Assembly (NCBI GenBank): GCA_951406725.2
Contig: OX597831.1
Span: 62,310,001-62,374,000 of the forward strand
DNA length: 64,000 nt
DNA from: Octopus vulgaris
Taxonomy: Eukaryota
Direction: 5' to 3'
Part shown: positions 1-64,000 of the stretch, piece by piece
Layout of the letters: every line of letters starts with the position of its first letter
Position numbering within the stretch: position 1 is the first letter of the stretch
Made by a program: the position numbers and the translations under genes
Notes under the pieces: model-generated
What the model saw: the letters and a program-made list of their open reading frames with translations, nothing else
Databases searched by the model: none
What the model was told of the DNA's origin: nothing

Positions 1-700
1 TCGTCAAAGCACTTCTCATCTTAAGAAAAGAATTATCAAGGCATTTACAGTGCAGAGTTTTATTGCTTTCGTTTTGTTCTAACTAATAATATACTTCCTA
101 TATACCTTTCAATATATGAAAAAATACTAAATGTTGTGTAATTATCCTTACAATACTAGACTAGATTGGACCAACAAAGTGCTGTAGAGAAAAGGTACAA
201 ATATAACGTGCAAATATGAAATTAAGAATAAATAAATAACTATCGATGTTATGTCAAAATGAATATGATTTTAAAATTTAGTGGAAAAGAATGCATATAT
301 AAACATTAAAAATACGAAGAAAGAAAACATGTTACATTGTGAATCGCCGTTAAGCATTTTAAAATCGAGAAATGATTATAAAGTGCGTGCGTTGTGTTTT
401 GTGTATTACATTAATGAAGTGTGTGGGTGTGCATTGTGCGAGTTGTCGGTGTAATATAATTACATATATAAATTTTGTATATATAATTTTGTGTTAAGCG
501 TCCGATGTTATATGAAACAGTGAGTTGCGATGAGAGCGTACCGTTTTATTTATTATTTATTTGTTGTCAAATGCAAACATTTATTCTCCTATTGACCGTA
601 ATGTTCTTGCTACGTAGCATAAGGTCAGCAGTGGTCGAGCAAGCCTATGATCAAATGCATTCCAGCTTTAGCAGTTTCGTCTTTTCCTTTTTTATATCAG

Positions 701-742
701 TGACAATCCTGCTCGATATACCTTCGTTTATGTGATAGCAAG
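701..742 (+). other. Candidate 42-nt host exon (DNPARYTFVYVIA)
   Basis: Long pyrimidine tract + CAG acceptor, AAG|GTATGT donor, open frame. No recognisable homology. Confidence 0.25.
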
Positions 743-2760
743 GTATGTAATTTGGGAGAGCTTTCACAATATGTAACGGGTTATATTCCTTATTGAAACC
801 TATTTATTTCATTGTTACTTGTTATGCGCTTGAGAATGTTGAATTTAATGAATATTTATTTCTCTTCTGTGAGCATTCGCATCATGTATTTAAGTAATAT
901 ATCAACATGCTAGATGTTGTTTTAAAGACATTCACACAAGTAGCTACATGTCAATGCCCGGTCTAAGACAATGGCAATGTCCAATATGGTGGATTCAAAT
1001 AGGGCTTTATTACACATCCTTCGTAGCCATAACATGATTGCTCATTAGCTTCTGACTAATGTCTTCTTCCGTATCAAATTATGTACATTGTATTTGTGTG
1101 CTCAATAATGATATTATCATTCCTCCTTCTGCTCATTTTTTTATTTCATTTTCTTCTTTCTTCAAGTTTATATCGAATGAGGTTGGTCAAGTTGTATTAC
1201 TTCATAATACTTGGGACGTGAAACAGAAAATATTAGGAATGGCAACAACCTCACGAATAAAAAAATCTATATGAATAACATAATTTGCTTCGTAATGTCT
1301 CTAAAACAATACAAATTATTCAAAATACCATCAGCTTAAGAAACTGCGAGGAAATATGTTCCATTAGCTAATACACTCATAAGGAAATCTAATGCGTAAT
1401 ACTGTAATAATTTGTATTAAATAATTACCTTTTAGAATCGCCAGAATAAATAGCCATTTTAATTTCATAGAAGTAAAATTGTTCTTCGTAATATTAGCTC
1501 ATGTGTTTTTGAGTGAATGCGCCCATTGATTCAGATGGAAGCAGAAATAATTCAAATGTGATTAACATCATCTGAAATGTCTAGTTAAATTTGGCATATA
1601 GGTCTCATTCTCTCTTTCTTACATGATACCTCATCAAGAAAAGGTAACTAGAAATATTATGTATAGCTAAAGAGATTGACACAACCTTAAATTTCGGGAT
1701 AATAGCATTATATCTAATCCAACCTTTAGTTCTATGCCTTGTCAAATTCATTTACAACCATGCAATGTCTTTGGTCGTGTTTTATGCGAGATGTTCAAGT
1801 TTATTCGATATAAGACGGAAAGTTTCCATAACACATGATAGTATTATTATGGTCAACATGCTGTTATGAGAAATGTATCGACGAGAATCGGATGCAACGA
1901 ATCAGTCAACCGAGAGTAATTTACTGAGCAGCTAAGAAGCTAAGTATAATATAAAGTGCGAGGAATACGTCGAATTGTGCAAGTAAGTTAAGAAACAAAT
2001 AAACCTAATGTGAAAGGTGGAGCAGAGCGTGCTAAGAATATTGGACAGCTTAAGATATAATCACCTATTAGTAATGTGGCCGGAGAGGCACCTCACAGGT
2101 GGGAAATGTATGAGATAGAAATAGCAGTCAAATTGCCCTCAAATCAAACCTTTGAGTTTCGGACATATATCTGCCTGCTCTGAGCAGACTTGTAGCAAAC
2201 TCATCGACACCAATACCTTAAAATCTATAGCATGCCAACAATGCAATTTAAGACATAAGGTATCAAGTACTACAGACATCTAATAATAATAATGCATCTA
2301 TTTCTGTTCTCTTTTGGTCATATCTACCTCGCTTTTGAGCTGGAGCAATTTGTATATCTCTATATTAGTATAATTTGATGCCACACTCTTGAAATTTTAA
2401 ATTAAAATGCAGATGGAGAAAATATATAACTAGCATGTTATTAACTTCAGTTTTGGTTGTCAAATGTTTGCAAACTGTTATCAGTTCACTTATGTTCAAA
2501 ATTTGTGCTTCGAGGATGAAATGTTCCAGGATAAATATTCTACATTACGATTTTCAAATAATAGTGTAGAATTGAAAACAGATTTGGTTGTTAGTTCAAG
2601 CAAGCCGGGTGATCATTTGTCAGGAGGTGACTAAATTATGTGTGAGTGTGAGTGTGTGTGTTTGTGTGTGTGTGTGTACAGTTATATCGTATTTATCGTT
2701 TGTTGTATTTTTATTTAATCCTGAAAACATTATGTAACGCACGCATTCATTAATGTCTTA

Positions 2761-2801
<41 letters not shown>

Positions 2802-2893
2802 ACATATAGGAAACATCGTCGATAATTCCTATGGTATTCTCTATAAGGCTGACAAGGTAACTTAGGTTATTTGATCCTCGGCAACGGTGTAAT

Positions 2894-2943
2894 GGGTCAC
2901 TGATGAAGATCAAGTAAATCTGAAATCAGCGCTGATATGACTC
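2894..2943 (+). ncRNA. Type I hammerhead ribozyme in a ~0.6-kb segment between two (TA)n tracts
   Basis: gggtca-CTGATGA-agat caagtaa atct-GAAA-tcagcgctga-TA-tgactc. Canonical core, and stem III is a perfect palindrome. Confidence 0.85.
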
Positions 2944-3432
2944 CATCTCGCTTTTTGTAGAGATGGAGACTGTCTTCCTGTTCAGCTGTTAGTAAATTAC
3001 ACTCACGTGTCTACATACTGTTTCGACGCTTATTCTAGTAATGCTAGTGCTCACGTTAGTGACAACCGTACTTGTTGCTTATCGCCTCTAAATTGCGAAT
3101 AGCCAGTTTAATAATTGAACATCACGGGGTCCTTTCAGCTGAACAACGTGCACGGAGAGGTAAATATATATTTTGAAATAGTTTATATAGTAAGTCTGAC
3201 TGATCTGCCTGTATTTTACAAATAGGAGGACTGTTTCGGAGAAAGATGTTTACTATATTCTCCGTGCGTATTTACATTTAGTGAGAGTCGAGTGGTTTTG
3301 AAGGATTTTGACTCCTATTTCAAGCGAATTGATACATCGTACACTGACATTTTCTTATTAAATTTTGCTTATTTGAATATTTGATGACCACTTCATTATT
3401 ATTTTTATAGATAGATAACGATAACTTATTTC

Positions 3433-3517
<85 letters not shown>

Positions 3518-3603
3518 GACCAATCAAACAAGTCCATGTTTAAAGATGTAGCGTTTATACTAGTCTGGATAGAATTGACATATCGGTTCTATTCTAGCAA
3601 AAA

Positions 3604-3641
3604 CTGTCCGACGAACGGCAACGTGAAACTCAGAGTAACAG
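3604..3641 (+). ncRNA. Minimal hammerhead ribozyme (CCGACGA core variant) in a ~150-bp insert within (TA)n
   Basis: ctgt-CCGACGA-acg GCAA cgt-GAAA-ctcagag-TA-acag, with a GNRA tetraloop on stem II. Flanked by (TA)n at ~3436-3513 and ~3673-3836. Confidence 0.7.
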
Positions 3642-3669
3642 GTTTTTTGAATTTTCTTCTGCCTTAAAT

Positions 3670-3878
<209 letters not shown>

Positions 3879-6800
3879 TGTGTGTGTGTGCGTGTGGGTG
3901 TGCGTGCGTGTGTGTGTGGTTCAGTCTGTTATTTGTAATCAAGCCAAGCATAATAAGAGAGCTTGGTAAAGAATGTAGTCCATATTTTTGAAATGCTTAA
4001 AATGAGAACTATAGTTAGTTAAGTAACACTTCACTGAGAAGTGTAGCAGTGGCATGTTTCTAAGTGATATTGATGTGTCTGTTGAGCAGAGTGCACACAT
4101 AATTTTTCGAGAAATTGTTTGTCCTTAATCTAAGGGCTGGTTGTGTTTTCGATTACAGGTTAAGTACACTTTAGCGTTTTTGTGTATGCAGGGGTGAATT
4201 GCGTTGCATAATAATAAGAATTCTCCATGCATTTTGCCTTCATCTAGCAAATGGAATTTGATACATGGCACCAGCTATTGTCGAGACCTCCTTAAGAGTG
4301 CGAAATTAGGAAATTTCCGTAAAATTTATAAGGTTTTTGGCAATGATCTAGACAAGTCGGAGAAGAAAATTAAATTATATTCATGTGATTATAAACTTCA
4401 GGTAAAAAGCTTTTGCAGGTGTCGCGCTTATGGATATACATCATCCAGTTTGTAGGAATTCGTAATATTTTCTGTTGTTTTAGAACGTTTAATTAACCTA
4501 TAACGCACAAGGCAAAGATACAGGTGTATATTGTTTTTATTTTAAATTTTTAGTGATATCTAAAGAACATGAACAAAGGTTGCTTTCAGGCATTCACTTA
4601 AATGTTTCATATAGATCATTCTTAAGGTGTACAGTCGGTAAAATATAATTAGTTCCTGCAAGTAAACCAATTTAATGTACCAAACAGGAGAGAGCTCTAT
4701 ATAACCTGTGTCTGAGGAATGTAGAAGTGATGAGTGAAATTATATGCATGCATCAGACGAGTGTGTGCATGTGTGTTTGTGCGTGTATTTGTATATCAAA
4801 TGAGCAAACAAAATACGATTCAAGTGACGATTACTGTGAATGATGGTCTGTTGTCATCACAGGTTTGTTGTCTGTTTCCCCTGCGATTCATATACCAACA
4901 TTCTATAATAAGTTATGATGCCTTCCTTCATGTCTGTAAATTTTCGACATCACATCCGTCCATATGCTATAATAGACAGAGGCTTAAAAAATATTCATAC
5001 TCAATATGATCCAGAGTGTCGGAGAGGTTTTTGCAACCCGTGCCAGCTTGTTATTCTGTGAAATGTGCAACACGTTCCTTTTATACTGAATATGGAAAAC
5101 TACATGTAGCTTTATGTTATTGAATCTAAACACTACCAATTAAAATATCTGGCAACTGGACCTCAATATGCTTTCCATTATGTTCCCCAAATGATATTTA
5201 ATAGTTTAGGCACATATGTTCGATTACTTAAAGTGAATCGATTCATTGTATGCAAGTAAAATAAAATAAGTATATGTGATGCTAACTATATCACCATTAA
5301 ACAACAAATAAAAAGTTGTTTGAAAACAATATTCGAGGTAATTCACATTCTTCATGTGTAATAAACCTTATATCACTGTTCTCTGGATTCATCTTCGACG
5401 ACACGTCCACCCATTGTTTCTAATATCAAACAGACCTGTGTGAGTGCAAATTTGCATCAACTTTGATTACCTACCAGATTATTTGTAACAAACAATGATT
5501 TATTTTATATATTACCGGCATATCAGATCGTAGTTCGAAGAACTGTTCAAAAGCTTTTACATCCTCACCACGGTATGGACTTCAGTTATCATATTGTTGA
5601 CGCCAACATAACTAACCTATGAAGTACGTAATTAAACGAGGTAGGAAACTGAATTATTATGATGATTAATAAGAACGCGATATTATCCTTTGACGTCGTG
5701 GTTGTTGTCATCGCTATCAATATAATCATCCTCCACCTAATAGCTTTTGCCATCCATATCACAATTTCGTATATTAGTATAAATTAGACAGATTGTTTCA
5801 AGCCGGTGCATAAAATTATCCAAGAAATTAATCTCACAGAAACCACCACACAATTTAATTATTACAGTTTCATAATACTCTTATTATAATTTGTAGTTTG
5901 ATAGCAAAATCGATGTTTATATAATCAATATTATATAACGTCCACCAAGGTAAAATCTAGCTGGTTTCTATTCATTAACTATTTAGTCTTTCATGCAGTT
6001 ATGGAACATTCGAATGCATAACTTACGCAGATGTTTATAATGCAGCGTTAAGAATTTTATAAAACTTAGTACTATGGTCCACCTCTTGCTATTTTTTGAC
6101 AACACAGAAATATGGTTCTGTATATTCATTTATTAAAAAAAAATCTTATTCTATATCGGTGCTTTAATGAGTATTGCCAGTCTGTCGATATTGTGCTATT
6201 ATACAACAGTTTTGTAGTAGTATAATTATGTATTTATTTTAGTAAATCCAATCTTGTCAACATATCTCAGCATCATAAGACGCAACGATGAACAAAACTT
6301 GATGAACGTTAAAGCGAGTGACACCGGCAGTTCAGTTCTGATTTCTATAAACAGATATGGTTCTAGAACAACGTGCATGATACTTTAATTAGTAACAAAT
6401 GTCTGATGGAGATGTGTTTCATTTTTAGCTTGAAGACTTTTAGAATAATGTTTGTGGGCAAGAATGAACGGAATGGGTATTTCAGATGGATGCTGTTGAG
6501 GAAGGTCTGGGTGAAATATTTAGTCTGGGAGAAGACACACAGTTGGACTTTGGAGAAATCTTGCACAGTTACCTAGATTCTCAAAAGCGATGGTAGACGT
6601 GTTTGCTAGTAATTAGAGAATGTCCGTATCTCTTGTTTTGAAAGATCCAATGAGGTTCGGTTATACTTCAGCTGCATTGCCTGGTACGTTTGAGCTGTAA
6701 ACTAATACAAGCAGTAACATGTGTTAAAACTTAAGACATATATTGCTATAAAGAAATATAATAGATGTTGTGATACAGGTTGGATAAAATTTACAAGGAA

Positions 6801-8361
6801 TTCGCCATAAGAAATTTTGCAAAAAAGTTTGAAGCTAACTTTCCAGGAATTCTGGACTTTTCAATCGTTTGATGTTCTTCAGAAGAGACAGAATTCTGAG
6901 TAAATGTGTTTCTTTCATATGTGCTGATAATGATATAGTTCCTATGGAAGCAAGGTACCTTATCTGAAACTCCTAAGTTGTATCTGGACAACGCTTGTAT
7001 GTACACGTGTAAGGATAATGGTAAAGAAGTTTTAGCAATATAGCCATGTTCCTTTAAGATAACGTGTTTGAATAAGGGTACAGAAGAAACAATAGGAGAT
7101 ATATTACCGAAGCAATCTGCATATCAGATTTTATAATTATAAATCGGAAAATTCCCCATCTTTACGGGATTCACAATGTACCTAGTAGTTTCTCAACTAA
7201 ACATGAGATAGATTTAGTATATCAGAGGACAACTCATATTGGTCTTTTGAACAATGAATGCAATCTGTTTTGTGTCGAACCAGAGAAGGAGTTTCCATGC
7301 AGTAGTTCGGTTGCTAAAACTAACAGCCAGCATATATCCTTTACTTCTTATTTTGCCGTCATATATATACCGGATATTACATTCCAGTATAGTCAACCAT
7401 TTGCAGAAATAATATGTCAAAATAGATACCAAAACGGAAATAGCTTCAATGCTGATCAAACGGGTCAAGTATGATAAATACATATATTTTAGCAATATTT
7501 ATGTATTATACATACCTGCTGACGCAAAAAGATAGCGATGTAAAAATGTATACATAGCCTCTAACGCCTCAAGTTGTGAAAATGTTTTTTAAATGATGGA
7601 ACCAAATATTTTCAAGCAACACAACTAAAGAAGAACCCCCTCCCAGTAACATACGGTGCAGAAGGATTTATTAAAACACGAAATAGTTCTGTTATCATTC
7701 TTCAAGCACAACAGGACCACAAATTACTTGCGAAATTCCACACGAAAGTAAATAAGATATCAAGACACTTGAGTAGAAGAGTAGCGGTTTTTAAATTTAT
7801 ATTTGTGGAATTAAAAATGTTATCCTCGCATACAAAAATTTATGTGGCGGCAGTTCAGAAACATCTGATACACTCAGGATGCTGTACATCTAATATAACT
7901 TGTAAGCGTGTGAAAGAAAGTGATATAATATATCACCATAGAAAAGATTTCATACACAAAAGCCCAAATCTAATATATATATATATATGACATACGATAC
8001 TTGATAAATAAGATACGATAACGCTCTAGTAATTTCAGAGTTTAAATGAAAATGTATAAATACAGTGAATGAAGATATATAAAAACATATGTGTGTGTGT
8101 GTTTATGTGTGCTATTATGTTTGTGTGTGTGTATGTATGTATGCATATATACATGTTTGTGTTTGTGTATGTATGGATGCATATATATTTGTGTGTATGT
8201 ATCACTTTTATTTGGGTCGAGTGATTCTTTCGCCTGTTGGTGCACAGAGTCTACATTGTGCAACACCAGAAACACAAATTTGCAAAGGACTGTCTCTACC
8301 GAAGTGAAAATACTAGAATCTACTGTGGCATCGACTAATCTTTACGTGCGCGCGCACTCAC

Positions 8362-8396
<35 letters not shown>

Positions 8397-9184
8397 TACC
8401 AGAACAACACCAGAATATATAGGCTGTAAAGAAATACAATAGACATTGCAGAAAGTATGCCTGTAATTCGACTCTACACAGACACAATTCATTTCCACAC
8501 GTAGGAATTTCCCTTAAGGTTTCGGGTTGACGGGTGATTTGAGCAACTGCTTTGTGAGTCGTTGGTAATTGCTCAACCGTCGTAGTTGTGTAATAAGGGT
8601 ATCAATAATGAAAGCAAATAAACTACAACACCAAAAATTGGCAACATCACCAATATCTCCATTTTACATCACAGTGTTGGTATAGGGCAAAGTTTTGATG
8701 TGAAATCAAAAAGAGTGATTGAGAGGTATTCGAATGGTTCTCAAATACACTAACAATAAACGACAAAAGCATCTTTCGTAATAACTGATAAAATGGTTTA
8801 TTATATAGCTTATAGGACAGTAAAAGCTAACAAGGGAAGTTACTTAAATATAAATGCTGGTAGTACAGCACCTCTACGTACTTCATAGAGTGAATTACTG
8901 AAAACTTAACAATCTAAAGCTTTTTATGTTAGCACACAAGCAAAAGTTTACGAATATTATTTTATCAACACGCAAAGTACTATTATATTTTCATGTTTCA
9001 TATAATTCTCTATAAAATCAATTGTGTACTATCTGACATACAGTGTTTGTTTAAATTTATATTAAACTCTGTCTTCGTTTGAATATTATTTCGCAAATAA
9101 TATCGATCGCAATAAATCTAGCGCTATTAATAATGATTTACAAAGCCACTAGCTCTTTTGTGGAATGTTAACATTATCATTAAA

Positions 9185-9219
9185 ATCATCATCCTCACCA
9201 TCATCATCATCATCATACC

Positions 9220-9280
<61 letters not shown>

Positions 9281-9312
9281 GTAATCATCATCATTGTTAT
9301 TATTATTATTAT
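9185..9312. repeat. (CAT)n/(TAT)n microsatellite
   Basis: Direct reading. Confidence 0.95.
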
Positions 9313-9334
9313 GACACTGGGGTAAAATATACGA

Positions 9335-9838
9335 AGGCCAGTATACCCATCATGACTACCCGTCTGAGAAGGGTACACCAGGCACATGCATTACAACCAT
9401 ATGTGTGTGACATGGTGATCTAATATCAAGATAAACAGCGCATGACCTTGCAGGTGGGGCCGAGTTAGAATTCTCTTCAGGTCGAGTAGCCCATCCCACT
9501 CAAAAGGTCCCTGAATAAGGATTGTTTAAGGATGTTGAACGAACCACCCATGTTTCCAAAGGTGAATTATCCAAACCTCTAAGAATTCCTTTCAACACAT
9601 GGCTATGTGACTCCCCCAATACTTCTGCTCGCGATCAGAGATGCACATATCGTCAGCCACTAAAGAACATGCTCAACTGGTTAAGGTCAAACAACTGACC
9701 AGCAAATCTGTGTTATTGAGCAGAATATTTGCTGTAGCCCATCTTTTATACCAAGACAAAATAACGTATATGATAACACTTCCAATCAGTTAAGATCAGA
9801 AGTCATTAGCCACTGCCTTGTACTGCATCAGGACATTT
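9335..9838 (-). mobile_element. GC-richer interspersed repeat, class uncertain (possibly a LINE 5' UTR-derived element)
   Basis: Sharp compositional block next to a (CAT)n/(TAT)n tract. Single copy in the window with no ORF. Confidence 0.4.
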
Positions 9839-12290
9839 ACACTCGTTTATTCATACGGACGTAACTGAGATGAAATATTTCATGAAAAACAGTAACAAGG
9901 GAAATATACACCGCCGGAAGTTGTTGCTGACAAACAACAGCAGTAATTTTATTCAGCTGAATACACTTCATTGATTGGTTGAAATTACCGAAACACGACA
10001 ACTTTAATACGAAATAACTTCGTACATAGAAACTTTTCTCAACAACGCTAAGAGTAAAATATGTTCTATATGACACAGTTTACCAGTATACGGAGTTCCA
10101 AAGCGTTTAGCTAAAGAAAACTAATTCATCGAGCTGCCCATGAAAAGGAAAAATTCCCAATGTTGCTCAGAAGAGCTTCCTTGGAGCTATTTCTCCAGAC
10201 TTTTCAACCTAAATAACAACCCACGCAGGAAAAGTATTGACTTAATTATGAGAAAGTTCTGGATAAATTATAAAAAGGGAACAGTGATATCCTTATTTGT
10301 ACGACTGAACTTGTTCCTGTGATATTTGAATATGTACACCGTAAAGCTACTTTGAAGCTAGCTATTGTTTTACAAAATGAGCGTATGGGTCCATGAAAAA
10401 ATCACTTATGCGGTAGTTCAAAATCCAAGAAGTAGCAACAAATTATCTTTAACTTCATATTCTATTGTCCTGAAGGAGGAAGGTTACGGTAGATGAGAAT
10501 CATGAAGAAAAGAACTGCATATAAATGGTTAAGCATTCATAAGTATTCGGGATAAAGTCTTATTTGGAACTAAAGAGTAGCCAAATAAAGTTTGGAAATA
10601 GATATTGTATTTTGTAATACTAAATTCAGTTCTCCTAAGTTTGGTTATAGCTGGATCATTACTGTTAAAATCATCGTAAATTTTGTTAAAGTACCTACAT
10701 TTCAATATTAATATTTCATTTAGTAAAGTAGATTTATTCAAGGCGAAACATAATTATATATTTGTTTGAAGAAATAAAATGCTACGTACATTCAATCGAC
10801 ATTTTTGGTTAGAGTAGTGTAATTTGAAACTTTCTCGAAAGCTTACAATAAATTCTCTCCTGGCTATAATGATTACACCTTCACTAGTCTATGTTTTATA
10901 TTCTTATGGTTTGCTTCTTTTATTTTTCAAGCTTAACGTCCTTCACTTTTCTATGATATATTTTGTTGTTTAAGAACTGAATATAGCTTCATGTTCCAGT
11001 GGAAAACAAATCAAAATAGATTCTATCTTTTTATGAAAACTCGAATGGGAGAAACGAGTTAATTTTTATTTTTCTCCGACATTTTAGATGAATGTGTGAT
11101 TATTCGTCAAAATAACAATGCATTTTAACAAAGTAAAGCGTAAGTGATGTTTGAAGGAGAATAGGAAATTATATTAAGGTTTAATGGTTTCATAAATAAA
11201 ACTCTTCAGAATTACACTTTATTGTGAAGAGCTTTTCCGGTAAAAGAGATTTTTCAGTTTACAAAGGTAATTACGAATATATATACTATTTGAAAGTATC
11301 TAAGCATACATAACAGTAAACAAATCAATATTTCAAAATTGTTAGACAATATATTCTGAGAAGTAATGATAGCCGCAACAAAAGGTGACATTAATAATAA
11401 CATTGAATTATTTAAATGTTTTAAATGGTTACATATATTTAAAAGACATCAGGTAATTAATTCCTTAATTTAGAATTTCATTTAACGAAAATCAATTACG
11501 AGATGTAAGTGGTAATTCTAAAATAGCAGCGCATGCCAGTTTGGATGTTAAGCAAGTAGATATCTAATGATAAAGAAATAATCATTTTATAATCAGAAGC
11601 AACAAACATATTATAAACAACCTGCTATGGCAACTTTATGATTAATTGTTCCTCGTATCTTTAGAATTTAGCAAAACTGTCTAATTATTGTTTTTTGAAT
11701 AAACATTATTTTCACAATTTATATTTATGTATTAAAAAATTGGATAACTTCAGGTATTATTGTTTTTGTGAAAGGTTAAATTTTTGATGACATACACAAA
11801 TATTTGTTATTATCTCAACCAGGCTGTCCTGTAGTGAAAATCATTCTTACATTCAGAAATAATCAATATTAATATTAATGCGTAACGTCAAAAATGGGTT
11901 TACGCCTGACTCACGAACGAAAAGCTATCCAGTGAATTCCAGTTTGCCGGCACTTCACAAAATATGTTATCATTGGAAAACACAATAACGCCATAGTTAC
12001 TCTAACATCGAATATATTTTCATGTAAGGAAGAGTTTTATAACAAAAGATAAATTCGTACCTATTCAAGGTTGTGATGCACTCACAAATCGCAACGAAAG
12101 TTCTTTTACTTTACATCCATCTCCGCAGACTTTAAAAAATCCACTGGCACTTAACAGAATAAATTATAAAAAATTTTGCTGATGGTGAAGTTATGATATA
12201 TATAACTATCATGCGATTTTAAGAAACATTGTTATTGGTGGCTGTATGTGTACTACCGTATTCAAAGGGCTATGAGGTTTATACCCGCAC

Positions 12291-12570
12291 GTTTGTTCCT
12301 TCTCGAGGCATGTCTGGCTCATAAAGGCCGGGTTCCCGGTTTCTTGACGTATAGGTTCCCCACAGATGAGCTGCAAGATGCAGGAGGAAAGAGTGAGAGA
12401 AAGTTGTGGCGAAAGAGTCAGCAGAAGTTTTAGCATTACATTCTCTGCCTGAGCCGCGTGGAGCTTAGGTGTTTCGCTCATAAACACACACATCGTCCGG
12501 TCTGAGATTCGAACCCGCGATCCCTCGACCGCGAGTCAGCTGACCTAACCACTAGACCATGTGCCTCCAC
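12291..12570 (-). mobile_element. tRNA-derived SINE (family A)
   Basis: Box A TGGTCTAGTGG, box B GGTTCGAATC, acccgca duplicated on both flanks. Homologous to the 43084 and 50820 copies. Confidence 0.85.
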
Positions 12571-13545
12571 AACCCGCATATTGAAATGCAAATGAAACCT
12601 ATGCAAGTTAAACCTACTCCCATGTGTTATAAAAAGCTTCCATGTTTACACTGGTGAAGAGGACCAAACCGTTAGATATTTTAATTAGGAGTGAAAGCTA
12701 AGATATTTTCAACAAGTGACAAAAGTCTAACTGCTGTGTCCTTTCATATGAATGACAACTTAATAACAGTGCTGTCTTGATTCTCAGTAGGGTATATACA
12801 GTTCTGAAATAGCGTTATATTTTCCACTTTATGAACGAAAGAGCAGAGCCAGAGATGTATCCAACTGTGAATTATTTCATTATTAATATATAAATAGCAA
12901 TATTTACCTAACGGTTCACACCGTTATAACTTTATGAATGATTGAATATAATCCTATAAAGAGAGACCTGCATTTTTCCAAGGAAATAATTGTGATTATA
13001 TAGAATTAGCTCGCTACTAGTTTGTTTTGTCGATTCCCATCGGTAATTCATCCCATTTCACTTATGAAATATATACGTCTCTCAGTAATTCATGAGCAAA
13101 TGTTACATAACGTCATAGATACTAATAAATTTGAGGTATATCAGACATTTGTGTAGACATAAGTTATGGAACTATAATATATTTATAGCAATTTCTTAAT
13201 GAAAGCAGCGAATATTGATTGTTACACTTAGGCTAAGGTGATACTGCTCTAAAGCATAATGGGTCATTTGACGAGAATTATTAGATGAGAGTTGAATGGA
13301 AGTGAGGCAAATCATACCAAAATATGAAGTTCATTAGTGCTGCTGAATGCTTGAACTCATGTCCTGTCTCAATGTTGTTGATGTTATGCGGTAGCCTCCA
13401 AAGTAGTCGTGTCAATAACGACTAAACCCTACTTTCAGCTGGGTGTTGTGTACCAAGGAATATATTATCCTGTAAGGATTTTTCATTTTCAAAATAGAAA
13501 TGTGGCACAATTTTGAAGGGGTGTGGTGACAATATTTCTAGTAAC

Positions 13546-13779
13546 AAGGCGTCGAGCTGGCAGACACGTTAACGCGCCGGGCGAAATGCTTAGAGGTATT
13601 TCGTCTGTCGTTATATTCGGAGTTCAAATTCCGCCGAGATCGACTTTGCCTTTTATCCTTTCGAAGTCGATAAATTAAGTACCAGATGTGCACTGGGGTC
13701 CATGTAATGGACTTAATCCCTTTGTCTGTCCTTGTTTGTCCCCTCTATGTTTAGCCCATTGTGGGCAATAAAGAAATAT
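13546..13779 (+). mobile_element. tRNA-derived SINE (family B)
   Basis: 14-bp TSD atatttctagtaac, box B GAGTTCAAATT, and a central gccttttatcctttcgaagtcgataaattaagtacc block. Homologous to the 24731 copy. Confidence 0.85.
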
Positions 13780-14660
13780 ATATTTCTAGTAACTGGGACC
13801 AATTAAAGGCTCCTTCATATGTTCATTCCTGAAAATTGAATCAAAGGCTGTCAACCTTGCCGAAAAGAAAATTGATGTTCATAACAGAACTCAGATACTT
13901 TTATGAGGTGATAATGGACCAAATAAAATGTTGTTGAGTAGACATTTCGTGCACCACAGATAAATTTTCTCGTAACAAAGGTACGTGATCCTCATAGATG
14001 ACTCACTCGAGGCGCATAATATTACGAGATCTGATGTACAAAAAATTATGGTCATCAAAAAGAACAGGAAACGAATGATGTGTGTCAATATTTCAATATT
14101 TTTAAAGTAATATTTACTGCTGCATGAAAAATGTTAAATGAGGGTACTTTTTGGAAAAATAATAGCAAATAAAAGTATTCAAAAGCATATTCTTAGCTGT
14201 AATAAATACATTAAGCAAAATAATACTCTCATACATAAGTACATACATGCATACATACACACATACATGCATACATACTTACATACATACATATATACAT
14301 GCATACATACTTACATACATACATGCATACATACATGCGTACATATATATCAGGCTAGAGATACCTTAGTCAAATGTTACATTATCAATTGTTACCAAGG
14401 TAACATGGTCGTCAACGGATCCTATGTTAACTTGAAAGCAAAGAGACAGAGAGAGGGAGAGAGAGAAGGAGAGAGGGGTGAACAAAATTGAAAACATGTG
14501 TGAAGAAATAATGAATGGGAGCGGATAAATGTATAAATTTGCTAAGGAAATCCATTATTGTTCCTGAAAGTTTTCTTTATACCTTCTACGTACTGCTATG
14601 TATATATACATATATCTGTGTATATACATGCATATATACATACATATATATATATGTATA

Positions 14661-14755
<95 letters not shown>

Positions 14756-16971
14756 TTATATATATTTGCATATGTATGTATGTATAGTATATATGCATGT
14801 ATATACACATATATTTATATATGCATACACACACCCACTCATATCATTATGCCAATATGAGTTAATTCTTTGAACAGGACCTTAGGTATAATACAATTAT
14901 GTATCATGTTTGAGAAAATGGCTCACAATACTGTTTTCTGTTTTAAATTTCATTTACTTGTACCTAACAACTTACAAAAAGAAAAAAGAAATAACAATAA
15001 TGATATCTTTGAAAATGGCTCCATTTTATGTATAGAAAACCAAAGATACGTTCTCTTGTCAACTATTCTTTAACAACGTTTAAAATTCATACATAATTTT
15101 GTAAAGAACACCTGCATTTCTGACCAAAATCTCATGTTCTAATTAGATTTAATCTCTCTTCACATCCTACAGCTATATATTATCTGACGATGAATTATCA
15201 GTTAACTTTCGCTTGCTATCACAGTGAAATATACACACTTGTCGAACGTTACAAGTAGATATCGCAAACAAAGCATTTTAATTTATCATTCTTGTGTTAA
15301 TTTGTTACAACGTCTTAGAAATATTTGTATTTAGGCATTAAAAATGAAAATGCAATTCACAACAAAACTCAATTTATTATTCAGCTGCTAGTATAACAAT
15401 CGTAGCAGTTTCCCTCAGTATTATCTACTAATGCTTTTTTAGAAAATATTTTCTAAAGTACAAACACGCTATTACTTTTCTTATTACATTTGTTGCTGAG
15501 AGTATTTGGAGCAGGAACCAAGCCGATATTTTTTCAGGTCCCTAGTAAGAATACTGGAAGGTACAGATTAATAGACAGATGGAAAATATTTATGCATATA
15601 TTCTTCTGATAAATAGTATTTTGTTGAAAAATCCGGTTAGGGAAAGGGTTTACTCTCATTGGCTGTGATTGGAATGCAGAAAAGGATCTTGCCTTTATTA
15701 ATATAATCATATAAATCTAATAGGCTATTTCAAGAAATCTGTTTTAGATAATATTGATGTGTGAGAATTGCCTTCATAATTTCTATGAAAACGGCAGCCG
15801 AAAATTTTCAAAAGAGAAACAAAGGAAATCTGAATGGTGGTAATGAAAGGTTTCATGGTGGATCGGGAGTAAGCTCTCATATTTGTAAGCTCCCATTAGT
15901 TGCGATTATGGACTTGAAATTATGGTCTGAGTTGACTATAAAGATGTCTTTCCGAGGTATGGAGATTTCGGAGGATAATATTGAGTATACTCGTGAAAAT
16001 GAAACTTAGGATTTTGTTCTTGGCCCGAGATTTGCAGAATTTTCTTTTTCCAATATAGCTGAGTCGTGTGTTCTCATCTGAACTATAATATGCCCTTTGA
16101 CTGATACATACCTCATAAGAGAATGCAAAACTGATATGCTTTATCACGAATATGTCAGTGGCATATGACAGAGAATAGAAAGCTTTTAGAGGAAGTGATA
16201 AAACCCAAAACACTCAGCTGTAAATTAAGAAACATATAGAGTTTGGTGCGTTGGATGCATGGATCACAGGAAGCACAAAATATGATACGTTGAGCCAAAA
16301 GAAAAGCAACAGAACATTGCCCCTCTCTATCAACGTTAAATGCTTTCACGCAGGCTGTGATTGTATATGTAGGTAGCAGAATGATCGATACAAATGCCAG
16401 TCGAAAACTACTATAAGGAATATCTCAGGCTGTACGAGAAATAAAATATAACATTTGTGCAACATCTATTTATAAACGCTCTTTAAATTCTCCTACGATA
16501 TTCTTAGAAACACAATTTTAAATTTTCATATTTTGTAGTATTACATTTCATTATTTTAACTTATGCAAGATATTGATATAAATATTTTGAAATCTAATCG
16601 ATCCTGAATGAGGGATGAATTTCAACTGAAAATTGCTAGAATTGCTACTCTGCCATTAAGACATGGATAAAATCAATGATTCACATACAGAATAAATTGT
16701 AAATCCAGATGCATTCATACGTAATTATGCATTCAGAAAAACTAGCATGTGATATCACGTTAGCAAACTTGTCGATATAGATGTAGAAAGTTATTGAGAG
16801 TAGAAAGGTAGCGTTAAAAATATATGTTATATATGTATGTGTGACTATGTATGTTTAAATCTATGTATAGATATGTATGTATGTATATATATATATACAT
16901 GTATATGTATATATATATGTATATATAAATGTGCGTGCGTATATATCTCTAAATATACATGCATATATATA

Positions 16972-17142
16972 TTCTTTTAGTCTTTTAATTGTTTCAGTCA
17001 TTTGACAGGGGCCATGCTGGGGCACCGCCTTTAGTCGAGCTAATCGACCCGAGGACTTATTATTTGTACGCCTAGCACATATTCCATCAGTCTCTTTTGC
17101 CGAAACGCTAAGTTACGAAGATGTAAACGCACTAGCATTGGT
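16972..17142 (-). mobile_element. SINE 3' fragment (family D)
   Basis: ttgtttcagtcatttgac...gccatgctgg...gcaccgcc...cgaccc...acttatt, shared with 57052-57190. Confidence 0.65.
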
Positions 17143-17560
17143 TTGTCTGATGTTACTTGAATTAAATAGGTATGTTCAAGTTTTTTAAGTGGTCTCAAAT
17201 TTAAAATCTTCAAATGCTGTGCTGAGGAGGAAAATGATCGAATGAAAGTGTGACTTTTGCATTTTTAATCAAATACCGAATGAATTTCGTTGTTTTTCTC
17301 TCTGCCTACGTGAATTGTTTTGAGTCTATGTTGTCCGGGGGTTTCTTCTTATAGTAGAAGAAATAACTAAGTTCTTTGTCTACTATTTCTAAAGTTCGGT
17401 ATGTGGTGAAGCAAAGTCTCTTGCTGAACCCCAATTATAACTATACTCATAATTATAAAAAATGTCTAACTTTACCGAAAATTGTCCTTTTAACATGTCG
17501 AATACTACTTGTTGGAATTATAAATTATTGATGAATTAATTGTAGCATTTATTATTATTG

Positions 17561-17606
<46 letters not shown>

Positions 17607-17840
17607 AGTATGTATTTATGTATGATATATAACTATGTGCGTGTACGTGTGTTTGTGCGCGCGTGTGTGTCTCTGTGTTGGAGTTTGTTCTCTACTGCAG
17701 TTTAACATCTGGTGTTGGTGTGTTTACGACCAGCATAAGCATGCCCTGTAATTCAAGATATGTGGCTTTAAAAGTTTGTGTATAGATACATTCCTGCTAA
17801 CAAAAACACAAATAAACACGCAAATGTACGTGCATTCACA

Positions 17841-17957
<117 letters not shown>

Positions 17958-17964
17958 CCACTAC

Positions 17965-18135
17965 ACACATTTTTTCTCTCCTTGTTTCTCTCCTTGATTT
18001 TCTGTGTCCCTTTCTGTAGAAGAGCGTAGGCTCGAAACGTAAAAGACTTTTTCTATTCCTGTGCGTTATACTAATACATCTGTTTGTTTGGTACACCACC
18101 TGTCTTCGTCTTTTTTTTTCGTAAACTTTCCCTAT
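17965..18135 (+). mobile_element. Related short repeat with degenerate HHR-like motif
   Basis: ctgtaga-a-gagc gtag gctc-GAAA-cgt...gcg-tt, lying between (GATA)n and (TACA)n tracts. Confidence 0.5.
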
Positions 18136-18900
18136 AGATGGATAGATAGATAGATACATACATAGATAGATAGATACATACATACATACATACATAATAC
18201 ATACATACATACATACATACATACATAAATACATATATACATGCGTGCGATTATATATTGTTTGCGTACATGCTTGAAAATATTAATGACTCACATGCAA
18301 TTGATGAAGATATTGTTAGCGTGTGTTGTACTCGTATTACTAATACATTTTTGAAATTGCTATTGCTATGTTTTTGCATAAAAACGATTTGTTCAGTGAT
18401 ATGTTGGTAAAACTAAACGAAGTAACGGACACGAAATTGAAACCATTTATTAGATTAATTTAGTAAAGAAAAAAGGTGAAGGAATATATATTCCCTCGTT
18501 ATCTGGTACTGATCCAAATCGAACACAACGACAATGGTAATAGTCATGATTATATGCGGGATCATATAATTTCTTTGAATGGAAATGCCACTTGAGTTTT
18601 TTGCAGTCTTTTAATCAGCTAAGTGCATCATGTAACTGCATGAGTCTGTCATTGATGTATTGAAGCTAATTAAGAGGAGCAAACCATTTAAGAAGAGAAA
18701 TGCGTGTCATCATTAGAAAATTGCTTCCTAAGCAACATTTTGACATTCCGATTTGTGGTCATGGGTATATATCAATGAAATGTAACTGAATTATGATATG
18801 TGGAACATCATGAAACTGTTAAGCTACGTGAGTTACACATCACACTTTTTGAAGCACTTGCAAGTATATGTACATATGTACATAAATATATATACACACA

Positions 18901-19812
<912 letters not shown>

Positions 19813-19822
19813 TATATATATA

Positions 19823-20904
19823 CTAGCAGTATCGCCCGGCGTTGCTCGGGTTTGTTTCGACCCGCTGGAATTGTAATTTTGAAAAGTAAAAGTTTTGTGA
19901 ACATTTTTCTGGTCGAAATACACCGAAAAGTGGCGACACAGCAGTGAAAAAATCGTAAAAAATAGGGATTTTCATAGAAAAAAGCATCTTTTTGATGTAA
20001 ATAATTTTTGGTGTTAACATGGTCCGATTTGAATTTTATGTTCTACGGAAGGAAGGGCAACCCTTCTTCTACCATACTCTCAATTTTGGTCAACTTGCGC
20101 CGCAGGGTCTCGGAGGAGATAGTGTTAGTTGAAGATTACCATTCTAGGTGCCTGAGTAACAACCTCGCAGATTTACAGATAAATGAATTAATTACTATTT
20201 TACAGAATAAAATTAAATAATTCTTGAAAATTTATTAATATTAATATTTTTTGAACAAAGTAAATAATTTTTAAAACTTAAATAATAATTTTTTTTACAC
20301 AAACGCGAACGGGGAAAAGGGGGTGGCGAATTCGATTTACATACCTAAATTTTTTCTTTTTCATGACATTGTAGCAAAATAGTAGTGAATTATATAAATA
20401 CCAGCAGTACATTTTTTTTTCTGGGGTATTTTCTTTCAACCTCGTCACATATTTGCCCCTTTCAATTTAAACAAAGTCTTAATTAAGCAATTACGGCAGC
20501 TTAGCAATGGTTTCAATACAGGCGTGACATGTGTATCTCACTTGTTCAAAACCCTTCGAATTTTTTCGCACGTGATGATATCATAGTGAAAACTTTCAAT
20601 TACGCGCGCGCAGAAGTACGCTCGCAAATTAATACTACCAAAATTTTGAAGTTCGCGCTCCGCTTGTGTGTGCGTGCGTGCTTTAGGTGTACGTAGGTAT
20701 GTGTTTTTGTGTGTGTGTGTCACTGAAGCCATACATACATATATACATACATAACCTCTCTCTCTTTTTCTCTCTCAGTCACTCACTACAAAAAGTGAAT
20801 AAAAAAAGTTCAGTTATTTCTGTCTTTCACTCTGTCTGTCTCTTTACACACACTAACAAAAGCACTTCACTTACACACCACACTTTCTGTGTCGCACAAC
20901 CCAT

Positions 20905-20947
<43 letters not shown>

Positions 20948-21489
20948 GCACGCACACATGTACATCAATGCTTTCGGAGTGAAATGTTAAAATATTGAGT
21001 TTTCTCGAATTTTGTCTTAATTGGGGGTGAAATTGAAAGAAATATATTATGGCATGACCGAATGGAGTACTTTGAAAAATCTTAGGTAAACTCTAATTGA
21101 AGAAATTGTGTGAGGAGTAAATCGTTATATATTTATTTGTTTCTGTTTGCTGTGTTTTTTTATTTTTTGAGTAGTGGTTTAAATACTTTCAGTTTAGTCT
21201 TCCTCAAATCACTCTGTCGCTATTTACTTTCATTTTATTCGTTGCACACTGTGTGTGTGCGTGTGCGTGTGGTGTAAACCACATTAAGAAAAGCATTTGA
21301 CATACACACCAGAATGTGAGTTTTCTGTAAATTTTGCTTAATTGGAGTTTAAATTTTAAAAACTGGACCTGGCATGACCCGATGCATTCTACTCTTAAAA
21401 ATGCTAGGTAAATTGTAATTGAAGAAATCCTATATTGTAGATTTCTATAAGTTACAAAGGGAGGCAGATAAAATCTGCCTTTTATAATA

Positions 21490-21492
<3 letters not shown>
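19823..21492 (-). mobile_element. Non-autonomous Helitron-like element
   Basis: Minus strand has 5' A|TC at 21492, subterminal hairpin cccgagcaacgccggg (19835-19850) and 3' CTAG|T at 19823. Inserted in (TA)n. Confidence 0.75.
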
Positions 21493-21553
<61 letters not shown>

Positions 21554-21959
21554 AGAATATAGGGAATAGTGTGGCATTTTGATCGAATTCTCAGCGAGTT
21601 AACACAGGATCTCATCACGACAGTGCAAACATTATGCAATCAAGGTAGACTTGGCCTGAAAAGTAGCTTGCGGTCTTCCCCACCTTTGGATAATTACTGC
21701 TTCAAAGGTTCTGTTTGCTATGAAATATATATAGCCTGGATTTTATCAACTCCATTCCCTAATTTTGGGATATTTATTCAAATATACAGCAACCCTATAA
21801 ACTAATCCGTTTTCCTCTTATCGTGCCTTGATACGGAATAAACTGAAAAACCTTCTGCGACAATACACTACTATTGTACCTGAAAGTTGTTTTTTATAGA
21901 TTTTTTAATTACCAGGGTGGCAACATTGTGCAGGTTCGTTGCTGAATGGATCTTTAGAT

Positions 21960-22200
21960 ATGGAGGATTATTGTTCTCAGTCATCTAGGCCTCTACTCCC
22001 TTATGTGATCGAGGCATAGCGTGAAACTGGTGTCGGAACTTGAAGCACAATCCAGAGGCACTATACAAAGGGGATTGACTCGGCGAAACAGATGAGCTAC
22101 AGGGAAAGGCTACAAGAACTGGAGATCTCCTCCAGGGCGAGAAGGCGAGAAATGCATGCAATAATATACATATGGAAGATGTACTGGTGGGCAAAACTGA
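21960..22200 (+). pseudogene. CR1/L2-group LINE ORF2 C-terminal fragment
   Basis: IQRHYTKGIDS.KQMSYRERLQELEISSRARRREMHAIIYIWK resembles the conserved LSYxERLxxL...RRR motif. Confidence 0.7.
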
Positions 22201-23643
22201 CCAGAAATTTCAGTTGATCTTAGTTGATCCGGGCCTGGTTCGTACCATATACACTTGCACGCCCTTGCATACATCTAATACTCATGTGCTTAGATCTGTT
22301 TGGTATATGACATTCACATTTTTATCATCAACGGTAATAAGAGACGGCTTCGTAACCGGTATGAATTAAAGCCTGAAGCGCATTGAAAAATGTGTACGTA
22401 AGGATGAAAAGAAGATAACCGATGAAAGATCGGGAAAGAAGGAAGCGGGAAAATAACACTAAAACAAATTGGAGAAGGAGAAAACTAACGCGTTATGGTA
22501 ATGTTGAGCATGATATTTTCTCTTTTAATGCATACAGTTTTCCATTTTAGCCGCTGTTGTGTGAAATTGCATTTTATCTTACATCAGAAAAGCAAACAAT
22601 TCTAAATAATTTAAAACTTTATTGCCTTATTTGTTAATCAGAATTTTTATACTTAGTTGTACGTTTATTGAGTAACCATATCAAATCCCACTTTAATCTC
22701 ATGATTTACCGAGTTAAGGCAATCTCTATGCACTCGTTCGACCTACTAGAAATACCAGCTAAATATTCTTTAATGCACATGCCATTTTTTAATTAAGATC
22801 ATGTTAGGTAATGTAATTTTAGAAAATCTATATCTGCATAAAATCAGTATTTATCGTGAGGAGTAGCACGGCTTTGATTCTAAGCCTGCTCTTTCACTGC
22901 CTGTTTTAGACTAAACTCAACAACAACAGTTAGATATACTATGATATAAAATATAAACCACTGTAGGTGCAAGTGCCATAAAAATATGTCTTGTTAATAA
23001 GTCAACTGCTCAAGAGTGTAGTGAAACGAAATTGCGAAGAGAAATTTGCGCGATGTACGTCATAAACGCATTGCTGTTATTTTATTGTCATGCAGATCCC
23101 TGATATATTGGTTTCATGGGAATAATAAAATTACCAATAGTTAAGACAGATTTATATTTGCAATAACATTTACTGACATGGATATTGTCCCCCACGAAAA
23201 CTTTGTTCTTTAGTGTCAGAACAATTGCATGTATAATACAAATTTCATATCACATGTCAGCAGTAAATATTCTATAAAATCAGTTTATTCTTTAATCAAG
23301 GTGTACATCTCTGATATTGTGAGATTTGGGATAGTATACCACTGCTTCGGTTTCTTATTAGAGTTCGACCACGAACGTGTGTACATTGTGTATATGTGCG
23401 CATGTGGATGCTATGGCTTAGTGTGTAACATATTGGATTATTGCTTTTTCCACTCCGGAACATACAAGCTTAGTATTGAGATGACAATGATCCGATACAG
23501 GGGGCAATGTTTGCCGCTACTATTTGCTGATTCTTGGATTATCGAAATAGCATACGGAGGAACAGGCAGAGTTATTTTACGATGAGGAACATTTTTATTG
23601 TAGTTGTGATTTCCCTGCAGAATTCTAACCATATCCAATATCT

Positions 23644-23674
<31 letters not shown>

Positions 23675-23762
23675 CTATTATCATCATGATCATGATAATC
23701 AAGAAAATCATGATCGTCATCATCATCATCGTCGTTGTCGTCGTCATCATCATCATCATCAT
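23644..23762. repeat. Imperfect (CAT)n microsatellite
   Basis: Direct reading. Confidence 0.9.
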
Positions 23763-24548
23763 TTTCGTAAGTATGGTCACCATAATTAATATAAACTTCT
23801 AAAATGATAAACTGCTACAATATAATGGCAATGGAGATTAGAGGATAACTGCAAACCCACATTTAGCATTCAAAATATCAATGAGTCATTTTATCTATAT
23901 ACACTGAATCTGAATAACATGTTCTTCACTATTTGCCCGTGCGATTCCCAAAACATTTTTCGCCAAACTGGTTTCCCTATATTAACAGGCTGTACTTCTG
24001 TAATTGAAATATAATAAAAGACATATTTTACTCCAATATTTTCTTCTCCATGTACGACAGGTAAAAGAAATTCAGTTTTTGACAATATTTTTAGAAAATA
24101 CAATTTATTTTTGTGATACAATCACAACCTCCATTAGTTGCGATATTACAACAAAATTAGATTTAAGATGAGCAATGTATAAATCATATCTAATTATCAT
24201 CATGTATATATTTCTGGGAGAAACCTACGGAATGTAATCATATATATATATTCTTACTTTATATATGCGTGTGTGTACGTATATATATATATATATATAT
24301 ACACAAATACTCACATATATCTATACATATAAATATATATATAAATGAAAAGAGAAACGTTCATATATACACACAAGCATGTGTATATTTATATATGTAC
24401 ACACATTTATAAATATGTATCTTTGTAATTTGTTTATTGTAGATGTCCGCCAGTATCGTGTCGCATTTGTGTGTGTGTAAATATTTTTGTGATATCAATA
24501 CTGCTTAGTAAGTAACTGAATTAGGAGTAACAGTCTAAGAAGATACTG

Positions 24549-24582
<34 letters not shown>

Positions 24583-24730
24583 TGAGAGAGAGAGAGAGGA
24601 AGAGAGAGAGAGAAACTAGCTGGACACGTTAAATCTTCACGAAAAATATTTTTTAAATATGTATGCATCTGTGAATTGTGTGCTGGTGCCATGAGAAACG
24701 TCTCTATGTATTGTTACAGTTAAGGGCAAT

Positions 24731-24947
24731 AAGGGCAAAGAGCTGGCAGAATCGTTAGCACGTCGGACAAAATGCTTAACAGTATTTCGTCTGTTTTTAT
24801 GTTCTGAGGTCAAATTCTGCCGAGGTCGAATTTGCCATTTATACTTTCGTGGTCGATAAATTAAATTTCAGATGTGTACTGGGGTTGATTTAATCGACTG
24901 GGCATCCACCAGCAAAAATTGCAAGACTTGTGCCTTTAGTAGAAAAG
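24731..24947 (+). mobile_element. tRNA-derived SINE (family B)
   Basis: Colinear with the 5' two-thirds of 13546-13779. Confidence 0.8.
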
Positions 24948-27004
24948 TAACTTGCGACAGGTACATTATATAGAAAGCAGTGTAAAACCGATAACTATAT
25001 AATCGAACCAAAATATCTCAGTAACGCAACGTAAACGTACCATGTAGCCTTAAAATACAGCGTACAGAGGACCTTCTTGGTTTAGTGTTACGGAGCGTTC
25101 TTTTTTCTCCTATTCTTTTATTCTTTTATATATATACTGGTATACAGCGTTAATAAAAGAATAACAAGCCCACTATAGAGATAACAGCATACAAACCCAC
25201 GTTTTGCTGGCCGATCCCGTTATCCGAAAATTACTTCTCAATGTACTCAAAATATTTCTTTCGAAACTTTGGCGCTGCTTTGTCCTCGCAGATGTACGCA
25301 TACATATCTATACTTTAGAGAAAAATGTGCCACAGCAGGAAATAAGTCATCTGTAATTTAAATAACAAGGTATATAGCAAGAAACTGCTTATTTTCATAA
25401 CTATACATCATTCCGTGTGTGATTTCTTGTTCCGATAGCTTCTTATTGCATCTCTAAATCGTAGCTTTTATTGAATAATCTACACTCAATCAACACTGCT
25501 GTACTTCAGTTGCAATATTTTCTAAAATTCTCTTCCTTCTGCACAGGTTTATTTAGCGCTTCTGACAACGACGGCCGCTCTTTTACAGAGAGTAATTGGA
25601 ATTTATTCCATTGTAACTATACTCAACCATGCGCTACACACACGGATCATAAACACCGCACATTGTACCGGCATAGATTCGCTAAATGGATCACTGAAAA
25701 ACAAGCCCAGCGGGTCACTGCTAATCTTTTCGCTTTTAACAGCGGAGACCTTAAGATTTAATCATAAATAGAAAGAAACGTTGCGCTATACAACCTTTTA
25801 ATCATGATCAACTGTCAATTGGAGCCCTTAAGCTTAGACATTTCCCGGCGAAAACACGCATTCTTCACATTGCTTGGACGATATCAAAAATATTGGTCTA
25901 CGAAAGCATTTGTCTTCGGGGTCTACGAATATTTCAGCTCCAAAATACATTTGAGATCCACTTGACATTATTTTTTGCAAATCCGGATTAGTGCTGTCGA
26001 GCACGGAGATGCTGGGTTTTAACCAGAGAAATAAATCTTGACTGGCATTCAATCTCTCAGACGCACACCACCTCCTTTTGCCCACATGCATTTCGTTTTA
26101 CGCCCTAATTTTTTTATTGATAGCATAATAGTCTATATTCCTCAAAAATGGATGGTCTTCTACGTATTCGACTCTATCACCAACGACAACATACGTCCAT
26201 CTACTTCTTACCCCAAATTTTATACACAGCCCTCATGTACTCGTTGTAACCACAACGCTCCGTCATTCATTTTTAGAATATTGGCGTCCTAGACTATTCA
26301 CTCTGCTAATATCTGTCATGCTGTAATTGAATTTCATAAGTTAACATGGAACATTAACTGCATCCAAATCACGACCTGCAAATTGCGTCGATACTCACTT
26401 CCAGAGACAGTATGTTAAAAAAAGAAAAAAAGGAAACTGAACTGTATTCTGTGTAATAAACGGTAACATATTTCTTACTCGCAAGGTAGCAACGAAATAT
26501 ATAACGATCATTGGGAATAAAGAATGTCGCAACACATTACATCCTTGCGCATAAATAATATAATAAAATATGAAACTTTTATGTGAAATCCTACTTTTAA
26601 TAAACATCTGATAATTAACATACTAATCATAGATTTAGTGATAAAGTCGTGTATCAAGAGACACTGACAAATTCCTTATTTTTTGCTGTATATTGAAATT
26701 TCGTAACAATAAAGACAGCCTGTAATTCTCCAATATACAATAGAATAATTTTTGAGGGAATAAAATAAAGGAATATTGGAATATTGGAATATGCGTAGTA
26801 AAAAAAAAAATCAATAACGAAAACCAAATGTCTTTCGATAATATATACATGTAGATAAAGAAGTATGTATTTTGTTTAGTAACAACACATCTATACTTAA
26901 CATTTAACGTTAAAATATTGCAACAGAGAAACATCCTAATTAACTGTACAGAAAATACTATGTAAACATTGATAACATCAATCATGGTTGTCAATATATA
27001 TTAT

Positions 27005-27152
27005 AGATGTGGCTCTGTGGTAAGCAGCCTGCTTCCCAACCACATGTATGCGGGTTCAGTCCCACTGCGTAGCACCTTTTTCGAGTGACTTCTCAGGCTA
27101 ACCAAAGCCTTGTGGGGGAGTTGGTAGACGGAAACTGAAAATAGCCCGTCGT
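27005..27152 (+). mobile_element. tRNA-derived SINE (family C), uninterrupted copy
   Basis: tggctctgtggtaag...gggttcagtcccactgcg...ggtagacggaaactgaa. Serves as the empty-site reference for the split copy at 57266-59527. Confidence 0.8.
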
Positions 27153-27182
27153 AATTATATATATACATATATATATATATAT

Positions 27183-27378
27183 ATTTATTTTATAGAAGGA
27201 GCTTCTACAGGACTAGAACTGTTTCATTCAGAAGAAATCATCAGGAAGCTTCCTGATGATTTCTTCTGAATGTAAAAAGTTCTAGTCCTGTAGAAGCTCC
27301 TTCTATAAAATAAATTAATTTAATCTGCTATGTATTGAGTACCTTATTTACTGTGGTTAACCCGGACTCAACCCAGGA

Positions 27379-27380
<2 letters not shown>
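27183..27380. mobile_element. Solo PLE pseudo-LTR fragment of the same family as the intact element, as a fold-back with two opposed HHR copies
   Basis: Near-perfect palindrome 27183-27315 centred on ggaagcttcc. The right arm continues to 27380, matching the reverse complement of ~34696-34770. Embedded in (TA)n. Confidence 0.85.
27200..27250 (-). ncRNA. Minimal type I hammerhead ribozyme (intact copy of the palindrome)
   Basis: agcttc-CTGATGA-tttc ttct gaat-GAAA-cag ttctagtc ctg-TA-gaagct. The + strand copy (27247-27298) has GAAACAG mutated to GTAAAAAG. Confidence 0.82.
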
Positions 27381-27434
<54 letters not shown>

Positions 27435-27435
<1 letters not shown>

Positions 27436-27637
27436 GTGACCGCGTGTGTACCGTTGGCGAATGTTTTCCTCCGTCTTCCCTTCTTTGGATCTTTCCTTTT
27501 CCTATGTTTCTGAAGAAGAGCTCCGCTCGAAACGTTAAACCCCCCTTCTTCCCTTCCTTCCTGAGCGTCCAATAATACTATATTTCTTCCACGTCCTCGC
27601 GTTGTTGTGTTTTCTCTTTCTGTTTTCATGTTTGGAT

Positions 27638-27642
<5 letters not shown>
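27435..27642 (+). mobile_element. ~200-bp (TA)n-embedded repeat with HHR-like motif (27503-27575)
   Basis: tgttt-CTGAAGA-a-gagc tcc gctc-GAAA-cgtt...agcg-TC-caata. Homologous to 18950-19152 (-) and 55706-55900 (+). Confidence 0.7.
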
Positions 27643-27719
<77 letters not shown>

Positions 27720-27726
<7 letters not shown>

Positions 27727-29333
27727 CCATGTCTGTGTGTTCTCAATGCACGCTCAAACCTCTGGACCAATATGTACAATACTTGGGGTACATGAATAAT
27801 TTGACCTTGGAAAAATATTATGGTCTTGAATCTTTTTCTTTATTTTATTAAAAATAAATAAATATTGCTTTATACATAAAGATTCACTTCTTCAAATCGT
27901 TTTCTGAAATTCCTGTCTTTGGCATCTTGACGTAGAAACTAAGTTTCAGCTTACCGTATTTGAATTCCTTACCAGCTATTTGCACACACGTGTATGTATA
28001 CATCATTATAACTATGACGATTTCTAATAAAGGATTTCAAAAGATACTTTCATGTGACCAAAAATATTTCATACGCAGATAATTTCCCTGATTTTCCCAT
28101 ACATATTTCGGACATTTTTGGAATACATCACCTTATTAACACATGGTGTTTAGTTGTGAGGATTTCAAATAAAAAGGATTTGTAAAGGTACTTTCATTTT
28201 TTATATTTTACAGATTTTTTCTCCCCGAATTTGGATGGTCATAACTTTTGCTTAAATTTTACGGCTACGGTTAAGGGTTGTATACAAATGCACAAACGCA
28301 CAAAACGGAGAAAACGAAACAGATATGGACGACTTCTTTCGAAACACTCTCCAGCCGTGAACAGTTCTCAAAAATAATCCCCGATTGTCTTCCCCAAAAT
28401 TCTATATGCTCGGAATCTACATAGTCCGAAGAATATTTGTAGACAATTGCATTTAGAAATATCCATTTTCCTGAAATTTAAGACACAATGAAGTGGACTC
28501 TGGTGAATTTACCGACAATCCTACCCCCACCTCTTCCTAAAACACTTCCCCCAAACAATTTGTATATTCGGAATATACTTGATATAACACATATTCGTAG
28601 AACATTTCATTGAAAAATATCCCTTTCTCTGAAATTTATAATGAAACAAATTCGGGTGCGGAGCAGAAATTTAATAAACAAGTCTCAAGAATAGTCTCTC
28701 AAGGTTGTTGAACTTCACTTTGCTTCTCCTTGCTTCTCTCATGGGAAAATATATATACGATGTTCGCGATTTGGAAGCCTCAAGATCTTTTCATTTATAC
28801 ACCAGTTAAAGGACACACCCGAAACAACGTATATTCACAAGCTCTAGATAATTAAACTGCGATTGATTTCCGGATGTATTTCAATATATGTGTTTATACT
28901 GGCGTCATCTGATAGAATCGTCCGCCGGTCTGTTCTTCTCAAATTTATGCATTTGCAGGTTCAACATGTTTCAAATAAGTACTGACAATTGAAGGTAATT
29001 GCAAAGACAAGGAACTACCTGTTTTTTTTAACAATTTTTACAGAGAGAACATTTGACAAAATGTGTTATTCCCCTTAATAATTTGTACCTCAGGTTAATT
29101 ACAGTTGAGAACTGCATATTTCATGGTTCATTCCACTTAGAAATTTAAAAGGCATACTTACATTTCGTTAATTTTCACTAATCAGGGAAACACCGGGTTA
29201 TTAACGTATAAATTTGGTATGTCAGCTATTAGAAGGTAAGACCTGCGTAGATTATATTTCATGTTAGAGATCTAAAAGACCTTTTTGAATTTCATTATCT
29301 AGTTTAACCCGGGCAACGCCGGGTATTTCAGCT

Positions 29334-29335
<2 letters not shown>
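27720..29335 (+). mobile_element. Non-autonomous Helitron-like element
   Basis: 3' hairpin acccgggcaacgccgggt + CTTG (degenerate CTAG), similar to the 19835 terminus. Bounded by (TA)n, with an approximate 5' boundary. Confidence 0.55.
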
Positions 29336-29379
<44 letters not shown>

Positions 29380-29380
<1 letters not shown>

Positions 29381-29767
29381 TATATAGAAGGAGCTTCTAC
29401 AGGACTAGTACTGTTTCATTCAAGAGAAATCTTCAGGAAGCTATTTAACAAGAATTGTATTAGCATTTATACATTTAGGCAGGTTTAAAGGAGTGGTGGT
29501 GGGGGACTTTTTGGGGGTAGGCATAGCGCAAAATATCATACTTGGGGGAGTGGTCAAGGAGTCAGTGGTAAGTTAGATGAAAGAATAGATAAATAAAAAA
29601 ATATAAAAATAAAAAAATTAAAAATATATATAAAAAATATATATATAAAAATATATATATAAAAAAAGGGGGGATAGAGTTATAGGTAAATAAGGAGATT
29701 CTCACTTATACCTATACACACATGTATACGTATCTACACACACATATATATATACACATATATATAT

Positions 29768-29818
<51 letters not shown>

Positions 29819-30262
29819 CACACATACATACATATCTACATACACACATACATACACCCGCCCACATATACAAATTTATACACATGCACATGCCTATACC
29901 TGTCTACACATACACACACGTATATATGCATACACTCACTCCCATGCATGCACGCATACACACATGTATATATATATATATACCCACGACCACACATACA
30001 TATATACACATAAAAATATATATTCATACGCACATACACTCATGCACACACAACACACCTAGTTCCCTATATACACATATTTACACCTATATATACATAC
30101 ACCCACATACACCTATGTACATATATATATATATATATATATACATATACACGCATACATATATATACATGTGTGCACATACATACATACACACATATAT
30201 ACATACACATACACATACACATGTGTACCTATACATACCTACACATACACACATACATACAT

Positions 30263-30297
<35 letters not shown>

Positions 30298-30914
30298 CCA
30301 ATACAGGCCCATTCCCTAATTTTAATTTTATTATCTTCATTTATTACTTTTGTTATCTTTGATCGCTAGAGCTAAGAATCCTGGCAATGGCTGCATGTCC
30401 ATTTGTTTGTCTACTAGAAGGCAAGTACTCATTCCCGCACGCACACTCATTAGCACGTACATTCACCCATTCGTACACTCATACACATACACGTACGCAC
30501 GCGTTATATTCATACATACAAACATCTACATACGTTCACGTATATACACATACGTACTCGTACCTACAGATTCGTGTCTACACTTTAGGAGGCTAGTCTA
30601 TACATATACACCAATAAATATACATATATATATATGTACACACATATACATACACACACACATATATACTCCTACATACAGATACATACCTATATATATA
30701 TATATATATATAAATACATATATATATACATACATACACACATACACACATACATATACACATACATACATACACATATATATACATACACAAACATATA
30801 TACACACATATATATATACATACACACATACACACATACATACGTATACATACATACATACATCCATACATCCATACTTACATGCATTTATACGCATACA
30901 CACACCCATCTATA

Positions 30915-30951
<37 letters not shown>

Positions 30952-31231
30952 TCACACATACATATACAAATCTACGCACACACATACATACATACACGTA
31001 TACACATACACGCACATACACATATACATGCGTACCCATACACGTGCACACACGCACGCGCATCCATATATATACACACACACACATATATATACACGTG
31101 TGCAAGCATACATACATACTCATACGCGCACACATACTTACATATACATATATGCACACACTTACACACATATATATACATACACATATACATGCATACA
31201 TACATATATGCATACATACACACACGCACTC

Positions 31232-31240
<9 letters not shown>
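29380..31240. repeat. Left arm of ~1.86-kb inverted repeat (3' end of PLE)
   Basis: Reverse complement of 34871-36735, including unique islands (the same ORF-track peptides [12 protein letters not shown]... and [12 protein letters not shown]... occur on both strands). Confidence 0.95.
29392..29442 (-). ncRNA. Minimal type I hammerhead ribozyme (PLE 3' pseudo-LTR)
   Basis: Minus strand reads agcttc-CTGAAGA-tttc tctt gaat-GAAA-cag tactagtc ctg-TA-gaagct. Core is intact, stem I is 6 bp, and loop 3 contains the palindrome ACTAGT. Confidence 0.88.
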
Positions 31241-31292
<52 letters not shown>

Positions 31293-31331
31293 CACATACA
31301 TACACATACACATACATACACATATATACAC

Positions 31332-31366
<35 letters not shown>

Positions 31367-31568
31367 TACATATATACACATATACATACATATACATACA
31401 CACACACATACATATATACATATACACTGATACACATACCCATACATATATATATATATATACACACACACATATACACATGCATATACTTATATCACTA
31501 CATACTCACATATATAAACATATATACATATACACACATACATATATACATGTACATACACATACGTA

Positions 31569-31602
<34 letters not shown>

Positions 31603-32224
31603 CATATATATATATATATATATATACATACACACACACACACATACATATACACATATACATATATACATATCTATATAAATGATACACATATATACAC
31701 ATACACACACACATATATATATACATTCATGCATATACATATACAAGTATACATACACATACATACACACACACGCGCACACATACATATACACACACAC
31801 ATATACAAATACATACATACACACATACACACACACATATATATATATATACATACATGTACACATATACATATATATATATATCAACAAGGGAGGGTAA
31901 AGTTAATTAGTTATTAGTCAATTTCATCAAGTGTTCAGTATGTAAAGGGACCATTATTATTTTGAGTAAACAATGTTAGAGGGAAAAAAATTCTCTAAGT
32001 AGTGGAAGAGGCTTAAAACTTTATTGGCTGCTATTTCTAGAAAGTTTAGTATGTGGCAACGTAATTTATTTTATTTTACTAAGCCCTAATTATATAATAT
32101 TTTATTTTATACATACATACACATACATAAGCACATACATTTACACATACATATGCATATACATATATACACATATACATACAAACACATATACACATAT
32201 ACACACACACACACACATACAAGC

Positions 32225-32265
<41 letters not shown>

Positions 32266-32505
32266 AATATATGTACATATATATTTTTTTACATGCATAC
32301 ATACACACACACACACATAATACATGCGTATATTCCTACTGTACCCATGCATTTCTATACATATATACATACATACGATACACATATACAAGCGTGCACA
32401 TATAATATGTGAAAGGTCTTAGGAGAAAAGGTAATCGGGGGTGCTAGGGGAACATTGGGGTTGGGGGGGTTGTAGGGGGGGGGTTGTAGGGGGGGGGGGT
32501 TGTCA

Positions 32506-34647
32506 TCAATCAGGTTGCCGGGTAGGTCTATAGTTCTTGTAGTTCGCATACTTCTTATGCATGCAATTTGGGGAGTGTTCTGAAAATTTGTTAAGGAGAG
32601 GGCCTTTGGCGAACAAGATCTCTAGGCTCTCTGATATGCATAGGTCACAGCAGGTATGTCCTCCTGTGTACGAGCGCGCCTTCTGTAGTAGTTTCCACTT
32701 GGTCTTGAAGGGGATTGAGTTCCTTTTAAGGTACCAGATGTGGGCGGCGAGGGTAGTTTGGTTGGATTTATCCTGTCGCCGGAACGAGTGTGTATGTGCG
32801 TACCAGCGGGTCTTAAAGCTGTTTGACGTCATTCCAATGTAGGATTTACTTTTATCGTCAAGGCCTGATCTTACCTCGCATTTATATACTAGGTCCCTCT
32901 GTAGGCAGTTGTTGTTGAGGGGGCAGGTGGTTTTATCATGGCAGTTGCAGTTGCTATCGGACGTTGGATGGGCCCCGGAGAAAGTAGATATGTTAAGTTT
33001 TTTCACATTGTTGTTGGCTAGGTTCCTGGCTAGGTTGGGCGTGGTAGAGTAGGAGAGTCTAATAGTGTTCTTATTTAGGATAGTGTAGTACTTATGTTGG
33101 GTGGGGAAGTGTTTCTGTAGGAGAGTGAAAAAGATCTTAGCTACAGGTGTAGCGACCTCACGGTTGAAGGGGGAGTTGTACCAGCTAATGTGTCTTCGTC
33201 TATTTTTCCTGGGTTGGCGTGGGGCTATACTAGTGTAGGTAATCTTATCTTTAAAACCACTGCGGGCCAGGGCCTCGTTGTAATAGGGGGCTGCGGCCTT
33301 AAAGATATCTTCCGTGGCGGACAGGCTAGAGATTCTAATTGAGACACTTTTTACTAGGTTATCTAATATATTTCTGGGGTGGTTGGAATTGATATCTATA
33401 TATCTAAGGGATTCATTTGGTTTGTGGTACGGGTAATAAAGTGAGGTTTTTAAGTCGAGGGTGACATCTAGGAAGTTAGCCTTTGTTAAGTTGGATTCTA
33501 GGGTAATCCTAAGGCCTAAGTTTTTAAAGAAGGTGTGAAGATTTTTCCGGAACCCATCCGTGGTCCTGGGGTTTATATTGTGGAGGGCGAAAAGGCCGTC
33601 ATCTCGGTAAAGACCACCGGAGAGGCCTGTGAATAGGGTTTTCAGCCTATGGAGGATGAAAAGGCCCACTAGGTCACTTATTTCAGCAGAGTCGTTAGCA
33701 CCCATGCTGACGTCGAAGGGGGTCACAGATTTTTTGTTGATCCAGTGGGATCCGTCATAGAAAAGAAAAGTCTTACGTGCGTGGAGGATCACATCTTGCT
33801 CGGCCTCGGTGATGGTGGAGGACCTCCTGGCGAAGTTAATCGCATTGATCAGCAAGCTCTCCGATATAGAGGCGTAGTAATCCTCGATATCCAGTTGTAG
33901 GAATCGGGTGTTGCTTTTATTTGGTAAATCCCGGAACCAAGTTATTGCCTCGGAGGTCCTATTCCAGAGTGGAAGGGGTGAAGCTTCACGCATTTTTGGT
34001 AAAATCCTGTCCAGGATCTTCTTGCTGACGGATCCGATGTCAGACTTGGTTGGGTTAATCAAACGGACCGACGGTTTATTTTCGAAATGGTCTTTGTGGT
34101 CTTTCAGGGTGAAGTGTGGGGACTTCACCCTCAGGGGTTCTGTTCGGTCGTCGATTTTAAGGGAGGTGGCAATCTCTTTCCCGGCCAAGTTGGTTTCAGT
34201 TAGCGCTGCGTCGTCTACTTTCTTGTATTTAGCTGTGATGGCGTTATCGGCTAGTCTATTATAGGTATCCGGAGTCACCGCGTAAATATTTTTTGTCTTG
34301 TCCGAAGGGACATGGAGGTTCTGGGAGCTTTTCATTTTCGAAAGCTTCGCATTCAGTTCCGTTTGGAAAGGTAAGTTGACTCTCCTGAATTTGATGTTTT
34401 TTATCATGAGGAAGAGGTCTTCTTCAAACGGTTCAAGTAGGCTGTTGGTAGGAGGGGCCTTATTTGATTTGAAGCCGTACTTATCATTACTGGTAGATGC
34501 TACATCAGGGTTGTCGAAGAAGAAAGATCTCCATCGAATTCTTTTGATGAACTCATCAGTCCGTCTAATGAGGGCTTTTTGGTACTGTTTCCTTGGTGGG
34601 ATAGTAATGTTCTTCAGGGAAGTGTCGAGGTCGATTCTTGTCAGCAT
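32506..34647 (-). CDS. Penelope-like element ORF: reverse transcriptase + C-terminal GIY-YIG endonuclease (probably Hydra-clade PLE), 713 aa, uninterrupted
   Basis: RT motifs LQLDIEDYYASI, FDVSMGANDSAEISDLVG, GLYRDDGL and ANFLDVTL. Linker CNCHDKTTCPL (CxCx5C). GIY-YIG LVYKCEV...SYIGMT...FKTRWYAH with CDLC and LLNK. No stops or frameshifts. Confidence 0.95.
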   Translation of the reverse strand: MLTRIDLDTSLKNITIPPRKQYQKALIRRTDEFIKRIRWRSFFFDNPDVASTSNDKYGFKSNKAPPTNSLLEPFEEDLFLMIKNIKFRRVNLPFQTELNAKLSKMKSSQNLHVPSDKTKNIYAVTPDTYNRLADNAITAKYKKVDDAALTETNLAGKEIATSLKIDDRTEPLRVKSPHFTLKDHKDHFENKPSVRLINPTKSDIGSVSKKILDRILPKMREASPLPLWNRTSEAITWFRDLPNKSNTRFLQLDIEDYYASISESLLINAINFARRSSTITEAEQDVILHARKTFLFYDGSHWINKKSVTPFDVSMGANDSAEISDLVGLFILHRLKTLFTGLSGGLYRDDGLFALHNINPRTTDGFRKNLHTFFKNLGLRITLESNLTKANFLDVTLDLKTSLYYPYHKPNESLRYIDINSNHPRNILDNLVKSVSIRISSLSATEDIFKAAAPYYNEALARSGFKDKITYTSIAPRQPRKNRRRHISWYNSPFNREVATPVAKIFFTLLQKHFPTQHKYYTILNKNTIRLSYSTTPNLARNLANNNVKKLNISTFSGAHPTSDSNCNCHDKTTCPLNNNCLQRDLVYKCEVRSGLDDKSKSYIGMTSNSFKTRWYAHTHSFRRQDKSNQTTLAAHIWYLKRNSIPFKTKWKLLQKARSYTGGHTCCDLCISESLEILFAKGPLLNKFSEHSPNCMHKKYANYKNYRPTRQPD

Positions 34648-34778
34648 TTTTCTTGGTGATGGTTATAAGGGCACTAGGGTGTGCTAAGATATGTAGGTCC
34701 CGGGTTGATTCGGGGTTAACCACAGTAAGTAAGGTACTCAATACATAGCAGAGTAAAATTAATTTATTATATAGAAGG

Positions 34779-34829
34779 AGCTTCTACAGGACTAGTACTG
34801 TTTCATTCAAGAGAAATCTTCAGGAAGCT
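34779..34829 (-). ncRNA. Minimal type I hammerhead ribozyme (PLE 5' pseudo-LTR)
   Basis: Identical to the 29392-29442 motif, ~130 nt upstream of the ORF ATG in sense orientation. Confidence 0.88.
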
Positions 34830-34870
34830 ATTTAACAAGAATTGTATCAGCATTTATACATTTATACATT

Positions 34871-35376
34871 TATATATATGAGTGCGTGTGTGTATGTATG
34901 CATATATGTATGTATGCATGTATATGTGTATGTATATATATGTGTGTAAGTGTGTGCATATATGTATATGTAAGTATGTGTGCGCGTATGAGTATGTATG
35001 TATGCTTGCACACGTGTATATATATGTGTGTGTGTGTATATATATGGATGCGCGTGCGTGTGTGCACGTGTATGGGTACGCATGTATATGTGTATGTGCG
35101 TGTATGTGTATACGTGTATGTATGTATGTGTGTGCGTAGATTTGTATATGTATGTGTGAGTGTGTATATATATATATATATATATATACATATATATAGA
35201 TGGGTGTGTGTGTATGCGTATAAATGCATGTAAGTATGGATGTATGGATGTATGTATGTATGTATACGTATGTATGTGTGTATGTGTGTATGTATATATA
35301 TATGTGTGTATATATGTTTGTGTATGTATATATATGTGTATGTATGTGTGTGTATATGTATGTGTGTATGTGTATG

Positions 35377-35434
<58 letters not shown>

Positions 35435-35823
35435 TATGTATCTGTATGTAGGAGTATATATGTGTGTGTGTATGTATATGTGTATATATATATATATGTA
35501 TATTTATTGGTGTATATGTATAGACTAGCCTCCTAAAGTGTAGACACGAATCTGTAGGTACGAGTACGTATGTGTATATACGTGAACGTATGTAGATGTT
35601 TGTATGTATGAATATAACGCGTGCGTACGTGTATGTGTATGAGTGTACGAATGGGTGAATGTACGTGCTAATGAGTGTGCGTGCGGGAATGAGTACTTGC
35701 CTTCTAGTAGACAGACAAATGGACATGCAGCCATTGCCAGGATTCTTAGCTCTAGCGATCAAAGATAACAAAAGTAATAAATGAAGATAATAAAATTAAA
35801 ATTAGGGAATGGGCCTGTATTGG

Positions 35824-35858
<35 letters not shown>

Positions 35859-35971
35859 ATGTATGTATGTGTGTATGTGTAGGTATGTATAGGTACACAT
35901 GTGTATGTGTATGTGTATGTATATATGTGTGTATGTATGTATGTGCACACATGTATATATATGTATGCGTG

Positions 35972-36002
<31 letters not shown>

Positions 36003-36304
36003 GTACATAGGTGTATGTGGGTGTATGTATATATAGGTGTAAATATGTGTATATAGGGAACTAGGTGTGTTGTGTGTGCATGAGTGTATGTGCGTATGAA
36101 TATATATTTTTATGTGTATATATGTATGTGTGGTCGTGGGTATATATATATATATACATGTGTGTATGCGTGCATGCATGGGAGTGAGTGTATGCATATA
36201 TACGTGTGTGTATGTGTAGACAGGTATAGGCATGTGCATGTGTATAAATTTGTATATGTGGGCGGGTGTATGTATGTGTGTATGTAGATATGTATGTATG
36301 TGTG

Positions 36305-36359
<55 letters not shown>

Positions 36360-36735
36360 GTGTATATATATATGTGTGTGTAGATACGTATACATGTGTG
36401 TATAGGTATAAGTGAGAATCTCCTTATTTACCTATAACTCTATCCCCCCTTTTTTTATATATATATTTTTATATATATTTTTTATATATATTTTTAATTT
36501 TTTTATTTTTTTATTTTTTTATTTATCTATTCTTTCATCTAACTTACCACTGACTCCCTGACCACTCCCCCAAGTATGATATTTTGCGCTATGCCTACCC
36601 CCAAAAAGTCCCCCACCACCACTCCTTTAAACCTGCCTAAATGTATAAATGCTAATACAATTCTTGTTAAATAGCTTCCTGAAGATTTCTCTTGAATGAA
36701 ACAGTACTAGTCCTGTAGAAGCTCCTTCTATATAA
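34871..36735. repeat. Right arm of ~1.86-kb inverted repeat (inverted PLE 3' copy)
   Basis: Matches 29380-31240 in reverse complement with only a few substitutions and (TA)n length changes. Confidence 0.95.
36673..36723 (+). ncRNA. Minimal type I hammerhead ribozyme (inverted PLE arm)
   Basis: agcttc-CTGAAGA-tttctcttgaat-GAAA-cagtactagtcctg-TA-gaagct read directly on the + strand. Confidence 0.88.
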
Positions 36736-36812
36736 GGAGGGTCAGGGTGAGGGTAGAAGCAAACAGACACACAGAAACACGCACAGACAAACTGCCGTTT
36801 ATATATAGAGAG

Positions 36813-36855
<43 letters not shown>

Positions 36856-37710
36856 TATGTATGTATGCAAGTATACATATATATATACATATATGCATAC
36901 AACACATACATTCATACATACACACGCACGCATGCAGACACACAAAAAAATATGCATGTTCGCATGTATGTATGCATGGTGGTATGTGTATAGAGGTAAC
37001 CAAGTATTAAATTATGCATCATTATGGCAACATATTGAGCTCTAATCTTTCTTCAAGTGAATATTTTTAATACTTTTCAATTCATTAATTTTCTGTCATC
37101 GTGTGCCAAGACAGTGGTTCCAGTAAGAGAGCTTGAAGTCCAATTTACAAACTATGTTACTTCATTTGAGTGTACCGTGTAAAACTATATTTTACAAGAT
37201 AATACAACAATCAGCCACCCATATAGCGAACTAGTATACCAAGACGAAAGCAGAAAGACAGCAGAAAAACTAACAAGAAAAAGAATAACAGGTTTACCAT
37301 GAGATATAATCACTAAATTGTTTTTCGTTCAAATGTACACTCCAAAATTCTTCGCAAATAATATGGTCTCATCTAAAGTAAATATATTATTGGCATGTTT
37401 CAAGACCTTGCTTTTTTTTATTCTTTAAACCGGGGTAAATTAAAATATACGTTTGTTTGGAAATGTCTTTCCATTACCATACATAGAGCTAAGAGTTTTA
37501 TACTATTGTTTTGATATATTATAGATAAAGGACACAATCCATTAAAGCAACACACTTAATGAGATTTTTTTTTATGTTCTGAATAATAACCCGGAGACCA
37601 ATTTGTTTCTTTGAAGATGCTTTTATACGTAGAATGGTAAAAATGGAATATGGCAAGATGAAGCTGAAGAGTGGATTGATCGACTGAATTATCAATTTAT
37701 ACGATATATA

Positions 37711-37760
<50 letters not shown>

Positions 37761-37778
37761 ATATATATATATATTATA

Positions 37779-37822
<44 letters not shown>

Positions 37823-37955
37823 TTTACATATATGCATATATATACACACATATATATGATATATAATGATATATGTATTCATATATATATTTATACACAA
37901 AGATATACATATTTATTATTTTTGTTTATACATGGGTGTACATTTATGTAGAGAC

Positions 37956-38012
<57 letters not shown>

Positions 38013-40130
38013 CCTACACAAATGTATTTTTGTTTTCTGTACCTTTGAACTATATATGTATATACGCACACATGTATGCCAAAACCTGGAGTCATGTAAT
38101 ACAAGCAAATTACACTCAAGTACATTCAATTCACATAGTAATGTAAATATATTTTTATTCTTTCCGTTGTTCCATTGCAGCAATCAATCCAAGTGTCGCG
38201 TCATTTTGTCGCTCGCCATCCCATCATTCATATATCATATCTCCTAGCTATATCTTTAATATCATGGAAACGCAACATAATATACAGCGTCAGAATATGA
38301 GGTCTTCTTTTTTCGTCCTCCTTCAGACTGTTTTTTCTATTTAGCTTAAATACATAAATCTCTAAGTTGTGAAAATATATACCATTGGCACAAAATTAAG
38401 CAAAATATATGCATTTCTGTATAAGTGATCATGGTGCGTCACCTGCCTTCTTCGCTGGTTTATGATTATCATATATATGTAGATTAAGTAGTGTTGAGTA
38501 AATGTATACTGAAATATCTAGAGTATTTGAATCTGATGAACGTCTGTAATTCCTTACTGCGAATAGGATCTAATTCAAGTGACAGCATTTATCGAAAATC
38601 TCAAATTTGTCACTCTTTTATCAATCAGAATTTTGGGTGAAAATAGTATAAAAACCTTCAAGTGATTTCACAATATACATGCTATATTTCCGTTGGTATC
38701 CATTTTTAGATAATTTGAAAAGTGACTTCGTAGATACCGTGTGCATTATGGATTTTAACATAGTTAAATAACATACCAAAATCCCTGTGCTCAGTTAGTG
38801 ATGAAAGAAGTGCGACTGTAGTAAACATATATATATTTAACTTCAACATCTCGATATTCTGGTATTTGTTTCTAACAGAAAATCAAGAGTGTATATTGTA
38901 TTATCTCTATTTACAGATGCATTTATTTATAAACGCAACGGTAGAAACAATCTTGACTAGACTTTCGAAACCATCAGTCGATACATGCATCATTTCAGAA
39001 ACATTCTTTGATTGATAAACGTGTAAATGTGGAATATCAAAACGTTATTCAGCTATGTATAGAAATTCAAATATTGCGGAATTTACTCAGATAAGAACTG
39101 AGACATTATCGAACGACAAAAGCAATATATGCACGTAAGAAATGATCTTGCTTCTTAGGCATTTCATGGGGAAATTCATAATAATAAACCTAATAGAAAG
39201 TGGAGAACCATTAAAATTCCAAATCCAACTATTTAAATAACTGGAGTCGATTATAAAACTGTTCTTTTATCATTTTCAACAAACATAAAATCTAATAAAA
39301 TGGATGAAACATATCAAAATAAAAAGCGATTATTAATATGTCAGTTACTTTTAAAGTTTTCAGATTTTGAGAGATATCCAGAGTTGACAAAACTCAGTGT
39401 GATGTAGAACCTAAGTAATCAACTCATGTAAGACACCTAACACTATGCTAAAAGCATTAGGAACCATATCAGTATACTGGAATATGTTTGATGATAAGAT
39501 GATGTTAGTAAAACGAACCAGTGCACTTATTCGCCAAACCTAATCTCTTTCAGACTATACAACTTTATATGAATGGGTGGTTGCGTATCTGAATGTGAGT
39601 GTGTGTTTTCAAAGGTCTGTCACGTGTCTACAGGTTTAAAAGAAGGTGTTTTTTTTAAACCGAAAATGCAATTAGACACTTCACCTACACGAAAAGGGGA
39701 ACGGAATCGACTCCATTTATATGAACAGTACACGGGATCGATACTATTGTCGTGATACGCATTTCTATGCAATGGGACTATAAGATCACTGGAATAAAGA
39801 GATTCGCTCAAGACCACACAATTTCAGGTGATCAAAAGACAAATACACTAATCCCTAGTTTACCTCACTTCACATACACAGGTTTACCCATAACAAACAT
39901 AAACATAATGTTGCTGATACACACGCACATAAACACACAAACATATTTATATGTTGTAGAAATATATACATGCATACATGAGTATACACAAGCACAAACG
40001 TTGCACATATACATATATATTATAATTTCAAAATAGGATAAAATCTTCATAAGAATTTGTCAAGTAGTTAGCGTGAGAAACTTCATAAGAGGAAAATACA
40101 TCATTTTTTTCTTTTAAATTTATTTATTTA

Positions 40131-40505
40131 TATTATATAGAGGGCACTATTACACATAGATGCCTCACGCTAGGAGTGACACTTAAAGTCAAAACTACTA
40201 AAATAAGCAAACACGTTGTACCGAAACAATTCTCGAAGCAAGTCATCTATAAACAGAAGTTAGTCACATATCACACTGTGTTTATTCATTATATATCTTG
40301 AATTATGCACACACTGAAGAGTAAAGAGCGAATATTATTGCACTGACTACGAAATCACAGTGTGATATGTGGTTAAATTCTGTTTTGAGATGGCTTGCTT
40401 CGAGAATTGTTTCGGTACAACGTGTTTACTTATTTTAGTAGTTTTGACTTTAAGAGTCCCTCCTAGCGTGAGGTATTTATATGTAATAGTGCCCTCGATA
40501 TAATA
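40131..40505. mobile_element. Fold-back element (~150-bp inverted arms 40131-40283 / 40352-40505) containing a hammerhead, PLE pseudo-LTR-like
   Basis: Arms are reverse complements with scattered mismatches, and the left arm stops inside the HHR sequence. Confidence 0.8.
40310..40371 (+). ncRNA. Type I hammerhead ribozyme
   Basis: caca-CTGAAGA-gta[24-nt loop]tac-GAAA-tcac agt gtga-TA-tgtg. Confidence 0.75.
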
Positions 40506-40594
40506 CACATATATATTATATATATACACATATACATACATATATGTTATACACATATACATTATGTATTCGTATATATATACATTATGTATTC

Positions 40595-40634
<40 letters not shown>

Positions 40635-40853
40635 TTATGAGAAGTAATGGTGTCAAGTAGACCCAAATGTGTCAGATAAAGCTGAGTAAATGCTATGGAC
40701 AGAATATAGTTAATCTCCATGTTCGGTGATTATGCGAATGAGGAGTCCAACGTAGGTCATATATCATATCTCAGCATGTGTATATATAAGAACATTAACA
40801 GAATGATATAAAAAAAAGGCTGTGAAAGATTTCAGAACCTTTATAAATAGAAG

Positions 40854-40901
40854 GTCTTACAGGTGTTTCCGGAATATTTTATATATCCCTTCATCGGAGA
40901 C
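40854..40901 (-). ncRNA. Minimal hammerhead-like motif (CCGATGA variant)
   Basis: gtct-CCGATGA-a-gggata tataaaa tattcc-g-GAAA-cacctg-TA-agac. Stem III is too short for a monomer and is near-palindromic. Confidence 0.55.
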
Positions 40902-42347
40902 GGTGTGAGAAAATGGATAAGGAGTAGATATTCTAGATAACCTGAAGCAATGACATTGTAAAAAATCAAAAAACGTTTTCTTCGGTATTTTAGCTCATTC
41001 TCGTTCAATGGCAGCTCTCAGCTTCTCGACTCCTGGCGTTTTATACAGTAAATTTCGGGGTATCCCCTTGATACCAGAAATATTTGTGAGCCTGGTAAAC
41101 ACGGTAAGTATTCTAGTGTATATTTTCGTCATGTTCGCCTGTTTGAGAAAATGTATTCAAATTAAGCCCTTATACTTTTATGTAGTGCTAGGATGACCCA
41201 CAGTTTTGGAAATAAAACTCCACGCAATAAATTTACTGCATACTTGGCATGACAATTGAGTTTATGTATCTGAAACCAGTCATCGGACCATCAAAAAGGA
41301 ATGGTACAATTAATTATTTTGGTGACAAACCGCATAACAATCCAGTTCCTGTAAATTAACATAACATTCCTCCGTAGTATGCAGATTCTCAGGTTATCCC
41401 TTATCCTTCGCACTGTCGGAATATATTCCTGCGTAAAATTTGTTACAGTATTCGTATTGCTGGAATGATCAGTCTTTTACACACTAAATTTGTAAATAGA
41501 TAATTCAGTTGATCAAACCGCTGAGTCCTTATTTTTGATAACGAAGTAAATCAAAAATATTAATACTAGCGGCACGTGTCATTTTACGTGCGCTTGTACG
41601 TATGTATATTTTATTTATATAGTACATCAAGAGAAACAAAACATATCAAATACCTGACGTTACAGAAAACAATTTACTTTCACTTTCTCACTATTTCAGT
41701 TTACGACATAGCTTTGAGATAATGTAATAAAAACGTGTTCCTGCCATTCGAATGCAGTAATATTTCTACAAAATTACACGTTTTACCTCATAAGTTTAAA
41801 GTAACTAAGCAAGCCATCGCAGTAAATTCAGTTACTGACATTCTACTGGAATAAAATACCCCAATATTGATTTGAAGAATATTTTATTGTTCTCTCTTTG
41901 ATATTTTGATAAAATCAGAGTAAATATTTTGGTTGCATTCTCTGTCGTTTGCTCTTATAATATTTATTAATAATTGTCACTCTATCATCTTTCGACTATA
42001 TTGATTTGTTCCTCTAATAATTATAATTGTTTTCGGGAATTTTAGTTATAGGTTATAAATATTCATAACTTTCTTAGAGTTTTAAACAGGGCTGATTGTT
42101 AGCAATAAAACAAAGAAGCAACCATTAATTCTTATAAAGGTATTGATGTCTCAGAAAGCCTAATAACGCCAAATGAAAACATATTTATAAAAACCGGATG
42201 TTATTTTATAATAGTGATGTCTTAATTCAGACAAGGTTGAATAGAAATAAATGCTTACCTTGACCAATCCCCAATGTTCTACAGGACATTTATTTTAAAC
42301 AATACATTCATCTATATCGTTTATCTATAGTCTTCTTCGGTAATATA

Positions 42348-42422
<75 letters not shown>

Positions 42423-42448
42423 AGATAGAGATATATTATATAATCAGG

Positions 42449-42488
<40 letters not shown>

Positions 42489-42514
42489 TAAAGATAGAGA
42501 TATATTATACAATC

Positions 42515-42593
<79 letters not shown>

Positions 42594-43041
42594 CATACAC
42601 AAACACGTACACACAAATACACAAATATCGATATATAATAATGAGATCCATGGGTATAAGTGTAGGAAGCTCGTAATCTTCGGGTGGTCCGTGGTAGATA
42701 TATAAAACAGCGTTCACGAACAATAATGATTTATTGGCGTCGAAGGTTGTAAGCTTTTCCCATATCAAAGTTCGATAAGCTGGAAACACAAATTTTATAT
42801 TTCACAGTGACATGAGTTACTATCAATGCGAATAAAAATCCAAACTCAGCGAGTGAAGCAGGTAAAATTCAGTCTACATATGTTTCATAGCTAGAAGATC
42901 CTCTCATGTAATAATTAGCAACTCATCAGGCTGAAGAGACATTCATTATATGAATGTTATATTATCGTTAAGAAATCCTAAGTTAACTGGCATGTATATG
43001 TGTGTATGCATGTATGTATACATATACTTAATGTGGATACA

Positions 43042-43072
<31 letters not shown>

Positions 43073-43083
43073 GCATATTACTT

Positions 43084-43384
43084 GTTGTTATTTGTTCCTT
43101 CTCGAGCCATACCCGGCTCATAAGGTCCGGTTTTCCGGTTTCTTAGCGTATAGGTTCTCCACCTGGACGGTACGCTGGTCCGTCGCAGGTGAGCTGCAAG
43201 ATACAGGAAGAAAGAGTGAGAGAATGTTGTGGCGGAAGAGTCAGCAGACGTTTTGCCATTACCTTCTGCAAGAGCCGCGTGGAGCTTAGGTGTTTCGCTT
43301 ATAAACACACACATCGTTCAGTCTGAGATTCGAACCCGCGATCCCACGACAGCTGCTCTAACCACTAGGCCATGTACTTCCACT
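43084..43384 (-). mobile_element. tRNA-derived SINE (family A)
   Basis: A/B boxes, TSD atg(c/t)atattactt, and an (AAC)n-like tail. Confidence 0.85.
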
Positions 43385-44163
43385 ATGTATATTACTTAGA
43401 ATATCTTTACTCGAACGTCATCGTGTCAACATTTTGAACTTAAGAATTTGACTTTTCGGACTGCTTTGAATATGCCAATAATTATTCTATGTATATTACA
43501 TTCCTCTTATATACATATATATATCTGTAACTATATATTGCGACATCGCGAGAATACTGAGTTATTTATTGCCCAGTTCTTTAGTCAATATTAAAGAATC
43601 CTTAAGGAGTATTCCAGAAAAATAAGACTTTGGCTTCAAACTGGTAGTCTATGATAGTTAAAGATTACTCTTTCTTTCTCACTGTGTATGGTTGTACATA
43701 CGTACATTTAGATAACTTCGTATTATGATTTCAGTGGATACGGTGATGTGTATATGTTGTTAACAATATCATGATTTTATAGATACATACACAGAATTTA
43801 GCTATGTAATTGCTGAAATAACTGAATTAACATTATTTGAGAGTTAATGATATATTACATGACATGGGTAAATTATAGATAGATATTTCTGCTCGCTCTG
43901 CATTACTTATGAGATTGTATTCCATGCTGACAACATTTGTAAAAAAAATATTACTCAAACAGAATCACCGTTTCAGTAATAATGTTTAGTACGTATTAAA
44001 GCCATATTGAAAACGCCGGTAGTAATTATGTTAACGTAATTTCAAAATAGACTTTAATGACAAGGGATAGATAGCAACAGTTAGTGCCCACCACAGTAAT
44101 GAACAAGAAAATATTCGGATTCCTGAAATTAATTTAATTGAAATCTCATTATTTAAAAGAGTT

Positions 44164-44538
44164 GCGTCCCCAAAGTCCATCCCCTCCTCACCGTAGTGGG
44201 GACGCTGGCAACGGGTAGTGTCAGAGCTATGCTGTCGGGATCTTCGGTTCTTGGTAAGGCCACCCAAGGCGGATTGGTCTGACACCGAGTAGTATTAGGC
44301 CCACAACCCGGCAGACGGGGCTCTGGTGAAAATCCTCGGAGTGTCTGTTTCGGCAACCGGCGGCTCCTCGGTCGTTCTGTCCCTGTGTCTGCTGACAATC
44401 TGCGGCAAACAGGATGTCTCCACATGCGGGATTGTTGGGGACCGCTTGTGAAATTCATATTCCCACGAAACATCTTCGATGAGTAGAAGAATCCGACTCA
44501 ACCCGCCCAGGGTGAATATCGCCACAAGTACAAATAAG
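44164..44538 (+). mobile_element. GC-rich short retroposon (RTE-derived-like), copy 1
   Basis: Perfect 14-bp TSD tatttaaaagagtt (44150-44163 / 44539-44552). The 3' tail is made of ACAAGT-like repeats, and there are no Pol III A/B boxes. Confidence 0.85.
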
Positions 44539-45896
44539 TATTTAAAAGAGTTATGGATTAAACTGGATACCACTCTAGCAGTTACAGGAAGGTATTCAAC
44601 AGATAGACCAAGAAATCTGTGTATTCCACATCTAATTTGCTGATAATTTAGCTATTGTTAACATTAAGAAATTAAACACTATAAGGAATTACGAATCTAC
44701 TTGTACTATTTCAGGCAGAAAAATACCAATGTAGGTCAGCTATAGATAATATATCTGATGTAATTATTTATGATGATGAGAGCAATACAATGTCTCCTCA
44801 TAATAATAACATTAGTAGAAATAAAATAAAGTAAATACCTTATGATAGTCAAACATATGTAACTGTGCAGCGTTGGAAGAATAATTTGCTTTATAAATGC
44901 TCGGTTCAAACATTAGGAACTACAGCCTTCAAAGTAAAAAATCACATAACATAACAGTGTTAATTACAAAAGAAAAGTCCCCGGTGCTTGCCTTGATTGG
45001 TTCATTTAGGGAGTAAAAGAAGAAAAAATATTAACTATCCAATTTTACTGCCAATTATACTTAGAGACTCTGTTAAAATTTGTTTCACTCATCAGTAGCG
45101 GTATTTAAAATCTTCAAATGTAGGTGAAATAGTTATTATTCCGTTGTTCTCTCATCTTAAATAGAATACTCTTAAAATTTCCACATGACCATTTAACACA
45201 ACTAACTTATATCGATTTAACTAATATTACTGATAGTGTTCTTACCTATAAATCCTCCCACCACCACTTGACTTATCTCAGCTAGTAACCCATTTCTTAA
45301 CTAACGTATCTCATTTAATACTTGCCTATTGTATCTATTTTACGTTCAGTGTAATTTAATTGCAGCGAATACAGTATTATGTTGGATTGATTACTCAGTC
45401 GGAATATATTCTGAGCTTTCATTCTAATGGAAACTTCCATATTTTTTCTTCATTCAATTTAGTTCTATCAACTCTTTATTATATACTACTACGATAATCT
45501 TTCTTTTATAATATTCCTCTTTTATTGGCACTTCTGACAGTATCATACAAAACAGAAATTCCTTAACAATTTTACTATATCCCGTAAATTTCTTTTTCCT
45601 CGCCACTGCACTTCAGTCAAAATTAACAAACGCTTAACCTCTCAGTCAAAAAGGGAATGATGGTTATGTATTTAGATCAAAGAAAATATTCTGATACATA
45701 CCTCATCGTCATTGTTCATTGACTGAAACATCTCCTGTATTGGGTAGACACCGGCTGCGTAATATATATTTGTCATATATTCTATGGAATAAATTTCGTT
45801 TTTGGATTTGGTTTGCAAGACTCTTTATGAGTTCGTGCGTTGAAGCATATTCTGTTGTGTCTGGGGAGAGTAATTTTCGTTTTGTGCCTTATTTTT

Positions 45897-46006
45897 TAAC
45901 ACACTCACCGGTAAAATTTCCACTTTTTTTCTTATTTTTATTTTCCTAAAATTTTGGGAAAATAAAAATAAGAAAAAAAGTGGAAATTTTACCAGTGAAT
46001 GTGTTA
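45897..46006. repeat. ~110-bp near-perfect palindrome
   Basis: taacacactcaccggtaaaatttccac...cctaaaattttggg...gtggaaattttaccagtgaatgtgtta. Confidence 0.9.
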
Positions 46007-46469
46007 TATTATCAGGCACAAAAAAAAATGACTCCCCAGACGTGACAGACTATGGAATAAAATCTTTCACTATATTTGTTAAATTTTCTGAAAATGTACA
46101 CAAGTAAATTTAAGTGGTCGAATAAGATGGCTGCAATTAACTTCCTTAATTCATGAAAGTGATGAAATTCATACAGTTTCCGATTTTGTTCACTAAACAT
46201 TCTCTTTGCCAGTTTCTTTTGCATGGCATGCTTAGCGGGCAATTACCGCAGACATTTACTTCCGCACCGTTGAATTATTGTGCACCAGAAAGACTATGAT
46301 GTATATGGGTAAAGGGAGAGCAAATCTTGTTTTTCTTTCTTTTCTTTCTGTTTTATAAACTATTTGTCTTCTCGAACTACTTTTTGCATCAACGCTTTTT
46401 TGTTTACCTTATTTTTGAATGTGCAAGCGTCCTGGTTTTCAAATAGGACAAAACATGTGCTCTGAGCCT

Positions 46470-47275
46470 GAAATTTTTTTGATCTTCGTCTACCCTTATT
46501 TTGAGGGGACGGAATGTTTCGCCTTTGTATAACCTACTACAGCTGCATGGGATGGAATACACGCAGTTTTTGGTCGTTTTCACTTCTATTGGTAGTTTTA
46601 CTCAAAGGACATATTTGCTAAGTGAATACTGTCCTGATGTCATATGGGCTGCATATCTCTTGTATCTTTTCAGAGAGGCCTTCCAGTTTGGGTAGACAGA
46701 CTTTGGACAGTTTATCGGTTTCATCTCATCTTTTCTTCATAATATGAGTAGATAGCATGCTTTTGGGGTATTTAGTGCGCTTAATAGATTGTTTAAGCTT
46801 GATCATTATTAAGTGTGTATCACGATTGCTACTTATATTATATGCATGATGTTTTAGGCACTGATCAATCCCTTTCTTTACACTGTGTGGATGGTGGGAA
46901 TTGAAGTTTAGGTATCGTCTAGTGAAGGTCGGCTTGCGGTATACGGATACCCTGTATCCATACTTGGTGCATGTTATTAATACGCTCATGAATGCTAGCT
47001 GATTGTCTCCTTCTTTTTCCATTGTGAACTGTATGGATGGATTTATTGAATTCACATGATCTAACAGCACTTTGACAGACATCTTCTCGGAGAGGACAGA
47101 GTATGAAGTTTTTATCAACATAGCTCAACCATAGGGTTGGTTTTAGTGGTGTTGATCCCGAAGAGAAATTCGCAAAGTATCCCATGTATATATTGGCTAT
47201 TATCAGTGATAATGGCGAACCCATTGCTAAACCCTCTTCTTGTCGATATATATCAGGAAGGTATATCAGTCGAAA
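46470..47275 (-). pseudogene. Degraded Penelope/Poseidon-type PLE (RT, thumb, GIY-YIG)
   Basis: YRQEEGLAMGSPLSLIIANIYM, NSINPSIQFTMEKE, VYRKPTFT.RYLNFNSHHP and NCVYSIPCSCSRLYKGET, with frameshifts and stops. Confidence 0.88.
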
Positions 47276-48016
47276 CGTTAACAACAAACAAGATGAGGAC
47301 AAATATCCATCAAATGTAAGTCATGTACATAATTACTCATCTCTTAAATATAGAACTGTAATATATATATCTGTGTGTGTGTGTGTGTGTGAAAGGAAAA
47401 AATGGAGGAATTTATATATGGAAACATTAATTATTTGAAACAATTGCAATTTCAGACAATATCAAAGTCATAGTACTTACGCTCGTTTCCATGCTAAAGT
47501 TAATAATAAAAAAAAATTCGAGACTGATAATGAATATAGCTGAACGTTAATGCTGACATCTCTTTAAGAGGTATTTATATCCTCGAAATAATTCATATAT
47601 ATATACATATACAAATACACTCGCACATTCACACGCACACACATATGTATGTAGGCATGTATATACATATATATATGTTGATTTGTTCTTCTGTCTCAGG
47701 ACACAATTTGTTTTGTCATAGTCAATAATGAATCTAATGTGCTTTGCTATTTATATACTCTGGAGTATTGGCGCATGTGAAGTATGAAAACAATAGAAAT
47801 ACCTAGAACACAAATACAATCAATTTGCTTCGCAAGAGCGCTTACAAATCGGATAACACCATTAAAGTTTTAACGTAAAATATTACCTACGGAAATTAGT
47901 TGCTATACTAATTACGTGGCTAAATATTTAGTTGTTATATAGAAAAAAATATTTTGTTCAAAGCAAATACAGAGAACATTCGACCAGGTTGATATGATTT
48001 AGAATTAGATCGTGGA

Positions 48017-48054
<38 letters not shown>

Positions 48055-48081
48055 CATATATATATATTTCCCCGATCTAAT

Positions 48082-48140
<59 letters not shown>

Positions 48141-48156
48141 TCTATATAAGGGGATG

Positions 48157-48209
<53 letters not shown>

Positions 48210-48299
48210 ATGTGTGTATGTGTATATATGTGTGTATGTATGTATTTATATATGTATGTTCGTAAGATAACATACAGAAGATAAAAGATATATTTCAAA

Positions 48300-49260
48300 T
48301 TTCGCCCATGTGCAATTTCATTTGCAAGTGGTTTGCATTTCTCAATCATTTCCGGTTTTTTATTATCCACTCGTTCATCTCCAGGTGAGGCAATGTCTAT
48401 AACCTTGCTTCTTTTTTGGGGTGTTATCAAATAAAGGGATGTCTGGTCTCTGAGCATCAATCCACGAATCATACTGAATTGTGAAATCTCACAAGATCTT
48501 GTACCCATTATTTTTGGTGATATCGTCAAGTTTAATTTCATACTATTTGAAAATCTTTCAATCGCAATTTATGAGACTCTTTCAATTTTTATTCCACAAA
48601 TCCTACAAAGTTATGCGTTAATACTGTTATCTATCTGGAATTTGCTGTAACTAGTTCTCAGAGAATGGTCCTCAACGCTGCATATGAATGCCTCAGCTCA
48701 TCTTTTCCGATCACTGTTCGTTACCCACCTCCAATTCTTGGACTAGTCTTTTCCTTTCATCTTTCTGAGGTATTATCCATGGATAGCTATCAATCTCCAG
48801 TTGTTCAATGTTCTCCATCTTCTTTCCGAAATTCGTTTGGGTGTCATATTTTCACTAGGTATTGCGTTTCTATTTCTAACAGCAACAAAGAGTCTATGAA
48901 TCTGCTGTTTACCCTGTCATTCCAGAGCATTTTCCCCTTGCATCCTTTGAGACTGCTTCTTCATGGGTTTCTAAATACATATAATCTATCGGCATCGCAG
49001 TTCTGGTGCAGTTCTGATTTGATTATCATAAATTTCTTGTTTTTGCTACCCATTTCCTCAAGTTCGTTCTCTCTCCATCTAACAGCATCTGTACCACATC
49101 ACAGTAATGAGACAGCGCATGTATTCATTGCCCTAAACTTGTTCTTTCCATTGAGACTATTCTCCATAATTAATTTCGTTCGCCTAAAATTACCTTCCTT
49201 TCACTCAGATTGATTTTTGCCTTAGTCCAAAATACCCAGATATTTGCAACTCAAAACTCT
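48300..49260 (-). pseudogene. Degraded R4/Dong-like non-LTR retrotransposon (RT C-terminus, CCHC, restriction-like endonuclease)
   Basis: KYLGIL, FRRTKLIMENSLNGKNKFRAMNT, DADRLYV, CRICG and VIDIASPGDERVDNKKPEMIEKCKPLANEI. Confidence 0.8.
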
Positions 49261-49409
49261 TAGTTCTCCCGCCGTTAGGCAGTTCAACACAATCATGGTA
49301 CTATTAATATCATTGTTATTATTTCCATATTATTTCTCAGAATTCTCATTCTTACTTGTACCAGTAAATTCTGACCCTACATAACTTTCATTTCTAACTC
49401 TACCTTCAC

Positions 49410-49424
49410 TAGTAGTAGTAGAAA

Positions 49425-49481
<57 letters not shown>

Positions 49482-49578
49482 CGGCAGCAGTAGCAACAGA
49501 AGCAGAAGCAGCAGAAGAAGAAGCAGTAGTAGTAGTAGTAGTAGTAATAGTAGTAGTAGTAGTAGTAGTAGCAGCAGC

Positions 49579-49616
<38 letters not shown>

Positions 49617-49653
49617 CAGCAGCAGCAAAAGCAGAAGCAGCAGCAGCAACAGC

Positions 49654-49695
<42 letters not shown>
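49410..49695. repeat. (TAG)n/(CAG)n compound trinucleotide microsatellite
   Basis: Direct reading, with an internal higher-order repeat of TAG runs and CAG/AAG blocks. Confidence 0.95.
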
Positions 49696-49916
49696 TCCAT
49701 TGTTGCTGATACAAGTATCGCTCCGATTCTCTTACGCAGTTTGTCCCCCTATTGTGTTTATCTTGTAGTCAAGGCATGACAGATGCTCAGCTTTGAAGTA
49801 ATTATAAACTGTAAAATATCGTAAATGTTGATCGTTGGGAGAAGAAATAAAGTGGATACGTAGCACAGACGTTAATTTTAACAAAACTCCAATTGTACCG
49901 CCCTACAATATGCCCC

Positions 49917-50315
49917 GCGTCCCCAAAGTCCATCCCCTCCTCACCGTAGTGGAGACGCTGGCAACGGGTAGTGTCAGAGCTATGCCGTCCGGAACTTCGG
50001 TTCCTGGTAGGGCCACCGTAGGCGGATTGCTCTGACACCGAGTGGTATTAGGGCCACAACCCGGCAGACGGGGCTCTGGTGAAAATCCTCGGAGTGTCTG
50101 TTTCGGCAACCGGCGGCTCCTCGGTCAATCTGTCCCTGCGTCTGCGGACAATTTGCGGAAAACAGGATGTCTCTACATGCGGGATTGTTGGGGACCGCTT
50201 GTGAAATTCATATTCCCACGAAACCTCTTCCAGTGCCATGGTTCGAGATGCCTCGAGGGTTGTAGAAGAAACCGACTCAACCCGCTCAGGGTGAATGTCG
50301 CCACAAGTACAAGTA
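49917..50315 (+). mobile_element. GC-rich short retroposon, copy 2
   Basis: Colinear with 44164-44538, same 5' start gcgtcccc, ~24-bp extra segment near the 3' end, and an acaagtacaagta tail. Confidence 0.85.
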
Positions 50316-50819
50316 ATGACATAGAAATTAAAGAACTGAAAAACACATACATAGTAAACACATATCTCACACCAATAATAAATGATAAATTATAAGCTTA
50401 TAGCTACAGTATGAATACACCCACACTCTCACTCACACGCGCACAGAGTTACTCACATTTTTGTACAAACCACTCTACTTGATGTTCAGTGTTCCATATT
50501 TAATTGAGATATCCACATGCTTTTATGCATCGTTTTTATCAAAAAGTTCCGAGACGATTTCTTTGGATGGCTATGTAGGTAAACTTCATCGTATATTTGA
50601 CTAGATCATTAATAATAGACATATTTATAAACATAGAACAAGATTAGTCGCCATGAAAACTTTGAAACAATTGTCGACTGGCACATAAAAATACTATTAC
50701 AAAATCTCCAATTTTAAGATTTTCTTATTTATATTTCTATAAACATGTATGTGAGTGTGTGCGTTTATGTATATATAGTTATATATGTATTCATTTGTAT
50801 ACATGTATATATATTTATA

Positions 50820-51110
50820 TCATCGTGACCGACCAGGCTATCAGATGGTACTACATATCGCTGGTCACAATGCGCTTCGCCTTGTTTCATCCTTCAAATT
50901 TCGCCACCCCGCTGGCTAAACGAGCAGGCCAACCGAAGAAAGTGTGAGAGAAAGTTGTGGCGAAAGAGTACAGCAGGGATCGCCACCACCCCCTGCCGCA
51001 ACTTTAAGTGTTTTCGCTCAATAAACAATCACAACGCTCGGTCTGGGAATCAAAAATGCGAACCTACGACCGCGAGTCAGCTGCCCTAACCACTGGGCCA
51101 TTGCGCCTCA
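50820..51110 (-). mobile_element. tRNA-derived SINE (family A-related)
   Basis: Box A TGGCCCAGTGG. Shares the gagagaaagttgtggcgaaagag segment with the 12291 copy. Confidence 0.75.
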
Positions 51111-51929
51111 CACACACACGCACACGTATATATATGTATATACTTAGTTGTATATATTTGCTATTCATATACGTGTGAGTGTGTAAGTGTGTGTGTAATA
51201 CCAAGCTTGTTTTGATTAGAGTTGATTGATTGTATACAGAGTTGCATCACTGGGGAAGACTGTCATTAAACTCTGTATTTTACCGTGCCTACGGTATTAT
51301 TCTGTAATTTCTTCAGTATAGCCAAAGCTCAACCACTGAAAATGTTTTGACACTGAGTTCTTGGTATAATGCCTGCTTGATAGGAATGACATCGGTGACA
51401 ACGGCCTTACCAAACAGATTTTTGTAGAGATATATTTTCCCCATTTATTTAGACGTAGCTACTGACTACATGCATTCAACTTTACACTTGTGGTCATCGT
51501 ATTCCTGTCATATTATTAATTGCCTACCAAATTACAGATGAATTCTTGTTCTCCGTTATTTGCCCATTTGAGTCAGTTAACTGCTGATATAGTTTTGTTT
51601 TTTACCTGATATGATTTATGTAATTTTCTCTGTACTTATTGGTATTGCGTCATATATGTGTTTGTGTCAGTGCGTGTGTCTGTATGTGTGTGAGTGGTCT
51701 GTGTATATATGTGTTAATGTTAATGTGTGTGCGCGCTCGCACGTCTAATGTGCAAACTGACCGAGTAGTCTCTGAATGGCACACTAACGAAAAGTTACTT
51801 TCTATATTCTCAGTAGTGCAACGTATCTGATTATTAGGCATTTCCAAGGGGGCACACTTTTCGAAAAGAGATGCCTATGCCTGATCAAAGCCCACTATCT
51901 TGTGGCTCATATTCTGGAGCTACGACAGT

Positions 51930-52168
51930 GATTTTACGTTGCTCCAGACCACTCAAATGGAAAAAATTCGTAGTACCTTATTTCAAAGGGCTAGCCTTGT
52001 CATATTCTGTGATCTGTGTCAGGCTGACACACCATGAGGACTACTTTAAGAGTACGCGTGTCTGCAGAGTGCTCAGCCACTTCCACATTAATTTCACGAG
52101 CAGGCTGTCCCGATGACCTGTTGAACTGGAAACCTCGTCCTCGTAACCGACAAAATACCTATATTTTA
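51930..52168 (+). mobile_element. SINE (family E), head missing or degraded
   Basis: Reverse-complement match to 63320-63560. Confidence 0.75.
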
Positions 52169-52659
52169 AACACATGGCATTTAGTGAGTCCAGTTTTCTG
52201 CAATTTGTACACGTGTCTGCATTTTTATGTATATGAATTGGGCGATATCTTGTGTCTAATTGATAGGCACATATTTCATGTTCCTCCAGTGTAAGCAGTC
52301 GAAATGATTACCAGATAACAGTTTGAGCATTTCTGTCTTCCTACAAAAGCCGTGATATATCGACGCGTCAAACATGAGAGGGACAAAAACATATCTATAT
52401 TGGAACTACAAGAGAAAAAATGCGGAATAAAATTTTAGTCTATATCGCTTCTCAGCGACATCTAAACAAACTTCCATTTATGTACCTTCACCTTCACTCT
52501 CACGCACATGCATATCACACGTACACGCACGCACATACACACGCACACAAAAACACACGCACACGTATATACATATGTCTGTGCGTTTTTGTATGTATAT
52601 TTATGTATCTATTCTTTGTATGCATATATATAGAGTTGCTACATTTTGTCTCATTTCAG

Positions 52660-52816
52660 GATAACCAAATATTACCTCCCACGTCTTCTCAGACAAGACA
52701 TCGCTCCGAAGACGACAATCATAACATCGTGTCAGTTGAAAGAAAATAAGCACCAGTATCCATGGAGATTTTGGAACATTGATCTACTTCTTGTTATGGA
52801 ACGCTTCACATATTTG
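52660..52816 (+). other. Candidate host exon (ITKYYLPRLLRQDIAPKTTIITSCQLKENKHQYPWRFWNIDLLLVMERFTYL)
   Basis: tttgtctcatttcag acceptor and an open frame in a unique island between microsatellites. Weak donor. Confidence 0.22.
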
Positions 52817-53100
52817 GTGTGCACGTGTATTTTTCTGTGTGTGTATATATACAGCCATATGTATATATACATACACACACACACACACATATATATATAC
52901 ATAAACACTTACATAAATGCATATATAAATAAATATGTATATATGTATGTAAATACATACAACATACATATACACATATATACATGTATGCATATTCATA
53001 CAAATATATATATCTATGTATACACACATAAATATAGGCGGGCTTATGTGTACATATATATATGTGTGTGTGTATATATGTATCTCTCTCTCTCTCTCTC

Positions 53101-53144
<44 letters not shown>

Positions 53145-53166
53145 AGAGAGAGAGAGATACATATAT

Positions 53167-53201
<35 letters not shown>

Positions 53202-54555
53202 CGCATAAGTGTTTATGCCTCTCTACCTATATACATGTGTGTTTGCACTTGCGTACGTATATGCTATTCCTAGGCGTAAGAATTCGTATTGCTATGCAAT
53301 AAACCTAACATGCTTCAATATAATATTCGAGAGTGTCATTCTCGAATAGCCTTGTCTGTAGTTAATGTTTATGGCTTAAATAACATTTGCCATATCTTCC
53401 ATTATATCTGGTTTATCTGGTACCGAATGAGGAGCCAAATGCTTAGAATCTCTAATCGTCTGCCATTTATTCTGCGCATAAAATAGAAAACTTTTGTTGA
53501 AAAATAATAAGCTGTTGTTGTTGTTTTTTATTTGTATCCCACAATGGCATTTTGCATTATTTGGAAGCTAACTTCCTTATATTCAGTATCAAATGTGATT
53601 TTAGCGTGAAAATAACAATATAGATTTGTATAGCATATTCCTTTTCTTTTTTCTTTTATCGCTCATAATGAAATATTCTTTGAATGCTTACAATTCAGGA
53701 GTTTTCAATTAAATAGTGACTGGTATTCAGTGTATTTCAGTTTAGAACATTACATCTTATCTGTTCTATTATTACTTAAAACTATCAACTCCTGATTGAT
53801 TCATTGTCAGAAGACGGACATAAATCTCGCCTCAACAGGATACTAAATAACACAAAGCCCTTTATAATTGGCAGCATGTCTGTAAGAAATTGCAGTATTA
53901 TTCATGATTGTGTATTTATTTGTGTCTACGTGATTGTCTATCTGTTCTTTACAAATGTTATTGTTTTAATATATTGTACTGGTTTTATCTTCCATTGAAA
54001 CATTCACAGGAGATTTTTTTTAATAGAACTTTACAAAAAAAAATTTTCATTTGATGTTGCATATTGCATCAATGTCTGCAATCTTTTTGATATAAGTATT
54101 TGAAGTTTGCAATGGATAATATATATATATATATATATAAAAGCAGCCACATATTAATAGATAACGTATTTAAACATGAATATTTCAGAATACTTATTTA
54201 TCACAGTGATTCAGAAACTTTTTTCTCATTAATATACTGTCATAGAAACTTAAATCTTTTTGGAATAAATATCGGTGGAGAATACGTACGAGAATGTAAA
54301 GACCCTGGTTTTCACAGTGAGTGAGATTCCTATGCTTCCTTCTTCTACTGCACTACGAGTAAGTAACAAACATAATTACGTGTGCATGTATATATGTGTG
54401 TGAGTGCCTGTGTCTGTGTATACATGTATATGCATATATATATATGCATATATGTGTGTCTAAACAAATATATATATGCATATATACGTGTGCACACAGG
54501 CACATATTTGTATATATATTCATATATATCATGCATACATACATATACGTACATA

Positions 54556-54611
<56 letters not shown>

Positions 54612-54642
54612 AATATAATATGTGAAAATTATTCGGCAGCAA

Positions 54643-54705
54643 TAATAAAACTCCGAGTTTCGGATTCCGGGTCGAAAACCCACGCAGCCATCTCTTCAGT
54701 TATCA
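54643..54705 (-). ncRNA. Hammerhead ribozyme motif adjacent to (TA)n
   Basis: tgataa-CTGAAGA-gat...gggt tttcg accc...atcc-GAAA-ctcggag-TT-ttatta. Stem III resembles the 3604 motif. Confidence 0.6.
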
Positions 54706-55150
54706 GGCATCGAAAAAAAATGCTATGGAAATACCATTAAAGCAAAGGGAAATTACTGTGTGATTGATCGTTATTACGACAAAAGTGCTATTAGAATGAC
54801 CGCTAAGTAAGGGGAGGGTGTAAAATTAAGGGAGTATAGATGATCATATTAATCGGGTAAGCACGCATGTTCATACATATACATGCGCTCGCACACCCAG
54901 GTGCATGCGCCTATATGTATATACTCATCCACACTTTCTTGAAACACACACATGCTCACCCACACATAAGCCAAAAAATATAGACATACCCGCATACACG
55001 CTCGCACACAAACAGAAACATGTGTGAAAAATGACATAACTTAAAAATCAGTTTCAGCTCAACTACTAATCTTAAAAATATAATCGCACACAACACGCAA
55101 AAACCACAATATGAATAGATAAAAATTTGTGCCCGTAAAATGGAGCTTGC

Positions 55151-55591
55151 ATGTCCGAGACCATCATTTATGAAGCCACCGTCGACTCTATATCCACTAA
55201 GGACCCGATTTCGACGAAGAAATACGTAGGCCTTACAGAGGGTAATTTCAAGGCCAGGTTCAACAATCTCACCTTGTGCTTCAGGCACTGGGATAAAAGG
55301 AAAACGGTCAAATTATCCAGTCATATATGGTCCTTAAAAGATAAAAGCTACATGGTCCATTGGAAGAACTTAGCCAAGTGTAAGCCCTACACCAATGGCA
55401 GTGGAAAGTGCGATCTTTGTGATATGGAAAGATGGCTTATCTGGAAAAGCAGCTTAGACCCCACCACATGTCTGAATTCAAGAAATGAACTTTTCGGATC
55501 ATGTCGTTATGTGGCTAAATATTTATTATGTTTCTCCCCACCACCCAAATTCCGAGCCTTATACGTAGAGAATACAAGAAAATTACCATAG
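55151..55591 (+). pseudogene. 5'-truncated PLE: GIY-YIG endonuclease fragment of the same clade as the intact element but a different family
   Basis: IIYEATV...KYVGLTEGNFKARF...LSSHIWSLK...KPYTNGSGKCDLC...LNSRNE aligns by eye with the C-terminus of the 713-aa ORF. Confidence 0.85.
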
Positions 55592-55705
55592 GATTTGAAA
55601 ATGGAGAAAAGTTCTACAATTTTTATTTCGAAATATTATTCAAACTTAATTTTTCTGAAATTTATTTGCAAACATTTCGATATCCATAAATATATATAAC
55701 TACAA

Positions 55706-55900
55706 GTGAATCATTGGCAACTTTTTTCCTCCGTATTCCTTTTCTATTCGACTATCTTCTGTTTCCTGTTTCTGAAGAAGAGCTTTGCTCGAAACGTAAA
55801 ACCATCTTTCTTTCTTTCCATGAGCGCATCCACGCGTTGTTGTTCTTACCACATCCACGCGTTGTTGTTTTTATTTTGTGTTTGTTCTTCGTTTTTTGGG
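55706..55900 (+). mobile_element. HHR-like short repeat directly downstream of the GIY-YIG fragment (possible 3' pseudo-LTR)
   Basis: CTGAAGA-a-gagc ttt gctc-GAAA at 55772-55794. Homologous to 27435-27642, with the cleavage triplet apparently lost. Confidence 0.6.
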
Positions 55901-55928
55901 GGTGGGGGATTTACTCTTTATATATATG

Positions 55929-55962
<34 letters not shown>

Positions 55963-56245
55963 TGTATGTATGTATGTATGTATGTATGTATGTATGTATG
56001 TATGTATTATGTACGTATGTATGTATGTATATATGTATATATATTTGCGTGTGATATGTATGCGCGAGTGTACGTGCGTAAAAACCTAACATAATACTTG
56101 TATATTTTCACTTTAAATCAACATTAAATAATGAAATACCTTCTCGATATATCTGAGGTGTCGTTTGTTTAACGCATTCTGCTTGCAACTAAGGTTTCAG
56201 CTACTTACCCCCCGCCCATATATATATATATATATATAGGGAGAG

Positions 56246-56288
<43 letters not shown>

Positions 56289-56703
56289 TGTCAGGATATG
56301 GAATATGTATGCAATGTATTATAATTTCTATTGTTTTGACATTTATGCATGGAGTTGAAATATATTTTCTGACATAATTTAATTCGTTCAGTTCTTATAG
56401 TCTCTATCTCTCTCAACTATATATATTTCAACATTCTCTATAGAATATTTGACAATGGTAACAGGGTTTGAAATGTCAAAACTGTTGCAGCATCAATTCA
56501 AAGATTGTAAATATATCTATTTCCGCTTCATCTCCTTGAAGTACGCTAAATTTTTTTTTTTCCGAAATGAAATACTCCATAAAATTCAACTGGTAATATT
56601 TAGTGCGAAAGTATTATCCTTTTGAATTATAAATTATTATGAATTACGATTTAAAAGCAGCTCTAGTAAGTGTAAACGTTATCGATCGCACAATAGGTAG
56701 GGC

Positions 56704-56795
56704 GCATTCCTCGGACGCTATCTCAACAGCAAATTTAACGAATGAATAAGTATTAATTCGTTAAATTTGCTGTTGGGATAGCGTCCGAGGAATGC
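56704..56795. repeat. 40-bp-stem hairpin with 12-nt loop
   Basis: gcattcctcggacgctatctcaacagcaaatttaacgaat / attcgttaaatttgctgttgggatagcgtccgaggaatgc, with one G-U on the + strand. Confidence 0.9.
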
Positions 56796-57051
56796 TACCT
56801 ACTTGATGCCGAGTGTTAAACACACTTGAATGTCACAGACCAAGCGGGGCGATTTGCCTCGGAGTCACCATTAATGAAATACACCGATATTTCGACATTA
56901 TTGTGGCTTATCAGATCCATGTACATGGATTATATCGAAAAGAGATCAACTTGCTGAAGTGCTGTGGTGTAGTCTTCAGAGCTGCCCGCGGACGCTAACC
57001 TGCAGCATATTTTGTGCATAAACAAAACACATGCACTATGTTTACATTACA

Positions 57052-57190
57052 TTGTTTCAGTCATTTGACTGTGGCCATGCTGGAGCACTGCCTTTTTGTC
57101 GAGTAAACCGACCCCAGGGCTTATTCTTTGTAAGAATAGTACTTATTCTATCGGTTGTCAAGCGATGTTGGGGGGGACAAACTCAGACAC
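57052..57190 (-). mobile_element. SINE 3' fragment (family D)
   Basis: Homologous to 16972-17142. Confidence 0.65.
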
Positions 57191-57219
57191 ATAAACATAT
57201 ACACACGTACATATATACG

Positions 57220-57268
<49 letters not shown>

Positions 57269-57390
57269 CGGGCTTCTTTCAGTTTCCGTCTACCAAATCC
57301 ACTCACAAAGTTTTGGTCGCCCGGCGGCTATAGTAGGTGCCACGCAGTGGGACTGAACCCGGAACCATGCGGTTCGTAAGAAAGCTACTT

Positions 57391-59491
57391 TATTTCAAAA
57401 CATTTGCCATAAAGGCAGTACACAGAGTAAGTTAGCTTTGCGGGCTGGACGAGGACATTAATGAAAATGAAAGATGATGGGGATGGGAGAAGACAAAAAG
57501 CGCCCGCCGACTTTCGCTTCTCTAAAACATTGTTCTTTTTAAAGATAAACACAAAACGAGGTATTAAACCTCTTACAATTTTTTCAATTTTTGGACTTAG
57601 CAGTCTATTACTAATAATAACAGTTCAATAATTACATATCGTCCTCGAAATAACTTGTGCCCGCGCCCTCCACCATCCACCACGCCTCCCTCAGAACGTA
57701 ATCAAGTTCCGAGTTAGCGTCGCCCGGGACGAAGTTATAATCTTCATTGAGCTCCTTCAGCCCAAGCGTCACGTCGAACGCCACGGCCTCCACAGCTATC
57801 TGCGGAGGCCATTCGGGGTCCTGTGTGAAGGCTAAAGGTGCTCCCGTGTGGTGCTCTTCCATCACCTTCTCAATTTCTCCTCCTCTATAGAAGAGGACCA
57901 ATACGTTCAATTCTTTCGTTGGCGGCACAGTTCCCGCCAACGGTATTCCTTCTCTTGTCGGTGGCACAACCCCAACCGACGTAGTTCCGGGACATTCCGG
58001 TACTATGTCACCGACAGCCGGTAATGTCCCGTTTTTCTTCCTCTTTTTATTATTTTTCCCTTTTCAACTGAGGGAGGTTGCGTCTCCTCCGTGGCTGGAA
58101 GATTCGCGTTTCTCTCCTCATCCCTATTATCCTTTGGTGAGCACCCATTGTTGCTCACCTTCCTCTTTCGGCCTCTGTTTGAGGAGTCCTCTGCTTTCTC
58201 GGCAGTTATCATTCCCTCTTCTAGAGGGGTTTTACTTAACTGTTCCGGGATCCTATTTTGTTCCCAGGGACAGTTCTTCTTTATGTGGCCGGACTCCAAG
58301 CACCGATGAACACTTAGGGGGGCGACCCTCAAGCATCACCTGGTACCTGCACCCGGCCATTTTCAAAAAATCTGGAAGAACCAGATTGGCTGATTGGGTC
58401 CACAGGGTCAAAATTGCTTTTGACCCAACCCAAGCAGCCGCAGGAAGAACTTTTACATTGAGGAGCTTAGTTTCGCTGCCACCCAGACCTCCTCTATCCA
58501 CTCGGGTTCTATCCCGGGTGGCAGCCCGCAAATCCAAGCTTTCATCAATTTCTTTTTTTTGTACGTGGGCAGGAATAAAATTTCCTTACCCTCCAGGGGT
58601 TTCCTAGCAAATTTACAAGCCTCTTCAGGGGTGTCAAATAGCACCCCTAGAAATGAATTTAATTGTTGGCAAATACTCTTCCAACTTTTTTTCAATTGCC
58701 GTCTTTTCGAATAGGGCGATGGTGTCGAGTGCCTTGGAGTAGGTTCTCAACACCACCGTCCTATCTTCACGGTCTTTTAACCACTTTTTAGGCGGTATGA
58801 TCTCCCATTCCAAAAGTTTGTTATTTTTCATTGCCATGTTTTTTTTTGTTTATTTGTTTTTTTTTTTTTGTTTTTTTTTAAATGTATTCAGAATAAAACG
58901 AGAAGAAAAGGAAATCAGAAGAAAGTCACAGTGAAAAAAGGAGAAAGTCAAATAAAGTTAAAAAGAAAGTCAAATAAAGTTGAAAAGAAAGTCAATAACA
59001 CAGCAAAAACCTTCTGGCCATTCGGTACTCCCGGCCTAAATTGAACTAGGAACGCCGCAACTGGAACACAACTTCCACAAAAATTGGTGTAAAATTGGTA
59101 AAAATTGTTCAAACTTCGGAGGCAAAATACTCTCCTATATAGCAGTTTTCACAATTCATAAAAGTTCTTCACAGCACAATACAATTCTCACAATTAGGTG
59201 AGAAAAATTTCACCAATTTATCGGAGACGGATACGCCCCCCAAAAATTTTCTCAATTCAACGAGAAAAATATATTTGCTCCATGTCGGCAGAATCAGAAT
59301 TCTGAATCCAGTAGGACTTCCTGCCTGTAAAAAACAATTTTCACCAAAAACTCCCACTGGACCAAGAAAACAGAATCTTACCTTACAATGGGGTTTCCAA
59401 AATTTTCAATTCAAGACGGCTTCAAAAGCACGTCTTCACCGCTTCAGTGCCAAATACAACACTGACTCGCACATGCGCAGACGCAACTGTT
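57391..59491 (-). mobile_element. ORF1-only non-LTR retroposon (L1/Tx1-type gag-like, HAL1-like organisation) inserted into a SINE
   Basis: 12-bp TSD ag(a/c)aagctactt at 57379-57390 and 59492-59503. ~650-bp 5' UTR, a frameshifted ORF1, a 3' end at AATAAA, and no RT. Confidence 0.8.
57632..58837 (-). pseudogene. Frameshifted ORF1/gag-like protein (~400 aa) with CCHC zinc knuckle
   Basis: Consecutive ORF pieces join as MAMKNNKLL... / VLFDTPEEA...ICGLPPGIEPEWI / YQVMLEGRPPKC / (x)RCLESGHIKKNCP / an acidic C-terminal ~110 aa. Confidence 0.8.
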
Positions 59492-62099
59492 AGCAAGCTA
59501 CTTACCACACATCCACTCCTACGCCTCGTAATTTCATTTACTTCCACATGTGCCTCGCCGTAGTACACCATCGAATAAATTTCACTCCATTTGCATAAAA
59601 TTTTCAGACCGGCAATTCACTTCTTTTCGACATGATCTGAATACATAGTATTGATAATCCACAATGATTTCGAAATATCGGCATGAACCATTCTCGGGCA
59701 TTCCGAGGCTAATTCTGCAGCAAATTGGCGTGTAGACATCACACATACACTATGTATGTGCAGCCGAAAATGTTTATAAAATTACTATTTTTGAGAGGAC
59801 AGACACATTATAAACCATTATATTGTATTAATGAAATTACACATATGCTCGTTATCGTTATCTGTCGCTCCTTCAAGAGCTCAAGTGATTTGATCAATCT
59901 AAGCAGACTCTTCAATTACAATGCAGTATATGGGAGGCAGACATATTGTATTACATGTTGAATCATGTAAACAATCTTCCCTAATGCGGTAATTAAAGGA
60001 AGATTTGGAACTCCTTTTCTCGAGGGAAGCCTTGAAATTGTTCTTCATTTTCCCTCCAGAGATCCAAATTACTAGACATATATAATTATTGGAAATAACT
60101 GCTTACTATTTCAATACCAACTTGAATAAAAACAATGAATTATTGTGATTCTTATCCCTGTCAGCATTATTACAATTATTGAAAATGACCTAACAGCTTC
60201 ACACTATGAAATGTTTGGTTTGAGATTGTATGTATCTATTTATGTATATGTATGTGTGTGTGTGCCTGTATTTCAACAAAAGTTATTACGTGTATCTTTC
60301 TTATTTGTTCTCCTAAGAATAGAAAAAAAAGTAGCACTGTTAATTTTGTTATATAAACATTTATTCATATCATAAATAGGTTTCCAAAATGCCTCCATTT
60401 TTTGGGGATTTTTTTTGCATACACTACTCTCCTCCATATAGTTAACTAACAATATCTTGTATGAATATAGGAATATTGATTTCTTATAACGCTAAAATTT
60501 CATTCATAAATTTAGATAGTTATTCCAAGTGGATTATTCAAATACTTTCTAATATCTTAATTGTTTTATTTAAAATTTTATTGGTGTGTGATGCTTTCTT
60601 TAGATAATCTTACTCTATATTTTATCAAAAGTATCTTGCATAGTTCGAGTGGTTTTGCCTAAGTTGCAATGAAAACAATTACAGATATATAGTCACTTTT
60701 CCATTTATAATTTGACCTTCAGCATTTCTTTCTATAACGTTGAATAGCTAAACTCATATTTCAGTCGCTATTTCCAAACAGGGTTGTACCCATTGTGTCT
60801 CAGTTACCGGCAACTAGTCAATTTGTGAATGCTCTTGGTAAAGTCCGCAAGATGACAAGACAATTAAAAATTTTAGAAATCAGATAACAGATTTTTAAGA
60901 GATTACAAAACGGTACATTTTAAAGATATCAACTCGTTGATTTGCTTTCATATTAAGAAGGCATTACACGTTCACCGACACACCAATTCGTGAATAGTAA
61001 TACCGCAGCCAAATACTCAAATGGAAATAGCTTGAGGCCAGCGAACACTAAGTAGTTGATGACAATAGCATAACAGTAAAATATGAGTGAGAGAAAGAAA
61101 AGATATTACAGATAGACAGACAGACAGAGGGGAAGAGAGAGAGATGGAGTGAAAGGTGTAGAGGGAGGAAGGGAAATAGGATTGATAGATGTTTTGTAGA
61201 GTGTATGTGATAATGTGATATCATGCAATCCATCCAATGAATTTCTTAGGATATGATTTACGATGTCTGAATGTCCCAATAGAACTGTTTCAGATTTCTA
61301 AATGTATTCCTTTGCGAATTTTAATCAAGTTTCGTAGACAATTAGTATTTGTTGGTGGACATTGGTTTGCTGAACAAATATTATAGCTTATGTGAAACAT
61401 TCATTACTATGTTGAATACGTTTGTAGCGATACAACGTGATGGTGAGACCTAGCATTTGCAGCGAACGTGTAATTTCATTTTGCATGCTTTGCAGTATAT
61501 GGTCCGATGACGTTTTTGTTTTCATGTGTAAATTAATATGCTGCTTTGCTGCTTAATCATCTCTGAGCTTCGGCTTCTTATAGAACAGATTTCGATTGAA
61601 GCTTGCAAGGCAGGATTAGTGGGGTTGTGCTTAATCACTTCTCGTATTCATCCAAATATTTTCGGTAAGGAACTTTTTCCGTTGGGACACCATGTGGTTT
61701 TGCACTTGGTACGTTGTTCTTAGTGTACTTGAAACATGTGTGTGGTAGGATTATGGCAATATTGATTTAGAAATGTAAATGTTTCTAAGATTTCTATTAC
61801 CTTCCTAATTTCGCTGATTTGATTATGTTTCTTGCTTCTATTTCCTCCTTGTTTTCTCGTATAGGAGAATGTGATCTATCGAAAGTTTTGATTATCGATA
61901 CGAGGTCTGTATGTATTTATTTTATTATTGCTTTTAGAAATAAGGAAACCAAAACCGTTGCCTCCGTTGTTGGTGCACTTTTTATTCCACTCAATGGTTA
62001 TATTAGTTAATTTACTTTTAAAGCGTAGGCAGAAATGCTTTGATAATTTTATCATGTAACCTATACAATTATTTCATTACCAATACTGAAAAATGTACG

Positions 62100-62600
62100 C
62101 CAGGATGAGCCAAATGTATCAAATTTCTACTATCATAAGCACAGAAGACAGCCCAAATTAATTAAAACAGAAAATTATAACAAATGTGAAATTGCATAAA
62201 ATAACACAGGACTAAAAGTAAAAAATACGTAGAATCCAACTATGGTATGGTGTTTAAATCTAACAGACGGCTGTTTAATACAATGGAAAATTTGCTATGA
62301 ATACAAAAAAAAAAAAGAATTACTCTCACACCCGAAAACATAATGTACGCATTAACATGTTCGGGAAGGAGAAAACTACATACGGTAATCAGGGATATCC
62401 TTTCGGATAACTCAGAACTCTGCAAAGGTTGTAAACTCGAAGACAAAATTACATACGAATATGATTCATGGAACACATACATACATGTGCAGGTAAGAAA
62501 CAAGCGAATCTTCCCCTTGTATCAATTCTCCAATGGCACATTGTAAGAGCATGTCATCAGGAAAGAATCCGCGTTCATAACAAAGCACCGAAAACTGTGA
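62100..62600 (+). pseudogene. Highly degraded PLE endonuclease region (Neptune-like)
   Basis: Fragments RRQPK, ENIMYALTCSG..ENYI, EHIHTCAG, FPLYQ and RKESAFITK in shifting frames. Confidence 0.55.
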
Positions 62601-63319
62601 GAGAGAAAAGTTTACTAATAAAAATGTGTTTACTGTTAGTGCTAGTAATGTTTACTATTGCTACTGTTACTTCTAGACCCACATCTTCCATTCCGGCTCC
62701 AAAGTGCAGGAAATAATCAACAGTTCTTCTTCCTCACTACTACTACAATTACTGCTTAAGCTGCCACTGACTCTATTACTACTTTTAAAAGGGAAACTCA
62801 TCCAGCCACTCTTAACCGCTCCCATTGTTTCTACTACAAATGCAACCAACACCATCCGTGCACAACTTATTAATATCAACATTGCTTTAAGGAACTGTAG
62901 ACCACTAACACTGTAGTTACAAGAAGGGTAAAAAAATATGATAATGTCACTGGTAATACTGTTACTACTACTATCATAACATAACAGCCATCAGAGAGAG
63001 CGAGGGAGAGAGGGGGAGAGCGTGGATAACCAACACCACTACGACGTGTATTTTGTATGAAAATCATCTGAAATTTCGAGGCTGATGTAATGAAAGATAA
63101 ATTCACTTCAGCGCTTTCTTTTGGCATGGCTAAGTTTCTTAAAAATTATAACCTGCGACATATTCTGATATATTTATTATAAAGATCTCAAGGCATTTTC
63201 GTCTTTTGTTTTGATCTATTTGTGTCAGTAGGTGTGTACATTTGTGTCAGCGTGTGAATGCTTACATGTAGAAAAATTAATAAAGATGCAGAAAATTGGA
63301 CTTGCTACAAGTCATGTAT

Positions 63320-63652
63320 TTAAAATACAGGCATTCCGTCGGTTGCGAGGAAGAGGTTTCCAGTTCAACTGGTCATCGGGACAGCCTGCTCGTGAAATGA
63401 ATGTGGAAGTGGCTGAGCACCCCGCAGACACGCGTACTCTTAAATTAGTCCTCATGGTGTGTCATCCTGACACAGATTACAGTATATGACAAGGCTGGTC
63501 CTTTGTAATAAGGTACTACGAATTTTTTTCCATCTGAGTGGACTGGAGCAACTTAAAATAAAGTGTCTTGCTCAAGGACACAATGAACCGCCGGCAATCG
63601 AACTGTGCTATTATGAACCGAATACCCTAACCAGTGAGCCACGGGCTTTCAC
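63320..63652 (-). mobile_element. tRNA-derived SINE (family E)
   Basis: Head gtggctcactggttaggg...gttcgatt followed by gtgtccttgagcaagacacttta. Body homologous to 51930-52168 (+). Confidence 0.8.
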
Positions 63653-64000
63653 TTGTGTTTACATTAATGATATAAGCAGCTAATACAAATATTTTAATTT
63701 TCATGAAATATGGCATGGTACTATTTCTTGTTTCTACAACCATCTCTTATACATGTACAATACTTTCTTCACCGATATTGATAGAAGAAGCAGTTGAAGA
63801 TGGAAATGCAACTCTTTCATTTCTCTGTGAAGAAAAAGCTATAAAGGGACATTACATTATTTGTGTTGATTTGAAGTGGAAGCGGGTGGCTAATTAAACG
63901 GTTGCTCTGAGTGGTTTATTTTTTATCAAACGTGATTATCAGCCAATTTGCGAGTAAATTTGAATTCAGATCACGGATTACCCATTTAATGTAAAGAATA

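Follow-up and report, generated by a model that had tools for sequence, protein, structure and literature searches.

A probable intact Hydra-clade Penelope-like element with an inverted arm and a microsatellite spacer in Octopus vulgaris

The window, a 64-kb stretch of Octopus vulgaris DNA, very probably holds a Penelope-like retrotransposon (PLE) of the Hydra clade in intact form, likely inserted fairly recently via TPRT into a run of (TA)n and carrying an inverted arm that is likely a second cDNA of the same event. The ORF, motifs, repeats and junctions of the element can be read directly from the DNA. Its layout, a partial tandem with direct pseudo-LTRs (pLTRs) and an adjoining inverted 5'-truncated copy, equals the published PLE scheme. 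The mirror-image ends and the predicted self-cutting RNA motifs are usual for the class, and only the 3-kb tail region, filled with microsatellite, is uncommon. The element would represent a new family within a clade already known (Craig 2021, PMC8557442); the supplement of that paper, or a repeat library of O. vulgaris, may already contain the family.

The protein and its clade

An uninterrupted ORF (P0001; 32506-34647, minus strand) follows a 5' UTR of 114 nt (34648-34761, minus strand) and encodes 713 aa from its ATG. Its translation contains neither stop nor frameshift, so the RT+GIY-YIG frame described in the earlier note is indeed intact. The RT core and thumb (33220-34320, minus strand; about aa 110-476), recognized from invariant columns and fold matches, include DKT at 116-118, D253 and YRDD at 347-350. 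A CxCx5C linker (32923-32949, minus strand; C567, C569, C575) leads to the GIY-YIG endonuclease (32557-32898, minus strand; aa 584-697), with Y588, Y603, G605, R614, H618, E673 and N686 and the motifs CxxC (667-670) and CxH (695-697). All ten of the predicted catalytic positions that were checked are intact. Pfam matched neither RT nor GIY-YIG in P0001 (GIY-YIG was matched in 1 of 25 alignment members), and a sequence search of the PDB returned nothing meaningful. The AlphaFold model (pLDDT 87.5) finds telomerase RTs (TERT) as its top match in both fold searches, Foldseek and VIA (in VIA, Z 15.4, rmsd 4.2, 282 residues aligned), and at aa 584-689 it matches the catalytic domain of I-TevI (Z 9.6, rmsd 2.4, 89 of 92 aligned), a C-terminal position for the endonuclease.

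The Hydra clade is defined by RWK, DKT, a CxCx5C linker, and CxxC and CxH around a conserved E and N (PMC8557442); its members also lack an insertion-in-fingers domain. P0001 carries every Hydra motif checked (RW[K/R], DKT, CxCx5C, CxxC and CxH) and lacks CCHH. RWR stands at aa 38-40, near the N-terminus, DKG is replaced by DKT, C667 and C670 precede E673, C695 and H697 follow N686, and the GIY-YIG core has a single Cys (590). These motifs occur in 114-117 of 117 aligned homologues. The earlier note had linked CxCx5C and CxxC to the Hydra clade, and that reading holds for the motifs at 567-575 and 667-670. The translation has no cysteine upstream of residue 567 and no N-terminal endonuclease or CxC domain of the Naiad/Chlamys kind, nor does P0001 display the traits of Naiad, Neptune, Nematis or Penelope-Poseidon (an endonuclease CCHH, DKG or DKA and, for Naiad, an N-terminal endonuclease). 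Families in Craig 2021 such as Hydra-2_Amil, Hydra-1_Obim and Penelope-13_HM share with the element a single ORF with RT and C-terminal GIY-YIG, the same motifs without CCHH, a canonical hammerhead in the pLTR and a 3' end in (TA)n.

A link to a published family runs through P0051: compared by eye over the 400 residues shown, it and Hydra-2_Amil differ at about 15 (about 96% alike). P0001 is 41% identical to it over 703 aa, with 3% gaps, a distance that makes the element a family separate from Hydra-2_Amil. In a FastTree phylogeny of 63 proteins, drawn without other PLE clades or an outgroup, P0001 nests in the radiation that holds P0051 and forms with P0003 and P0021 a sublineage with 98% support.

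Across 116 homologues, 123 columns reach 95% conservation or more, and P0001 departs at 13 of them; for the homologues themselves the median is 1 and the maximum 6. Perhaps, then, the copy is young and yet dead, its frame intact and its product inactivated by changes such as P259A, K304N, P492S and K674S. At 5 of the 13 columns, that of K674S in the endonuclease among them, P0003 (the closest relative) has either the consensus residue or none. P0003 nonetheless departs at 7 of the same 13, at 5 of them with the identical residue, within a well-supported sublineage. Also, the catalytic residues are in place and near-identical ORF words are present in other samples, and a dead copy seems unlikely.

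Terminal repeats, hammerhead motifs and inverted arms

The unit is bounded by two direct pLTRs of 103 nt that differ at one position (99%), as the earlier note had it with its direct repeat of about 100 bp at each end. The 3' pLTR (29375-29477, minus strand) includes a 5-nt tail that merges into (TA)n; the 5' pLTR (34762-34864, minus strand) is the upstream tandem copy, cut to 103 nt. Their spacing of 5,387 bp gives a 5.4-kb unit. Hydra families are generally below 3 kb, a tendency rather than a defining trait, and range from 1.1 to 3.0 kb in the table of Craig 2021; a microsatellite spacer of 3.0 kb accounts for the greater size here.

Three identical type I hammerhead motifs of 51 nt, the number given in the earlier note, lie in the 3' pLTR (29392-29442, minus strand), in the 5' pLTR (34779-34829, minus strand) and in the right arm (36673-36723, plus strand). 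The earlier note spoke of minimal hammerheads in PLEs, a term that does not fit here: the motifs are canonical, with a full core and all three stems. In the first, stem I has 6 bp, stem II 3 bp with a U-U at its base, and stem III 4 bp with a near-palindromic loop. The form CUGANGAU...UGAA is common in the Hydra table of Craig 2021, and the sequence is unlike the one listed there for Hydra-1_oBim. Rfam found no match at gathering level across the window, and by E-value around the 5' pLTR it gave seven weak matches with no hammerhead among them, so the call depends on the motif scan. With stricter settings that scan picked up 9 sites in the window against 0 in 30 shuffles, and with looser ones 7 sites against 2 in 10 shuffles. 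The folding z-score, at -0.17, is unremarkable. Stem III is predicted at -15.2 kcal/mol as a self-duplex versus -1.4 as a hairpin, and the cofolded dimer at -29.4 versus -8.5 per monomer. By these predictions the hammerheads would cut the tandem RNA, probably pairing into dimers by way of their near-palindromic stem III; in motif 3 the cut is predicted to fall after the GUA at 36715-36717. For an Anolis element, hammerhead cleavage is dispensable for insertion in vitro (PMC11167929).

The last 1.86 kb of the unit (left arm; 29380-31239, minus strand) recurs in inverted, 5'-truncated form as the right arm (34872-36735, plus strand), which stops 5 nt short of the tail. The near-identical extra copy reported in the earlier note is borne out by blastn, which aligned 29380-31259 with 36735-34852 at 97.8% over 1,896 columns. 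The true inner ends fall near 31239 and 34872, so that each arm measures about 1,860 bp and the inner ends lie 3.6 kb apart. Leaving out 2 mismatches and 2 gaps at the inner boundary, the arms differ by 9 substitutions and 8 indels, every indel in a microsatellite tract. About 69% of each arm is microsatellite, and of the 590 remaining bases 3 differ. Long ORFs within the arms were set aside as microsatellite read-throughs. At the inversion junction (34865-34872, minus strand) there is an extra 8-nt unit of the pLTR start, with TA microhomology to a (TA)n run of the spacer.

That the arms are unusually long for a PLE to any meaningful degree, as the earlier note supposed, is not supported. Inverted 5'-truncated copies belong to the normal make-up of PLEs and vary in size (Craig 2021), and the length here follows from that of the spacer. 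Since an arm of 966 bp is already recorded in that paper for a Hydra-clade family, Penelope-13_HM, the 1.86 kb found here is no novelty. Drosophila virilis Penelope (PMC2377424) likewise combines a partial tandem with large inverted terminal repeats of variable size, which is its most frequent structure; it differs in having a Penelope/Poseidon-clade protein, a tail of 34 bp (5 nt here) and a 5' intron.

Such inverted and tandem structures trouble assemblies, according to Craig 2021, and an arm rich in microsatellite might be a fold-back chimera. This is very improbable. An artefact would not readily account for the differences between the arms, three of them outside microsatellites, nor for a mirror that stops at the element's 3' end and gives way to a different flank; the inner ends are far apart and the window contains no N. 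Among the loose contig ends listed, none showed the inner junction.

Insertion site and origin of the arm

The 3' end of the element lies in a run of (TA)n (29340-29374; TRF 29340-29386, period 2), the likely target site. The tail extension of 5 nt (29375-29379) is present at this left end only, with none on the arm; in described PLE families it measures 30-40 bp, also at one end only. The right end lies outside (TA)n: at the right junction (36736-36805), 4 extra bases, able to pair back onto the pLTR end, are followed by a host repeat minus its usual upstream part. The element has no target-site duplication (TSD). Contigs show loose ends before 36740 in 4 of 4 runs, and no piece bridged 36735/36736 among the 32 matches listed from 4 runs, the flank being itself a repeat. 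The same 3' end runs into (TA)n in contigs of runs X1 and X18 and into a 5' UTR tail in those of others (23 in X8, 3 in X13). The idea that the unit landed in a copy of opposite orientation already present at the site was rejected, as the left flank differs from the sequence upstream of the arm.

A miniature head-to-head insertion of a related subfamily (about 90%), absent from the earlier note, lies apart from the main element at 27183-27382. Its two pLTR ends meet at a self-complementary 4-mer (27247-27250), flanked on both sides by (TA)n, and carry one intact hammerhead (a fourth) and one broken (a fifth). Its long tail matches the first 65-70 nt or so of the element's 5' UTR.

How might the element have arrived? 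By analogy with the biochemistry of Anolis Poseidon (PMC11167929), the P0001 protein would bind a tandem transcript and its GIY-YIG domain would nick AT-rich DNA. Reverse transcription may have begun inside the RNA just beyond the pLTR, giving the 5-nt tail, and would then have copied the pLTR, the spacer, the ORF and 103 nt of the upstream tandem copy. The last 1.86 kb was likely made a second time, in the opposite direction, and the product likely joined by TA microhomology within one of the spacer's (TA)n runs. We lean toward this second synthesis being self-primed on the first cDNA or the same template, because the right end, with neither tail nor (TA)n, looks end-joined to a trimmed flank.

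Alternatively, though with less probability, the opposite target strand primed synthesis of the arm on a second RNA, so that two cDNAs converged head to head, and the (TA)n and flank on the right were lost during or after integration. The Anolis protein, a predicted dimer, cleaves and extends both strands (PMC11167929), the substitutions between the arms could reflect template differences, and the miniature insertion has its (TA)n on either side. That insertion was rejected as proof of a second template, as everything in its short arm is also contained in its long one. The same relation holds in the main element, and self-priming would also explain both; the bare right end and the 4 bases that could fold back also speak for self-priming.

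It is quite improbable that the arm is a later event altogether, whether a 5'-truncated family member that inserted independently beside an older copy or a DNA-repair event that duplicated the sequence in inverted orientation. The family's 3' end is highly repeated (a 281-base stretch has 115-2,818 contig records per run, a count that includes the flank repeat), and the right flank is a truncated repeat without TSD, as such an event might leave. Yet the arm sits against the 5' pLTR just where the published layout puts it, it ends at the element's 3' terminus rather than within flank DNA, and all three pLTRs share both the hammerhead sequence and a variant at 36671. When contig depth is summed, roughly half of it or more lacks this variant, which is weak evidence, since depth is no copy number.

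Spacer, age and relatives

The less usual part of the element is the 3' spacer, or UTR, of 3,028 bp (29478-32505, minus strand) that precedes the 3' pLTR on the transcript: 73% of it is alternating purine-pyrimidine (microsatellite), with 13 runs of at least 8 TA units. Adineta vaga Pen1_Av (PMC3846280) also has a long spacer (0.9-1.5 kb) between ORF and 3' pLTR, and TSD-less insertions joined by microhomology, but its spacers are unique, copy-specific and apparently captured host DNA, not mostly microsatellite. The right arm shows that at least 1.86 kb of the spacer was copied jointly with the pLTR once. It is doubtful that an active family passes this spacer on from copy to copy, and with it 13 copies of the family's own (TA)n target. 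If it does, every jump would seed fresh microsatellites and landing sites, the internal (TA)n runs would offer sites for cDNA self-priming and hence for long inverted arms, and a (TA)n-targeting PLE would add to the microsatellite load of its host.

From the differences between its arms, the copy looks young but not brand-new. The earlier note judged it very recent and possibly still active; its youth stands, but both further claims are unproven, with 3 of 590 non-microsatellite arm bases already differing. Among the runs listed, 20 of 24 (7 studies, one organism) contain 60-81% of 258 words sampled from the ORF region, corresponding to about 98.4-99.3% identity if changes are evenly spread. 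No RNA run among those listed contained ORF words.

The element leaves knowledge of PLE structure unchanged, and its importance is modest. Anolis carolinensis Poseidon (PMC11167929) is the only in vitro model of mechanism, with AT-rich nicking, extension of both strands, an internal RT start that gives the tail and a protein-assisted hammerhead; it belongs to another clade, and its ORF begins inside the hammerhead, whereas the ATG of P0001 lies about 130 nt downstream. Our literature search found no functional study of the Hydra clade. Being intact, with both pLTRs present and its junctions resolved, this copy could serve as a candidate for the first in vitro tests of the Hydra RT, of nicking at (TA)n and of the CxCx5C linker. 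How inverted arms are joined can be seen from the two insertions. The clade was described from about two dozen families (Craig 2021). Of 8,000 proteins scored in a homologue search, 1,082 reached E 1e-10 or better, and a cluster search gave 5,388 clusters at E 1e-30 or better; many of the latter are fragments, not every one checked as Hydra. From sequence similarity, these counts suggest a clade far more diverse than published.

Layout and age of the element

The ORF scan and translation yield an ORF of 713 aa on the minus strand (32506-34647), with neither stop nor frameshift. Direct pseudo-LTRs (pLTRs) of 103 nt each lie at 29375-29477 and 34762-34864, spaced 5,387 bp apart. By blastn, the final 1.86 kb of the unit, which constitute the left arm (29380 to about 31239), recur as an inverted copy, the right arm (about 34872-36735), 97.8% identical to the left. 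The uninterrupted ORF, the direct pLTRs, the inverted copy and three hammerhead motifs are all found where the earlier note placed them. This arrangement is the standard layout of Penelope-like elements (PLEs) and already known. The combination of tandem and inverted copies is the commonest form of Penelope in D. virilis, where the inverted repeats are large and variable in size (Schostak 2008, PMC2377424), and Penelope-13_HM, of a Hydra family, has an inverted copy of 966 bp (Craig et al. 2021, PMC8557442). In light of these precedents, the arms fall within the known variable pattern, which does not support the earlier reading that they are unusually long for a PLE.

The less usual part of the element, in contrast to arm length, is the 3' spacer, 3,028 bp from stop codon to 3' pLTR, with 73% purine-pyrimidine alternation (vs 10% in window positions 1-26900) and 13 runs of at least 8 TA units. 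The spacer brings the unit to 5.4 kb, compared to 1.1-3.0 kb in the Hydra table of Craig et al. 2021 (PMC8557442). Pen1_Av also has a long spacer, but one of 0.9-1.5 kb, apparently captured host DNA (Arkhipova 2013, PMC3846280). The microsatellites and SINE-like ends of the window have the look of an octopus genome. In O. vulgaris, 336 recently active Penelope-like insertions span 1.83 Mb (Bonar 2026, PMC13282606), by our division a mean of ~5.4 kb per insertion, so in that case a young PLE this large would be nothing out of the ordinary. Examination of the microsatellite spacer across the whole family is worthwhile.

Global alignment of the arms gives 9 substitutions and 8 indels, not counting another 2 mismatches and 2 gaps that lie right at the inner boundary. 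All indels are within microsatellite tracts, and of the 9 substitutions 3 are among the 590 bases outside microsatellites, a difference of 0.5%. The right arm is unlikely to be a fold-back assembly chimera, since the arms differ outside microsatellites, 3.6 kb separates their inner ends, and the symmetry goes no further than the element's terminus. The same 0.5%, the single difference between pLTRs (1 in 103 nt), and the intact frame point to a young copy, in agreement with the earlier note. If each site is assumed to change at a generic 1-5 per billion per year, the copy would be under roughly 0.5-2.5 million years old, and younger still had the arms been copied from different templates. Words of the ORF region are shared at a level of 60-81%, equivalent to about 98.4-99.3% identity, by 20 of the 24 listed runs (7 studies, one organism; one may be the assembly source).

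Clade assignment and the encoded protein

The Hydra clade is marked by RWK, DKT, a CxCx5C linker, and CxxC and CxH around conserved E and N, and also by canonical hammerheads, insertion at (TA)n, and the absence of CCHH (Craig et al. 2021, PMC8557442). The element's protein, P0001, carries RWR38, DKT116, C567/C569/C575, C667/C670, and C695/H697, with one cysteine inside the GIY-YIG core. These motifs support the assignment to Hydra, which the earlier note suggested from the linker and CxxC. The motifs are also present in 114-117 of 117 homologues (those of 640-760 aa, shorter and longer matches being left out). P0001 is 41% identical over 703 aa to one of them, the stored protein P0051. P0051 stands in for Hydra-2_Amil and, compared by eye, differs from its published sequence at about 15 of 400 shown residues. 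A FastTree tree of 63 proteins groups P0001 with stored homologues P0003 and P0021 (98% SH-like), nested within a radiation containing P0051; having no outgroup, the tree is no test of P0001 against other PLE clades. Hydra-1_Obim was considered and rejected, because its hammerhead sequence is unlike the element's (Craig et al. 2021, PMC8557442) and among 272 stored proteins none exceeds 53% identity to P0001. The element is very probably a new family within the known Hydra clade.

Pfam names no domain in P0001. An AlphaFold model (25-sequence alignment, pLDDT 87.5) finds telomerase RT first in both Foldseek and VIA-align (Z 15.4, rmsd 4.2, 282 aligned), with other RTs scoring within 1 Z of it, and modelled residues 584-689 match the I-TevI GIY-YIG domain (Z 9.6, rmsd 2.4, 89/92). 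Ten predicted catalytic positions are intact. P0001 differs at 13 of 123 highly conserved columns, but the closest relative departs at 7 of these as well, so most of the changes in this putative enzyme look lineage-specific.

Hydra-like proteins are abundant: of 8,000 proteins scored, 1,082 reach E 1e-10 or better, and at a cutoff of E 1e-30 there are 5,388 clusters, many of these being fragments. Pfam recognises hardly any of them, naming GIY-YIG in 1 of 25. A literature search found no functional study of any Hydra element; a bioRxiv paper (10.64898/2026.07.22.740005) deals with non-autonomous derivatives, the retrozymes. The present copy is a fair candidate for experiments.

Junctions and a possible route of insertion

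No target-site duplication is present at the element's ends. The left end extends 5 nt beyond the stopping point of the arm and then meets (TA)n. In contigs of four other sequencing runs, the same 3' end leads into 5' UTR (23 contigs of X8, 3 of X13) or (TA)n (X1, X18). In an Anolis element, an internal RT start creates the PLE tail, and the protein nicks AT-rich DNA and extends both strands, hammerhead cleavage being dispensable (Frangieh 2024, PMC11167929). The left-end tail and the contig ends fit such a start.

At the inner junction, one extra 8-nt unit opens the 5' pLTR, which joins the arm via TA microhomology; the join falls within one of the spacer's (TA)n runs. The right end has neither tail nor (TA)n. 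It carries 4 extra bases able to pair back on the pLTR end and adjoins a host repeat stripped of its usual upstream letters, which appear as loose ends in 4 of 4 runs. We infer one integration event, in which target-primed synthesis would start at the left (TA)n, the last 1.86 kb would then be synthesised a second time, and the right end would be closed through end-joining. The data leave undecided whether the second cDNA was target-primed or self-primed. Self-priming, proposed from palindromes at inverted junctions (Arkhipova 2013, PMC3846280), accounts for the right end a little better.

Hammerheads and neighbouring elements

All three pLTR copies contain an identical 51-nt motif, each a predicted type I hammerhead. 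None of them is reported by Rfam, nor does their folding energy stand out (z -0.17), so the call rests on the core letters and three stems. A stricter motif scan finds 9 type I sites in the window and 0 in 30 shuffles. Stem III is near-palindromic (predicted self-duplex -15.2 vs -1.4 kcal/mol as hairpin). This prediction agrees with the dimeric mode that Cervera and de la Pena (2014, PMC4209133) describe for type I hammerheads of metazoans.

A miniature head-to-head insertion of a subfamily ~90% alike (27183-27382) has two pLTR ends, with one intact and one broken hammerhead. The ends meet at a self-complementary 4-mer, and (TA)n lies on both sides; one side carries a 5-nt tail, the opposite side a stretch of 5' UTR about 65-70 nt long. 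The intact hammerhead differs from that of the main element by 4 changes, all at free core position N7 and loops II/III, a weak sign of constraint. One X1 contig has a similar palindromic junction.

A second Hydra-type family has left remnants at 55082-55883 (a piece of a broken endonuclease, 38% identical to P0001, then a pLTR-like end that includes a hammerhead at +55772), and related ends at 27387-27726 (hammerhead +27510, stem III shrunk to a palindromic 4-mer) and 18867-19202. A frameshifted RT palm/thumb fragment (46726-47320, minus strand) matches the Hydra profile weakly (E 1e-4) and looks like a canonical, non-Hydra PLE. Direct repeats at 44164-44537 and 49917-50316 (94% over 314 bp, 5.75 kb apart) enclose no long ORF among those listed. 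Type I hammerhead-like motifs at +2900, +3608 (followed by (TA)n), and -40897 are probably ends of other PLE families. At 40121-40515, an element of ~400 bp has inverted arms ~82% alike and, close to the middle (+40314), a loose hammerhead-like motif; it is possibly another head-to-head PLE remnant. The short palindromes at 45846-46054 (85% self-complementary) and 56697-56802 (91%) may be MITEs.

Follow-up and report, generated by a model that had tools for sequence, protein, structure and literature searches.

A Penelope-like element (PLE) with the motifs of the Hydra clade was found on the minus strand of the 64-kb stretch of Octopus vulgaris DNA analysed here (the window, in which all positions are given). 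In this element 3,070 nt separated the stop codon from the core of the 3' hammerhead motif. The explanation that we consider probable is that the element represents a high-copy family with a 3.07-kb 3' UTR composed mostly of simple repeats, and that these repeats are moved as passive cargo in the element RNA. Both edges of the repeat region belong to a high-copy PLE family, as was observed in contigs of other public runs.

Organisation and classification of the insertion

Read 5' to 3' on the minus strand, the insertion comprised an inverted truncated copy (36735-34871), a 5' pseudo-LTR (pLTR), the ORF, the 3' region, the terminus at 29375 and a (TA)n run (Table 1). The full PLE unit (29375-34864) was 5.49 kb in length and its ORF ended in a TGA stop codon (32508-32506, minus strand). 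Three identical copies of a type I hammerhead motif were present, at 29436 (-), 34823 (-) and 36679 (+); a motif scan from the stop codon to 29436 revealed no hammerhead motif. At its right end (36736-36760) the insertion stopped 5 bp short of the family terminus, in a G-rich, non-TA flank with no visible target duplication. The left flank (29300-29338), just before the (TA)n target, contained a short GC-rich hairpin that we take to resemble a Helitron-type 3' end.

Table 1. Features of the PLE insertion, in window coordinates, with the basis on which each was delimited.
Feature	Position	Strand	Basis
(TA)n run, insertion target at the 3' end of the element	29338..29374	none	sequence
3' pLTR, type I hammerhead motif, core start 29436 (predicted)	29375..29477	-	99% identical to 34762-34864; motif scan
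Island 1, pyrimidine-rich, G-poor 3' UTR segment immediately upstream of the hammerhead repeat	29478..29712	-	contig loose ends, composition
Repeat block 1, TG/TA on the sense strand	29713..30295	-	TRF 29713-30293
Island 2, unique core then cryptic repeat	30296..30598	-	99-100% copy in the inverted arm
Repeat block 2, 1.29 kb, containing the 5' truncation point of the inverted arm (31240)	30599..31885	-	TRF 30599-31884
Island 3, AT-rich, single copy within the window	31886..32104	-	blast
Repeat block 3; ~30 ORF-proximal bases joined to the linker in other runs	32105..32405	-	TRF 32109-32325, contigs
C-rich linker 3' of the stop codon, without hammerhead motif	32406..32505	-	motif scan, composition; high summed depth in 4/4 runs
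Intact ORF, 713 aa: RT (RWR, DKT, YRDD), CxCx5C linker, C-terminal GIY-YIG with CxxC and CxH	32506..34647	-	motifs, alignment
5' UTR and 5' pLTR, hammerhead core 34823, 8-bp stutter at the inversion junction	34648..34870	-	motif scan
Inverted 5'-truncated second copy: part of block 2, island 2, block 1, island 1, hammerhead 36679	34871..36735	+	alignment

The single ORF encoded an RT followed by a C-terminal GIY-YIG domain (YRDD at 347, LVY...YIG at 586-605). It contained RWR at 38, with RW[KR] in all 20 rows of the protein alignment, and DKT in place of DKG at 116; there was no GxK[FY] match, this motif not being conserved. The CxCX5C linker was located at 567-575 and the endonuclease CxxC and CxH motifs at 667-670 and 695-697, respectively. 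A Pfam search of the ORF returned no relevant family, and the element was assigned to the Hydra clade by its predicted motifs and by alignment, not by Pfam. The clade, as outlined in PMC8557442 (Craig et al. 2021), shares with this element the single ORF with RT and C-terminal GIY-YIG, an RWK-type motif, DKT, CxCX5C, CxxC and CxH, as well as a canonical hammerhead near the 3' end and insertion into (TA)n. In that account an inverted 5'-truncated copy at the 5' end is the usual form of PLE insertion (PMC8557442), and one is recorded for the Hydra-clade element Penelope-13_HM, as here. The hammerhead motif had stems I and III laid out as in File S2 of PMC8557442, and its predicted fold was no better than that of shuffles (z 0.34). 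Among the 150 of 256 Rfam matches listed for 17000-60000 at E≤1 there was no hammerhead family; these matches, all below the gathering score and nearly all of them miRNA models on repeats, were taken as chance.

In contrast to these shared features, the unit exceeded the typical Hydra size, which is generally <3 kb: the 27 families listed for the clade span 1.1-3.0 kb, complete ones 2.1-2.7 kb, and none of the Hydra rows in PMC8557442 mentions internal repeats. Hydra-1_Obim, at 2,507 bp and with a hammerhead at 2403 unlike in sequence to that of the octopus element (PMC8557442), is by its size and hammerhead another family.

The relatives recovered with the ORF numbered 249 at E≤0.001, the best at 53% identity. 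The C-terminus was reached by 76 of 78 related metagenome loci (37-44% identity); in 50 of these a hammerhead followed 44-515 nt downstream of the stop codon. When these 50 were collapsed at 80% identity into 39 families, the distance from stop codon to hammerhead was 46-515 nt (median 129 nt), compared to 3,070 nt here, and periodic sequence downstream of the stop codon made up at most 29% in the 50 loci, compared to 72% here. The 26 loci without a hammerhead comprised 16 with <350 bp of downstream DNA and 10 with at most 24% periodic sequence. The C-terminus was also present in 11 of 15 genome_contigs loci, all 11 with a loose hammerhead core 90-193 nt downstream. This set of relatives is biased against long repeat UTRs, since short-read contigs would break in such a UTR. 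Hydra-type PLE loci (L079-L093) were also present in contigs labelled as bacterial genomes or MAGs, and are likely host-animal DNA in bins. The 44 pattern matches in viral_contigs included no relative.

Other PLE remnants were present in the window. An older relic of a second Hydra-type family (54612-55590) had a hammerhead on the minus strand (54699) that ended in (TA)n. Before this hammerhead came a pyrimidine-rich island and ~250 bp of cryptic repeat, with the same polarity as here (40 CA and 11 TG on the plus strand); the relic was joined head-to-head to a plus-strand endonuclease fragment with 38% identity to aa 571-677. This one relic copy hints that repeat-bearing UTRs may be wider than one family. 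A 15-bp match, noted by eye, between 32400-32414 and the relic end at 54612 was absent from the best blast rows and was set aside. A tiny inverted insertion of a sister subfamily (27183-27388, 89.5% to 34689-34829) consisted of a pair of hammerhead ends facing each other within (TA)n, the terminus of one being the longer 'tail' form. Related ~200-bp units with a hammerhead-like core were situated by (TA)n-type runs at 27435-27640, 18952-19150 and 55700-55910, with an 87.5% match between 27379-27723 and 19206-18871; another family, in the form of solo pLTRs or retrozyme-like elements, is their likely source. On the minus strand, 46726-47320 contained frameshifted RT fragments with a GSPLS motif and no Pfam hit, which we take to resemble a canonical Penelope/Poseidon-type PLE.

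Repeat content of the 3' region and of the inverted arm

The initial annotation had described the sequence between the stop codon and the terminal hammerhead as mostly imperfect repeat, and the analysis agreed: 75% of 29700-32410 fell in 14-mers at most one base from the (TA/CA)n register (82% at most two bases); the figure was at most 2.6% for 20 mononucleotide shuffles and 8% for the rest of the window, beyond the insertion. Its description of the cargo as ~2.7 kb of (TA)n-rich DNA stood with respect to the repeat-dominated scale. However, the cargo was mainly a TA/CA mosaic, in which perfect (TA) of at least 10 bp accounted for 22 runs and 426 of 2,711 bp (16%; longest run 33 bp), and the full distance from stop codon to hammerhead was 3,070 nt, since the repeats are flanked by a 100-bp linker and a 235-bp island. 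The insertion held 3,240 of the 7,828 bases of the window in (TA/CA)n register, in a window that was chosen for this insertion. As there was no exact internal duplication of at least 25 bp with a non-pure pattern, a satellite array or an internal tandem copy was ruled out as the source of the 3' region.

The four non-repeat segments differed in composition. The linker and island 1 were 71-73% pyrimidine with 4-5% G, compared to 40% and 54% pyrimidine for islands 2 and 3, respectively; the UTRs of the relatives had a median of 57% pyrimidine, so that the linker and island 1 bear no particular resemblance to those UTRs.

The inverted arm (36735-34871) was the reverse complement of 29380-31240 (1,865 and 1,861 bp, respectively), with seven substitutions, three of them beside indels, and nine indels of 1-13 bp, all in TA/CA runs. 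The earlier statement that the outer ~1.5 kb is copied almost base for base into the arm was thereby upheld, 1.54 kb of the arm lying within 29700-32410. The accompanying statement that the region is not local slippage was too strong, as the arms already differ by nine indels in repeat runs. The near-exact arm, with indels confined to repeat runs, indicates recent copying and slippage since then; run lengths are likely to be still slipping after insertion. The arm is an ORF-less truncated copy that delivered repeats and was cut within block 2. A single inverted arm shows copying in that insertion alone, and not family membership.

The repeats were polar. TG was on the sense strand in 6/6 sub-blocks of the 3' region, which are not independent of one another, and the sense strand had 448 TG and 58 CA dinucleotides. 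In the host, 16 of 33 repeat blocks were CA-rich on the plus strand and neighbouring blocks agreed in polarity in 7 of 15 pairs. Such polarity would fit a model in which the repeats are functional, the sense UG/UA RNA folding into long G-U rods that join the ORF and the 3' end, and A-to-I editing before reverse transcription turning TA to TG. The predicted fold was -0.39 to -0.46 kcal/mol/nt for the sense strand, compared to -0.12 to -0.15 for the antisense strand and -0.19 for a piece of the ORF; five of the seven substitutions in the arm were A/G on the sense strand, and the older relic (54612-55110) had the same polarity upstream of its hammerhead. However, folding of this kind follows from purine-pyrimidine alternation alone, and dinucleotide-preserving controls cannot separate the two. 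Three of the five A/G substitutions adjoined indels and their direction is not fixed, host arrays are likewise polar within a block, and 39 related families function with UTRs of <520 nt. A functional role of this kind is judged to be very unlikely.

Edges of the region in contigs of other runs

Eighteen of 24 runs listed, from seven studies and under three organism labels, held 0.57-0.78 of the sampled words of 29380-34870; the highest may be the source of the window itself. Runs X19-X24 (word share ≤0.06) were left out. Contigs of four public runs (X1, X3, X16 and X18) were mapped onto the repeat-poor interval 32264-34900, in which 30/30 bins were covered in all four runs, with high summed depth over the linker (32406-32505) in each. 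In X1 the summed depth rose from ~4,000 near the ORF start to ~120,000 near the ORF end and >1,000,000 in the pLTR. Depth that climbs 5' to 3' through the ORF to the pLTR is the pattern of a high-copy, 5'-truncated family.

The junction of linker and repeat was spanned in three of the four runs, two of them under other organism labels. The repeat start (32403) was covered 30-31 letters from the contig ends in 27 contigs of X16, seven of X18 and one of X3; in X1, among the matches listed, no contig covered this position away from its ends. All spanning contigs had C where the window has T, and thus do not represent the allele of the window. At the other edge, the loose ends behind 34864 were the start of island 1 in X1 (eight contigs), X3 (two contigs) and X16 (21 contigs, with variant letters), and no such loose end was present in X18 among the matches listed. 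Joints in contigs from 32376 to ~34860 were rejected as repeat matches, having sides of just 20-22 letters. These two junctions, present in other runs, make both edges of the region features of the family. The proposal that the region is part of the element was accordingly borne out at both edges, where contigs of other runs continue into element sequence and differ in letters from the window. Ahead of 34762 and 34689 the loose ends ran into (TA)n in X1, X16 and X18, as they did near 34760 in X3. Together with the left end of the insertion they confirmed that the element inserts into (TA)n, to which the right end of the insertion is an exception.

The same junctions bear on the view that the region is ordinary host flank, in which an ORF copy lacking its end has a solo pLTR, unrelated to it, downstream, with the arm explained by inverted duplication at the DNA level or by misassembly. 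The window contains many solo hammerhead repeats (27183-27388 and others), and (TA)n is missing at the right end of the insertion; both are consistent with this view. It is largely refuted by the many contigs of other runs in which island 1 adjoins the pLTR and repeats adjoin the linker; in addition, there are real substitutions between the arms, and the arm ends at most 5 bp from the element's own 3' terminus. We regard host flank as an extremely unlikely explanation.

A reading that deserves more weight, while still rather unlikely, is that only the edges are family-wide. In this reading the UTR of the family would contain short internal repeats, and the 2.7-kb middle would be specific to a sub-lineage or donor copy, through recent capture of host DNA or local expansion, and would have been copied once into the arm. 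Summed depth dropped within block 3: in the last bin (32264-32351) it fell ~10-fold in X1 and X16, 6-fold in X18 and 3-fold in X3; the repeat letters 32264-32327 were skipped in mapping, which makes the drop ambiguous. Searches of little power recovered islands 2 and 3 nowhere outside the insertion. Searched against the 78 metagenome loci, the islands gave no match beyond one low-complexity hit; for island 2, searched through spurious reading frames (again of low power), one candidate gave no hit and three weak matches (30-42% identity) were not copies. The composition of islands 2 and 3 differs from that of the edges, and PLEs are reported to carry host DNA between terminal repeats (PMC6431247). 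Against this reading, runs carrying three different organism labels agree on the base, just after the linker, at which the repeats begin. Furthermore, small assemblies (runs of 97-305 million letters) held 0.70 of the sampled words, more than the modelled ceiling of 0.53-0.63 under even sampling. In these calculations ORF, linker and pLTRs made up 0.46 of the 5,384 distinct 31-mers of 29380-34870, and Markov models gave a chance presence of block words of 0.06-0.17 when 10-30 million bases of simple repeat were assumed. With low-complexity words left out of the index, 0.70 of the remaining, high-complexity words would come from ORF, linker, pLTRs and island 1, and the excess would be nearly gone; the excess therefore favours a family-wide middle only weakly.

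Probable origin and consequences of the repeat cargo

If the repeats are passive cargo, as we consider probable, an ancestral short UTR would have taken in ~2.7 kb of compound microsatellite and two non-repeat islands, likely once; a template switch or TA-run recombination is the most likely route, and the captured microsatellite would then have grown by slippage. The linker and island 1 are alike in composition and together, at ~360 nt, are within the range of the relatives, and so are likely the two halves of the older UTR; islands 2 and 3, unlike the edges in composition, may be captured host DNA. It is a hypothesis for PLEs that the hammerhead marks the 3' end of the RNA and the start of reverse transcription. 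If so, in target-primed insertion into (TA)n the sequence upstream of the hammerhead would be reverse-transcribed first, the cargo before the ORF, and truncated copies would deliver repeats alone. As a result of 5' truncation, many copies would then lack the ORF and retain the end repeat together with part of the cargo, and run lengths would drift on after insertion.

Penelope elements with microsatellites are already known from shrimp, and the new part is the scale. In penaeid shrimp, internal SSRs are shared among Penelope copies that moved recently (>98% identical) and lengthen after transposition (PMC7878876, Yuan et al. 2021), and TEs were proposed there as carriers of SSR expansion; the passages covered do not give the clade, SSR position, size or polarity, whereas the octopus SSRs fill the interval from stop codon to hammerhead on a kb scale. 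Chlamys PLE families are likewise lengthened by tandem repeats, six at the 3' end as here, but belong to a green-algal clade with an N-terminal endonuclease; the repeat unit is not stated in PMC8557442 and 'microsatellite' is absent from its supplement. PLEs and Terminons resemble the octopus element in carrying host cargo between PLE terminal repeats, a 4-kb module being cited in PMC6431247. Their cargo consists of genes, whereas the octopus family, which is genome-wide and encodes an endonuclease, carries simple repeat that is non-coding. The role of retrotransposons as a source of microsatellites has been reviewed (PMC3812793). No report of a kb microsatellite 3' UTR in a Hydra PLE was found in the literature searched, with most subscription papers, Repbase, Dfam and bioRxiv supplements outside its scope. 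Recently active Penelope insertions of Octopus vulgaris have a mean of ~5.5 kb (1,795,539 bp in 329, clades mixed; PMC13282606, Table 1), near the 5.49-kb unit and far above known Hydra lengths, which is only a lead.

The cargo had 10 (TA) runs of at least 20 bp in 2.7 kb, compared to 35 in the 56.6 kb outside the insertion, and this 6-fold higher density means that potential targets are delivered. No nested insertion was found in either copy of the repeat region. It is likely that PLE cargo adds, in kind, to the microsatellite richness of the genome. Summed depth does not equal copy number; if an incidental contig depth of ~30-40 is taken as single-copy, with a several-fold overcount allowed, our guess is that the copies extending to the ORF end number from hundreds to a few thousand, at most some Mb. 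By rough inference the cargo would then account for no more than a few percent of all simple repeat, for a genome size of a few Gb. A stronger proposal is a self-feeding loop, in which structured, polar UG/UA cargo was shaped by A-to-I editing and reverse transcription in this and perhaps other Hydra families of the host, every insertion, even a truncated one lacking the ORF, adds (TA)n sites, and PLEs built a sizeable share of the compound microsatellites; we hold this to be quite unlikely.

Annotation would mask copies of this kind as simple repeat, assemblies from short reads would be interrupted within them, and consensus building would end after the ORF. Microsatellite markers designed within such copies would be multi-locus. 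In a long-read assembly, the islands could serve directly as probes to measure how much of the simple repeat is mobile. With respect to the question 'How did TEs carry SSRs?', as posed in the shrimp paper (PMC7878876), the element offers a concrete route, in that the DNA from stop codon to hammerhead is likely copied first. If the cargo is copied first, even truncated insertions would deliver repeat DNA.

Follow-up and report, generated by a model that had tools for sequence, protein, structure and literature searches.

Do the hammerhead ribozymes that flank a retrotransposon supply the RNA from which it is copied? The question arises at a locus of Octopus vulgaris, where the earlier note on a 64,000-nt stretch of contig OX597831.1 (hereafter the window) proposed that two hammerheads excise a unit-length RNA that could circularise and act as a retrotransposition intermediate. 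The idea of a circle is not new, having been published for Penelope-like elements (PLEs) in 2014 (Cervera and de la Pena, PMC4209133). In the largely open-access literature searched, we found no earlier report of PLE circles or of junction fossils at the cut site. The in vivo role of PLE hammerheads has been called "still a mystery" (PMC7761336), and "no obvious mechanism" has been seen for regeneration of the pseudo-LTR (PMC2377424).

The following features make up the locus, with element positions numbered relative to the predicted cut and the hammerhead running from -45 to +6:

34852..36735, plus strand: second cDNA arm, a copy of the 3' region that is inverted and 5'-truncated; reverse complement of 29380-31259 at 97.7%
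36673..36723, plus strand: third hammerhead, identical to the two below (core 36679; predicted cut 36717/36718), within the inverted arm
34762..34864, minus strand: short 5' pseudo-LTR, a 103-nt direct repeat of 29375-29477 that reaches 80 nt upstream of the cut
34852..34858, minus strand: TATA-like box of putative function, first T at -74
29465-29471, minus strand, and 36644-36650, plus strand: further TATA-like boxes, also of putative function
34779..34829, minus strand: 5' type I hammerhead (core CTGAAGA from 34823; predicted GUA cut 34785/34784)
34689..34762, minus strand: interval between two putative reverse transcription (RT) start sites, +23 (34762) and +96 (34689); the family's 73-nt "tail"
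32506..34647, minus strand: single ORF of 713 aa, telomerase-like reverse transcriptase with a C-terminal GIY-YIG endonuclease
29398..32505, minus strand: 3.1-kb 3' region, mostly TA/TG microsatellite with short unique blocks common to all copies
29392..29442, minus strand: 3' type I hammerhead, identical in sequence to the 5' one (core from 29436; predicted cut 29398/29397)
29375..29397, minus strand: 3' terminus of this copy, at +23, running into the (TA)n target
27183..27385, no strand assigned: separate 0.2-kb palindromic mini-insertion from a related subfamily, whose two arms (one to +96, the other to +23) meet at -45, with (TA)n flanks; it holds a fourth hammerhead, related but not identical (core 27244)

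The ORF carries RWR, DKT, YRDDG, CxCx5C, YIG, CxxC and CxH, the motifs of the Hydra clade. YRDDG was invariant in 50 of 50 aligned homologs, as were the Y and G of YIG (residue 603) and the cysteines and histidine of the CxCx5C linker (residues 567-575), CxxC (667-670) and CxH (695-697). The third position of RWR (residue 38) is K in 39 of the 50 and R in 11, and at residue 116 DKG is changed to DKT, in line with the clade description. Pfam and PDB sequence searches of the ORF gave no RT match, and a Pfam GIY-YIG match (E 1e-5) was obtained for 2 of 50 family members and not for the query itself. The structure model (pLDDT 89.7) found TERT as its best two Foldseek matches (E 5e-9). An RT and an endonuclease had been claimed for this ORF, and motifs, model and TERT matches bear this out.

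A telomerase-related RT in a single ORF with a C-terminal GIY-YIG domain, type I hammerhead motifs in the pseudo-LTRs, a partial-tandem pseudo-LTR, an inverted truncated copy and a tail at one end place the element among the EN+ PLEs, and nearly all termini run into (TA)n, as in the Hydra clade. Shared with that clade (Craig et al. 2021, PMC8557442) are the single ORF with its RW[K/R], DKT, CxCx5C, CxxC and CxH motifs, the (TA)n targets, a 3' hammerhead whose stem II has a flanking T and whose stem III reads acag/ctgt, and a partial tandem with an inverted 5'-truncated copy and a tail at one end only. In contrast, the octopus unit is ~5.4 kb versus at most 3,045 nt listed for the clade, has a 3.1-kb microsatellite 3' region, and carries a loop III of 8 nt versus 1 to 3 nt and a tail of 73 nt versus 30 to 40 nt (PMC8557442). 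Hydra-clade elements are generally under 3 kb and units of this family measure ~4.8-6.1 kb; size is a tendency of the clade and not diagnostic. Judged by its motifs, the element is an intact, young copy of a Hydra-clade PLE and, judged by its differing hammerhead, it is of another family than Hydra-1_Obim.

On the minus strand, the two hammerheads lie 5,387 nt apart within a direct repeat of only 103 nt with one mismatch. Each has a 6-bp stem I, a U.U first position followed by a 3-bp stem II, a 4-bp stem III and an 8-nt loop III containing ACTAGT; the U.U pair is typical of the Hydra clade (Craig et al. 2021 supplement, PMC8557442). The identical copies, their GUA cuts, the short stem III, the palindromic loop and the U.U pair all stand as the earlier note had them, and the third identical copy, on the plus strand, had been overlooked. 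Its 5,387-nt monomer holds for this locus; in other full-length copies the spacing varies (~4.8-6.1 kb between hammerheads) because the 3' region is 57% TA/TG runs. The hammerhead motif gave 0 matches in 100 dinucleotide shuffles, and a generic hammerhead descriptor matched 7 times in the window versus 2 times in 30 block shuffles; an Rfam scan of the window at gathering thresholds returned no match.

Stem III has a computed folding energy of -1.4 kcal/mol alone versus -15.2 as an intermolecular duplex, in agreement with the claim that minimal, dimer-prone hammerheads flank the ORF. A 6-nt hairpin over the cut site (hairpin arm +8 to +14) is predicted to compete with stem I, and the active fold, in its context, should therefore seldom form (predicted at 2e-5 to 2e-3). 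Common variants among 176 arms were confined to core position N7, loop II and loop III, and the ACTAGT palindrome was shortened to CTAG in 87 of them. Besides the copy 5.4 kb away, thousands of other genome copies could serve as hammerhead partners. In Schistosoma, opposite-strand hammerhead pairs 100-700 bp apart have been noted (PMC4209133, PMC7229834).

Where copies end bears directly on which RNA was copied. The genome holds 7,770 exact matches to the hammerhead motif, and about 1,900 of ~7,800 motif copies keep their native upstream sequence. None of 153 sampled 3' termini lay at the cut; all lay past it, at about +23 or +96, in (TA)n. In 38 ORF-bearing loci, 62 of 62 terminal arms ended past the cut, 33 at +18..+27 and 29 at +96 (two of these read as +96 by BLAST), and so did 91 of 91 unselected arms (41 short-type, 48 long-type, 2 at +60). 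Diverging (inverted) pairs combined one short and one long end in 27 of 28 cases. Within the window, assembled contigs of sequencing runs that may or may not be RNA have loose ends into (TA)n at 34689, 34758, 34762 and 34768; an exception to the +23/+96 rule is the 1.9-kb inverted arm, which terminates at +18 in non-(TA)n sequence. Termini at +23 and +96, with none at the cut, indicate that reverse transcription begins at an internal position of the RNA and then passes the cut site. Since both start sites lie downstream of the cut, an excised linear monomer cannot be the ordinary template, and in its linear form the proposed unit-length intermediate falls as the usual template.

A similar arrangement was described for PAc (Poseidon_Ac) of Anolis, which belongs to a different clade: its tail is defined by a pair of internal RT start sites beyond the hammerhead, its targets are AT-rich, both strands are cut, and the hammerhead is weak alone (Frangieh et al. 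2024, PMC11167929). Unlike PAc, the octopus element has its putative start sites within the 5' UTR, and the bases at their end are AT-rich and match the (TA)n target.

The 5' side showed a wall at -45. Among 91 unselected arms, 23 ended exactly there, 37 earlier, and 6 within the next 34 nt, with 25 being long; stops at or before -45 thus made up 60 of 91. Perfect palindromic joins at -45 numbered ~240 (481 strand matches) versus 1 locus each for longer or equal palindromes 1-7 nt upstream, one of these controls covering one subfamily only, with roughly half of the long arms listed. On these controls, microhomology alone was rejected as the cause of the peak. The TATA box at -74, 29 nt above -45 (34829), keeps its spacing in four subfamilies despite diverged spacers. 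The wall 29 nt below a conserved TATA box points to uncut transcripts as templates. Penelope of Drosophila virilis likewise has its promoter in a pseudo-LTR that must be regenerated, and a partial tandem with an inverted repeat (Schostak et al. 2008, PMC2377424). Its promoter is internal and TATA-less and its intron ends at helix I, whereas the octopus element has a putative upstream TATA box and a probable start at helix I. Reading -45 as a 3' splice site by analogy with D. virilis was disfavoured because other subfamilies do not keep the candidate branch motif.

We propose that the pseudo-LTR's TATA box would direct transcription from -45, where stem I of the hammerhead begins. The endonuclease would cut both strands of (TA)n, and each end would prime reverse transcription, from +23 on one side and from +96 on the other; the termini are observed, and the priming is our reading of them. 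On uncut RNA, both cDNAs would run off at -45 and join, giving the abundant 0.2-kb palindromes. Cleavage is predicted to be infrequent, held back by the competing hairpin and the weak stems, and to need a dimer partner or a protein. Taken literally, the earlier note would instead have efficient cutting by pairing across 5.4 kb, with the released monomer, linear or circular, as the main RNA and template. The far greater stability of a dimer helix III and the existence of tandem copies favour it, but -45, where most insertions end, lies upstream of the cut, so that an intact 5' hammerhead is required; no copy's 3' side ends at the cut, and half of the arms have a shortened loop palindrome. We consider that model very improbable, and as the main route it is already contradicted by the terminus census.

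Full-length copies behaved differently. Among 18 such loci, none stopped at -45 or +1, versus 60 of 91 unselected copies stopping at or before -45 (Fisher p 7e-8). Their upstream repeats extend 63 to about 6,500 nt further with matching variants; one locus, L029, comprises 2.2 units, and two complete units occur in only 1 of 18. Minority alleles common to the 5' and 3' duplicates number 119, including 7 that are locus-private, and the duplicates differ at 34 of 12,587 sites, in an assembly that contains homopolymer and hairpin errors and in which repeats may have been homogenised. The copy in the window has private variants at unit positions 864, 939, 1611 and 1835 in the ORF and at 2725, 2771, 2868 and 4378 in the 3' region. 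For 10 within-locus differences both alleles occur elsewhere (5 of these in L027), and in L036 a variant is common to the 5' and inverted copies and absent from the 3' copy. A frameshift common to most full-length copies was treated as a homopolymer error, contigs of four runs being without a deletion there. Long copies that run past -45 with matching variants are what a circle or strand transfer predicts.

These data suggest that most insertions were likely copied from uncut RNA and a small share from cut and re-joined RNA. The reading we favour, with a probability of about one half, is that copies end ~23 or 96 nt past the cut in (TA)n, most of them made from uncut transcripts, and that the more-than-unit copies came from RNA cut by both hammerheads and ligated into a circle. 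The ends would be joined by a host ligase of the RtcB type, as in the retrozyme literature. On the circle, RT would meet no 5' end, would cross the hammerhead again and would rebuild the upstream promoter that a linear copy loses. The proposal that the monomer circularises thus keeps the over-length copies with their matching variants and loses most copies, which derive from RNA uncut at the hammerhead; for the long copies, and for them alone, the circle is the foremost explanation, though unproven. This proposal has in common with the published PLE model (PMC4209133) and the non-LTR retrozymes (PMC7229834) minimal type I hammerheads at each terminal repeat, activation as dimers, proposed ligation into circles and reverse transcription beyond one unit. 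Retrozymes, however, are non-coding tandem arrays of 170-400 nt whose circles were shown experimentally, whereas the octopus element is autonomous, 5.4 kb long with a 713-aa ORF, and its small derivatives are inverted palindromes.

Ligated and uncut junctions are indistinguishable in sequence. A junction within 1 nt of the cut was present at 21 loci; 17 of these have a partner arm, which in 11 cases ends within 2 nt as well. Symmetric deletion of palindrome centres could mimic such co-termination. At least 13 nt of foreign or sense-joined sequence, in hand-assigned classes, was found at 7 of the 21 versus 1 of 41 short unselected insertions (p 0.0015), and L259 consists of 2.4 turns of the +1..+125 unit with identical joints. 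Junctions at +2 were about as frequent as those at +1 (5 of 30 sampled from 105), and the counts, which are without a control at -2 to -5, do not establish a wall at +1. The hammerhead-like insert of L213 had no other exact match in the genome and its source family was not found; an Rfam E-value scan of six junction loci returned microsatellite and hairpin noise only, leaving the foreign inserts without identity. Loss of G+1 or G+4 by the cut, considered as a ligation scar, was confined to short palindromes and treated as a probable sequencing error (G+4 lesions in 14 of 109 short-palindrome arms versus 0 of 89 others; 202 genome matches). The cut-site junctions (~21 loci, 7 with long joined sequence) are hints of in vivo cleavage and ligation.

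Could linear RNA suffice? RT might run off at -45 (or +1) and then, in the manner of LTR elements, re-anneal to the terminal repeat's 3' copy, or it might jump template end to end. Either way the pseudo-LTR would be rebuilt with no need of a circle, and the hammerhead would trim or decap RNA only now and then. Both ends carry a terminal repeat of 68 nt or more (-45 to +23), cDNA ends at -45 anneal to +1..+6 in 29 of 89 arms examined, and such transfer accounts for matching 5'/3' variants, as intermolecular jumps do for the pattern in L036 and for L027, a mosaic. RT jumps, rather than RNA ligation, could also lie behind the foreign joins at +1. However, run-off at -45 ends about two-thirds of first passes but 0 of 18 second passes, so near-perfect jumping would be needed in long copies only, and long foreign joins are much commoner at +1 than at -45, as expected of a ligatable 5'-OH versus a capped end. 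We regard transfer on linear RNA as possible, though less probable than the circle.

Alternatively, uncut read-through transcripts of tandem or host-driven loci would be the only templates and the hammerhead largely dispensable, with tandems produced when elements insert into copies already present or when DNA recombines. Mutating the hammerhead of the Anolis element left insertion in vitro normal, unprocessed RNA was the dominant substrate there and 0 RNA-seq reads ended at the cut (PMC11167929), the traces of cut-site ends being found in octopus genome copies and not in Anolis RNA-seq. Naiad PLEs are without canonical hammerheads, 4,490 of ~4,580 octopus arms (98%) run through the cut without a break, few molecules are predicted to take the active fold, and elements do sit in their own family's microsatellites (L029, L031). 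Yet dispensability leaves the lineage-private variants in both pseudo-LTRs unexplained and sits poorly with two complete units in so few full-length loci, catalytic positions conserved beside variable loops, and junction fossils located at the cut. We therefore judge it unlikely.

More tentatively than the circle itself, the genome may be read as preserving the entire PLE RNA cycle in fossil form. Thousands of palindromic minis would stem from uncut, capped RNA, and cut RNA would have been ligated in vivo at its 5'-OH to itself (the L259 mini-circle and the complete circle of 5 kb), to other RNAs of the cell (L261, L170) and to the cut end of another hammerhead (L213), the 5-kb coding circle regenerating the promoter. 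If true, this would be in vivo evidence for an autonomous retrotransposon moving via ribozyme-made circular RNA. One family seeds ~7,800 ribozyme motifs across one genome and, being young and high in copy number, gives exact coordinates for the start site, the cut and two RT start sites, together with locus-private markers. With these, the role of the hammerhead and the regeneration of the pseudo-LTR become testable by standard RNA end mapping and long reads. If a small share of insertions came from cut and re-joined RNA, the long-proposed circular intermediate would become directly testable.

The two minus-strand hammerhead motifs that the earlier note had reported, 5,387 nt apart, were confirmed in place by motif search (0 matches in 100 shuffles). 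Each has stems I, II and III of 6, 3 and 4 bp, with a U.U position preceding stem II and an 8-nt loop on stem III; its sequence elements are the core CTGAAGA, GAAA and, at the predicted cut, GUA. The plus strand carries a third hammerhead, also identical, within a 1.9-kb stretch that repeats the 3' region of the element in inverted orientation; the direct repeat common to both minus-strand copies is only 103 nt. This partial tandem with an inverted arm is the standard layout of Penelope-like elements (PLEs). The coding region is as follows:

34647-32506, minus strand, ORF of 713 aa

Among 8,000 candidates scored, 1,082 relatives of the ORF were found at E 1e-10 or better, the best full-length relatives being ~40% identical. 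RW[K/R], DKT, YRDDG, CxCx5C, YxG, CxxC, and CxH were nearly or fully invariant in a 50-sequence alignment, and PMC8557442 lists these motifs as features of the Hydra clade of PLEs. The predicted protein model (pLDDT 89.7) had telomerase RT as its best structural match. At window position 33174, a private base interrupts a C run, replacing with serine a proline that 49 of 50 homologs retain; at the matching run, the majority of the other assembly copies lack one base, probably through assembly error. Hydra hammerheads repeatedly have stem II flanked by T on either side and an acag/ctgt stem III (PMC8557442 supplement), so the U.U pair is ordinary for this clade.

Computed folding put stem III at -1.4 kcal/mol alone and at -15.2 when two copies pair as a duplex (-12.8 with the common loop variant). 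A hairpin spanning the cut site, at -6.1, is nearly as stable as stem I, at -6.3. The predicted share of the active monomer fold in context was 2e-5 to 2e-3. Across 176 arms (each one cDNA copy from a terminus), common variation in the hammerhead affected only core N7, loop II, and a single base of loop III, a pattern consistent with selection on catalysis, though the family is young. Three more type I hammerhead-like motifs, from other families, lie in the window at 2894-2943 (plus), 40310-40371 (plus), and 54643-54705 (minus).

We searched the 2.8-Gb genome (227 contigs). The 30-nt hammerhead motif had 7,770 exact matches (control, 0). The ORF search yielded 44 matches, 93 to 100% identical (40 scored of 529 candidates), and 10 to 30 kb was fetched around all 44. 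An unselected set of 60 regions covered 91 of the first 100 motif matches listed. Minis, short palindromic insertions of two opposed arms, seem to outnumber every other form of the family across the genome; one from a related subfamily occupies window positions 27183-27385.

Positions below are relative to the predicted cut, with +1 at window position 34784. At the ORF loci, 33 of 62 terminal arms ended at +18 to +27 and 29 at +96; 19 arms ran on into the ORF. The 91 unselected arms ended at +18 to +27 (41), at +96 or +100 (48), or at +60 (2). No terminal arm in either set had its 3' terminus at the cut. Nearly all arm termini adjoined (TA)n, the inverted arm of the window being an exception that ends at +18 in other sequence. 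A short and a long end were combined in 27 of 28 diverging pairs, with the same pairing in separately fetched long pairs, and in contigs of four sequencing runs, loose ends running into (TA)n recurred at matching positions. Both target strands would thus prime reverse transcription, from two sites on the RNA separated by 73 nt. Since all termini lie beyond the cut, reverse transcription would have to traverse the cut site on a template that was uncut or re-ligated.

At their 5' ends, 23 of the 91 unselected arms stopped exactly at -45, the first base of hammerhead stem I; 37 stopped earlier, 6 lay at -46 to -79, and 25 were long. Perfect palindromic joins at -45 occurred at ~240 loci, and palindromes of at least equal quality lying a few nucleotides upstream had joins at 1 locus each. 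TATAAAT starts at -74 in four subfamilies despite differing spacers, and -46/-45 is pyrimidine/A in each. From these sequence features we infer that transcription starts at -45; both cDNAs would run off there on uncut RNA. The putative leader holds two short upstream ORFs, with ATGs at -22 (window 34806, minus strand; within the hammerhead) and +39 (34746, minus strand), the first of which predicted cleavage would take away.

The earlier note had proposed that the hammerheads excise a 5,387-nt monomer that might circularize as a retrotransposition intermediate. With 3' termini beyond the cut and stops at -45, this model does not hold as the main route, but it is plausible for long copies. The 18 full-length loci all continued past both -45 and +1, extending 63 to ~6,500 nt upstream. 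The contrast with stops at or short of -45 in 60 of 91 unselected arms was significant (Fisher p = 7e-8), although first and second passes are not fully comparable because two cDNA ends meet only on the first. Upstream duplicates differed from their own 3' copies at 34 of 12,587 sites, with 119 minority alleles in common, 7 of them private to one locus (18 comparisons, 17 loci; L031 excluded for nested insertions). Since the duplicates match their own 3' copies, one unit was copied more than once, which a circle predicts, as does strand transfer. Three observations speak against a circle alone: for 10 of the differences, both alleles also occur elsewhere; locus L027 (G000 C8 3.327-3.347 Mb), a two-unit tandem, is a mosaic of two haplotypes; and at L036 the 5' copy groups with the inverted copy, against the 3' copy.

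Among arms carrying +1 to +25, 4,490 were continuous with TA before +1; the base at -1 differed in 59 and the base at -2 in 31. We read 58 of the -1 arms and every -2 arm: 37 carried substitutions or small indels, 29 were joins whose partner ends near -45 and anneals to +1..+6, and 23, from 21 loci, were true junctions at +1 or -1. The partner arm also ended ≤2 nt from the cut in 11 of 17 cases with a partner, usually with filler between. Long joined sequence was present at seven cut-junction loci:

L159, internal ORF position joined in sense at the cut
L174, piece of the element's 3' region joined at the cut
L170, L213, L261, foreign sequence on both arms
L243, foreign sequence on one arm
L259, ~180-480, a +1..+125 unit repeated in tandem for 2.4 turns, with identical joints

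The L259 tandem is as expected from copying a mini-circle; an alternative is later DNA duplication. At L213 (~190-245, minus strand), a 56-nt insert between two arms both ending at +1 looks like the 3' half of another hammerhead and stops at the cut triplet of that hammerhead; no other exact copy was found in the genome, nor was its source. At L261 (~120-250), a foreign stretch of ~130 nt, very GC-rich and given no identity by Rfam, is joined at the cut on both arms. By hand classes, long inserts distinguished the cut-junction loci from unselected short insertions (7 of 21 versus 1 of 41; p = 0.0015). At +2, the sole control position, 30 loci sampled of 105 held 5 junctions, none with a long insert; junctions there being similarly frequent, per-position counts do not show a peak at +1. 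Cut junctions (~0.5% of arms, each a single assembly locus) hint, short of proof, that the RNA is on rare occasions cleaved and ligated in vivo. In short palindromic copies, G+4 was repeatedly lost or altered (14 of 109 arms), as was G+1; neither change was seen in long copies, and both are probably hairpin sequencing errors. The two arms of the mini at L073 differ at the subfamily-marking loop III base, so two different RNAs may have templated this insertion, and L131 (~450-640) carries a 60-nt tandem repeat from the centre of a mini.

The element is real and of a known kind, and the hypothesis of a circular intermediate is already known. A 2014 proposal for PLEs (PMC4209133), restated in reviews, already included cleavage, circularization by ligation, and reverse transcription over more than one unit; circular RNAs were demonstrated for small retrozymes, whose RNA is ligated better by RtcB than by the ribozyme itself (PMC7229834 and a related preprint). 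The sole PLE studied in vitro, as described in PMC11167929, has two internal RT start sites and a hammerhead that depends on protein; core mutants still insert, and zero RNA-seq reads end at the cut. The family-wide record of RNA ends in octopus is worth follow-up: it permits exact, locus-phased tests of hammerhead activity and would also allow such tests of a 5-kb circular intermediate.

Follow-up and report, generated by a model that had tools for sequence, protein, structure and literature searches.

The insert at 57391 to 59491 (minus strand, 2.1 kb) of the 64,000-nucleotide stretch of Octopus vulgaris DNA analyzed here (the window, 64 kb) is a retroposon without reverse transcriptase (RT). 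Our main reading, to which we give a probability of about 0.6, is that it is a decayed, apparently full-length copy of a multi-copy family that encodes only ORF1, likely depends on an L1/Tx1-type LINE for copying in trans, and probably prefers the site just after box A of an abundant octopus-type SINE. The element would then best be read as a non-autonomous LINE of L1/Tx1 type that retains ORF1, in analogy to HAL1, HeT-A, and TRE5-A.2.

A retroposon that splits a SINE

The insert is flanked by a target-site duplication, found by sequence comparison, with its 5' copy at 59492 to 59503 and its 3' copy at 57379 to 57390 (both minus strand). The two copies agree exactly over 9 nt and, with one mismatch, over 12 nt. 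The mismatched letter is at 57381 in the left copy, and in public contigs the SINE majority matches the right copy in four of four runs, so that the mismatch represents later decay of the left copy and the 12-bp duplication of the sequence-only reading stands.

When the flanks are joined, they restore a tRNA-type SINE that aligns end to end with an uninterrupted copy of the same SINE at 27005 to 27152 (plus strand). The 5' part of the split SINE (59504 to 59526, minus strand) carries the box A-like TGGATGTGTGG at 59515 to 59505; it aligns with 27009 to 27021 and with the empty-site consensus in contig loose ends. The 3' part (57267 to 57378, minus strand) is 75% identical to 27022 to 27150 and carries the box B-like GGTTCAGTCC at 57359 to 57350, followed by a (TA)n run. 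The insertion point lies immediately past the box A-like motif, with box B on the far side, and the element and the split SINE have the same orientation. The earlier claim that the SINE is split between its two boxes is thus borne out by the end-to-end alignment. The box A and box B assignments in the SINE head follow consensus motifs; the head received no ARAGORN score and no Rfam match. In contigs of four runs, the majority SINE body reads TTGGGCAAG, which is close to CCTTGGGAAAG as quoted in a passage of PMC5786205, and OR1 of octopus is named as a tRNA-derived CORE-SINE in PMC4824008. No second copy of the element was found within the window, and no Rfam family, including ribozymes, matched the insert.

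The element ends support a retroposon and refine one earlier observation. The 3' untranslated region (UTR) (57391 to 57631, minus strand, 241 nt) ends in GAAATA. An AATAAA hexamer had been reported at this end and is present, but its last AA is contributed by the target duplication, and a poly(A) tail is lacking. The 5' UTR (58838 to 59491, minus strand, 654 nt) has a 5' half rich in predicted hairpins, four repeats spaced by 22 nt at 58919 to 58994, and an A-rich tract before the ATG. We also considered an LTR or gag-pro element and rejected it, as there are no long direct repeats at the ends and no protease motif was seen in the acidic frame described below.

ORF1 and its zinc knuckle

ORF1 occupies the zero frame from 58837 to 58003 (minus strand), stopping at the TAG at 58003 to 58005, and has about 289 codons once its lesions are accounted for by tblastn and by alignment with its sole protein relative, Octopus sinensis LOC115225585 (281 amino acids; E 1.4e-26; 1 of 45 candidates). 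Judged by that alignment, two deletions have shortened this copy, one of about 22 nt near 58645 and one of about 11 nt near 58488, and there is a 1-nt insertion at 58309. The insertion is absent from the majority in runs X7 and X8 and from 39% of the depth in X3; its absence was not seen in X1. The relative is 67, 73, 80, and 46% identical to the four ORF1 pieces in the window and is itself decayed, having lost the first cysteine of the knuckle. LOC115225585 (XP_029652367-9) is annotated as a host gene with three accessions. By its sequence, we regard it as the ORF1 of a relative of this element and not as an ordinary host gene.

A single CCHC zinc knuckle after LEGRPPK lies at 58270 to 58312 (minus strand). 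The LEGRPPKC..C....H....C pattern noted earlier can be read across the 1-nt lesion at 58309, which splits it, with weak matches to Pfam zf-CCHC (E 0.032, below the cut-off) and to the TUT7 knuckle (E 0.0085). Pfam and PDB sequence searches returned only weak zinc-knuckle matches. Transposase_22, the type II ORF1 family, gave no match at E up to 10 with either the read-through pieces or the O. sinensis relative; the second ORF1 piece had no relatives in the protein search, and the middle piece had no match in the ESM Atlas. An AlphaFold model of LOC115225585, built from a single sequence or shallow alignment, has a pLDDT of 32.0, with a strand and helix order resembling an RRM over residues ∼27 to 102; a fold search with this low-confidence model gave a best Z of 4.3 and no significant match. 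ORF1 is therefore identified by its motif layout and its relative, with no significant family or fold match, and poor fold models say nothing about fold novelty. The other half of the earlier claim, that endonuclease and RT are absent, was confirmed by inspection of frames and motifs: neither a long ORF nor a motif for either was found in the three minus-strand frames or the six-frame list.

The acidic frame and the coding layout

Downstream of ORF1, an acidic reading frame stays open for 143 codons in the -1 frame (57632 to 58063, minus strand). A length of 140 codons was reached by 7 of 2,000 shuffles, and the position bias is coding-like, with G at 0.47 in codon position 1 and 0.14 in position 2. 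The last 94 amino acids include 20 D/E and 5 K/R, and the stop coincides with a GC-to-AT boundary. A 238-codon plus-strand frame (57891 to 58607) was rejected as a gene, since it is antisense to an A/G-rich coding strand.

The sequence-only reading had described an acidic C-terminal region without a recognized family, and protein searches indeed gave no relative: none appeared in a word-index search of longer proteins, and none at E 0.001 among 1.84 billion representatives. The best ESM Atlas match (0.89, amine oxidase clusters) was set aside as below the useful range. The suggested AlphaFold check of this domain did yield a model, but an unreliable one (pLDDT 37.9), and the poor models gave no informative fold match, with Foldseek returning none at E 0.001 and VIA best Z values of 4.3 and 5.8.

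Are ORF1 and the acidic frame one gene? If fused, they come to 413 codons, which fits the single ORF of about 400 amino acids proposed earlier. However, the zero frame ends at 58003 to 58005 and the acidic part lies in the -1 frame, which casts doubt on reading the acidic region as part of a single ORF. The offset may be family-wide rather than a product of decay. This would make a two-frame element in which ORF1 (about 289 amino acids) ends past a K/R run and the acidic domain is reached only via a -1 ribosomal slip or re-initiation. We place this layout a little short of even odds; it concerns the coding layout only and is compatible with our main reading.

Several observations favor two frames. 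A G GGA AAA heptamer at 58060 to 58054 (minus strand), in phase with the ORF1 frame and within the K/R-rich run, is a candidate -1 slip site, and three consecutive predicted hairpins follow it at 57917 to 58031 (z -4.0; 0 of 200 shuffles). A 1-nt indel near the K/R run is absent among the 12 of 36 indel rows listed, and 21 to 27 X1 contigs instead carry two substitutions there. With majority letters, the zero frame reads KGKKRKR, equivalent to the tail KGRKRKI of the O. sinensis protein, which ends there. On the other hand, A-runs are mutation hotspots, the O. sinensis copy is decayed, the other 24 indel rows lie outside the list, and alignments may be clipped at the K/R run. Four bridging records also have 3 to 7 gap letters of unspecified position, and the first stem begins about 20 nt past the heptamer. 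The usual spacer from slip site to stem is 5 to 9 nt, which the distance here exceeds.

Site preference in the public contigs

Parts of the insert occur in 20 of the 24 public runs listed, with four organism codes and ten studies represented, and no run holds more than 47% of the insert's words. We aligned contigs of four runs (X1, X3, X7, and X8) to the element; the list names no RNA run that contains the insert, and an RNA origin for X7 is a guess. The alignment lists 32 pieces beside a further 164,669 and favors long alignments, and no single record spans the whole element. At the SINE flanks, empty sites filled the tables of joints and loose ends (with a further 1,798 rows), so that loose ends internal to the element were out of view.

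Among the 32 listed pieces, two reach the 3' end of the element, and both continue into the SINE at the same site and in the same orientation. X1 record 1 covers 57371 to 57592 (36 other letters, 11 gaps) and runs 20 nt into the SINE, while X8 record 25 covers 57353 to 57592 (38 other letters, 10 gaps) and runs 38 nt into it. Given their shared endpoint, the two probably represent one locus in two organisms. They are ∼84% identical to this copy and thus do not come from this insertion. Both leave 114 to 122 letters unaligned beyond 57592; this locus, aligned only over the 3' UTR, may belong to a different, related family, possibly that of the partner. Under uniform insertion, the chance of the same site is 2e-5 to 9e-5 per junction, assuming a genome of 2.3 to 2.8 Gb and 1 to 4 x 10^5 SINEs.

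At the 5' end, the diverged records X3 16, X8 32, and X7 24 stop 10 to 11 nt short of 59491, leaving 38, 38, and 29 letters unaligned, with no run into the SINE head. The first two are probably one locus. The 5' junction records give the shared site no support.

It is tempting to attribute the location simply to SINE abundance. SINEs make up 11.6% of the O. vulgaris assembly (PMC13282606), and an ORF1-only family with no real site preference would often land in one. The 5' junctions without a SINE head and the single other same-site locus are in line with this. However, abundance explains landing in a SINE and not landing at the same nucleotide in the same orientation (about 1e-4 or less per junction), and no piece among the 32 listed passes from 57391 into a foreign flank. 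We therefore consider the absence of a preference unlikely, while still giving it some weight. A preference for the site just after box A is plausible on these alignments, with one further independent locus; for comparison, the threshold for target specificity given in PMC4494074 is more than 20% of flanks in one repeat. The earlier proposal of SINE-site targeting thus gains a single independent locus, seen at its 3' end, which does not establish targeting; the 5' junctions were uninformative.

A multi-copy family

The contigs also bear on whether an ORF1-only element is the rule or an accident. The depth summed over ORF1 exceeds that of the longest single contigs ∼1,340-fold in X1, 830-fold in X3, and 550-fold in X8; summed contig depth is not a copy number and gives only an order of magnitude, "hundreds or more." The ratio of acidic to ORF1 depth is 0.97 to 1.26 in these three runs and 1.51 in X7. 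The junction between the end of ORF1 and the acidic region is crossed by four diverged records (from X1, X3, and X8), and that between the last stop codon and the 3' UTR by X7 record 17. This supports ORF1, acidic region, and 3' UTR being contiguous in a multi-copy family, as the sequence-only reading had proposed.

Could this copy instead have arisen by a one-off (or minor) internal deletion in an autonomous LINE whose relatives mostly carry ORF2? That case had been named as the one that would overturn an ORF1-only family. In X1, X3, and X8, the 3' UTR is 2.1 to 2.5 times as deep as ORF1, so the tail also occurs in copies without ORF1, either truncated copies or relatives with ORF2, and internal loose ends are hidden behind the SINE contigs. 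Yet depth is continuous over ORF1, acidic region, and 3' UTR, and other copies bridge both junctions. A one-off deletion is thus disfavored, and we rate it very unlikely.

The ORF sequences carry a further signal. Twenty differences from the contigs are listed; leaving out the two within the frame overlap, 12 of the remaining 18 fall at third codon positions, as expected if the source lineages were under coding constraint. About 15 differences over the 1.2-kb ORF are near fixed, a lower bound with 179 rows outside the list. The weakest alternative, that the element and the downstream SINE half spread as one read-through unit or as an old segmental duplication from a single insertion, fits the single further junction observed, which is at the 3' end and would be carried along in such a process, but it is hardly credible given that this copy has both SINE halves and the target duplication and that the at least 15 or so near-fixed ORF differences suggest that it is nearer the family majority than is the ∼84% locus.

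The upstream region behaves differently among runs. In X1, X3, and X8, depth drops 4.7- to 8-fold from ORF1 to the 5' UTR, in a step at the ATG; in X7 the two are equally deep (ratio 1.0). On the upstream side, 208 and 133 letters of two diverged records stay unaligned. Together, these observations suggest subfamilies with different 5' UTRs, and 5' UTR swaps are known for L1 (PMC5753468). Searches of metagenome, viral, and prokaryote collections found no related loci, as would be expected of an animal repeat.

A chain of predicted hairpins

Predicted folding of the element's RNA gives a chain of local stems joined by A-rich linkers. Over its length, 21 of 50 overlapping 120-nt segments have z below -2.5. 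In non-overlapping segments of the ORF region (57632 to 58837), the sense strand has a mean z of -2.45 (4 of 10 under -2.5) and the antisense strand a mean of -3.15 (8 of 10). As controls, eight scans of other parts of the window (microsatellite segments skipped), among them the two strands of a Penelope-like ORF, gave 6 of 198 under -2.5, with means from -1.02 to 0.17. Since both strands fold strongly, the signal comes from Watson-Crick inverted repeats and does not show which strand, or whether RNA or DNA, is under selection.

Restoring the majority letter at 29 positions stabilized the predicted fold at 15, was neutral at 6, and destabilized it at 8; against changes of the same letter nearby, the Wilcoxon p is 0.026. 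These positions have a share of at least 75% in three runs and come from the 36 element rows among the 40 of 219 differences listed. The comparison lends modest support to the idea that the predicted hairpins are a family trait now decaying in this copy. Their role might be packaging with the ORF1 protein or shielding from small RNAs, both of which are guesses.

Mechanism and known systems

Drawing on non-LTR biology, we would expect a Pol II promoter in the 5' UTR to drive transcription of the element and the ORF1 protein to coat its RNA. A putative partner ORF2 protein would then nick the SINE bottom strand opposite GGT|AAG, and target-primed reverse transcription would be primed on the short AA overlap at the RNA 3' end. 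An autonomous partner was not retrieved; partners plausibly exist, as 13 of the 80 L1-Tx1 consensus families in O. vulgaris are recently active (PMC13282606, Table 1). The choice of site would likely come from the partner endonuclease, as in Tx1-clade elements described in PMC4494074. Insertion puts 2.1 kb between box A and box B and would silence that SINE copy, and the SINE site would offer the element a very large neutral target pool.

A bolder alternative gives ORF1 itself a role in targeting, for which PMC3159450 (TRE5-A) and PMC5537684 (HeT-A) offer precedent. In its strongest form, this would be a SINE-parasitizing, RT-less retroposon with a hairpin-chain RNA and an acidic domain made by a programmed -1 slip, whose ORF1 or acidic domain steers the partner LINE to Pol III-bound SINE heads and which has knocked out hundreds of SINE promoters. 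We regard this full combination as distinctly improbable.

The more modest reading, an ORF1-retaining non-autonomous LINE copied in trans, is in keeping with an ORF1-like gene without endonuclease or RT, a multi-copy layout, and the marks of retroposition (12-nt duplication and AATA+AA end). The closest comparison is HAL1 of mammals, which likewise keeps ORF1, lacks ORF2, is multi-copy, and has a target duplication (PMC5753468 and PMC5786205). The element is not HAL1 proper, which derives from mammalian L1 and has a type II ORF1: mammalian L1 ORF1 is of the coiled-coil/RRM/CTD type (PMC5203782), whereas ORF1 here has a CCHC knuckle. It further departs from HAL1 in its additional acidic frame, its lack of poly(A), its mollusc host, and perhaps a fixed target, and its L1 derivation is putative. 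PMC5203782 describes an RRM/CCHC-type ORF1 as typical of Tx1 in non-mammalian animals.

The possible fixed target of the element has a parallel in the Tx1 clade. Tx1L, Keno, Kibi/Koshi, and Tx1-Mar use a fixed site in a multicopy RNA gene or another transposon, but these target-specific LINEs encode endonuclease and RT, unlike the element. The targets named in the part of PMC4494074 seen are U2, U5, and 5S genes, DNA transposons, LTR elements, satellites, and microsatellites, and not a tRNA-SINE head. Dictyostelium TRE5-A.2 retains ORF1 with a large ORF2 deletion, as the element does; it is mobilized in trans and targeted to Pol III genes, and its ORF1 protein binds TFIIIB subunits in vitro. 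In contrast to the element, which lies inside a SINE head between the boxes, it inserts about 50 bp upstream of intact tRNA genes (PMC3159450). HeT-A (Jockey) and Ag-Sponge (CR1) are also ORF1-only (PMC5786205, PMC5537684, and PMC4700185), and HeT-A Gag itself supplies targeting for its partners (PMC5537684). Both belong to other clades, and HeT-A adds to chromosome ends without a duplication.

ORF1-retaining non-autonomous LINEs and Tx1 elements that target RNA genes and other transposons are thus already known. The full-text literature searched gave no description of the element family, LOC115225585, or a LINE that targets SINEs in octopus; a family consensus may exist in Repbase, Dfam, or the Zenodo library of PMC13282606. 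The apparent combination of a knuckle-type ORF1 alone, a SINE-head site, an extra acidic frame, and a predicted hairpin-chain RNA in a cephalopod was not found in that literature.

Other elements in the window

The Penelope-like ORF of the control scans is an open 718-codon frame at 32509 to 34662 (minus strand), with RT-like LDIEDYY and YRDDG motifs and a GIY-YIG-like YIGMT motif, which we take to be of Penelope type. It has no relevant Pfam match and lies between inverted repeats at 29380 to 31259 and 34852 to 36735 (1.9 kb, 97.7% identical, largely simple sequence). It is likely a young, intact Penelope copy.

Palindromic MITE-like elements occur at 27183 to 27315, 40121 to 40515, 45846 to 46054, 48001 to 48084, and 56697 to 56802. 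The first follows immediately on the comparison SINE, and part of its sequence recurs at the ends of the large inverted repeats (29375 to 29477, 34762 to 34864, and 36638 to 36735). Decayed retroelement-like frames at 46729 to 47320 (minus strand), 55139 to 55588 (plus), 7580 to 7987 (plus), and 48110 to 48568 (minus) gave no Pfam match at E 0.001 in any of the four cases.

Significance

ORF1-retaining non-autonomous LINEs have been listed for three clades, Jockey, L1, and CR1 (PMC5786205, in the part seen), to which TRE5-A.2 can be added. With its knuckle-type ORF1, an octopus family would represent a further, independent origin of such elements. It also offers a test of why ORF1 is retained when a partner could supply it, whether for cis-packaging, partner help, or targeting. 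The hairpin chain over the coding region and the out-of-frame acidic domain are directly testable features. Should the head of the most abundant SINE of the host prove to be a fixed target, this would be a transposon-on-transposon relation that disables Pol III promoters.
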